Below, piece by piece: positions 1-4,449 of a stretch of 4,449 bases of DNA. The stretch lies in IMG/VR virus record IMGVR_UViG_2703718797_000011; one strand, 5' to 3'. How positions within the stretch are numbered: position 1 is the first letter of the stretch; each line of letters opens with the position of its first letter. This DNA is from a virus (taxonomy: Duplodnaviria; Heunggongvirae; Uroviricota; Caudoviricetes). The position numbers were made by a program, and so were the translations under genes. The notes beneath the pieces are model-generated. The model was given only the letters and a program-made list of their open reading frames with translations. It had not been told where the DNA came from and searched no databases.

Positions 1-564
1 GTTGACTGGTCATTTCCTGTACTGGTGGAAGATGTGGTGATGATGGGCCGCTATGGGCATATGGGTATGTTGCGTATCGCCAAAAAGAGGGATCGTCAAA
101 TTGTCACCGATGCGCTGGAACGTGTCGATATGGTGAATTTTCGCCATCGACAAATCGGCGAGCTTTCCGGTGGACAAAAGAAACGCGTCTTTCTGGCGAG
201 AGCGATTGCACAGCAGGGTGATGTGATCCTGCTGGATGAACCTTTTACTGGCGTTGATGTGAAAACCGAAGCCAAAATCATCAGCCTGTTGAGGGAGTTA
301 CGCGCGGAAGGCAAAACGATGCTTGTCTCAACGCACAATCTCGGATCCGTCACGACATTTTGCGATTATACGGTCATGGTCAAAGGCACCGTCCTGGCAA
401 GCGGGCCGACAGACACCACTTTTACAGCCGAGAACCTGGAGCTGGCTTTTAGCGGCGTACTGCGCCATGTCACACTTAACGGCTCGGAAGAAAGCATTAT
501 TACTGACGATGAACGCCCTTTTGTGGCTCATCGACCGTCAGCGGTGCAGAGGGAAGAAAGATGA
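1..564 (+). CDS. sitB: Metal (Mn2+/Fe2+) ABC transporter ATP-binding subunit, SitB/YfeB-type; 5'-truncated by the window edge (C-terminal ~187 codons present)
   Basis: The frame of track ORF 25..564 stays open back to base 1, so the GTG at 25 is not the real start and the gene begins upstream of the window. The translation carries the ABC signature LSGGQ, Walker B/D-loop [11 protein letters not shown] and H-loop STHN; Walker A is absent, as expected for a C-terminal fragment. The stop overlaps the next gene's ATG (ATGA at 561-564). The symbol is inferred from the two-permease operon architecture and phage-associated context; yfeB-type naming is equally possible. Confidence 0.85.
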
Positions 565-1418
565 ACGTGCTACTGGAACCCTTCAGCTATGAATATATGC
601 TCAATGCGATGTGGGTCTCGGCGATGGTCGGCGGTCTCTGCGCTTTCCTGTCATGCTATCTGATGCTAAAAGGCTGGTCGCTGATTGGCGATGCGTTGTC
701 GCACTCTATTGTCCCGGGTGTTGCGGGGGCATATATGCTGGGGCTTCCGTTTTCTCTGGGAGCCTTCTTTTCCGGCGGACTGGCTGCGGGCAGCATGCTG
801 TTTCTTAACCAACGCACCCGCTTAAAAGAAGATGCCATCATCGGTCTGATCTTCTCGTCCTTTTTTGGCCTGGGGCTGTTTATGGTGTCATTGAACCCGA
901 CATCTGTGAACATTCAGACCATCGTCCTGGGCAATATTCTGGCAATCGATCCGGCGGATATCCTGCAACTCACTATCATTGGCATTCTCTCGATCATCGT
1001 GCTTTTTTTCAAATGGAAAGATCTTATGGTGACCTTTTTCGACGAGAATCACGCCCGTGCTATTGGATTGCATCCGGGCAGATTAAAACTCCTCTTCTTC
1101 ACCCTGCTGTCGGTTTCGACCGTTGCGGCGCTGCAAACGGTTGGTGCCTTTCTGGTGATCTGTCTGGTGGTGACTCCCGGTGCAACAGCATGGTTGTTAA
1201 CCGATCGTTTTCCCCGCCTGCTCATGATTGCTGTAACTATTGGCAGTGTAACCAGTTTCCTCGGCGCGTGGGTCAGTTACTTTCTGGACGGCGCGACAGG
1301 TGGAATCATCGTGGTGGCGCAGACACTGCTGTTTCTTTTAGCATTTGTCTTTGCGCCCACCCATGGGCTTTTGGCAAATCGTCGGCGTGCGCATAAGGCG
1401 CTGGAGGATCGCTCATGA
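561..1418 (+). CDS. sitC: Metal ABC transporter permease, ABC-3 family (SitC/YfeC-type), 285 aa
   Basis: 285-aa strongly hydrophobic ORF with multiple predicted TM helices and the conserved ABC-3 permease motif [11 protein letters not shown]. The ATG overlaps the upstream ATPase stop (translational coupling), with a purine-rich SD-like stretch (GGGAAGAAAG) directly upstream. It is followed by a paralogous second permease, as in sitCD/yfeCD operons. Confidence 0.85.
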
Positions 1419-2272
1419 TGGCATTATTACTGGAGCCACTGCAGTTCACCTTTATGAGTCACGCACTGCTGATTTCACTGGTAGTTTCCATACCCTGTGC
1501 GCTGCTGTCGGTCTTTCTGGTCCTGAAAGGTTGGGCACTGATGGGTGACGCGATGAGTCATGCGGTTTTTCCTGGCATCGTGCTTGCCTGGATTCTGGGG
1601 TTACCTTTGGCTACAGGGGCATTCGTCGCCGGAGTATTCTGCGCGGTGGCGACGGGATACCTGAAAGACAACAGCCGAATCAAGCAAGATACAGTGATGG
1701 GGATTGTTTTTTCTGGCATGTTTGCCGCAGGTCTGATTTTGTATATTGCAGTCAAACCAGACGTACATCTTGACCATATTCTTTTCGGCGACATGCTCGG
1801 GATAACCATCGGCGATATAATCCAGACGATGATTATTGCCGGGCTGGTTACACTTGTTATTAGCGTAAAATGGCGGGATTTTTTGCTGTTCAGCTTTGAT
1901 TATCAACAGGCGCAGGTAAGCGGTTTGCATACGAGATGGCTGCATTATGGGCTGCTGTGCATGGTCTCTCTGACCATTGTGGCGACGCTGAAAGCGGTAG
2001 GTATCATTCTCTCCATTTCTCTGCTCATTGCGCCTGGCGCCATTGCGGTACTCCTGACACAACGCTTTCATATTGCGCTCCTACTGGCGACTGGCATATC
2101 GGTAATAGTGTCAATGACTGGTGTCTGGTTGTCCTTTTTTATCGACAGCGCACCAGCTCCGACGATTGTCGTCTTATTCGCGGTTTTGTTCATCATGACG
2201 TTTGCCGTTACCAGCATCAACGCACGCAAAAAGGGAAACTCCCATACACAGGATCTGTTATCACCCAATTAG
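1415..2272 (+). CDS. sitD: Metal ABC transporter permease, ABC-3 family (SitD/YfeD-type), 285 aa
   Basis: 285-aa hydrophobic ORF, paralogous to the preceding permease, with the equivalent motif GDAMSHAVFPG. The ATG overlaps the sitC stop (ATGA) and a GGAGG SD sits about 8 nt upstream. It is the last gene of the + strand operon, with a TAG stop at 2270-2272. Confidence 0.85.
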   Translation: MMALLLEPLQFTFMSHALLISLVVSIPCALLSVFLVLKGWALMGDAMSHAVFPGIVLAWILGLPLATGAFVAGVFCAVATGYLKDNSRIKQDTVMGIVFSGMFAAGLILYIAVKPDVHLDHILFGDMLGITIGDIIQTMIIAGLVTLVISVKWRDFLLFSFDYQQAQVSGLHTRWLHYGLLCMVSLTIVATLKAVGIILSISLLIAPGAIAVLLTQRFHIALLLATGISVIVSMTGVWLSFFIDSAPAPTIVVLFAVLFIMTFAVTSINARKKGNSHTQDLLSPN

Positions 2273-2319
2273 CACAACATCCGAGGACAGCAACACCCGA
2301 TACTTTTTCCTGGCTTCCA

Positions 2320-2344
2320 GCAACGGGGTTTCTTCCTCCGTTGC
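2320..2344. other. Inverted repeat / stem-loop (7-bp stem GCAACGG...CCGTTGC, 11-nt loop) in the convergent intergenic region
   Basis: Read directly from the sequence between the sitD stop (2272) and the stop of the minus-strand 70-aa ORF (2364). There is no adjacent U-tract on either strand, so it is not a canonical intrinsic terminator; it may be a weak bidirectional terminator or an RNA-stabilising hairpin. Confidence 0.3.
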
Positions 2345-2363
2345 ATATACAGCTCACCTTTTT

Positions 2364-2576
2364 TCAACGCGGATCAAAACCGCCCCACCACGGCATATTC
2401 ATTCGCTTGCCATGCCCGAACATTTCAATCCAGCGATATTCTGCCTGGGTATGTTCACGCGCAATGAAGAACGTACAACCGGCTATCGCTCCGTAAGCCC
2501 AGTTTCCGGTAAAAAGACCAACCAGTATCTGCGCAGCCACAGCACAAAGTGCATGAAGTAAGGGGCTTATATCCAT
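2364..2576 (-). CDS. Hypothetical small membrane protein (70 aa): two predicted hydrophobic helices plus an aromatic/basic C-terminal tail; family not recognised
   Basis: The ATG is preceded by a canonical AGGAGG Shine-Dalgarno with a ~5-nt spacer. The N-terminal ~40 residues are hydrophobic (PLLHALCAVAAQILVGLF, WAYGAIAGCTFFI) and the C-terminus is Trp/Arg/Lys/His-rich (RWIEMFGHGKRMNMPWWGGFDPR). It starts 12 nt downstream of the 92-aa ORF stop on the same strand. GC is about 50 percent, unlike the AT-rich genes upstream of it. Confidence 0.6.
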   Translation of the reverse strand: MDISPLLHALCAVAAQILVGLFTGNWAYGAIAGCTFFIAREHTQAEYRWIEMFGHGKRMNMPWWGGFDPR

Positions 2577-2588
2577 TATTTCCTCCTT
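2577..2588 (-). promoter_or_regulatory. Shine-Dalgarno (AGGAGG) for the 70-aa ORF, located in the 12-nt spacer after the 92-aa ORF stop
   Basis: Plus strand shows CCTCCT at about 2582-2587, i.e. AGGAGG on the minus strand, about 5 nt upstream of the ATG at 2576-2574. It lies immediately after the TGA of the 92-aa ORF (2591-2589). Confidence 0.6.
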
Positions 2589-2867
2589 TCAGCTCCATTC
2601 CCGAAGCGGTGTTTCCAGCTCCACGACATAATCAGAGAATACAGAAACATCAAACAAGTCATCAAGAATGCGAATGTTGACAAAATAACCATCATTCCGG
2701 ATACAGACAGGTTCTCCCTCTTCTGTTACCCCTGTTTCTGTGTAGGTGAAACCAATTTCATCAACTAACAGTTTATTCTGGAGGTCTTCATCTTCCGCCC
2801 AGCCAAGAGATGACAGGAAGGCCTTAAACTGCAGTTTGTCATGAAACTTCAAAGTTAAATCTTTCAT
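2589..2867 (-). CDS. Hypothetical small, strongly acidic protein (92 aa); family not recognised
   Basis: ATG with an AAGAGG SD-like sequence about 5 nt upstream. The start overlaps the stop of the upstream 220-aa ORF (ATGA at 2864-2867). About 20 Asp/Glu against about 9 Lys/Arg/His, including a DEDEDL patch, with no hydrophobic segment. AT-rich (about 40 percent GC) yet open for 92 codons. Confidence 0.6.
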   Translation of the reverse strand: MKDLTLKFHDKLQFKAFLSSLGWAEDEDLQNKLLVDEIGFTYTETGVTEEGEPVCIRNDGYFVNIRILDDLFDVSVFSDYVVELETPLREWS

Positions 2868-3526
2868 ACGACCTCTTTTAATTGCCTGTCATTTAATTCT
2901 TTATGCCATATGCGGAAATTGCGAATATGGCCAAACAGATGTCGTTCTCCAGTATTCGTCTGCCCTCCAAATCGGATATTTTTATCAGCGGTCACGCCAT
3001 TATATTCACAATAAACTTCATTAACCGCTTTACCATTTGTCACCACATGAAAGTGACCATCAGCTTTTGCAATACATCCAAATGTGGTTTTCTCTGCAAA
3101 TACATCTGTCGCTGCGCTATTAACATACGAGCCTGAAGGGTTTGACAGACTCATATATAACTTACCACTACCTCTGTTGATTGCTGCAATTGCTGATTGC
3201 CCGGTATTGGCTGCTGCTATATCCCACACGCGGGGTGCGGCGTTTGGTGCAATATCCCAGTTTTTATGAATCTCAAGTAAAAAAGTAAATGGTAACTTAT
3301 AAAGATTATTTCTGGTGGGGATACTAACCAAATCACTGGCTCTTGTCGTTGCGCTGCCTCCTGAAATAATAAATGATGATACACACGGCCCATTCTCTAC
3401 TTGTGGGGTGGCAAGATAAATATAGTCACCAGATACTGTTGCCCCACCCTGCAATAATTTCAAGCGTTTGCGTATCAATGTACGCATCGCCAAGAAAAGT
3501 TGTTGCACTACCATCATACTTATCAA
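2864..3526 (-). CDS. Hypothetical protein (up to 220 aa) with a putative ConA-like/LamG-type jelly-roll C-terminal domain; start codon uncertain; alternatively a frameshifted distal extension of the tail fiber
   Basis: A 220-codon open frame in roughly 42 percent GC DNA is unlikely by chance. The C-terminal motif NIRFGGQTNTGERHLFGHIRNFRIWHKELNDRQLKEV resembles the terminal strands of LamG/Laminin_G_3-type lectin domains (compare F-x-G-x-I-D-E-V-R-I-Y-x-x-A-L-S-x-x-E-I). The track start at 3526 is a TTG; in-frame ATGs lie at codons 4, 5 and 14, all inside the tail fiber coding region and none with an SD. Downstream of the tail fiber stop there is no ATG until about codon 125. The stop overlaps the ATG of the 92-aa ORF. 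Confidence 0.5.
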   Translation of the reverse strand: MISMMVVQQLFLAMRTLIRKRLKLLQGGATVSGDYIYLATPQVENGPCVSSFIISGGSATTRASDLVSIPTRNNLYKLPFTFLLEIHKNWDIAPNAAPRVWDIAAANTGQSAIAAINRGSGKLYMSLSNPSGSYVNSAATDVFAEKTTFGCIAKADGHFHVVTNGKAVNEVYCEYNGVTADKNIRFGGQTNTGERHLFGHIRNFRIWHKELNDRQLKEVV

Positions 3527-4449
3527 ACCGTATACGTAACCTTACCTGTCGTTCTGTTTTAAAACGGCATGAGGTTGTCACGTACTTGTTATCGCCTGAG
3601 ACATCAACTGACTTTGTTGCAGCAATTGATGCCATATTAATAGCCGAAGTTTGCCCAACCAGAGAATCGTTGCAGACAAACTTTCCATAAGTAAAACCAA
3701 AACTATCCGTCCCGGTTTCGGGCACATCCATGTTTGATGACTTCCCCCAGCTGGCTGGACTTTCCGAATTGAGCATGTAGTTCGTTCTTTGTCCCTCAAT
3801 AAGCAGGCCATCACACTCAAATCGCGGCTCATTAATTTCCGCCGTTTTCAGTTCGCCAGATTTGTTGATATATGTTGCCGTTGATGCGCGACTGAAATTA
3901 ACCTGTTTATCACTGGCGACCTGAACCACATCGTCACCAATAGCTATTTTTTTATAGCCCGGAGAAAAACCCGCAATCATATCCAGTGAATCGTTAAACG
4001 GTATCCACACATCAGGCAGCGGCGGCACTATATTCGCACAGGGCTCTGCAGTCACTTCCGCTGCGGCTTCTGCGCGGTCTGCCGCCTTTTCAGCTCGTGT
4101 CGCTGCCGACAGAGCCTCATCCTTTTTCTGCCCGGCCTTTGTTGCGTCTGCTGCGGCCTCCCGCGCTTTTGTGGTGGCGACTCCGGCATTTTCAGCGGCT
4201 GACTCTGCATTACGGCGGGAAGCCTCTTCACTGTCTGCGGAGGCTTCTTCTGACGCACGGGCATTTGTCTCTGAACGTTCTGCCGCTGTTGCTGCGTTTT
4301 GTGCGGCTGTTTTTGAAGAAGCTGCCGCTTTCGCGCTGTTACCTGCATTCGTCTCTGATGTTTTCGCCGCGTTCCTGGACGATGCCGCTGCTGTTTCTGA
4401 TTTCTTTGCTGCCGCTGCGCTCTGAGAGGCGGCTTCAGCGTTGCGTGCC
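3426..4449 (-). CDS. Phage side tail fiber protein (lambda Stf-like), 5'-truncated by the window edge; C-terminal ~340 codons present
   Basis: The frame of track ORF 3426..4055 remains open upstream of its GTG to the window end. The upstream part translates to an Ala/Ser/Thr/Glu-rich repeat tract (e.g. AAKTSETNAGNSAKAAASSKTAAQNAATAAERSETNARASEEA) that resembles the repeat shaft of lambda Stf-type tail fibers. The distal ~209 aa (TAEPCANIVPPLPDVWIPFNDSL ... EIIAGWGNSIW) is non-repetitive and AT-rich. The track reports only 3426..4055 because the repeat tract lacks ATG/GTG/TTG codons. Confidence 0.8.
   Translation of the reverse strand, partial: ARNAEAASQSAAAAKKSETAAASSRNAAKTSETNAGNSAKAAASSKTAAQNAATAAERSETNARASEEASADSEEASRRNAESAAENAGVATTKAREAAADATKAGQKKDEALSAATRAEKAADRAEAAAEVTAEPCANIVPPLPDVWIPFNDSLDMIAGFSPGYKKIAIGDDVVQVASDKQVNFSRASTATYINKSGELKTAEINEPRFECDGLLIEGQRTNYMLNSESPASWGKSSNMDVPETGTDSFGFTYGKFVCNDSLVGQTSAINMASIAATKSVDVSGDNKYVTTSCRFKTERQVRLRIRFDKYDGSATTFLGDAYIDTQTLEIIAGWGNSIW
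4056..4449 (-). repeat. Ala-rich low-complexity tandem repeat tract, coding (tail fiber shaft repeats)
   Basis: GC-rich GCN-dominated codon periodicity. Degenerate repeating peptide units (KTSETNA, SETNARASEEA, AEKAADRAEAAAE). The other frames give spurious Gln/Arg/Lys-rich and Ala/Phe-rich ORFs (track ORFs 4052..4348 - and 4171..4425 +). Confidence 0.6.

What the first reader, a model, noticed from the sequence alone, without database searches (positions are those of the whole stretch)
1..2272. Mn/Fe ABC importer genes (sitBCD-like) sit directly beside a phage tail fiber gene: likely a prophage-borne metal-uptake cargo
The two-permease ABC-3 importer (ATPase plus two paralogous 285-aa permeases) converges on a lambda-like tail fiber gene, with only three small ORFs and a 91-bp gap between them. 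sit/yfe-type systems are known fitness and virulence factors for metal acquisition, and sit loci in Shigella and pathogenic E. coli have been described in phage-associated islands. This window shows the physical junction between the cargo operon and the phage structural module.
Basis: partly seen in the sequence, partly recalled or inferred. Interest (0 to 1): 0.4.

Follow-up and report, generated by a model that had tools for sequence, protein, structure and literature searches.

The report
Phage-carried sitABCD metal importer, already known

Summary
Positions 1-2272 encode the 3' part of sitB, then sitC and sitD. They run convergently into a phage side tail fibre (stf) module across a 91-bp spacer.

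The window is 99.9% identical to E. coli NGF1, NC101 and LF82 chromosomes. There it lies in a complete lambdoid prophage next to an icd' fragment. The same layout (stf, orf92, orf97, then sitDCBA, icd', attP, int) occurs in deposited phage genomes: phage 21, Perceval, and the infant-gut lambda phages of Mathieu et al. 2020. That paper already reports sitABCD as the commonest virulence-factor moron. The "PAI-icd / Sit" island of ExPEC is also in the literature. Hence: already known, low interest.

Added here:
- The sit insert measures 3,743 bp in NGF1. sit-negative phages (PhiR11_1, mEp460) keep an empty site, where a 45-bp terminator hairpin stands in its place.
- IncF plasmids share the insert from within 5 bp of its left edge to 27 bp past sitD.
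- The insert carries its own Fur and MntR boxes.

A correction: the third "small ORF" is the 3' part of stf, split by a 137-nt frameshifting deletion. An 81-nt deletion truncates orf97. Neither junction was found in any collection searched, so they are a private variant or an assembly artefact.

The parts
1..564 (+). sitB, 3' part (187 codons; the 5' end lies left of the window): ATP-binding subunit of the Mn/Fe ABC importer
   Evidence: Pfam ABC_tran. NCBIfam equivalog NF011630 scores 406.8 bits against a cut-off of 393. RefSeq annotates sitB at 99.9% identity.
561..1418 (+). sitC, ABC-3 permease, 285 aa; 4-nt overlap with sitB
   Evidence: Pfam ABC-3 at E 5.6e-83. RefSeq names it sitC. ZnuB model scores only 78 bits against a cut-off of 284.
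1415..2272 (+). sitD, ABC-3 permease, 285 aa; paralogue of sitC (37% identity); 4-nt overlap with sitC
   Evidence: RefSeq names it sitD.
2273..2299 (.). Last 27 bp of the sit cassette that phage and IncF-plasmid copies share; plasmid homology stops at 2299
   Evidence: About a thousand plasmid records match; those listed match window 1-2299 at about 97.5% identity. p3PCN033 aligns to NGF1 18638-22299.
2273..2363 (.). 91-bp convergent spacer between sitD and orf97. It holds a 7-bp-stem hairpin (2320-2326 / 2338-2344) followed by a T6 run. No canonical terminator was detected.
   Evidence: fold z-score -1.4, not significant. There is partial, sub-threshold homology to Rfam IS009.
2364..2576 (-). 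Truncated orf97: a phage membrane-protein gene of unknown function (phrog_1443). It is 70 aa here and 97 aa in all references. An 81-nt deletion plus one substitution at 2367 removes the last 27 codons, which hold the second predicted transmembrane segment.
   Evidence: The phage 21 record annotates a signal sequence and 2 TMDs. No Pfam or PADLOC hit.
2589..2867 (-). orf92: conserved small phage ORF of unknown function (phrog_1361). It overlaps the stf stop by 4 nt and always follows stf.
   Evidence: No Pfam or PADLOC hit.
2864..3526 (-). 3' fragment of the side tail fibre gene stf (C-terminal concanavalin/Laminin_G_3-like domain, presumed receptor-binding). It is out of frame with the upstream part in this window.
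   Evidence: Pfam Laminin_G_3 at E 7e-6, 26.7 bits, just below the 27.6 cut-off. It is collinear with residues of about 467-686 of the intact 686-aa Stf of NGF1.
3426..4449 (-). Central part of stf (Ala-rich coiled region and shaft). It runs off the right end of the window, leaving about 112 N-terminal codons outside. It ends at a premature stop (3426-3428) after 9 frameshifted codons.
   Evidence: phrog_1419 and phrog_3279 are tail fibre families. PF08400 is present in the full-length reference.
3452..3455 (.). Junction of a 137-nt deletion (plus one adjacent substitution) relative to every reference; it frameshifts stf
   Evidence: The junction is absent from all collections searched.

Best explanation
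The window is the right-hand end of the sitABCD moron of a phage-21/Perceval-type lambdoid prophage of E. coli, where it meets the phage's side tail fibre module.

In the reference genomes the prophage lies next to an icd' fragment (phage 21 type integration). The order there is: late tail genes, J, (lom), stf, orf92, orf97, then the convergent sitDCBA, then small ORFs, icd', attP, int. This position corresponds to the non-essential b region of lambda.

How it works:
- SitA (outside the window) binds Mn2+/Fe2+ in the periplasm.
- The SitC/SitD heterodimer forms the membrane channel.
- SitB hydrolyses ATP.
- The operon is read from its own promoter region, which carries Fur-box and MntR-box matches. 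It is therefore expected to be expressed in the lysogen under host metal control, independently of and opposite to the phage late operon.

The phage thereby converts its host to better Mn/Fe acquisition and oxidative-stress resistance.

What is shown and what is not:
- Shown here: gene identities, synteny in prophages and in deposited phage genomes, the insert boundaries, and the operator-like sites.
- Taken from the literature: the transport function, expression in the lysogen, and the fitness effect.
- Inferred: that this particular copy sits in such a prophage, because the window itself holds no att site or head genes.
For: - Whole window is 99.9% identical to NGF1, NC101 and LF82 chromosomes; 1,019 of 5,426 complete E. 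coli genomes hold at least 80% of it in one place.
- NGF1 context is an icd' fragment, sitABCD, orf97, orf92, stf, lom, J and onwards to terminase.
- The layout is identical in phage 21 (with annotated attP, icd' and int) and in Perceval.
- 28 phage records carry sitBCD.
- All the near-full matches to the phage-21 int/icd' module among phage records are sit carriers (read).
- SitB clears the Mn/Fe equivalog cut-off, and the permeases are ABC-3, not ZnuB.
- A Fur-box match lies at L001 18728-18746 and a perfect MntR-type palindrome at 18769-18790, both upstream of sitA.
- sit-negative phages PhiR11_1 and mEp460 keep the two flanks contiguous, which is an empty site.
- Literature: sitABCD sits on 70% of infant-gut lambda phages, with a fur box (PMC6969025). 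EAEC 042 prophage 042p3 carries sit at its tail end (PMC2808357). Perceval sit genes are transcribed 4-13 fold above prophage background in the lysogen (PMC9928086). PAI-icd with the Sit system is described in ExPEC and AIEC (PMC7545054).
Against: - The window alone contains no att site, integrase or head gene, so the prophage context rests on near-identical references.
- In this copy stf is frameshifted and orf97 is truncated, so this prophage may lack side tail fibres or be decaying.
- No canonical promoter or terminator was detected by the simple scans.
- sitA and the regulatory region lie outside the window.
Confidence: 0.95

Rival explanations
1. The two deletions are real. This copy belongs to a prophage being domesticated: the host keeps sit while tail-fibre and accessory phage genes decay.
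For: A 137-nt frameshifting deletion in stf and an 81-nt truncation of orf97 exist relative to every reference. sit itself is intact, with only 3 substitutions against NGF1. The literature describes shorter PAI-icd remnants, for example 12 kb in ED1a.
Against: Neither junction occurs in 5,426 complete E. coli genomes, GTDB representatives, JGI metagenomes or IMG/VR. The undeleted junction is in 78 IMG/VR contigs. The fragment products are not on record among 153 billion gene positions. Loss of Stf need not disable a lambdoid phage: lambda PaPa has a frameshifted stf (my own knowledge), and deposited phage genomes 1W, 3W, 4A7 and D2 carry an IS insertion at the 3' end of stf.
Confidence: 0.4
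2. The two deletions are artefacts of assembly or sequence handling. The underlying genome has the standard intact stf and orf97.
For: Both junctions are unique in all collections searched. Each deletion is accompanied by a single adjacent base change and has no microhomology. Draft-assembly contigs from many samples end exactly at the base corresponding to window 2367, and L004 ends with the same variant base as the window. This suggests that point is an assembly-graph breakpoint.
Against: There is no direct evidence, because the reads are not available. Plasmid sit homology ends at 2299, not 2366, so a simple repeat-boundary collapse does not explain the left edge of the 81-nt gap.
Confidence: 0.5
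3. sit is a chromosomal island that merely lies next to a prophage or tailocin remnant and is not part of a mobile phage genome.
For: RefSeq flags the NGF1 stf as a pseudogene. Reviews call the region a pathogenicity island.
Against: sitABCD lies between stf and attP/int inside deposited phage genomes, and LF82 prophages including Perceval are reported as spontaneously induced. The full head, tail and terminase modules are adjacent in NGF1. The NGF1 stf ORF is actually intact.
Confidence: 0.02
4. The transporter is a different ABC-3 system (ZnuBC or MntBC type) rather than Sit.
For: ABC-3 permeases of different metal specificities share the same Pfam family.
Against: SitB passes the Mn/Fe ATPase equivalog cut-off. 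The ZnuB model scores 78 and 70 bits against a cut-off of 284, and AztB scores below its cut-off too. The genes are 99.9% identical to those RefSeq names sitB, sitC and sitD.
Confidence: 0.01

Closest known systems
Escherichia phage 21 (OL657228) and phage Perceval of E. coli LF82 (OV696612)
   Same: The gene order stf, orf92, orf97, convergent sitDCBA, icd', attP, int is identical. Identity is 99-100% over window 2273-4449 and 99.8-99.9% over sitBCD for Perceval.
   Different: The window lacks 81 nt at the 3' end of orf97 and 137 nt inside stf.
sitABCD moron of infant-gut lambda phages (Mathieu et al. 2020, PMC6969025), prophage 042p3 of EAEC 042 (PMC2808357), and PAI-icd of ExPEC/AIEC (PMC7545054)
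   Same: It is the same operon, at the same position at the tail end of a lambdoid prophage (next to icd in the PAI-icd cases), with a Fur box upstream.
   Different: Nothing substantive. Some of those phages carry other stf alleles, or an IS insertion at the stf 3' end.
Plasmid-borne sitABCD of IncF (iuc-carrying) plasmids, e.g. p3PCN033
   Same: The same 3.66-kb cassette runs from 185 bp upstream of sitA to 27 bp past sitD. It is 96.8% identical and includes the Fur and MntR boxes.
   Different: The plasmid copy is flanked by IS1 and plasmid genes instead of phage DNA. It is about 2.5% diverged from the phage copy, and homology ends at window 2299.
Salmonella SitABCD / Yersinia YfeABCD (founding Mn/Fe ABC-3 importers)
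   Same: The four-gene architecture is the same (binding protein, ATPase, two permeases), as is Fur/MntR control (my own knowledge; the operator matches are).
   Different: In Salmonella the operon is chromosomal, next to SPI-1, and not phage-borne (my own knowledge). DNA identity is only in the 60-80% band for the most distant hit.
Rfam RF02111 IS009 (E. coli intergenic sRNA candidate)
   Same: About 70 nt of the sitD-orf97 spacer (window about 2268-2340, minus strand) align to the 3' end of the model, and the orf97 stop codon aligns to its start.
   Different: The score is 52 bits against a gathering score of 117. The middle of the model is missing and no conserved structure is involved, so this is not a member.

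Membership tests
SitABCD-type Mn/Fe ABC importer (ABC-3 permeases) | ATP-binding subunit matches the Mn/Fe ABC ATPase equivalog above its curated cut-off | tested here: met
   NF011630 scores 406.8 bits against a cut-off of 393, even though the protein is truncated by the window edge.
SitABCD-type Mn/Fe ABC importer (ABC-3 permeases) | Two adjacent paralogous ABC-3 permease genes, translationally coupled | tested here: met
   Pfam ABC-3 at E 6e-83 and 2e-76. The two are 37% identical. Junctions overlap by 4 nt.
SitABCD-type Mn/Fe ABC importer (ABC-3 permeases) | Not the zinc system ZnuABC/AztABC | tested here: met
   ZnuB scores 78 and 70 bits against 284. AztB scores 186 and 185 bits against 280.
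SitABCD-type Mn/Fe ABC importer (ABC-3 permeases) | Cluster A-I substrate-binding protein gene (sitA) at the head of the operon, with Fur and MntR operators | tested here: met
   This lies outside the window but is present in the 99.9%-identical NGF1 locus: sitA at 18823-19737, a Fur-box match with 2 mismatches, and an MntR palindrome with 0 mismatches to the consensus I recalled.
SitABCD-type Mn/Fe ABC importer (ABC-3 permeases) | Actual Mn2+/Fe2+ transport | not testable with these tools
   Known only from the literature on Salmonella, Shigella and APEC Sit, as summarised in PMC7545054.
Moron of a lambdoid temperate phage (phage 21 / Perceval type) | Lies inside the phage genome, between the tail-fibre module and attP/int | tested here: met
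   Phage 21, Perceval, 1W and D2 records. 28 phage records carry sitBCD.
Moron of a lambdoid temperate phage (phage 21 / Perceval type) | Absent from otherwise homologous phages, leaving a recognisable empty site | tested here: met
   In PhiR11_1 (L014 4001-4347) and mEp460_4F5, the left flank, a 45-bp hairpin and orf97 are contiguous. NGF1 has 3,743 bp in place of that hairpin.
Moron of a lambdoid temperate phage (phage 21 / Perceval type) | Own regulatory signals and transcription independent of the phage late operon; expressed in the lysogen | tested here: inconclusive
   The orientation is convergent, and Fur and MntR boxes lie inside the cassette. The simple scan found no sigma-70 promoter or terminator. 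Expression in the LF82 lysogen is reported in PMC9928086.
Lambda-type side tail fibre (Stf) | Prophage tail fibre N-terminal domain PF08400 | tested here: met
   E 6e-68 in the full-length NGF1 homologue. That part lies beyond the window's right end.
Lambda-type side tail fibre (Stf) | Single intact ORF through the C-terminal receptor-binding domain | tested here: not met
   In the window a 137-nt deletion shifts the frame, giving a stop at 3426-3428 and leaving the C-terminal 220 codons in another frame.
Tailocin (phage-tail-like bacteriocin) cluster | Tail genes without head, portal, terminase or integration genes | tested here: not met
   Capsid, portal, terminase and nohD are adjacent in NGF1. 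Integrase and attP are present in phage 21.
Rfam RF02111 IS009 | Score at or above the family's gathering threshold | tested here: not met
   52.2 bits (window) and 51.7 bits (NGF1) against 117.

The most novel reading that the evidence does not exclude
The sit operon travels as a discrete, self-regulated cassette of about 3.7 kb, with Fur and MntR boxes included. Its left edge is the same to within 5 bp in lambdoid phages and in IncF plasmids. In the phage lineage it replaced a 45-bp terminator hairpin and the last three codons of orf97. This would point to one capture event, or to an unrecognised recombinase-free shuttle of a metal-uptake module between phages and plasmids. Separately, the window's two private deletions could mark a lineage in which the prophage's side fibre has been inactivated while sit is retained.
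Probability: 0.25. Interest if true: 0.3.

Novelty: already known. Interest (0 to 1): 0.08.

Why it matters
sitABCD is a recognised fitness and virulence factor of ExPEC, AIEC, APEC and Shigella. Its carriage by inducible lambdoid phages explains part of its wide distribution: here it is in 43% of complete E. coli genomes, with 1,651 chromosomal and 1,019 plasmid places.

All of this is published, so the window adds no new biology. The modest added value is the base-level definition of the insert against an empty site, and the shared boundary with plasmid copies. A useful caution also follows: the third "small ORF" is a fragment of stf.

Tried and rejected
- **Source of the window.** I looked for a source sequence carrying the two deletion junctions. 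They were absent from complete E. coli genomes, GTDB representatives, JGI metagenomes and IMG/VR. Exact-product look-ups of the stf C-terminal fragment with four alternative starts also found nothing. The source remains unknown.
- **Mosaic joint at 2368.** I first read the mEp460 match that starts at window 2368 as a mosaic joint. I rejected this. With the undeleted NGF1 as query, homology runs on to NGF1 22379, so the break was caused by the window's own deletion.
- **Repeat-boundary collapse.** I tested whether the 81-nt gap is a short unique stretch between two assembly repeats, with plasmid sit on one side. This is not supported, because plasmid homology ends at 2299, not 2366.
- **Terminator in the spacer.** I looked for a canonical intrinsic terminator or promoter in the 91-bp spacer and found none. 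The hairpin fold is not better than shuffles.
- **RNA genes and repeats.** Rfam gave only the sub-threshold IS009 hit. No tandem repeats were found.
- **Function of orf92 and orf97.** PHROGs assigns both to families of unknown function. There were no Pfam or PADLOC hits.
- **sit-negative phage with the phage-21 int/icd' module.** I found none in the phage collection. The empty site had to come from phages with other integration modules.
Full report
**1. What is in the window**

Six-frame ORF listing shows three plus-strand genes:
- An ORF open at the left edge, ending at 564.
- A 285-aa ORF at 561-1418.
- A 285-aa ORF at 1415-2272.

Each junction overlaps by 4 nt. Pfam assigns the first to ABC_tran and the other two to ABC-3 (E 5.6e-83 and 1.5e-76). 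The two permeases are 37% identical.

The ATPase fragment clears NCBIfam's curated cut-off for the manganese/iron ABC ATPase equivalog, although it is truncated (406.8 bits against 393). The permeases score far below the ZnuB and AztB cut-offs.

After a 91-bp spacer (2273-2363), everything is on the minus strand:
- A 70-aa ORF at 2364-2576.
- A 92-aa ORF at 2589-2867.
- A 220-aa ORF at 2864-3526, with a weak Laminin_G_3 match.
- A 209-aa stretch at 3426-4055, whose frame stays open to the right edge.

**2. Where it comes from**

Megablast against 5,426 complete E. coli genomes gives 99.9% identity over the full window to NGF1, NC101, LF82 and many other strains. 1,019 genomes hold at least 80% of the window in one place. 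RefSeq annotates sitB, sitC, sitD, two hypothetical proteins and a prophage tail fibre.

In NGF1 the surroundings run as follows:
- A 3' fragment of an isocitrate dehydrogenase gene, which is the icd' scar left by phage-21-type integration.
- A 759-nt hypothetical gene.
- sitABCD.
- The two small ORFs and stf.
- lom, J, the tail assembly genes and the tape measure gene.
- Head genes, portal and terminase.

This is a complete lambdoid morphogenesis module, not a tailocin.

**3. It is inside real phages**

The phage collection holds 28 records with sitBCD, 26 of them at 99% identity or more. It holds 59 records with the fibre side.

In coliphage 21 (Paris sewer, 1950s), the depositors annotate this order: side tail fibre, hypothetical protein, putative membrane protein (signal sequence and 2 TMDs), SitD, SitC, SitB, SitA, small ORFs, an ICDH-like pseudogene, attP, and a tyrosine integrase. 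Perceval, a prophage of LF82, has the same order and is 100% identical to window 2273-4449 apart from the deletions.

All the near-full matches to the phage-21 int/icd' module in the collection are sit carriers (read).

**4. It is published**

- Mathieu et al. 2020 (PMC6969025) found sitABCD on 70% of lambda phages from infant-gut E. coli. They called it a moron and noted a fur box upstream.
- Chaudhuri et al. [quoted passage not shown]
- Misson et al. 2023 (PMC9928086) list the Perceval sit genes as morons transcribed 4-13 fold above prophage background in the lysogen.
- Desvaux et al. 2020 (PMC7545054) tabulate PAI-icd with the Sit system in 536, CFT073, UTI89, S88, APEC O1, LF82 and others. 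They also cite the Shigella PAI sit.

**5.

IncF plasmid copies, such as p3PCN033, share homology with the prophage copy only over NGF1 locus 18638-22299. That runs from 185 bp upstream of sitA to 27 bp past the sitD stop, which is window 2299. Identity is 96.8%.

sit-negative phages supply an empty site:
- In mEp460_4F5, homology to NGF1 covers 22379-23500 (orf97, orf92, stf 3') and a 64-bp stretch matching NGF1 18567-18630. These are 53 bp apart in mEp460, against 3,748 bp in NGF1.
- In PhiR11_1, a single alignment joins NGF1 18473-18632 to the orf97 homologue. Between them is a 45-bp GC hairpin with a T run: AGCCATCCGCAGTA...TACTGCGGCTTTTT.

The sit insert is therefore NGF1 18633-22375, which is 3,743 bp. 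It replaced that terminator and the last three codons of orf97.

The left flank also matches lambda's b region (24184-24348, 80% identity), so both sides of the insert are lambdoid DNA.

The left edge agrees to within 5 bp between the plasmid comparison and the empty-site comparison. On the right, 76 bp (22300-22375) are phage-specific. Part of this stretch resembles the 3' end of Rfam IS009, a prophage intergenic family, but well below threshold (52 bits against 117).

**6. Regulation**

Inside the shared cassette, upstream of sitA in NGF1, there are two operator-like sites:
- A Fur-box match, GCTAATGATAATCATTTTC, with 2 mismatches (chance expectation 0.01).
- A perfect inverted repeat, AAACATAGCAACGGCTATGTTT. 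It matches the MntR-box consensus I recalled from the E. coli mntH promoter (chance expectation 0).

The cassette thus brings its own host-regulon operators. This fits the literature on dual Fur/MntR control of sit in Salmonella (my own knowledge). The simple sigma-70 and terminator scans found nothing convincing.

**7. What differs in this window**

Against NGF1, the window is collinear except for two gaps.

- **First gap.** 81 nt are missing immediately after the orf97 stop codon, and the adjacent base 2367 is changed. This removes the last 27 codons, which hold the second predicted TM segment, and leaves 70 aa.
- **Second gap.** 137 nt are missing near 3452, again with one adjacent base change. 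This shifts the stf frame. The N-terminal two-thirds end after 9 aberrant codons at 3426-3428.

In all references stf is one ORF of 686-688 aa.

Neither junction has microhomology. Neither junction is found in:
- 5,426 complete E. coli genomes.
- GTDB species representatives.
- JGI metagenomes.
- IMG/VR.

The undeleted orf97 junction occurs in 78 IMG/VR contigs, which serves as a positive control. The C-terminal fragment, tried with four possible starts, is not on record among 153 billion gene positions.

The 70-aa product is on record only as a gene cut by a contig end. Many draft contigs stop exactly at the base that corresponds to window 2367, and L004 ends with the same variant base as the window.

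I cannot decide between a private natural variant and an assembly or processing artefact. Either way, sit is intact. A broken stf would not by itself make a lambdoid phage defective: lambda PaPa is stf-frameshifted (my own knowledge), and the phage genomes 1W, 3W, 4A7 and D2 carry an IS insertion at the stf 3' end.

**8. Distribution**

sitBCD occurs in 2,347 of 5,426 complete E. coli genomes, at 1,651 chromosomal and 1,019 plasmid places. About 1,020 records have it joined to this stf allele. Plasmid hits are mostly Escherichia, with some Klebsiella, Salmonella and Shigella, and diverged native copies in Pantoea.

**9. Verdict**

- Novelty: already known.
- Interest is low.
- The only unexplained item is the pair of private deletions.

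Noticed in passing
window 2367 and 3452-3455: Two deletions (81 nt and 137 nt) relative to every reference. Each has one adjacent base substitution and no microhomology. They truncate orf97 and frameshift stf. Neither junction occurs in any collection searched.
   Followed up: yes
window 2367; loci L004-L009 (contig ends): Draft-assembly contigs from many samples end exactly at the base corresponding to window 2367, so gene callers report the same 70-aa partial product. L004 ends with the same variant base (T on the minus strand) as the window. The reason is not established.
   Followed up: partly
window 2268-2427 (-): Sub-threshold Rfam hit to IS009 (RF02111): 52 bits against a gathering score of 117. 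The sitD-orf97 spacer shares about 70 nt with the 3' end of that E. coli prophage intergenic family, and the middle of the model is absent.
   Followed up: partly
L001 18728-18746 and 18769-18790 (outside the window, upstream of sitA): A Fur-box match (2 mismatches) and a perfect MntR-type palindrome, AAACATAGCAACGGCTATGTTT. Both lie inside the cassette shared with plasmids. The terminator scan mis-called the palindrome as a terminator-like hairpin.
   Followed up: partly
L014 4001-4347 (PhiR11_1); L010 6814-6931 (mEp460_4F5): sit-negative phages keep an empty site. The left flank, a 45-bp GC hairpin with a T run, and the orf97 homologue are contiguous. The left flank also matches lambda b region 24184-24348 at 80% identity.
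   Followed up: yes
L011 14113-16235; L012 9116-11532: In phages D2 and 1W (and apparently 3W and 4A7), three 'mobile element protein' genes (IS66-like by their three-ORF layout; family not tested) are inserted between the stf 3' end and orf92. These genomes are nevertheless deposited as phages from lysogens.
   Followed up: no
L001 23301-25005: RefSeq (PGAP) flags the NGF1 stf as a pseudogene missing its C-terminus. Direct translation shows one uninterrupted 686-aa ORF (22945-25005).
   Followed up: partly
window 4052-4449: The Ala/Glu/Ser-rich coiled region of Stf (GC about 59%) produces long spurious ORFs in the other minus frame (4052-4348) and on the plus strand (4171-4425). Tandem Repeats Finder found no tandem DNA repeat there.
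   Followed up: partly
window 2589-2867 and 2364-2576: orf92 and orf97 always travel with this stf allele, in both sit-positive and sit-negative phages. They have no Pfam, PADLOC or annotated PHROG function. orf92 overlaps the stf stop by 4 nt, which suggests translational coupling and possibly a fibre-assembly role.
   Followed up: partly
L013 2770-3467: In the IncF plasmid p3PCN033 the sit cassette has an IS1 immediately upstream, and crcB, an MFS transporter gene and iucA lie downstream. This is consistent with IS-mediated assembly of the plasmid virulence region.
   Followed up: no

What the first reader, a model, noticed from the sequence alone, without database searches (positions are those of the whole stretch)
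2364..3526. Uncharacterised three-gene cassette (220 aa LamG-like, 92 aa acidic, 70 aa membrane) wedged between the tail fiber and the cargo operon
Three minus-strand ORFs are packed with operon-like coupling: the 220-aa ORF overlaps the tail fiber 3' end, the 92-aa ORF overlaps the 220-aa stop (ATGA), and the 70-aa ORF follows after 12 nt with a perfect AGGAGG SD. None is recognisable as a canonical tail fiber assembly protein, lysis gene or other standard phage late gene. The position immediately downstream of the tail fiber is a known hotspot for accessory genes such as host-range modules, superinfection exclusion, anti-defence, defence and toxins. A putative carbohydrate-binding domain, a highly acidic small protein and a tiny membrane protein together would fit either a receptor-binding/chaperone module or a small exclusion or defence system. 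I could not assign any of the three to a known family.
Basis: partly seen in the sequence, partly recalled or inferred. Interest (0 to 1): 0.75.

Follow-up and report, generated by a model that had tools for sequence, protein, structure and literature searches.

The report
Broken tail-fiber gene plus two small genes
The supposed three-gene cassette is the known end of the tail module of a phage 21/Perceval-type prophage: the "220-aa gene" is the cut-off C-terminal part of the side tail fiber gene, the 70-aa ORF is a shortened copy of a conserved 97-aa membrane protein, and only the 92-aa gene is intact, so the finding is ordinary.

Summary
The ORFs, the ATGA overlap, the 12-nt spacer and the AGGAGG site exist as described, but this is not a three-gene cassette. 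The window matches E. coli LF82 prophage Perceval and phage 21 (side tail fiber gene 22, genes 23 and 24, then sitDCBA), apart from two lesions found nowhere else.

- **Fiber lesion:** 140 nt are replaced by 3 nt at 3453-3455. This frameshifts the 686-aa fiber gene, so the "220-aa LamG-like ORF" is fiber codons 492-686 plus a spurious out-of-frame start. It is comparable to orf-401/orf-314 of lambda PaPa.
- **Gene 24 lesion:** 82 nt are replaced by 1 nt at 2367. This removes the last 27 residues of the 97-aa protein, including three conserved positions and the third helix.
- **Origin of the lesions:** both start where public short-read contigs repeatedly end, so they may be assembly joins rather than biology.

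The two small genes are real, under purifying selection, syntenic with this fiber family in E. coli prophages, and without a known function, even after expert HHpred annotation of phage 21. The 92-aa family is restricted to Escherichia/Shigella. The 97-aa family is broad, recurs beside tail-fiber genes in unrelated phages, and has no Pfam family.

Verdict: already known, low interest.

The parts
3456..4449 (-). 5' part of the side tail fiber gene (stf, phage 21 gene 22 / PERCE_22), about codons 114-444 of 686. It runs off the right end of the window.
   Evidence: Base-for-base identical to LF82. Matches phrog_1419 positions 299-550. Annotated as side tail fiber / tail fiber protein in phage 21 and Perceval.
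3453..3455 (.). Lesion 1: 3 nt (AAT on the + strand) stand where LF82 has 140 nt, a net loss of 137 nt that frameshifts stf.
   Evidence: Removes fiber residues 445-490 plus 2 nt. The junction is absent from 5426 complete E. coli genomes, IMG/VR and metagenome contigs.
3426..3455 (-). Out-of-frame tail (IAGWGNSIW) and premature stop of the truncated fiber product.
   Evidence: Translation.
3453..3526 (-). Spurious N-terminal extension of the '220-aa ORF' (TTG start, MISMMVVQQLFLAMRTLIRKRLKLLQ), read out of frame over fiber codons.
   Evidence: PHROG homology starts only at ORF residue 26. No strong Shine-Dalgarno site lies upstream of the TTG.
2864..3452 (-). 3' part of stf: fiber codons 492-686 plus stop. 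It holds the end of the GTA-head-spike-fiber-like domain and the C-terminal LamG-like domain. This is the real content of the '220-aa ORF'.
   Evidence: phrog_1419 positions 597-793 of 793, E 1.5e-73. 100% identical to LF82. Laminin_G_3 26.7 bits. NF048003 positions 147-181.
2589..2867 (-). Intact 92-aa gene (phage 21 gene 23 / PERCE_23 / WP_000654168.1, phrog_1361). Acidic soluble alpha/beta protein, translationally coupled to stf through the ATGA overlap.
   Evidence: Identical to LF82. phrog_1361 E 3e-42. dN/dS 0.27-0.34. AlphaFold model pLDDT 89.9.
2577..2588 (-). 12-nt spacer containing the AGGAGG ribosome-binding site of gene 24.
   Evidence: Sequence. An RBS is annotated at the same place in phage 21.
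2364..2576 (-). Truncated copy (70 codons plus stop) of the 97-aa membrane-protein gene (phage 21 gene 24 / PERCE_24 / WP_000355360.1, phrog_1443).
   Evidence: Matches phrog_1443 positions 1-70 of 97. The LF82 protein is 97 aa. Lacks conserved W72, D79, P83 and helix 74-96.
2367..2367 (.). Lesion 2: 1 nt stands where LF82 has 82 nt, a net in-frame loss of 81 nt that runs up to the original stop codon.
   Evidence: The junction is absent from complete E. coli genomes, IMG/VR and metagenomes. It coincides with recurrent contig ends.
1..2272 (+). sitB (3' part, to 564), sitC (561-1418) and sitD (1415-2272): the prophage-borne iron/manganese transporter operon, convergent with the tail module.
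   Evidence: 99.8% identical to LF82.

Best explanation
Shown: the region is the distal end of the late tail operon of a phage 21/Perceval-type lambdoid prophage that carries sitABCD. The normal gene order is J, (lom), stf (686-aa side tail fiber), gene 23 (92 aa), gene 24 (97 aa), then the convergent sitDCBA. In this window stf carries a net 137-nt deletion that shifts the frame. The N-terminal two thirds then end prematurely at 3426, and the C-terminal 195 codons survive in another frame, where a chance TTG creates the '220-aa ORF'. Gene 24 has lost its last 27 codons. The locus as written would therefore make no functional side fibers and probably no functional gene 24 product. Only gene 23 is intact.

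Inferred function of the intact module:
- The Stf N-terminal domain docks on the tail tip, an alanine-rich coiled coil forms the shaft, and a GTA-head-spike-fiber-like domain plus a LamG-like tip bind a surface receptor, probably a glycan.
- gp23 is most likely a fiber-linked accessory factor for assembly or attachment (about 0.45). It always starts at the fiber stop codon and occurs only with this fiber family.
- gp24 is a three-helix inner-membrane protein that acts in the producing or lysogenic cell. The most likely role is receptor masking or superinfection exclusion matched to fiber-bearing phages (about 0.3). This is unproven.

The two lesions are either prophage decay or end-to-end contig joins in the source assembly. 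Either way the conclusion about the ORFs is the same.
For: - PHROG: the 220-aa ORF matches positions 597-793 and the upstream ORF positions 299-550 of the same 793-position tail-protein profile.
- The window differs from LF82 only by 140->3 nt and 82->1 nt replacements within 2250-4449. The LF82 fiber is a single 686-aa frame.
- The module is 100% identical in phage Perceval and 98.6% in phage 21, annotated as side tail fiber / hypothetical / putative membrane protein, followed by sitDCBA.
- Relatives carry intact fibers of 653-687 aa followed by the 92-aa gene.
- The intact fiber matches NF048003 GTA_spike_fiber (56.8 bits) and PDB 6tb9 Rcc01080. Its N-terminus matches the tail fiber chain of PDB 9e7m.
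- Synteny: a 92-aa homolog starts at the fiber stop in 78 of the 80 IMG/VR loci fetched through the 97-aa gene (79 of which retain fiber sequence). The 97-aa gene follows in 10 of 10 loci found through the 92-aa gene that had enough flank.
- Purifying selection acts on both small genes.
- The deleted 27 residues hold 3 of the 10 most conserved positions and helix 3.
- In LF82 transcriptomes stf, 23 and 24 rise together in macrophages (log2FC 4.85, 3.73, 3.0) while lom and a tail assembly gene do not.
Against: - The functions of gp23 and gp24 rest on position and conservation only. No family, fold or literature match supports them.
- The gp23 class does not track fiber C-domain identity: gp23 at 99% or 90% identity goes with fiber tips at 41-43% identity. 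This weakens a strict chaperone-client model.
- gp24 homologs also occur as lone chromosomal genes (Aeromonas), so a fiber-related role is not obligatory.
- The macrophage-specific rise in a lysogen, with the highest signal on gene 23, hints at a moron-like promoter rather than pure late expression. Read multi-mapping among LF82 prophages is possible.
- Whether the lesions are biological cannot be decided without reads.
Confidence: 0.93

Rival explanations
1. One reading: an independent three-gene accessory cassette (carbohydrate-binding protein, acidic protein, tiny membrane protein) inserted behind the fiber. It would act as a host-range/chaperone module or as a small exclusion or defence system.
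For: The ORFs and their tight coupling exist. Two of the three products have no known function. stf, 23 and 24 are co-regulated in LF82 inside macrophages.
Against: The 220-aa ORF is the C-terminus of the fiber gene. The exact product is unknown among about 15 billion proteins. Its start is out-of-frame fiber sequence. The 70-aa ORF is a truncation. PADLOC gives no hit. The arrangement is the regular end of the tail module, not an insertion.
Confidence: 0.04
2. The two lesions are not biological. The window comes from an assembly in which contigs that broke at repeat branch points (multi-copy prophage fiber modules) were joined end to end, losing two short segments of 82 and 140 nt. The real genome would then carry an intact stf and an intact 97-aa gene.
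For: - Neither junction occurs in 5426 complete E. coli genomes, IMG/VR or metagenome contigs.
- The rest of 2250-4449 is identical to LF82.
- Lesion 2 begins exactly where 54 public contigs end. Those contigs end ...CCGCG, CGT, CGTG or CGA, and the window reads CCGCG-T-TGA.
- Lesion 1 ends at fiber codon 491/492, where contig-end partials of 194/195 aa (23 contigs) and of 491 aa (23 contigs) occur.
- The region is multi-copy in many genomes: median 2 and up to 11 places per genome.
- Filler bases at both junctions are unusual for simple deletions in E. coli (own knowledge).
Against: No reads or assembly metadata are available. The inner boundary of lesion 1 (fiber codon 444/445) was not shown to be a recurrent contig end. 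The 'AA' filler at lesion 1 matches neither allele seen. Genuine prophage decay by deletion is common.
Confidence: 0.5
3. The lesions are genuine prophage decay. A lineage-specific deletion inactivated stf, as in lambda PaPa, and a second one truncated gene 24, leaving a prophage that lacks side fibers or is defective.
For: Side fibers are dispensable for plaque formation in lambda, and laboratory lambda carries a frameshifted stf (PMC12617516). Other relatives show independent damage: an IS insertion in the fiber of phage 1W, and frameshifted or partial fibers annotated in strain PAR.
Against: Both junctions are unique to this window and coincide with assembly breakpoints. Two private lesions within 1.1 kb of otherwise identical sequence are unexpected.
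Confidence: 0.45

Closest known systems
Phage 21 genes 22-24 (OL657228.1) and phage Perceval PERCE_22-24 (OV696612.1, prophage of E. coli LF82)
   Same: Same genes in the same order with the same sitDCBA neighbour. 98.6% and 100% nucleotide identity over the intact module, and the same ATGA overlap and RBS.
   Different: The window has a 137-nt net frameshifting loss in gene 22 and an 81-nt in-frame loss in gene 24.
Lambda PaPa stf frameshift (orf-401 / orf-314) versus Ur-lambda
   Same: A side tail fiber gene split by a frameshift into two apparent ORFs. The downstream one holds the receptor-binding end and looks like a separate gene. Side fibers are lost without loss of plaque formation (PMC12617516; Hendrix & Duda 1992 as cited there).
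   Different: The lambda lesion is described there only as a frameshift mutation; that it is a single-base change is my own knowledge. Here 140 nt are replaced by 3 nt. The fiber tip here is GTA-spike-fiber-like plus LamG-like, not the OmpC-binding lambda tip. The lesion here may be an assembly artefact.
Lambda stf-tfa module (fiber plus Tfa assembly chaperone)
   Same: A small gene immediately downstream of, and coupled to, the side tail fiber gene. This is the position expected for a fiber accessory or assembly factor.
   Different: gp23 (92 aa, alpha/beta, acidic) has no sequence or fold similarity to Tfa-type chaperones. Its sequence class does not track the fiber tip.
RcGTA head spike fiber Rcc01080 (PDB 6tb9; NCBIfam NF048003)
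   Same: The middle domain of the intact fiber (residues about 297-543) matches it (E 6e-10 and 4e-15).
   Different: Here the domain sits in a tail side fiber behind a lambda-type N-terminal anchor and is followed by a LamG-like domain. In the window the domain is interrupted by lesion 1.
Receptor-masking or exclusion proteins encoded beside receptor-binding genes (T5 Llp, phi80/N15 Cor; own knowledge)
   Same: A small envelope protein encoded next to the adsorption genes. This is the working analogy for gp24.
   Different: Llp and Cor are outer-membrane lipoproteins. gp24 has no lipobox, is a three-helix integral membrane protein, shows no sequence relation to them, and has no demonstrated phenotype.

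Membership tests
Lambdoid side tail fiber (phage 21 gp22 type; phrog_1419) | The 220-aa ORF aligns to the C-terminal end of the family profile, co-linear with the upstream ORF | tested here: met
   Positions 597-793 of 793 (E 1.5e-73) and 299-550 (E 2e-146).
Lambdoid side tail fiber (phage 21 gp22 type; phrog_1419) | One uninterrupted reading frame from the N-terminal anchor to the C-terminal tip | tested here: not met
   Intact in LF82, Perceval, phage 21 and 8 other loci. The window has a net -137 nt frameshift at 3453-3455, so it is a disrupted member.
Lambdoid side tail fiber (phage 21 gp22 type; phrog_1419) | N-terminal phage_tail_N anchor domain (PF08400) | not testable with these tools
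   It lies beyond the right end of the window. It is present in the otherwise identical relatives and matches the tail fiber chain of PDB 9e7m.
Concanavalin A-like / Laminin_G_3 (PF13385) | Score at or above the Pfam gathering cut-off | tested here: inconclusive
   26.7 bits against 27.6, E 6.9e-6, residues 94-215. A 'faint' hit is also recorded on an intact relative.
GTA head spike fiber domain (NCBIfam NF048003) | Full-length domain match above the cut-off | tested here: not met
   The intact LF82 fiber scores 56.8 bits against a cut-off of 36, over positions 1-181. The window's 220-aa ORF retains only positions 147-181 and scores 29.6 bits, below the cut-off. The domain is split by lesion 1.
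Tfa-type tail fiber assembly chaperones (lambda Tfa / Caudo_TAP) | Sequence or fold similarity of the 92-aa protein | tested here: not met
phrog_1361 (unknown function) = phage 21 gp23 family | Full-length profile match | tested here: met
   E 3.2e-42 over positions 1-91 of 92. The diverged 89-aa form also matches, E 1.2e-29.
phrog_1443 (unknown function) = phage 21 gp24 family | Full-length profile match including the conserved W72, D79, P83 and third helix | tested here: not met
   The window matches only positions 1-70 of 97. The missing part holds 3 of 10 conserved positions and helix 74-96.
Known anti-phage defence systems (PADLOC-DB 2.0) | Any component model hit for the fiber, the 92-aa or the 97-aa protein | tested here: not met
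   No hit at E <= 0.1.
Known holins / superinfection-exclusion membrane proteins | Sequence or fold similarity of the 97-aa protein | tested here: not met
   Pfam: none for the protein itself. 1 of 40 remote members hits Phage_holin_8 weakly (E 0.0036). The PHROG is 'unknown function'. BFVD and PDB searches give nothing significant.

The most novel reading that the evidence does not exclude
Leaving aside the broken copy in this window, gp23 and especially gp24 could be undescribed functional families tied to tail fibers. The gp24 family has 438 clusters at 50% identity, no Pfam family and a conserved H...GRE..QAE...W...D...P signature. It recurs directly behind tail-fiber genes in lambdoid, P2/HP1-like and Comamonas J-like prophages. 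Together with gene 23 and stf it is switched on in LF82 inside macrophages. It could be a new kind of fiber-matched envelope modifier or exclusion protein expressed conditionally in lysogens.
Probability: 0.25. Interest if true: 0.5.

Novelty: already known. Interest (0 to 1): 0.15.

Why it matters
For this window it matters little. It shows that a plausible 'mystery cassette' is a split tail fiber gene plus two known hypothetical genes, and it warns that the lesions which create such ORFs may be assembly joins at prophage repeats.

The wider lead is modest. Two conserved families of unknown function sit at the end of the side-fiber module of a classic phage (21) and of a prophage of a Crohn's-disease-associated strain. 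Both are under purifying selection, and they are co-induced with the fiber gene in macrophages. Finding their roles would fill a gap in lambdoid tail biology and could help engineered-fiber delivery systems.

Tried and rejected
- **Family libraries:** Pfam, NCBIfam, PADLOC and PHROG searches of all products gave no functional assignment for the 92-aa and 97-aa proteins.
- **Remote homologs:** a profile search of 1.84 billion representatives enlarged the 97-aa family but reached no annotated domain.
- **Literature:** nothing on 'Ybl63'. The phage 21 paper and the LF82 paper do not discuss genes 23/24. Two Stf-engineering papers do not mention accessory genes for such fibers.
- **Strict chaperone-client model:** co-variation of the 92-aa class with the fiber tip was tested and rejected (Spearman 0.10; gp23 at 99% identity goes with a tip at 41%).
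- **Read-through from sit:** rejected as the cause of macrophage expression, because sitD peaks in DMEM at 1 h, where gene 24 is not raised.
- **Programmed frameshift or naturally split fiber:** rejected, because no other genome has the junction and all relatives are single-frame.
- **Promoters and terminators:** the scan found no more sites than expected by chance.
Full report
**1. What is in the sequence**

The window holds sitB (partial), sitC and sitD on the + strand (1-2272). On the minus strand it holds ORFs of 70 aa (2364-2576), 92 aa (2589-2867) and 220 aa (2864-3526, TTG start), plus a long ORF that enters from the right end and stops at 3426.

So is the 12-nt spacer 2577-2588, which reads AAGGAGGAAATA on the coding strand.

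**2. Identity of the locus**

The region 2250-4449 is 100% identical to E. coli LF82, NRG857C, NC101 and other strains. However, it aligns in three pieces that span 2418 nt of those genomes against 2200 nt of the query.

In LF82 the gene order is J, lom, tail fiber, a 92-aa gene, a 97-aa gene, then the convergent sitDCBA, with an icd fragment beyond. The same module is 100% identical in the active LF82 prophage Perceval and 98.6% identical in the classical lambdoid phage 21. Phage 21 annotates it as gene 22 'side tail fiber' (686 aa), gene 23 'hypothetical protein' (92 aa) and gene 24 'putative membrane protein' (97 aa), followed by sitDCBA.

**3. The 220-aa ORF is the end of the fiber gene**

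- PHROG places the 220-aa ORF on positions 597-793 of the 793-position tail-protein family phrog_1419. The upstream ORF falls on positions 299-550 of the same profile.
- In LF82 one frame reads without interruption from MAVKISG... to ...LKEVV (686 aa). Eight further relatives have fibers of 653-687 aa.
- The window differs by a replacement of 140 nt by 3 nt at 3453-3455, a net loss of 137 nt. This removes residues 445-490 and shifts the frame. The rest of 3456-4449 is identical to LF82.
- The upstream frame then ends after nine wrong residues (IAGWGNSIW*, stop at 3426). Codons 492-686 continue in another frame.
- The first 26 residues of the '220-aa ORF' are an out-of-frame reading of fiber codons behind a TTG with no convincing ribosome-binding site.
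- The exact 220-aa product is absent from a collection of about 15 billion proteins.
- This is the same situation as laboratory lambda, where a frameshift in stf abolishes the side fibers (PMC12617516).

The LamG-like call is weakly supported (Laminin_G_3, 26.7 bits against a cut-off of 27.6). The intact fiber also has a domain like the head spike fiber of the Rhodobacter gene transfer agent (NF048003, 56.8 bits; PDB 6tb9). Lesion 1 cuts this domain.

**4. The 70-aa ORF is a truncated 97-aa gene**

The window has 1 nt (position 2367) where LF82 has 82 nt. This is a net in-frame loss of the last 27 codons that runs up to the original stop. The ORF matches positions 1-70 of the 97-position phrog_1443.

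The lost part contains W72, D79 and P83, which are among the ten most conserved positions of the family. It also contains the third predicted helix, 74-96.

**5. Are the lesions real?**

Neither junction occurs in 5426 complete E. coli genomes, in IMG/VR or in metagenome contigs.

Both lesions touch places where public short-read contigs repeatedly end.
- **Gene 24, codon 70:** the exact 70-aa product exists only as contig-end partial genes on 54 contigs. Those contigs end ...CCGCG, CGT, CGTG or CGA, and the window reads CCGCG-T-TGA.
- **Fiber, codon 491/492:** there are partials of 194/195 aa starting GGATV/QGGATV on 23 contigs, and an N-terminal partial of 491 aa on 23 contigs.

The region is multi-copy in many genomes. 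The lesions may therefore be end-to-end contig joins that lost two short repeat-bounded segments. I put this at about even odds against genuine prophage decay, and only reads or PCR can decide. Neither outcome changes the reading of the ORFs.

**6. The two small genes**

Both genes are under purifying selection.

| Gene | dN/dS, close pairs | Distant pairs |
|---|---|---|
| 92-aa (gene 23) | 0.27-0.34 | pN 0.24-0.42 vs pS 0.75-0.87 |
| 97-aa (gene 24) | 0.09-0.28 | pN about 0.25-0.29 vs pS about 0.8 (Leclercia, Comamonas, Aeromonas) |

*The 92-aa family* is narrow: 47 clusters, all Escherichia or Shigella.
- I fetched 80 IMG/VR loci through the 97-aa gene; 79 of them retain fiber sequence. A 92-aa homolog starts at the fiber stop in 66 loci. 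A diverged 89-aa homolog does so in 12 more (31% identity; phrog_1361 E 1e-29).
- Its sequence classes (about 98, 90, 62, 53 and 31% identity) do not simply follow the fiber tip. gp23 at 99% or 90% identity occurs with tips at 41-43% identity.

*The 97-aa family* is broad: 577 clusters at 90% identity and 438 at 50% identity, nearly all stand-alone proteins of about 90-110 aa.
- It has no Pfam, NCBIfam or PADLOC family.
- It stays 91-100% identical whatever the fiber class.
- It is found behind a J-like gene in a Comamonas prophage. In a Leclercia P2/HP1-like prophage it sits directly behind an S74 tail fiber, inside the baseplate module. In Aeromonas it is a lone chromosomal gene.
- The model has three helices (pLDDT 93.8) and no informative structural neighbour.

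In most E. coli loci an extra tail-fiber gene with a Peptidase_S74 chaperone domain (227 or 346 aa) lies between the two small genes. The phage 21/window arrangement, with a 12-nt spacer, is the minority form.

**7. Expression**

In LF82 grown in LB neither small gene qualifies as a moron. In the supplementary table of the same study, stf, gene 23 and gene 24 rise together inside macrophages (log2FC 4.85, 3.73 and 3.0, all significant). By contrast lom (-2.07) and a tail assembly gene (-1.12) do not change significantly, and J rises only modestly (+2.05).

sitD peaks in a different condition, which argues against read-through from the sit operon. Multi-mapping among the LF82 prophages cannot be excluded.

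**8. Mechanism**

*Shown:* this is a side-fiber module whose fiber gene and gene 24 are disrupted as written.

*Inferred:*
- The fiber is anchored by its N-terminal domain and binds a receptor, probably a glycan, with its GTA-spike-like and LamG-like tip.
- gp23 is a fiber-linked accessory factor for assembly or attachment (about 0.45).
- gp24 is an inner-membrane protein acting in the producing or lysogenic cell, possibly in receptor masking or exclusion (about 0.3).

Expert annotation of phage 21, which included HHpred, also left both genes unassigned.

**9. Verdict**

The three-gene cassette is not real. The locus is already known and annotated, and the window adds only two lesions of doubtful origin. 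Interest is low. The residual lead is the unknown function of the gp23 and gp24 families.

Noticed in passing
LF82 Perceval PERCE_22-24 (= window 2364-4449); PMC9928086 S4 Table: Inside macrophages stf, the 92-aa gene and the 97-aa gene are up 8- to 30-fold over LB (log2FC 4.85, 3.73, 3.0), with the highest level on the 92-aa gene. lom and the upstream tail assembly gene stay at background. This suggests a conditional promoter within or before stf. The paper does not discuss it.
   Followed up: partly
L052 3418-4458; L023 3807-4490 (and about 60 of 80 IMG/VR loci): Most related E. coli prophages carry an extra short tail-fiber gene (346 or 227 aa) between the 92-aa-type and 97-aa genes. These proteins share the N-terminus MVTKTVIP and have a Peptidase_S74 intramolecular chaperone domain. 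This hints at branched or dual fibers.
   Followed up: partly
L047 5041-6084: A second fiber gene with a phage_tail_N N-terminal domain (347 aa) lies after the 97-aa gene. In some prophages the membrane-protein gene is therefore flanked by fiber genes on both sides.
   Followed up: no
L096 6001-6297 (Leclercia), L013 7001-7303 (Comamonas), L014 7001-7309 (Aeromonas): Homologs of the 97-aa protein (57-68% identity) occur in three settings: directly behind an S74 tail fiber inside the baseplate module of a P2/HP1-like prophage, behind a 2520-aa J-like protein, and as a lone chromosomal gene between pirin and RIO1 kinase genes.
   Followed up: partly
window 2367 and 3452-3455; L003-L010 contig ends: Public short-read contigs of many E. 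coli assemblies end exactly at codon 70 of the 97-aa gene and at codon 491/492 of the fiber gene. These are allele branch points between multi-copy prophage modules, and they are the same positions as the window's lesions.
   Followed up: yes
L001 7052-8756 (LF82 RefSeq) versus L012 6597-8663 (Perceval GenBank): RefSeq/PGAP marks the intact LF82 fiber gene as a pseudogene ('missing C-terminus') and leaves its last 350 nt unannotated. The reading frame is nevertheless complete, and the phage record annotates a full-length CDS. This looks like an artefact of domain-model-based naming.
   Followed up: partly
L095 999-3415 (phage 1W, OM475428.1): Three 'mobile element protein' genes (an IS element) are inserted at the 3' end of the fiber gene in phages 1W, 3W and 4A7. 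The 92-aa and 97-aa genes and sitD are still downstream, so this is an independent disruption of the same fiber.
   Followed up: no
window 4052-4348 (-) and 4171-4425 (+): ORFs of 98 aa and 84 aa lie in alternative frames of the alanine-rich coiled-coil part of the fiber gene. They are compositional by-products (GC about 0.59, strong AT skew) and not genes.
   Followed up: partly
window 1-2366: The sitBCD part differs from LF82 by only 4 substitutions (99.83%). The sit operon is a prophage-borne moron in phage 21 and Perceval, convergent with the tail module and separated from it by a 91-nt spacer (2273-2363).
   Followed up: partly

What the first reader, a model, noticed from the sequence alone, without database searches (positions are those of the whole stretch)
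2589..2867. 92-aa strongly acidic protein immediately downstream of a putative binding domain: immunity, chaperone or DNA-mimic-like candidate
Net charge is strongly negative (about 20 D/E in 92 residues, with a DEDEDL patch) and there is no hydrophobic segment. Small acidic proteins in phage accessory regions are often anti-restriction or anti-defence DNA mimics, immunity proteins paired with an upstream effector, or dedicated chaperones. The ATGA coupling to the upstream 220-aa ORF suggests a 1:1 functional partnership.
Basis: inference. Interest (0 to 1): 0.55.

Follow-up and report, generated by a model that had tools for sequence, protein, structure and literature searches.

The report
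Acidic partner of lectin-tipped tail fibres
The 92-residue acidic protein is a real, conserved phage gene that always sits directly behind side or lateral tail-fibre genes ending in a sugar-binding lectin domain, so it is most likely that fibre's dedicated assembly helper or cap and not a DNA mimic or immunity protein; its function has never been tested.

Summary
The ORF (2589-2867, minus strand) is real. It has 92 aa, 10 D and 10 E, pI 4.2, no hydrophobic segment, and an ATGA overlap with the upstream frame. It is identical to phage Perceval PERCE_23 and 97% identical to phage 21 CPT_21_23.

It is the C-terminal remnant of the ~688-aa side tail fibre (Stf), split here by a 137-bp frameshifting deletion.

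The small protein belongs to phrog_1361 (function unknown). It has no Pfam or NCBIfam match and no PDB relative, and its confident AF2 model (pLDDT 90) has no meaningful fold match.

Homologues occur in lambdoid, T1-like, T5-like, Queuovirinae, Dhillonvirus and rV5-like phages, Aeromonas phage and Cupriavidus prophages. In all 14 annotated phages, all 81 viral contigs and most of the prophage loci found by motif scan, the gene directly follows a fibre ORF ending in a ConA/LamG lectin domain, usually with overlapping stop and start codons.

The family is always acidic. It is far more conserved than the lectin body and tracks the fibre's conserved last ~25 residues.

Best reading: a trans-acting assembly chaperone or cap for lectin-tipped fibres, a new family in a known functional class. 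This is inferred from context only. Anti-defence and immunity readings are not supported.

The parts
2589..2867 (-). Intact 92-aa acidic protein gene (phrog_1361; equals Perceval PERCE_23 and phage 21 CPT_21_23)
   Evidence: ORF and translation. Composition and pI. Identity to Perceval and phage 21. phrog_1361 at E 3e-42. AF2 pLDDT 90.3. dN/dS about 0.2.
2864..2867 (-). ATGA stop/start overlap between the stf reading frame and the 92-aa gene (translational coupling)
   Evidence: Sequence read directly. The same 4-nt or 1-nt overlap occurs in 81 of 81 viral contigs and in most of the annotated phages; a few have a gap of up to ~46 nt instead.
2872..2875 (-). GAGG Shine-Dalgarno, 4 nt before the ATG, lying inside the stf 3' end
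   Evidence: Sequence read directly. A ribosome-binding site is annotated at the equivalent place in phage 21.
2864..3452 (-). 3' part of the side tail fibre gene in its native frame: the C-terminal ConA/LamG-like lectin domain, ending HLFGHIRNFRIWHKELNDRQLKEVV
3453..4449 (-). Upstream part of the same stf gene (Ala-rich shaft and the start of the distal module). It runs off the window and is out of frame with the 3' part because of a 137-bp deletion at 3452/3453
   Evidence: Translation compared with Perceval Stf. Deletion mapped. The junction is absent from 5,426 complete E. coli genomes.
2364..2576 (-). Next gene downstream: a two-TM membrane protein (phrog_1443), 97 aa in Perceval and phage 21. 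Here it is 70 aa, having lost its 3' end through an 81-bp deletion at 2366/2367. It is not a universal neighbour of the family
   Evidence: In other phages the next gene is instead a second fibre.

Best explanation
The 92-aa protein is a dedicated accessory factor of side or lateral tail fibres whose C-terminus is a ConA/LamG-type lectin domain.

Proposed mechanism (inferred):
- It is made late, by termination-reinitiation at the stf stop codon, so roughly in step with the fibre.
- It is acidic and cytoplasmic, and binds the conserved, basic last ~25 residues of the fibre (final beta-strand plus short helix, ...H-I-R-N-F-R-I-W-H-x-x-L-x-D-x-Q...) and not the variable sugar-binding surface.
- This helps the fibre tip fold or trimerise, or it transiently caps the tip.
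- It therefore plays in trans the role that Tfa, gp38 or DUF4376 proteins play for other fibres, and that the Peptidase_S74 intramolecular chaperone plays in cis.

In this particular window the fibre partner is frameshifted, so the gene may be idle.

Shown here: gene reality, the strict fibre-lectin linkage, conserved acidity, the conservation pattern, and the lack of any known homologue.
Inferred: physical binding, and the chaperone or cap activity.
For: 1. Linkage. All 14 annotated phages examined place the gene directly after a fibre whose last ~430 aa are homologous to Perceval Stf 258-688. They span lambdoid Perceval and phage 21, Seuratvirus VogelGryff, Nonagvirus JenP2 and BRET, Dhillonvirus 'rolling', Tequintavirus T5_ev219, fp01 and IrisVonRoten, Vequintavirus 'nimi', Drexlerviridae phiE31-2 and 'tonn', and an Aeromonas myovirus.
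2. All 81 IMG/VR loci show the same arrangement with a 1-nt stop/start overlap or, in the one distant locus, a 1-nt gap. So do prophages of Leclercia, Atlantibacter and Silvania, and several Cupriavidus and Burkholderiaceae prophages.
3. In the phage database the small protein hits 191 records and the lectin domain 205. The genus breakdown is nearly identical and the coordinates abut. Three records picked as possible counter-examples all carry the gene.
4. Where a second fibre follows, it carries its own Peptidase_S74 intramolecular chaperone. The lectin-tipped fibre has none, which leaves the small protein in the chaperone slot. In the Aeromonas phage, a fibre gene followed by a small 'tail fibers protein' gene precedes the lectin fibre + small protein pair.
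5. Acidity is a family trait: pI 4.05-4.8, net charge -5 to -20. The fibre's last 200 aa have a median pI of 9.3 and its last 30 aa a median charge of +4.7.
6. In the 80-locus clade the small protein is 88% identical on average and the fibre's last 25 aa 79%, but the lectin body only 38%.
7. The model is a compact alpha/beta domain at pLDDT 90. Its near-invariant C-terminal P-x-R-x-W motif lies in an unstructured, lower-confidence tail, typical of a partner-binding motif.
8. No minus-strand promoter or terminator separates it from stf.
9. There is precedent for fibre + cognate chaperone moving as one module between unrelated phage families (PMC10579305).
Against:
- There is no sequence or fold similarity to any known fibre chaperone.
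- ConA/LamG domains usually fold on their own.
- The published model of the homologous IrisVonRoten fibre (Gp22 with Gp24) is described without mentioning the small Gp23 (PMC11990801).
- Adjacency and co-inheritance would also be expected of a stable virion component, or of a gene that simply hitch-hikes with the recombining fibre cassette.
- Linkage was unclear or absent in a few loci from the motif scan: Aeromonas veronii, Methylorubrum and two or three of the Cupriavidus loci.
Confidence: 0.55

Rival explanations
1. It is a stable structural part of the fibre, not a transient helper. It would be a small cap or adaptor that stays bound at the fibre tip in the virion, regulating the lectin domains or forming the seat on which a second, distal fibre docks in branched fibres.
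For: In T5-like, Queuovirinae, some Drexlerviridae and the uncultured clade, the gene lies between a proximal lectin-bearing fibre and a second fibre whose N-terminus is conserved (72% over 67 aa between T5_ev219 and VogelGryff). The BASEL authors annotated the IrisVonRoten homologue bas32_0023 as 'tail fiber protein'. Some chaperones, such as Mu Tfa, stay on the fibre (cited in PMC10579305).
Against: Phage 21, Perceval, mEp460 and Dhillonvirus 'rolling' have the gene but no annotated second fibre behind it, so docking a distal fibre cannot be the general role. T-shaped fibres are described as attaching to a proximal fibre encoded by the adjacent gene in AnnaHegner (Gp9 and Gp10; PMC11990801), though whether Gp9 carries a lectin domain was not checked. 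No virion proteomics was found.
Confidence: 0.25
2. It is an anti-restriction or anti-defence DNA mimic, an Ocr/ArdA-like acidic decoy.
For: The protein is small and strongly acidic, pI 4.2. That is the only supporting feature.
Against: - It is translationally coupled to the last late structural gene, with no promoter of its own, whereas mimics act early.
- It is strictly tied to one fibre domain in 14 of 14 phages, 81 of 81 contigs and about 8 of 12 prophage loci.
- It has no Pfam, NCBIfam or PDB match to Ocr, ArdA or other mimics.
- It is a 92-residue globular alpha/beta domain, not an elongated charge-patterned dimer.
Confidence: 0.03
3. It is an immunity or superinfection-exclusion protein paired with an upstream effector or receptor-binding domain.
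Against: - The upstream product is a tail fibre with a lectin fold, not a toxin.
- The protein has no signal peptide or TM segment, so it cannot reach the surface receptor.
- It is conserved in virulent phages that never form lysogens.
- The membrane-protein neighbour is not conserved with it.
Confidence: 0.02
4. It has some other role, or none, and is carried along with the fibre cassette. For example, it could be a conserved flank that serves mainly as a recombination handle for swapping the variable lectin domain, or a regulator of downstream gene expression.
For: In the 80-locus clade the variable lectin body (38% identity) is bracketed by conserved sequence: the last 25 aa of the fibre (79%) and the small gene (88%). 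This is the pattern expected for cassette exchange by homologous recombination.
Against: dN/dS of about 0.2 shows selection on the protein itself. The fold is confidently predicted. Protein-level motifs are conserved at 30% identity, from enterobacterial phages to Cupriavidus prophages.
Confidence: 0.12

Closest known systems
Lambda Tfa, Mu Tfa and P2 G tail fibre assembly proteins (Pfam Caudo_TAP)
   Same: The gene lies directly downstream of the side tail fibre gene in the same late operon. It co-inherits with the fibre's C-terminal region. Its presumed partner is the fibre tip.
   Different: No sequence match (Pfam scan of the protein and of 30 family members) and no fold match. It is about half the size. 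The partner fibre ends in a ConA/LamG lectin domain and not a gp37-like tip.
Alteromonas phage V22 gp27 and A5 gp9 fibre chaperones (DUF4376), the 'transient caps' of PMC10579305
   Same: The fibre and its downstream chaperone are exchanged as one module among unrelated phage morphotypes. The proposed roles are folding help and/or temporary capping.
   Different: Those proteins are about 195 aa, alpha-helical with a beta-hairpin, and resemble intramolecular chaperones. This one is a 92-aa alpha/beta domain with no such resemblance.
Peptidase_S74 intramolecular chaperone domains (T5 pb1, K1F endosialidase)
   Same: It occupies the equivalent functional slot. In loci with two fibres, the second fibre has an S74 domain in cis, while the lectin-tipped fibre has this protein in trans.
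   Different: It is a separate polypeptide, with no S74 match and no protease motif.
IrisVonRoten (Bas32) Gp22-Gp23-Gp24 lateral fibre locus (PMC11990801)
   Same: Gp23 (bas32_0023) is a true homologue, with E 3.5e-37 against the family profile. Gp22 is the lectin ('galectin-like')-tipped proximal fibre, homologous to Stf here.
   Different: That locus has a distal T-shaped fibre, Gp24, which phage 21 and Perceval lack. The paper does not assign any role to Gp23.
Acidic DNA-mimic anti-restriction proteins (T7 Ocr, ArdA)
   Same: Small and strongly acidic.
   Different: Different genome position and timing, different fold, no homology, and an obligate link to a structural gene.

Membership tests
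phrog_1361 (phage protein family of unknown function) | Full-length match to the family profile | tested here: met
   E 3.2e-42, residues 1-91 on profile positions 1-91 of 92. All 30 diverse relatives also match.
Tail fibre assembly proteins, Caudo_TAP (lambda Tfa, Mu Tfa, P2 G) | Sequence match to the Pfam/NCBIfam models | tested here: not met
   No hit at E<=1 for the protein. No Pfam hit at E<=0.01 for any of 30 family members.
Tail fibre assembly proteins, Caudo_TAP (lambda Tfa, Mu Tfa, P2 G) | Gene directly downstream of, and co-inherited with, the fibre's C-terminal receptor-binding region | tested here: met
   14 of 14 annotated phages, 81 of 81 viral contigs and about 8 of 12 prophage loci.
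Tail fibre assembly proteins, Caudo_TAP (lambda Tfa, Mu Tfa, P2 G) | Needed for folding or trimerisation of the fibre, and binds its tip | not testable with these tools
   Needs co-expression or genetics.
DUF4376-type fibre chaperones and Peptidase_S74 intramolecular chaperones | Sequence or fold resemblance to the helical chaperone body with beta-hairpin | tested here: not met
DNA-mimic anti-restriction proteins (Ocr, ArdA) | Homology or fold similarity to known mimics | tested here: not met
   Searches find none.
DNA-mimic anti-restriction proteins (Ocr, ArdA) | Early or independent expression, and distribution independent of structural genes | tested here: not met
   Coupled to the last late structural gene, with no minus-strand promoter. 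Occurs only behind lectin-tipped fibres.
DNA-mimic anti-restriction proteins (Ocr, ArdA) | Surface charge pattern imitating B-DNA, and inhibition of restriction enzymes | not testable with these tools
Needs electrostatics and assays.
Toxin-immunity pairs (e.g. CdiA-CT/CdiI) | Adjacent toxin or effector domain | tested here: not met
ConA-like lectin / Laminin_G_3 domain (the partner, Stf C-terminus) | Profile match and beta-sandwich fold | tested here: met

The most novel reading that the evidence does not exclude
The family is a previously unrecognised, structurally new class of trans-acting fibre factor specific to lectin-tipped fibres. An acidic cap would clamp the conserved basic C-terminal strand of the ConA-like domain. 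It would either nucleate assembly or keep the sugar-binding tips masked until release, and in branched fibres it would organise the junction with the distal fibre. If so, it would be a required and portable co-factor for engineering or swapping this very common coliphage receptor-binding module.
Probability: 0.2. Interest if true: 0.55.

Novelty: new variant of a known kind. Interest (0 to 1): 0.35.

Why it matters
Lectin-tipped side and lateral fibres are common. The module was found in about 200 of 50,697 phage records, spanning lambdoid, T1-like, T5-like, Queuovirinae, Dhillonvirus and rV5-like coliphages, and the lectin-domain junction query matched about 580 of 5,426 complete E. coli genomes. 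These fibres are thought to target O-antigen and other surface glycans.

Phage host-range engineering and recombinant receptor-binding-protein work routinely fail when a cognate chaperone is left out. If this 92-aa protein is that chaperone or cap, it must travel with the lectin domain in any fibre swap. That would also explain why it is conserved while the lectin surface diversifies.

It would add a new, non-homologous family to the short list of fibre assembly factors. For the window itself the result is modest: a known 'hypothetical' gene of phage 21 and Perceval, sitting beside a broken fibre gene.

Tried and rejected
No interface evidence could therefore be obtained.
I used single proteins and a degenerate motif pattern instead.
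4. I considered that the T5-like loci were the LtfA/LtfB branched fibres of DT57C. This is rejected: both of those fibres end in autocleaving S74 chaperone domains, and no small intervening ORF is described between them (PMC4728585, PMC10713586).
5. Long proteins in the exhaustive search (P0073, P0092, P0097, P0108, P0112; 590-1,677 aa) looked like possible natural fusions. They are TPR or PKD-like repeat proteins, so false positives.
6. The only sequence hit in the PDB, Tetrahymena telomerase p19 at E 0.0095, is treated as noise.
7. Literature searches for phage 21 stf/sit, chimeric Stf chaperones, and LamG fibre chaperones found nothing on this protein.
8. I checked whether lectin-tipped fibres exist without the small gene. 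Three candidate records all had it.

Full report
**What the window is.** The window matches the tail-fibre/accessory end of lambdoid coliphages. The right-hand 2.25 kb is 100% identical to phage Perceval (the LF82 prophage) and 99.2% identical to classical phage 21, and the whole window is 99.9% identical to many E. coli chromosomes. On the plus strand lie sitB (partial), sitC and sitD. Converging on them on the minus strand are the side tail fibre gene stf (running off the right end), the 92-aa ORF, and a small membrane-protein gene.

**Observation.** The ORF at 2589-2867 (minus strand) encodes 92 aa with 10 D and 10 E against 5 K and 3 R. Its net charge is -12 and its pI 4.17, and it has no hydrophobic segment (maximum 19-residue hydropathy 0.83). 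The acidic patch is AEDEDL. Its ATG overlaps the upstream stop as ATGA, and a GAGG lies 4 nt upstream.

It is a real gene:
- It is identical to Perceval PERCE_23 and 96.7% identical to phage 21 CPT_21_23.
- Full-length relatives at 28-55% identity keep both termini.
- dN/dS is about 0.21 in a clade of 70 sequences and 0.27 against phage 21.

**Correction to the neighbour.** It and the ORF listed at 3426-4055 both match one ~790-aa tail-protein family, phrog_1419, at profile positions 597-793 and 351-550. In Perceval and phage 21 they form a single 688/686-aa Stf. Compared with Perceval, the window differs only by two deletions: 137 bp at 3452/3453, which frameshifts stf, and 81 bp at 2366/2367, which removes the 3' end of the 97-aa membrane-protein gene. 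No complete E. coli genome in the collection has the 137-bp junction. The fibre partner therefore appears broken in this window, while the 92-aa gene is intact.

**What the protein is not.**
- It has no Pfam or NCBIfam match, and none of 30 diverse relatives has a Pfam match either.
- It belongs to phrog_1361, function unknown.
- A profile search of PDB sequences finds only noise.
- AlphaFold2 gives a confident compact alpha/beta domain (pLDDT 90.3). The order is strand, two helices, four strands, a short helix, then a lower-confidence C-terminal tail.
- BFVD returns only uncharacterised phage proteins.

**Distribution.** The word-indexed search finds 47 proteins, and those that carry a source name are from E. 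coli or Shigella. The exhaustive profile search of 1.84 billion representatives finds 78 clusters. Several of the long hits are repeat-protein false positives (five of the nine were inspected). The rest are 85-150-aa proteins sharing M-[KR]-D-x-x-L-[KR]-F at the N-terminus, a central G-[YW]-[HF]-V-N-[LIV]-R, and a terminal P-x-R-x-W-[AS].

**The decisive pattern: context.**
- In every annotated phage examined, the gene directly follows a tail-fibre gene, with a 4-nt or 1-nt overlap or a short gap of at most ~46 nt. The phages were Perceval, phage 21, VogelGryff (Seuratvirus), JenP2 and BRET (Nonagvirus), 'rolling' (Dhillonvirus), T5_ev219, fp01 and IrisVonRoten (Tequintavirus), 'nimi' (Vequintavirus), phiE31-2 and 'tonn' (Drexlerviridae), and Aeromonas myovirus 14AhydR10PP. 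Phage 4A7 is an exception, described below.
- BLASTP shows these fibres differ at their N-termini, which fit each phage's own tail. They share the C-terminal ~430 residues of Perceval Stf (258-688), ending ...HLFGH[IV]RNFR[IV]WH.x.L[TN]D.Q....
- All 81 IMG/VR loci recovered with two distant family members have the same layout: a 500-620-aa ORF ending in that motif, with its stop codon overlapping the small gene's ATG or, in the one distant locus, ending 1 nt before it.
- A degenerate-motif scan of 185,579 species genomes found 14 further loci, 12 of which encode a family member. Those in Leclercia, Atlantibacter and Silvania, and three of the Cupriavidus/Burkholderiaceae prophages, have an upstream ORF ending in the canonical LamG_3 terminal motif. 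A few loci were unclear or lacked it: Aeromonas veronii, Methylorubrum and two or three Cupriavidus.
- In the phage database the small protein hits 191 records and the Stf lectin domain 205. The genus breakdown is nearly the same and the coordinates abut.
- Three records chosen as possible "domain without small gene" cases all carry a family member, at E 8e-34 to 9e-25.

**Clues to mechanism.**
1. Acidity is conserved across the family (pI 4.05-4.8, net charge -5 to -20). The fibre's last 200 residues are mostly basic (median pI 9.3), and its last 30 residues have a median charge of +4.7.
2. In the 80-locus clade the small protein averages 88% identity and the fibre's last 25 residues 79%, while the body of the lectin domain averages 38%, and there is no correlation between the small protein and the body. 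The small protein therefore tracks the conserved terminal strand and helix, not the variable sugar-binding surface. It is not the specificity determinant.
3. Where a second fibre gene follows (T5-like, Queuovirinae, some Drexlerviridae, the uncultured clade), that fibre carries its own Peptidase_S74 intramolecular chaperone and the lectin-tipped fibre has none. In the Aeromonas phage, a fibre gene followed by a small 'tail fibers protein' gene precedes the lectin fibre + small protein pair.
4. No minus-strand promoter or terminator lies between stf and the gene.
5. The near-invariant C-terminal P-x-R-x-W motif lies in the unstructured tail of the model, as expected of a binding motif.
6. A fibre and its cognate chaperone moving as one module between unrelated phage families has precedent (PMC10579305).

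**Novelty and verdict.** The gene is already in databases as 'hypothetical protein' or phrog_1361, so the sequence is not new. What is new is the recognition that it forms an obligate, portable pair with ConA/LamG-tipped fibres across at least six phage lineages and several bacterial genera, and that it is unrelated in sequence and fold to known fibre chaperones. I rate it a new variant of a known kind (fibre accessory factor), of moderate interest to receptor-binding-protein specialists and phage engineers, and ordinary for the window as such.

Noticed in passing
window 3452/3453 and 2366/2367: Relative to phage Perceval, which is otherwise 100% identical over 2200-4449, the window lacks 137 bp inside stf (a frameshift) and 81 bp at the 3' end of the 97-aa membrane-protein gene. 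The 137-bp junction is absent from all 5,426 complete E. coli genomes searched, so the deletions may be strain-specific decay or an assembly or processing artefact.
   Followed up: partly
window 25-2272 (+): sitB (partial), sitC and sitD, an iron/manganese ABC transporter, are carried as cargo between the tail-fibre module and the integrase end in Perceval, phage 21 and many lambdoid phages. They converge on the fibre operon.
   Followed up: no
window 2364-2576 (-): A two-TM membrane protein (phrog_1443, unknown function; 97 aa in phage 21, where it is annotated with a 29-aa signal sequence and two TMDs) follows the 92-aa gene behind a strong AGGAGG ribosome-binding site. It accompanies the family only in the lambdoid phages.
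   Followed up: partly
L010-L089 (IMG/VR loci), upstream ORF about 2200-4001: Within one clade the lectin-domain body falls into several unrelated sequence classes (mean 38% identity), while the last 25 aa and the downstream small gene stay 79-88% identical. This looks like cassette exchange of the receptor-binding surface between conserved flanks.
   Followed up: partly
L011 5515-6840 (-): An ApeA-like gene (ApeA_NTD1 + HEPN_Apea, an abortive-infection-type defence protein) lies just downstream of the fibre module on a viral contig.
   Followed up: no
L092 (phage 4A7) 2417-4833: Three 'mobile element protein' ORFs, an IS element, separate a truncated stf from the small gene in phage 4A7 and related lambda hybrids. 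This is another way this fibre module gets broken.
   Followed up: no
L091 (IrisVonRoten) 5001-5279; PMC11990801: The BASEL paper calls the proximal fibre Gp22 in a figure legend and Gp23 in the text. Gp23 is in fact the 92-aa family member, annotated 'tail fiber protein' in GenBank, and its role is never addressed.
   Followed up: yes
phage database hits: Records labelled 'Campylobacter phage' (C2, C11-C15) and 'Listeria phage LM 4-x' carry coliphage-type fibre modules nearly identical to rV5-like or T5-like E. coli phages. They are probably mislabelled or contaminated records.
   Followed up: no
window 3426-4449 (-): the ORF listing reports a 209-aa ORF starting at GTG 4055, but that frame stays open to the window edge (341 codons). 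The Ala-rich shaft and the distal module are one continuous reading frame.
   Followed up: yes

Follow-up and report, generated by a model that had tools for sequence, protein, structure and literature searches.

In phage lambda, the position downstream of J and lom holds stf. For the lateral fibers of the siphovirus groups discussed below, the O-antigen or another surface glycan has been proposed as the primary receptor (PMC8594841). A second point of comparison is Rcc01080, which attaches RcGTA to capsular polysaccharide (PMC10218006, PMC7296036), sits on the capsid vertices as a single subunit and not on the tail, and has been resolved experimentally only over residues 2–10 (PMC7296036). 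A third is provided by the T4 gp38 adhesin and the lambda Tfa chaperone, which are encoded at or after the fiber 3′ end, and which resemble the locus described here in this position only. Finally, sitABCD is a common moron, found on ~70% of infant-gut lambda phages (PMC6969025).

Here, we analyzed a stretch of DNA of 4,449 nucleotides (the window), which is E. coli chromosome and comprises sit genes and the tail-fiber end of a lambda-like prophage carrying the sit operon. An earlier note had drawn attention to a 220-aa ORF at 2864–3526, with a LamG/ConA-like C-terminus, and had suggested that it encodes a second receptor-binding protein or adhesin. The ORF list bears out the ORF itself, at 220 codons on the minus strand. 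However, it is very probably no independent lectin gene, but rather the detached 3′ end of a prophage Stf-type side tail fiber gene, the LamG tip of which has been split off by a deletion and frameshift, making it a pseudogene fragment or possibly an assembly artifact. Earlier records already contain the fold assignment, the fiber family (PHROG 1419 and the NCBIfam naming) and the sit-prophage context.

Organization of the Window

The features of the window are as follows, with coordinates, strand and description.

3′ part of sitB, plus strand.
561..1418, plus strand: sitC.
1415..2272, plus strand: sitD.
2364..2576, minus strand: 70-aa truncated copy of a 97-aa gene (phrog_1443), with deletion junction 2 at 2367.
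2367, minus strand: deletion junction 2, where 82 nt of E. coli LF82 (L001 6220–6301) are replaced by T (net 81 nt).
2589..2867, minus strand: 92-aa gene (phrog_1361), the ATG of which overlaps the fiber stop codon (ATGA).
2864..3526, minus strand: 220-codon ORF (from the ORF list), with a TTG start and its stop codon at 2864–2866.
2867..3331, minus strand: LamG/ConA-like β-sandwich module (ORF aa ~66–220), with a short helix at its end.
2882–3247, minus strand: Pfam Laminin_G_3 match.
2987..3226, minus strand: hypervariable LamG center, delimited by pairwise identity, a candidate ligand-specificity region.
3338..3451, minus strand: last strands of the head-spike-fiber (GTA_spike_fiber) domain (ORF aa 26–63; profile positions 147–181 of 182; motif YLATPQVENG..SSFI..TTRASD).
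3426..4449, minus strand: 5′ part of a Stf-type side tail fiber gene (PHROG 1419), running off the window end at 4449.
3452..3526, minus strand: spurious leader of the 220-codon ORF (aa 1–25, MISMMVVQQLFLAMRTLIRKRLKLL), which is fiber DNA read out of frame.
3453..3454, minus strand: deletion junction 1, where 139 nt of LF82 (L001 4996–5134) are replaced by TT (net loss of 137 nt, with a frameshift).
~3456–3803, minus strand: N-terminal two thirds of the head-spike-fiber domain, within the fiber ORF.
~4035–4448, minus strand: Ala-rich rod, within the fiber ORF.

The plus-strand translation of 2864..3526 contains stops throughout, and a plus-strand reading was rejected on these grounds. On the minus strand, the 220-codon ORF (C-terminus ...NTGERHLFGHIRNFRIWHKELNDRQLKEVV) had been described as encoded directly after the fiber; instead, the two overlap by 101 nt at the end of the truncated fiber ORF, in different frames, with the fiber ORF running through nine junk codons (IAGWGNSIW) before reaching a premature TGA at 3426–3428. 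The ORF is thus a composite, consisting of 25 out-of-frame codons and then of the 195 codons that truly encode the fiber C-terminus; when read in the fiber frame, the DNA at 3452..3526 encodes ...DKYDGSATTFLGDAYIDTQTLEI. The window sequence ends short of the fiber N-terminus.

On the other side of the tail-fiber module, sitB, sitC and sitD (window 25..2272, plus strand) directly adjoin it, and the same layout is seen in the record of phage ev207 (L003 4761–7585). The presence of sit genes beside the fiber module in both the window and ev207 matches the published sitABCD moron observation (PMC6969025).

The Fiber Is a Single Gene in Intact Relatives

We used E. coli LF82 (locus L001) as the reference for the deletions, by direct comparison with the window. 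In this strain, L001 3663–5722 is one open frame of 686 codons, which starts MAVKISGVLKDG..., ends in the identical ...KELNDRQLKEVV, and is found downstream of gpJ and lom. The encoded protein begins with the Pfam domain PF08400 ("Prophage tail fibre N-terminal", aa 1–131, 227 bits), followed by an Ala-rich rod (aa ~113–251), which is presumably a coiled coil, and to which Ala-rich DNA polymerase III tau models match weakly, far below cutoff. The rod is followed by the NCBIfam domain NF048003, GTA_spike_fiber (aa 329–529, profile positions 1–181, 56.8 bits against a cutoff of 36), and then by Laminin_G_3 (aa 560–681, 24.6 bits against a cutoff of 27.6). Relatives in the PDB were found by sequence only for the first 94 residues (9e7m chain Ta, "Tail fiber protein") and for the spike-fiber domain (RcGTA Rcc01080). 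We note that PGAP annotates the LF82 fiber as a pseudogene "missing C-terminus" that ends at 5367, leaving the LamG-coding part unannotated, with the frame being open over all 686 codons.

The same arrangement is seen in ev207 (record Lambda_ev207), a lambda-like phage of the genus Jouyvirus that belongs to the infant-gut phages described in PMC6969025, and that carries a single annotated 791-aa "Phage tail fiber protein" (VUF53369.1; PHROG 1419) with the same domain order. The C-terminal ~440 residues of this protein are identical to those of the LF82 fiber, and its additional length of 105 aa is confined to the Ala-rich rod. Compared to the ev207 fiber, the window copy lacks 137 nt net of the spike-fiber domain, is spread over two ORFs, and is presumably nonfunctional. 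The neighbors are likewise shared with lambda-like side tail fiber loci, with J and lom upstream (in LF82), and the 92-aa gene, the 97-aa gene and sitDCBA downstream. The fiber was also called as one long gene in all six draft-assembly contigs that we read, at 686 aa in five of them and at 673 aa in the sixth.

The relationship between the two window ORFs is seen most directly from their matches to PHROG 1419 ("tail protein", 793 positions). The upstream ORF matches profile positions 299–550 (E 2e-146), and the 220-aa ORF matches positions 597–793 with its residues 26–220 only (E 1.5e-73). The gap of ~46 positions left between the two matches corresponds to the codons that have been deleted, such that the two ORFs are two pieces of one protein. 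A full-length match to this family as a single polypeptide is obtained for LF82 and ev207, and not for the window, where the coding sequence is in two frames with a premature stop. On the basis of these sequence comparisons, the window fiber copy is a disrupted member of the lambda Stf-type side tail fiber family.

The spike-fiber domain, which precedes the LamG module, is homologous to Rcc01080 (PDB 6TB9 chain sequence; phmmer E 6e-10 over residues 297–543), and the two share a terminal motif, Q.E.G...SS.I.T....TRA.D. In the 220-aa ORF, the conserved YL..PQ.E.G...SSFI....TRASD (aa 26–63) aligns with residues 241–281 of Rcc01080, at its end, and thus the LamG module proper starts at around ORF residue 66; Rcc01080 (325 aa) itself ends ~40 residues after the shared motif, without a LamG module. 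In the window, GTA_spike_fiber falls below its 36-bit cutoff because deletion 1 cuts through the domain, with only the last 35 profile positions being matched (29.6 bits); the upstream fiber piece gave no match to this profile.

Two Deletions in the Window, One of Which Splits Off the LamG Module

A megablast search of 5,426 complete E. coli genomes returned numerous matches at 100% identity, among them LF82, NRG 857C and NC101, always in three pieces, which together span 218 bases more than the query. Deletion 1 removes fiber residues ~445–491 (SMTGG...QYSPG), that is ~46 residues, from inside the spike-fiber domain, and, because its net length of 137 nt shifts the reading frame, the fiber ends early and the LamG piece comes to lie in a new ORF. 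Deletion 2 takes exactly the last 27 codons of the 97-aa phrog_1443 gene, and keeps the stop codon. From reading the sequence, the C-terminus lost by this gene (AWDVASLMDFAVPVVACLLVWLLVNRG) looks hydrophobic. Outside both deletions, the prophage flanks are 100% identical between the window and LF82.

Two other relationships between the short and long forms were considered and rejected. A programmed frameshift joining both ORFs does not account for the 46–47 extra residues that the intact relatives carry in a single frame, nor for the profile gap, which is the deletion. Similarly, the short form is not ancestral, with an insertion in LF82, as the missing stretch belongs to both PHROG 1419 and GTA_spike_fiber, and is needed for the domain score.

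The deletion in the window is either genuine prophage decay or an assembly mis-join. In the latter case, the source genome would carry an intact fiber of ~686 aa, the net losses of 137 + 81 nt would be draft-assembly mis-joins, and the 220-aa ORF would be a pure artifact. We consider this to be unlikely, though a possibility to be taken seriously, as the two deletions occur within 1.1 kb, each with 1–2 nt of filler, in DNA that is otherwise 100% identical to LF82, and as neither junction was found in the 5,426 complete E. coli genomes, the GTDB species representatives or the JGI metagenome contigs (among the complete E. coli genomes, the best matches to the deletion 1 junction were always in two pieces). 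Furthermore, deletion 2 begins at the exact base at which many draft-assembly contigs end, a coincidence suggestive of a mis-join or of the edge of a repeat; when the 70-aa product was looked up, all of the gene calls obtained were cut at contig ends. What speaks for real deletions is that prophage tail genes at this location decay in many strains, such that deletions private to one genome are plausible.

Two examples of such decay illustrate this point. In strain PAR (L002 3663–5722), the fiber is a frameshifted, N-terminally incomplete pseudogene according to PGAP, and the J gene has an internal stop. In cluster P0001, which comprises 387 gene calls, an other-frame start (MGRVYHHLLFQEAAQRQ) is followed by a join to ...RASDLVSIP. 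Judging from these independent disruptions, the prophage tail module at the sit locus decays repeatedly.

With respect to expression, no Shine–Dalgarno-like motif precedes any of the four possible in-frame starts of the 220-aa ORF, and a scan of the minus strand of the window for promoters and terminators returned no terminator and no sigma-70-like promoter, including for this ORF. The products from each of the four alternative starts are absent, by exact look-up, from a collection of 15 billion proteins, in which the neighboring 92-aa protein is found on at least 1000 contigs. Given that there are no credible start signals, the detached LamG ORF is most probably not expressed, and we attach very little weight to a scenario in which the fragment would still be translated, as a free lectin in the lysogen.

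Fold and Variability of the LamG Module

The LamG/ConA-like character that had been ascribed to the C-terminus of the ORF is upheld at the level of the fold, and is marginal at the level of the Pfam score. Pfam PF13385, Laminin_G_3, matches ORF aa 94–215 (profile positions 27–149 of 151) with an E value of 6.9e-6 and a score of 26.7 bits, and the in-frame 195-aa piece scores 27.2 bits. The gathering score of this family is 27.6 bits, such that the ORF, the 195-aa piece and the LF82 protein all fall marginally below it, at E values of 5e-6 to 3e-5. Of 23 homologues, 18 match Laminin_G_3 (E ≤ 0.01), and they match no other family.

Structure prediction points in the same direction. An AlphaFold2 model from a 23-sequence alignment has a pTM of 0.68 and a mean pLDDT of 67 (~75–80 over the domain), and shows residues 40–195 as an all-β sandwich with a short C-terminal helix, at pLDDT values that are mostly 65–88. 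When this model was compared to the PDB using Foldseek, the top matches were only ConA-like modules, namely sialidase CBM40, the lectin-like subdomain of botulinum toxin Hc, and C-reactive protein (E ~1e-7, probability 1.00, TM 0.5–0.6), and the predicted model is a two-sheet, curved β-sandwich that superposes on LG, pentraxin and CBM40 domains. We note, however, that sequence identity to the known ConA-like modules (sialidase CBM40, the N-subdomain of botulinum and tetanus toxin Hc, NTNH, pentraxins, the pappalysin LamG and laminin LG/neurexin LNS) is only 7–19%, with no binding-site residues being transferable, and that sequence searches of the PDB for relatives of the LamG module came back empty, whether run with a single sequence or with a profile.

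Within the module, variability is unevenly distributed, with conserved frame strands (mean pairwise identities of 64% over aa 41–75 and 69% over aa 156–195) and a center that is not conserved (35% over aa 76–155). In the center, the other alleles are only 13–27% identical to the window allele. Such a variable center is the usual signature of a specificity determinant, and we consider it to be a candidate ligand-specificity region.

The module could instead serve as a C-terminal folding or trimerization cap, similar to an intramolecular chaperone, or as a structural domain, in which case specificity would lie in the preceding spike-fiber domain. Some fibers, such as T5 pb1, do carry a C-terminal intramolecular chaperone, and sequence conservation is high over the last ~35 residues of the LamG module; its center, on the other hand, is the most variable segment, and its fold matches lectin and CBM modules, and not known chaperone domains. 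No peptidase S74-type domain was found in the full-length fiber. That the RcGTA homologue of the spike-fiber domain itself binds polysaccharide (PMC7296036, PMC10218006) also speaks for this alternative. On balance, we regard a cap or structural role of the LamG module as improbable, while giving it some weight.

Distribution and the Downstream Partner Gene

A tblastn search with the 195-aa piece returned 205 phage records, with a bimodal distribution of identities (15 at ≥95% and 188 at <60%). These include the lambdoid phages ev207, ev017 and Lambda_2E9, PhiR41_1 (which we classed as T5-like from its tail genes), the Seuratvirus VogelGryff/Bas25, a Dhillonvirus, and several genomes of ~105–137 kb, and LamG homologues are also found in virulent T1-like phages. 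Among the annotated rows listed, the match falls under a tail fiber, side or lateral tail fiber, or tail protein, with a single exception ("hypothetical protein"), and it forms the 3′ end of the gene in all three of the loci inspected. We note that the fiber tip and its 92-aa partner also occur, at 37–50% identity, in OR848352.1 and OR847733.1 (Listeria phage LM ...) and in MG065654.1 (Campylobacter phage C15); these Listeria- and Campylobacter-labeled records are probably mislabeled or contaminant coliphage sequences. We also note that the record of PhiR41_1 (L005 1724–3517 and 3621–4088) divides the homologous fiber between two CDSs named "side tail fiber protein", of which one, of 155 aa, is the LamG part; this division may stem from the annotation, from a frameshift in the sequencing, or from two genuinely distinct genes.

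The 92-aa gene (phrog_1361) is a conserved downstream partner of LamG-tipped fibers, and in phages 21 and mEp460 it overlaps the annotated side tail fiber gene, which points to related fibers in these two phages. A model of its protein gave no significant fold match, and neither the 220-aa ORF nor the 92-aa or 70-aa gene matched tail-fiber-assembly families of the Tfa type in Pfam, NCBIfam or PHROG. In the literature that we searched, we found no reported ligand, structure or role for the LamG tip or the 92-aa partner, no solved tip structure or identified ligand for any member of the fiber family, and nothing relevant on the combination of side tail fiber with LamG, or of tail fiber with Laminin_G_3. 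We tentatively put forward, as a possibility which we would not yet favor, that the intact gene is part of an uncharacterized receptor-binding cassette, in which a LamG-tipped side or lateral fiber with a hypervariable center would always precede a 92-aa protein that is coupled to it in translation and serves as its dedicated partner or assembly factor, and in which both genes would move together among lambdoid, T1-like, T5-like, Seuratvirus and Dhillonvirus phages.

These data also bear on the proposal that the ORF is a second receptor-binding protein, of which the general role in host recognition is retained, and the separate coding is not, as LF82 and ev207 each have one gene. A separately encoded tip adhesin, attached to the fiber tip in the way of T-even gp38, would be in keeping with a lectin-type fold in an ORF that is open for 220 codons and that, in the window, comes after a terminated fiber ORF. 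However, this split is due to a private 137-nt deletion, and all other copies examined have both parts in a single frame. Whereas T4 gp38 is a separate product held noncovalently on the fiber tip, the homologues found here are fused in frame to their fibers, and neither Pfam nor the fold comparison revealed any resemblance to gp38 or Tfa. In addition, the first 25 codons of the ORF are out-of-frame fiber sequence with no Shine–Dalgarno motif, the free product is missing from the 15 billion proteins, and the domain before the LamG module, with which it is covalently continuous in the intact protein, is likewise destroyed by the deletion. We therefore consider a separate adhesin to be highly improbable. 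Even less probable is the suggestion of a lectin-domain effector or defense protein of the lysogen that is unrelated to the virion, as, although moron-type genes (sitABCD, small membrane proteins) surround the ORF at this end of the prophage, it has no matches in the PADLOC defense-system library and no promoter-like site, and all homologues found are 3′ ends of tail-fiber genes, including those of virulent T1-like, T5-like and Seuratvirus phages.

Conclusions

Returning to the detached 3′ end of a side tail fiber gene as our preferred reading, the intact protein can be pictured as follows. The N-terminal domain presumably anchors the fiber to the tail, by analogy with lambda Stf, and the Ala-rich rod would project the two C-terminal β domains, such that the LamG module would form the distal fiber tip; we infer its glycan binding, its trimer state and its distal position. 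Through its variable center, the module may reversibly bind a surface glycan (O-antigen, LPS core or capsule), and this binding would concentrate virions on the cell, and speed up adsorption before J, the central protein of the tail tip, engages its receptor. In the window copy, the spike-fiber domain is cut and the fiber ends early, with the LamG fragment being most probably silent.

The window ORF itself thus matters little, as it is a fragment of a disrupted fiber gene, at a locus already publicly labeled as a tail-fiber protein or a frameshifted pseudogene. It does carry a caution, in that where an ORF follows a terminated fiber gene in another frame, intact alleles should be checked before a new adhesin is called. 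The wider family is of modest interest for the engineering of phage host range, with a conserved frame, a hypervariable 80-residue LamG center, and a 92-aa partner that is found across several siphovirus groups.

Follow-up and report, generated by a model that had tools for sequence, protein, structure and literature searches.

Overlapping tail fibre frames in a phage module with sit genes as probable halves of one phage 21-type stf gene, broken or mis-assembled

The two overlapping open reading frames (ORFs) at the fibre locus of the window, i.e. the whole 4,449-nt stretch of Caudoviricetes DNA that was analysed here (IMG/VR record IMGVR_UViG_2703718797_000011), are very probably two halves of a single side tail fibre gene (stf) from a lambdoid prophage of the phage 21 type, which carries sitABCD beside its tail genes. 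This gene would either have been broken by a net loss of 137 nt or have been mis-assembled, and we assign this reading, which is based on sequence comparison, a probability of about 0.92. Split fibre genes are a kind of lesion that is already known, and no recoding event needs to be invoked.

In this explanation, the replacement of 139 nt by the dinucleotide TT at positions 3454-3453 would have removed residues 445-490 of Stf and moved the downstream part of the gene into the +1 frame. The upstream frame would then continue for nine wrong codons until it meets a chance TGA at 3428-3426. The frame of the downstream half would happen to be free of stops for 29 codons before the junction, which would account both for the apparent overlap and for the lack of a proper start in the 220-aa ORF. 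No translational mechanism would be involved.

Layout of the locus and its intact relatives

The window contains a sitB/sitC/sitD block (25-2272, plus strand) that is convergent with fibre genes on the minus strand. In Escherichia phage 21, phage Perceval and E. coli LF82 the gene order is J, (lom), stf, a 92-aa ORF, a 97-aa membrane protein and then sitDCBA on the opposite strand; the window's module shares with phage 21 the order J, stf, 92-aa ORF, 97-aa membrane protein and sitD/C/B. The genes for the 92-aa and 97-aa proteins lie downstream of the fibre within the window, while J and lom are seen upstream in LF82, phage 21 and Perceval, as is typical for the position of an Stf. Because the same arrangement is annotated in these three relatives, we regard the fibre as a phage 21-type Stf and, as judged from this annotation, the sit genes (iron/manganese transporter) as phage cargo beside the fibre genes. 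The start of stf lies beyond the end of the window. The features are as follows.

From 25, plus strand: sitB (listed ORF, 5' end outside the window; named after the annotation of LF82, phage 21 and Perceval)
561-1418, plus strand: sitC (same annotation)
1415-2272, plus strand: sitD (same annotation)
2364-2576, minus strand: 70-aa ORF, apparently what remains of a putative 97-aa membrane protein (gene 24 of phage 21), from comparison with relatives
2589-2867, minus strand: conserved 92-aa ORF, function unassigned (phrog_1361 match, E 3e-42; phage 21 gene 23); its ATG overlaps the stf stop (ATGA)
3526-2864, minus strand: 220-aa ORF, first candidate start TTG 3526
Window end to TGA at 3428-3426, minus strand: upstream fibre ORF, ending ...TQTLEIIAGWGNSIW
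2864-3451, minus strand: native Stf coding sequence, residues 491-686 (QGGATVSGDYIYL...KEVV) and stop (identity to relatives; phrog_1419 match)
3426-3452, minus strand: out-of-frame tail of the upstream ORF, AGWGNSIW and TGA; the same bases read QGGATVSGD in relatives
3453-3454, minus strand: junction 1, TT in place of 139 nt of relatives (L001 6996-7134)
3455-3541, minus strand: chance-open +1 frame (29 codons) over native fibre coding sequence, holding TTG 3526 and ATG 3517, 3514 and 3487; no homology
3455-4448, minus strand: native Stf coding sequence, residues 114-444 and the first base of codon 445 (nucleotide identity and protein alignment)

The flanks of junction 1 agree with E. coli LF82, E. 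coli NC101 and phage Perceval at 100% identity, namely over 995 nt upstream (4449-3455) and, in a base-by-base comparison, over 1085 nt downstream (3452-2368). The window sequence at the junction (within 3400-3500) is GAAATTATTGCAGGG, and the protein alignment gives the native join in the relatives as ...TQTLEI-[S/N]MTGGAAGRITARVRKDKTTGWIFAEATIQAIDGELKIGSQIQYSP[G/E]-QGGATVSGDYIYLATPQ.... The net loss of 137 nt corresponds to 46 lost codons and one gained base, and thus to a change of frame. The preliminary description of this DNA had proposed a seamless continuation at the stop, where GWGNS would be followed directly by GDYIYL. This join is not ancestral, as homology to the relatives switches frame 25 nt further upstream, at 3454-3453. 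Because the downstream half is shifted to +1, both the ending IAGWGNSIW of the upstream ORF and the first 25 residues of the 220-aa ORF are out-of-frame junk.

An alignment to homologous fibres had been suggested to see whether an intact version in a single ORF exists. Such a version does exist and is in fact the rule. Of 5,426 complete E. coli genomes searched, 576 have one place that covers at least 80% of the fibre region, and likewise 576 contain both flanks with extra bases in between. Each of the matches listed consisted of two parts, and its span in the genome exceeded that of the query by 137 nt. In LF82, phage 21 (where it is annotated as 'side tail fiber') and Perceval, stf is a single ORF of 686 aa, and eight more contigs carry one unbroken fibre ORF of 653-687 aa. 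Even a diverged allele (L006) is still a single ORF (673 aa). A tblastn search with the C-terminal 357 aa matched 203 phage records over at least 80% of this length, and every one of the phage rows listed was a single aligned piece; identities were 98.9-100% for phage 21, Perceval, ev207 and mEp460. Exact copies of the 686-aa protein are on record from at least 1000 contigs. Homologues with two separate genes throughout, which would have spoken for a genuine gene pair, are therefore the opposite of what was seen, as the relatives have one ORF.

The closest known system is the Stf of phage 21 itself (CPT_21_22 / UMO75437.1, OL657228), which is the same gene and to which the window pieces are 99% identical at the DNA level. 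Perceval, ev207 and mEp460 have stf genes identical to that of phage 21, with the window pieces being 100% identical to Perceval. While the phage 21-type stf is a single ORF of 686-688 aa, the copy in the window lacks residues 445-490 and is frame-shifted. Its frame is not continuous, with the stop at 3428-3426 and the frame change at 3454-3453, which identifies it as a disrupted copy.

The domains of the intact protein show what the junction interrupts.

Residues 1-131: PF08400, prophage tail fibre N-terminal (227 bits in identical relatives; residues 1-113 lie outside the window)
Roughly residues 113-251: Ala-rich stretch, read as a rod
Residues 329-529: spike-fibre domain NF048003 (56.8 bits, profile positions 1-181)
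Residues 560-681: probable LamG-like tip

NF048003 is the NCBIfam phage head spike fibre domain, with a 182-position profile and a curated cut-off of 36 bits. The 220-aa ORF of the window reaches 29.6 bits and covers only profile positions 147-181, and the upstream fibre ORF gave no match to this profile. As judged from these profile matches, the domain is interrupted in the window. The head spike fibre Rcc01080 of the Rhodobacter capsulatus gene transfer agent (GTA; PDB 6TB9) aligns unbroken over intact residues 297-543, the missing residues 445-490 included (E 3e-10). It is a distant homologue of the interrupted domain only, and the domain sits on the capsid there, whereas it belongs to a siphovirus side tail fibre here. 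This homology to a solved GTA fibre domain contradicts the idea that the relatives have gained the 139-nt segment by insertion.

The stretch 2864-3451 (minus strand) encodes the end of the spike-fibre domain and the probable LamG-like tip. A lectin-like tip had already been proposed in the preliminary description and is plausible, although the score stays just below the Pfam gathering threshold of PF13385 (Laminin_G_3; 27.6 bits), the 220-aa ORF reaching 26.7 bits (E 7e-6) and the intact protein 24.6 bits. For the C-terminal 195 aa, a single-sequence structure prediction gave a pLDDT of 34, too low to be of use.

The overlap, recoding and internal initiation

The overlap itself was described correctly at the outset. 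Two frames on the minus strand stay open across the fibre stop at 3428-3426, the +1 frame being open from 3541, where it follows an in-frame stop. The overlap amounts to 101 nt when counted from TTG 3526 and to 116 nt when counted from the opening of the frame. Of the in-frame candidate starts after the stop, TTG 3331 is codon 66 and ATG 3154 is codon 125, as had been noted, while GTG 3229 is codon 100 and not about 98. We also found the GGAGG about 26 nt upstream of TTG 3331, and the ATGs in the overlap (3517, 3514 and 3487) are indeed without a Shine-Dalgarno sequence in the preceding 20 nt. Nevertheless, the overlap is unremarkable and no longer than expected by chance. Only 29 codons upstream of the true junction have to be free of stops (P about 0.25 for random codons), and other parts of the intact gene contain longer open stretches in the +1 frame, of 158, 89 and 59 codons.

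Programmed or efficient +1 frameshifting in the overlap, as suggested in the preliminary description, would join both ORFs into a shorter functional fibre. A shift anywhere in 3541-3429 would yield the fusion, a G-rich stretch GGGUGGGG (3449-3442) lies upstream of the stop, and UGA followed by C is a weak stop context in E. coli. This setting resembles prfB (RF2), in which a 0-frame UGA followed by C is also accompanied by a continuation in the +1 frame. In prfB the stimulatory element precedes the shift codon by about 3 nt; the G-rich stretch of the window, however, ends 10 nt before the UGG codon. The stop context AUC-UGG-UGA-C does not allow re-pairing in the P site, as tRNA-Trp on UGG cannot re-pair on GGU. 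No CUU-UGA or similar slippery motif was found in 3541-3426, so that the window differs from prfB in lacking a slippery codon of the CUU-U type, in lacking a correctly spaced internal Shine-Dalgarno sequence and in having a layout that occurs in no homologue. The two-frame layout is private to the window and hence not conserved. Moreover, a +1 shift could not restore the native protein, because 46 codons are gone from inside a conserved domain and the fusion would still be short of these residues. We therefore rejected a programmed shift and consider a frameshifted functional fibre extremely unlikely, although sequence alone always leaves room for spontaneous frameshifting or reinitiation at a low level.

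It is likewise very unlikely that the C-terminal part is a separate gene that is translated by internal initiation, either from TTG 3331 or from the ATGs in the overlap, with the tip acting as a second subunit. Gene callers do place a 155-aa ORF at TTG 3331 in genomes with a broken fibre, and the GGAGG mentioned above might be taken as its ribosome-binding site. Yet 26 nt is too distant for a Shine-Dalgarno sequence, TTG 3331 is an internal Leu codon of the continuous ORF in intact relatives, and the 155-aa variant is on record only beside other, independent disruptions. In the relatives the later candidate starts fall within the domain, in a continuous ORF. In the curated annotation of phage 21 the neighbouring genes have marked ribosome-binding sites, and no such site is given within stf. 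As for the earlier starts, residues 1-25 of the 220-aa ORF match nothing, and homology to PHROG (from residue 26) and NCBIfam profiles sets in only at residues 26-30.

The third suggestion of the preliminary description, a split gene caused by an indel or a sequencing error, was right in kind, given the single ORF of the relatives. The lesion is, however, the replacement of 139 nt by TT and not a 1-bp indel at 3420-3440. A single-base indel or base-calling error in that interval would account for the +1 relation of the frames, but the window is base-identical to the relatives from 3452 down to 2368 and the replacement at 3454-3453 is the sole difference, which leaves this option with a next to negligible likelihood.

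Other known sources of altered fibre genes were also considered and rejected. Invertible or shufflon-type switching of tail fibres would involve an invertase and crossover repeats, neither of which is present. A diversity-generating retroelement is not in keeping with the lack of a reverse transcriptase and with the variation being confined to a handful of sites. An intron or intein does not fit, as the missing segment is ordinary coding sequence that is homologous to a solved domain.

A second loss and the origin of both losses

A second private loss was found 1.1 kb downstream of junction 1. At 2367/2366 the window lacks 81 nt (27 codons, in frame); they make up the very end of the coding sequence for the 97-aa membrane protein, whose stop codon is retained immediately after the gap. 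The window sequence at this junction 2 (within 2330-2400) is CCGCGTTGAAAA. Neither junction 1 nor junction 2 was found in the 5,426 complete E. coli genomes, the GTDB representatives, the JGI metagenomes or IMG/VR. In exact-protein look-ups, none of nine versions of the 220-aa ORF with different starts (196 to 220 aa long) was on record, and the same holds for four reconstructions of the truncated fibre of 453 aa and for its 340-aa in-window fragment. For the 70-aa ORF, exact matches on record were limited to gene fragments truncated at contig ends.

Both losses may have arisen in assembly, polishing or consensus calling, at places where reads of two slightly different copies of the fibre module meet, in which case the real gene would be intact. 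This possibility is a sub-case of the explanation given above, as it concerns the origin of the lesion and not the identity of the two ORFs; whether the loss is real or an artefact, the overlapping frames are accounted for in the same manner. We rate its chances as about even. Co-resident prophages or mixed strains could be the source of the two copies, the module being present in up to 7 copies per genome. In its favour, two losses that are private to the window, one of 137 nt net and one of 81 nt, fall within 1.1 kb of sequence that otherwise matches several genomes and a viable phage at 100% identity. Neither junction was found in the collections searched, and the expected truncated proteins are not on record.

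The position of the boundaries also points in this direction, or else to an unusual event of recent date. Among 12 alleles only 23 of 1861 columns are variable, and all four boundaries of the two losses (reference positions 1334, 1472, 2558 and 2640) are such sites; the window reads T at each of them. The boundary sites are neighbouring differences between the LF82-type and the FDAARGOS_536-type alleles, with the base pairs of alternatives G/A, G/A, A/T and T/C in the order of the positions given. In addition, short-read contigs of eight other samples end at the left boundary of the second loss (seven at reference position 2557, one at 2558), which shows that assemblers branch there. Neither direct or inverted repeats nor hairpins were found that bracket either missing segment, and microhomology at the second loss does not exceed 2 nt (TG). 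Because no direct repeat or hairpin brackets the segment, no simple slippage mechanism is at hand for a real deletion, and nothing in the way of microhomology or hairpins accounts for a biological one. On the other hand, we know of no specific assembler behaviour that drops a stretch between variant sites and writes T there, and T at reference positions 1334 and 1472 was seen in no other allele.

On balance we lean slightly towards an assembly or consensus artefact over a loss in the cell, because a biological deletion is not expected to 'know' which sites vary between alleles, whereas a consensus of two co-resident copies does. It may be speculated that both losses are real and were made in vivo at mismatches between paired, slightly different module copies in the same cell, for example by breakage between two heteroduplex mismatches followed by untemplated joining. 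We regard this as very improbable. If true, it would be a route by which prophage tail fibre modules lose precise internal segments.

Related lesions and consequences

As the sequence stands, we infer that only a 453-aa fragment of Stf would be made, ending ...LEIIAGWGNSIW. Besides the N-terminus for tail attachment and the Ala-rich rod, this fragment would include about 60% of the spike-fibre domain; the receptor-binding tip would be missing.

The same stf gene is also disrupted elsewhere. Five loci show a loss of 1 nt in an A5 run at reference position 1440. In another locus (L014) the product is shortened to 513 aa with no indel, which is probably due to a nonsense change, and in a further one (L019) the stf homology begins just after a fragment of an IS66-family transposase. 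Our literature search for phage 21 with sitABCD or its side tail fibre returned nothing.

The best known counterpart is the stf of lambda PaPa, also a broken lambdoid stf gene, in which the N-terminal part forms one ORF and the C-terminal part is left as an orphan ORF without its own start. These two halves are orf-401 and orf-314; the annotation of phage 21 describes the N-terminal part of its Stf as similar to lambda orf-401. The lesion of lambda PaPa is a single-base change. No residues are lost there, whereas 46 codons are gone as well from the copy in the window. The distal domains also differ, the window having the domain that resembles the GTA spike fibre and the probable LamG-like tip. 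According to the statement in PMC12617516, which cites Hendrix & Duda 1992, the frameshift mutation that splits stf in lambda PaPa has the consequence that side fibres are not made. The same statement describes lambda side fibres as speeding adsorption but being dispensable. Lesions such as that of lambda PaPa stf can persist because side fibres are dispensable. By analogy, the phage represented by the window would be without working side fibres, like lambda PaPa, if the sequence is taken as it stands.

The biological weight of the finding is small, as it concerns a copy of the well-known phage 21-type stf that is broken or mis-assembled. Its use is rather for the interpretation of similar loci. 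When an ORF in a prophage tail module has no start and overlaps the preceding stop, a comparison with intact alleles should come first, since the real lesion can sit upstream of the stop and far exceed 1 bp. In prophage regions that are present in several copies, deletion boundaries at sites that distinguish alleles are a warning sign for assembly artefacts.

A second loss and the boundaries of both

Besides the replacement of 139 nt by TT within the side tail fibre gene (window 3454/3453), the sequence lacks 81 nt at window 2367/2366, an in-frame loss of 27 codons. This second loss is private to the window sequence and affects the 3' end of phage 21 gene 24, where the remaining 70 amino acids lead directly to the original stop codon:

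2364-2576, (-) strand: 70-aa ORF, a shortened form of the 97-aa putative membrane protein with two transmembrane domains encoded by phage 21 gene 24

The junction found no match in complete E. coli genomes, GTDB representatives, JGI metagenomes or IMG/VR. The two losses have four boundaries in all (reference positions 1334 and 1472 for the first, 2558 and 2640 for the second, counted along the LF82 locus from L001:5663), and each of the four lies on an allele-variable site. Such sites are scarce among the known alleles (23 of 1861 columns), and the window carries a T at all four. In eight other samples, short-read contigs break off at reference position 2557 or 2558. This coincidence with allele-variable sites, together with the contig ends, suggests that both losses may be an assembly or consensus artefact within a multi-copy prophage module.

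The fibre gene in other loci

An A5 run at reference position 1440, which falls within the segment absent from the window's fibre gene, is short by 1 nt in five loci (L013, L016, L017, L018 and L020), three of them on Logan contigs, one on a metagenome scaffold and one in the complete genome of strain PAR. The loss splits the fibre gene in two and makes gene callers predict a 155-aa ORF that starts at the TTG corresponding to window 3331. Either a frameshift allele with this 1-nt loss is in circulation, or a homopolymer error has recurred.

In LF82 (L001:5663-7723) and NC101 (L023:163-1867), RefSeq/PGAP labels the fibre gene as a pseudogene with 'missing C-terminus' and annotates it only up to nt 1705. 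The ORF runs through 686 codons without interruption in both, and the identical 686-aa protein is annotated as intact elsewhere; the flag looks like an annotation quirk.

Neighbouring frames and the sit operon

The start of a conserved 92-aa ORF (family phrog_1361) overlaps the fibre stop in an ATGA at window 2864-2867 on the (-) strand, which suggests that it may be translationally coupled to the fibre gene. Its place is the one occupied by tfa on the lambda map.

Where the fibre is Ala-rich and repetitive (AAxxSExxA-like; window 4060-4449, (-) strand), several frames are open on both strands. They are by-products of this composition rather than genes; two examples are:

4171-4425, (+) strand: 84-aa ORF opposite the Ala-rich part
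4052-4348, (-) strand: 98-aa ORF, an extra open frame over the same part

The tail-fibre module faces an uptake operon:

25-2272, (+) strand: sitBCD, iron/manganese uptake, convergent to the tail-fibre module

This region differs from NC101 and LF82 by 3-4 SNPs. The isolated phages 21 and Perceval place sit convergent to the tail-fibre module in exactly the same layout, so the sit operon in the window is cargo borne by the phage.

Follow-up and report, generated by a model that had tools for sequence, protein, structure and literature searches.

An apparently split side tail fibre gene of the phage 21/Perceval type, with a tfa relic and a small candidate fibre accessory protein

In phage lambda, the side-tail-fibre module stf-tfa (orf-401/orf-314 followed by Tfa, PF02413) is placed after J and lom, and this position is shared by the locus considered here: in LF82, phage 21, Perceval and ev243, the tail operon ends with the side-fibre locus, downstream of J and lom. 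The 5' end of lambda stf is also homologous, at 86.7% over 444 nt and with 75% identity for residues 3-160, whereas the whole stretch between fibre residue ~119 and tfa codon ~155 has been exchanged, with neither a gp37-like tip nor a functional Tfa. Phage 21 (CPT_21_22 to 24) and Perceval (PERCE_22 to 24) have the same gene order as the DNA that we studied, namely the fibre gene, a gene for a 92-aa protein, a gene for a 97-aa protein, a relic of tfa and convergent sitDCBA genes, and their fibre proteins are 98-99.9% identical to the one encoded here. Our copy differs from theirs in that its fibre gene has lost a net 137 nt, with a frameshift, and its 97-aa gene 81 nt, in frame.

Parts of this fibre are found in more distant systems. 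The T5-like phage IrisVonRoten (Bas32) has the same lectin ('galectin-like') domain at the end of Gp22 (47% identical over the last 195 aa), followed by a homologue of the 92-aa protein, Gp23 (50% identical), the gene of which overlaps that of Gp22. It differs in having a T5-type N-terminal anchor with LtfC and a T-shaped distal fibre, Gp24, that carries an intramolecular chaperone of the Peptidase_S74 type, and in having neither the 97-aa gene nor a tfa relic. In its published description, Gp22 is a proximal fibre whose C-terminal galectin-like domain may serve as an additional RBD, and the proximal fibre bearing the distal one is named Gp22 in the legend to Fig 12 but Gp23 in the main text of the same article (PMC11990801). 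The head spike fibre Rcc01080 of the Rhodobacter capsulatus GTA (6tb9; NF048003) is homologous to fibre residues ~299-545; unlike Rcc01080, which is carried on the capsid, the domain is found here on a tail side fibre, with an additional lectin domain after it, and is interrupted by the deletion.

The DNA analysed, a stretch of 4,449 nt referred to below as the window, covers the right end of a lambdoid prophage of the phage 21/Perceval type, abutting its own sitABCD cargo. The locus itself is ordinary and already known; the little that is new about it concerns its small, uncharacterised partner protein. Our overall reading, with a probability of roughly 0.8, is that the window carries a split phage 21/Perceval-type fibre, that Tfa was lost by cassette replacement and that the 92-aa protein is a fibre accessory.

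A sequence-only reading of the window had placed a tail fibre distal domain at 3426-4055. With a match to positions 351-550 of the 793 of phrog_1419 ('tail protein'; E 3.9e-111), this 209-aa ORF is confirmed to derive from a fibre. It is not, however, a distal domain, nor a gene of its own. The 220-aa ORF that follows it, which had been considered novel, matches positions 597-793 of phrog_1419 (E 1.5e-73) and is the true distal end of the same fibre: the two ORFs match consecutive stretches of one profile, and their intact counterpart is a single ORF of 686-688 aa in LF82, phage 21 and Perceval (mEp460 and ev017 also have a single intact ORF). Compared with the 688-aa side tail fibre of the E. 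coli LF82 prophage Perceval, the ORF at 3426-4055 covers residues 247-446. It lies on the minus strand and ends at 3426, its reading frame is open upstream as far as the edge of the window, and position 4055 is merely the first GTG in that frame. What is present is the middle part of the fibre gene (3455..4449, minus strand; LF82 residues 116-446), comprising the Ala-rich coiled-coil shaft (~4056-4449) and the first two thirds of the domain resembling the RcGTA head spike fibre (from ~3899), and reading this frame from an internal GTG until a stop in another frame yields the ORF. The fibre sequence in the window begins at residue 116, the N-terminal anchor being outside. The distal part (2864..3452, minus strand; LF82 residues 494-688) is the in-frame portion of the 220-aa ORF and contains the end of the head-spike-fibre-like domain and a putative ConA-like lectin/Laminin_G_3 domain (~2882-3247).

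Between the two parts lies a deletion junction at 3453..3454, where 'AA' stands in place of 139 nt (L001 10235-10373) that are present in LF82, phage 21 and others. Mapped base by base, the net loss is 137 nt, residues 447-493 are gone and the frame is shifted, and it is because of this shift within the spike-fibre-like domain that the distal end of the fibre appears as a separate 220-aa ORF. The stf gene of lambda PaPa is likewise frameshifted, by a different lesion. If the deletion is real, the copy in the window is a pseudogene; the suggestion that the fibre is non-functional would then hold for this copy but not for the fibre class, which is intact in the plaque-forming phages 21 and Perceval.

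The observation that no downstream ORF resembles Tfa was upheld. PF02413 (Caudo_TAP) gave no match in the 220-, 92-, 70- and 97-aa proteins even at E<=10, with lambda Tfa as positive control (E 2.8e-43), no Tfa match was obtained from NCBIfam for the 220-, 92- and 70-aa ORFs, and hhalign of the 92-aa family against lambda Tfa gave a probability of 0.2%. The claim that no tfa gene is adjacent stands inasmuch as no gene of ~190 aa directly follows the fibre, but Tfa sequence is nevertheless present, in the form of a non-coding 58-nt relic at 2288..2345 (minus strand), which derives from the 3' end of a lambda-type tfa and has 93.1% identity with lambda 22437-22494 (E 5e-20). Its translation, ATEEETPLLEARKKYRVLLS, is 80% identical to residues 156-175 of lambda Tfa, has an in-frame stop directly upstream and misses the cut-off of PF02413 (E 0.007). 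Longer remnants follow the same cassette elsewhere: 164 nt (90%) in E. ruysiae L023, a 101-aa PF02413 fragment in ev243 and, in strain 203740, a PGAP-annotated tfa pseudogene missing its N-terminus at the equivalent place, right after the 97-aa gene. A tblastn search with lambda Tfa over the first 50,000 of the 50,143 bases of Perceval recovered the relic only, no Tfa being found in its annotation either, and the same search of the phage 21, LF82, KarlJaspers and IrisVonRoten loci also gave the relic only.

Homology to lambda is confined to the first 444 nt of the fibre gene and this 58-nt relic. A lateral-fibre cassette of ~2.3 kb, consisting of fibre residues ~119-688, the 92-aa gene and the gene for the 97-aa membrane protein, has replaced the distal part of stf together with tfa codons 1 to ~154, leaving the 3' relic of tfa, which was later cut back further by insertion of sit. 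These alignments show cassette replacement as the cause of the absence of Tfa: phage 21-type fibres do without the lambda Tfa because a fibre cassette with its own small conserved partner replaced the old tip and tfa, and the intergenic relic makes the missing chaperone a case of module replacement.

The sequence-only reading had also proposed that the chaperone function could be carried by the 220-aa or by the 92-aa ORF. For the 220-aa ORF we reject this, as it is the C-terminus of the fibre itself, to judge from its phrog_1419 match, its near-threshold Laminin_G_3 match, its predicted ConA-like lectin fold and the single intact ORF of its relatives; for the 92-aa ORF the proposal has gained strength, since this gene is adjacent to a lectin-ended fibre in 18 of 19 loci. 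The remaining proposal, that the distal domain folds autonomously, depends on the architecture of the fibre, which would consist of a lambda-Stf-like N-terminal anchor, an Ala-rich coiled-coil shaft, a homologue of the RcGTA head spike fibre and a C-terminal ConA-like lectin domain. In the LF82 fibre, PF08400 matches the N-terminal anchor at residues 3-133 (E 6e-68), and the 94-aa 'Tail fiber protein' chain of PDB 9e7m aligns to residues 3-96 (E 6e-51). NF048003 (GTA_spike_fiber) matches residues 331-531 of the intact LF82 allele with 56.8 bits for a cut-off of 36, and Rcc01080 (PDB 6tb9) matches with E 6e-10; with the 220-aa fragment alone NF048003 gives 29.6 bits, under the cut-off, the domain in the window being without residues 447-493. 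Laminin_G_3 (PF13385) on the 220-aa ORF falls just under the Pfam cut-off of 27.6 (26.7 bits, E 6.9e-6). A model of the C-terminal domain, with a mean pLDDT of only 65, gave 195 PDB matches at E<1e-3 with Foldseek, the top ones listed being all lectin-like, and BoNT Hc-N, CBM40 and pentraxin matching at E ~1e-6. Peptidase_S74 (PF13884) has no match in the fibre of the window or of LF82 and is found in the distal fibres of KarlJaspers, HannyBb and IrisVonRoten.

We infer that the fibre trimerises through its N-terminal anchor and coiled coil and that the globular beta-sandwich domains, presented one set per chain, bind glycans. A fibre built in this manner would therefore not need a chaperone of the Tfa type, which serves intertwined trimeric tips. 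Autonomous folding of the distal domain, as predicted from the coiled-coil shaft and the per-chain beta-sandwich domains, is plausible. Because side fibres are dispensable for plaque formation of the lambda type, as known from lambda PaPa, the viability of Perceval is no proof that its fibre is assembled unaided. Perceval does form plaques and siphovirus particles (PMC9928086).

The acidic 92-aa protein (2589..2867, minus strand; pI 4.17) belongs to phrog_1361 (E 3.2e-42, profile positions 1-91 of 92), and the start of its gene overlaps the stop of the fibre gene (ATGA). In the 18 loci with this adjacency, out of the 19 analysed, it lies directly 3' of a lectin-ended fibre gene, the two genes overlapping or being no more than 2-3 nt apart, in lambdoid, T1-like and T5-like phages and in a myovirus. 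Small proteins of the phrog_1361 type are present in 147 phage records, and the family is common to lambdoid, T1-like and T5-like siphoviruses, Dhillonvirus, Queuovirinae phages and rV5-like myoviruses; among species-representative genomes we found just 4 loci, all from Escherichia or mis-binned. Both phages tested that were negative by tblastn, a myovirus and a T5-like phage, hold a distant member at the same position (E 2e-18 and 5e-16). The AF2 model of the protein (pLDDT 90.3) has no fold match in the PDB at E<1e-3 and matches uncharacterised viral proteins only in BFVD, and its profile has no sequence match in the PDB. No description of a function for the protein was found in the literature on phage 21, BASEL I and II, LtfA/LtfB of DT57C/BF23, the tail fibre atlas or lambda stf engineering. 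Comparison of LF82 with 1H12 shows fibres that are divergent over residues ~339-651 and 94% identical from ~652 through the 92-aa and 97-aa genes, and the 92-aa gene therefore sits in the conserved flank, outside the swapped variable segment.

If this locus encodes a fibre accessory, the 92-aa protein is the sole credible candidate. Translationally coupled to the fibre gene, it would act on the conserved parts of the fibre end as an assembly factor or as a hinge or tip connector, and not as an RBD-specific chaperone of the Tfa or gp38 kind. With the Tfa of lambda, Mu and P2, and with gp38 and gp57A of T4, its gene shares the position and the translational coupling to a fibre gene, but there is no detectable relation in sequence or fold, and no co-variation with the receptor-binding segment. 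For the family as a whole, we consider the chances evenly balanced that phrog_1361 is an undescribed obligate accessory of lectin-tipped lateral tail fibres, a new kind of assembly factor or hinge/tip connector engaging the conserved fibre end and not the variable receptor-binding surface, unlike Tfa and gp38.

A narrower role, as a true functional analogue of Tfa, that is a non-structural chaperone for the folding or trimerisation of the lectin-tipped fibre that is absent from virions, is possible, though we lean against it. The tfa-like genomic position with its ATGA overlap, the small size and acidity of the protein and its retention beside the fibre even where no second fibre follows (phage 21, Perceval, 1H12) all agree with such a role, but the protein resembles neither Tfa nor any solved chaperone in sequence, profile or fold, retains 90% identity where the lectin region has just 43% and thus does not co-vary with the receptor-binding segment, and would be serving ConA-like domains and coiled coils that generally need no such help. 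We regard as rather unlikely a second role, in which the protein would end the proximal fibre as a structural connector or hinge and offer the docking site for a distal fibre; in phages of the 21 type, the distal fibre gene would have been lost and the connector kept as a leftover or cap. In loci with two fibres (IrisVonRoten Gp22-23-24, Lindwurm, HannyBb, KarlJaspers, L024, L025 and strain 203740) the small gene is always between both fibres, the second of which has its own Peptidase_S74 intramolecular chaperone, and the distal fibre is a clean gene-sized presence or absence between the small gene and the 97-aa gene. The small gene nonetheless remains intact in single-fibre phages, and in the published account the distal fibre is attached to the proximal one and no small connector protein is given a role (PMC11990801).

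Returning to the split fibre, it is possible that both deletions are artefacts of sequencing, of assembly or of the construction of the window, with both the Perceval-type fibre and the 97-aa gene intact in the true locus, but we judge this unlikely. In favour of an artefact, positions 2368-3452 and 3455-4449 are 100% identical to LF82, there is no microhomology at either junction, each has 1-2 filler A's, and many draft contigs break right after codon 70 of the 97-aa gene, which is the start point of the second deletion. The fibre-gene junction was present only in this window, being absent from 5,426 complete E. coli genomes and from viral, genome and metagenome contig sets, the second junction was absent from the same complete genomes and from viral contigs, the sole contig set scanned for it, and an exact look-up of the 220-aa and 217-aa ORF products found no record; the pseudogene state may for these reasons be private to the source or an assembly artefact. 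Against an artefact, this fibre gene has often decayed in E. coli, which makes a private deletion unremarkable: strain PAR has a frameshift and an internal stop in J, one frameshifted allele counts 387 member sequences, and phage 4A7 carries an IS insertion.

The second deletion affects the gene that follows, a truncated 70-aa copy (2364..2576, minus strand) of the gene for the 97-aa membrane protein with two TM segments (phrog_1443, E 1.8e-42, profile positions 1-70 of 97). The hydrophobic segments of the complete protein are residues 3-24 and 74-94, and the second is missing here because one 'A', at 2367, takes the place of 82 nt of LF82 (bases 9068-9149), an in-frame loss of 81 nt; elsewhere, the 70-aa product is encountered only as genes cut by contig ends. 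On the plus strand at 1..2272, convergent with the fibre genes as in phage 21 and Perceval, are sitB (5'-truncated by the window edge, ending at 564), sitC (561-1418) and sitD (1415-2272), iron/manganese ABC transporter cargo that is 99.8% identical to LF82 sitBCD. A scan of 2200-4449 for promoters and terminators gave nothing exceeding chance. That the 92-aa and 97-aa genes are both cargo (morons) unrelated to the fibre, with exclusion or conversion functions for example, seems to us quite improbable: their place beside sit, where the right end of the tail operon is rich in morons, does agree with cargo, but neither protein has a PADLOC match that would suggest a defence function, and the strict adjacency of the 92-aa gene to the fibre stop holds also in strictly virulent T1-like, T5-like and rV5-like phages. 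For the 97-aa protein only, which is found mainly in temperate phages and also apart from this fibre, as in Gally, such an origin is plausible. Programmed ribosomal frameshifting joining the two fibre ORFs, which overlap by ~100 nt in different frames, is rejected with near certainty, as intact alleles are single ORFs, the overlap was made by the deletion and the rejoined frames would still miss 47 residues of the beta-sandwich domain.

For annotation, the 209-aa and 220-aa ORFs should be merged as one disrupted side-tail-fibre pseudogene. Prophages of E. coli very often carry lectin-tipped lateral fibres, the cassette being matched in 1,897 of 5,426 complete genomes of the species, and virulent phages employed in host-range studies have fibres of the same type. 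A dedicated 92-aa partner in place of Tfa matters for the transplantation of such fibres into lambda-based delivery particles, where leaving out the gene of this putative partner might yield non-functional fibre chimeras.

The window carries the 3' part of sitB followed by sitC and sitD on the plus strand (1-2272) and, converging on sitD from the minus strand, ORFs of 70 aa (2364-2576), 92 aa (2589-2867), 220 aa (2864-3526) and 209 aa (3426-4055). Reading back from the 209-aa ORF, no in-frame stop occurs before the window edge, and the GTG at 4055 is therefore merely the first start-type codon and not the start of the gene. Two further ORFs, one of 98 aa rich in Q, R and K (4052-4348, minus strand) and one of 84 aa, Ala-rich and antisense (4171-4425, plus strand), match no family and were rejected as genes; both are alternative-frame shadows of the region coding for the Ala-rich coiled coil of the fibre.

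Using profile searches, we found that the 209-aa ORF matches positions 351-550 of phrog_1419, a 793-position tail-protein profile (E 3.9e-111), and that the 220-aa ORF matches the consecutive positions 597-793 (E 1.5e-73). By megablast, the region is present in 1,897 of 5,426 complete E. coli genomes, the best matches having 100% identity but falling in three pieces that span 218 extra bases. E. coli LF82 has both joined in a single intact 688-aa ORF (9646-11712 of the reference locus L001), in the order J, lom, 688-aa fibre, 92-aa gene, 97-aa gene and convergent sitDCBA. Base-level comparison with this allele identified two deletions: at junction 1, 'AA' at window 3453-3454 stands in place of 139 nt (L001 10235-10373), a net loss of 137 nt by which the reading frame shifts and fibre residues 447-493 are lost, and at junction 2, 'A' at window 2367 stands in place of 82 nt (L001 9068-9149), an in-frame loss of exactly the final 27 codons of the 97-aa gene, the stop codon being kept. 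Elsewhere the identity between the fibre cassette and LF82 is 100%. The 209-aa and 220-aa ORFs are thus one gene split by a deletion, and this copy of the fibre is probably non-functional. The sequence-only reading had labelled 3426-4055 a distal domain; it is actually the end of the shaft and two thirds of a spike-fibre-like domain, and from the fibre architecture and the consecutive phrog_1419 matches the true distal domain sits in the 220-aa ORF.

The deletions might themselves have arisen during assembly. With 81-nt queries over each junction, neither was contiguous in any complete E. coli genome, where only two-piece matches were obtained; junction 1 was likewise missing from IMG/VR, from the species representatives of GTDB and from the JGI metagenomes, and junction 2 from IMG/VR, the sole contig set scanned for it. 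No record was found of the 220-aa ORF product or of a 217-aa ORF product, the 70-aa product is recorded only as genes cut off at contig ends, and many draft contigs end exactly past codon 70 of the 97-aa gene. We nevertheless consider an artefact unlikely, as decay of this fibre gene is common in E. coli: strain PAR has a 1-nt deletion that frameshifts it (and an internal stop in J), the frameshifted allele P0117 has 387 member sequences, and in phage 4A7 the gene is interrupted by an IS insertion. Since independent frameshifted fibre alleles are widespread, the sit-linked prophage is often degraded. The 4A7 insertion (L017 6517-8933) is a three-ORF transposase element of IS66-like layout near the 3' end of the fibre gene, putting 2.6 kb between fibre and 92-aa gene; insertions of this type also occur in 1W, 3W and Lambda_4C10.

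The suggestion that no tail fibre assembly (Tfa) gene adjoins the fibre holds in that none of the downstream ORFs, when searched with profiles, matches PF02413, but a 58-nt relic of tfa does lie there. By tblastn, lambda Tfa matches window 2344-2285 (minus strand), its residues 156-175, ATKEETSLLEAWKKYRVLLN, aligning to the translation ATEEETPLLEARKKYRVLLS, and window 2288-2345 is 93.1% identical to lambda 22437-22494 (E 5e-20). A stop codon lies in frame upstream of this stretch, which is therefore a relic and not a gene. LF82 and lambda share homology only over the first 444 nt (the 5' end of stf, to about codon 118) and over the relic, from which it follows that the distal part of lambda-type stf, together with tfa codons 1 to about 154, gave way to about 2.3 kb comprising fibre residues ~119-688 and the 92-aa and 97-aa genes. 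Both cassette replacement and relic are thereby established. After the same cassette, an E. ruysiae prophage retains a longer relic (164 nt, 90% identity, with a 64-aa ORF), ev243 a 101-aa PF02413 fragment, and strain 203740 a tfa pseudogene according to its PGAP annotation. LF82 homology to the E. ruysiae relic ends where sit starts; in the phage 21/Perceval lineage it was therefore the insertion of sit that cut the relic short. The sit insertion point falls within the old tfa relic, and sitABCD is convergent cargo directly past the tail fibre module in the plaque-forming phages 21, Perceval, mEp460, 1H12 and 4A7. A further Tfa was sought in Perceval and not found, either in the annotation or by tblastn over 50,000 of the 50,143 bases. 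That the locus lacks Tfa is a case of ordinary mosaicism.

The LF82-like arrangement is shared by phage 21, Perceval (the LF82 prophage itself), mEp460 and ev017, with fibres 98-99.9% identical, and in phage 21 the three genes are annotated as 'side tail fiber', 'hypothetical protein' and 'putative membrane protein'. The locus is a decayed copy of a module already sequenced and annotated in phage 21 and Perceval, and BASEL II includes a prediction-based structural description of this fibre class.

The intact LF82 fibre comprises a PF08400 prophage tail fibre N-terminal domain (residues 3-133; residues 3-96 match the 94-aa 'Tail fiber protein' chain of PDB 9e7m, E 6e-51), an Ala-rich coiled coil (~115-253), a region homologous to the RcGTA head spike fibre Rcc01080 (299-545; PDB 6tb9, E 6e-10; NCBIfam NF048003 score 56.8 bits for a cut-off of 36) and a probable Laminin_G_3 domain scoring slightly under the Pfam cut-off (562-683). 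The AF2 model of its last 195 residues (mean pLDDT 65, core 75-88) matches ConA-like lectin folds, namely BoNT Hc-N, CBM40 and pentraxin, at E about 1e-6. The homologue in IrisVonRoten, Gp22, has been described as a proximal fibre with a protruding C-terminal 'galectin-like' domain, a possible extra receptor-binding domain (PMC11990801). Anchor and coiled coil would drive trimerisation, and the fibre would display beta-sandwich glycan-binding domains, one set per chain; a fibre built in this way would not need a Tfa-type chaperone.

Downstream of the small 92-aa gene, two arrangements occur. In the phage 21 type it is followed by the 97-aa gene; alternatively, it is followed by a second, distal fibre that carries a Peptidase_S74 intramolecular chaperone of its own (225 aa in KarlJaspers, 343 aa in HannyBb, Gp24 in IrisVonRoten), and in lambdoids with such a fibre the 97-aa gene comes after it. 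Many lambdoid prophages have a distal fibre gene of 234-343 aa in this position, for example that adjoining bioA-ybhB in E. coli 203740 (L027 4342-5046). As the absence in the phage 21 type is clean and gene-sized, phage 21 may derive from a phage with the distal fibre, which it then lost. In HannyBb, a DNA invertase gene (L020 5387-5977) lies directly downstream of the two-part module (fibre, small gene, S74 distal fibre, 97-aa-like gene), which hints at invertible fibre segments like those of Mu and P1. The 97-aa protein (phrog_1443) has two hydrophobic segments, the second of which is gone from the shortened protein of the window. It is found mainly in temperate phages, also apart from this fibre, as in Gally, and is more likely a moron or membrane accessory. 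Phages of other genera (Halomonas phage phiHAP-1 and Aeromonas phages) encode distant homologues, one of which sits under or beside a gene with the annotation tail fibre assembly protein. From its sequence, one primer for the first endpoint of Perceval-Gally recombination presumably lies within the 92-aa gene, which would put this endpoint near junction 2. Such recombination has been reported at partially homologous regions of both prophages (PMC9928086).

The 92-aa protein is acidic (pI 4.17) and matches phrog_1361 over its full length; its family is small, with 81 representatives (E<1e-3) among 1.84 billion proteins. It has no match in Pfam, NCBIfam or PADLOC and no kinship with lambda Tfa (hhalign probability 0.2%). 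AF2 gives a confident model (pLDDT 90.3) with a small alpha/beta fold, for which nothing in the PDB was similar at E<1e-3; the BFVD matches were all uncharacterised viral proteins. Several very long proteins of 655-2744 aa (P0065, P0070, P0092-P0095, P0103 and P0106) match positions ~34-66 of its profile in 3-9 repeats, which could be a repeated beta-hairpin motif or compositional noise. By tblastn, the protein occurs in 147 phage records, including lambdoids, Drexlerviridae, Dhillonvirus, Queuovirinae and T5-like phages, and most of the 60 matches listed overlap the 3' end of an annotated tail or tail-fibre gene; the last 195 aa of the fibre have matches in 205 phage records. Using profile HMMs, we found that in 18 of 19 loci the small gene directly follows a lectin-ended fibre gene, the two overlapping at stop and start or lying no more than 2-3 nt apart, with the IS-interrupted 4A7 as the sole exception; in the window, the fibre TGA and the 92-aa ATG overlap (ATGA). 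Two phages with the fibre domain and no tblastn match to the small protein, the rV5-like myovirus CarlMeissner and the T5-like Lindwurm, were inspected, and both have in the same position a small ORF whose product is a distant member of the family (E 2e-18 and 5e-16). The small gene thus shows conserved synteny.

LF82 and 1H12 diverge across fibre residues ~339-651; from residue ~652 on, and across the 92-aa and 97-aa genes, their identity is 94%. The small gene thus moves independently of the variable receptor-binding segment, which argues against a chaperone of the Tfa/gp38 style matched to the receptor-binding domain. This comparison favours an accessory that acts where the fibre end is conserved, whether assembly factor or hinge/tip connector. 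No functional description of the family was found in the literature searched. The locus is already known, and its small partner family, probably a fibre-associated accessory, is the only unexplored element.
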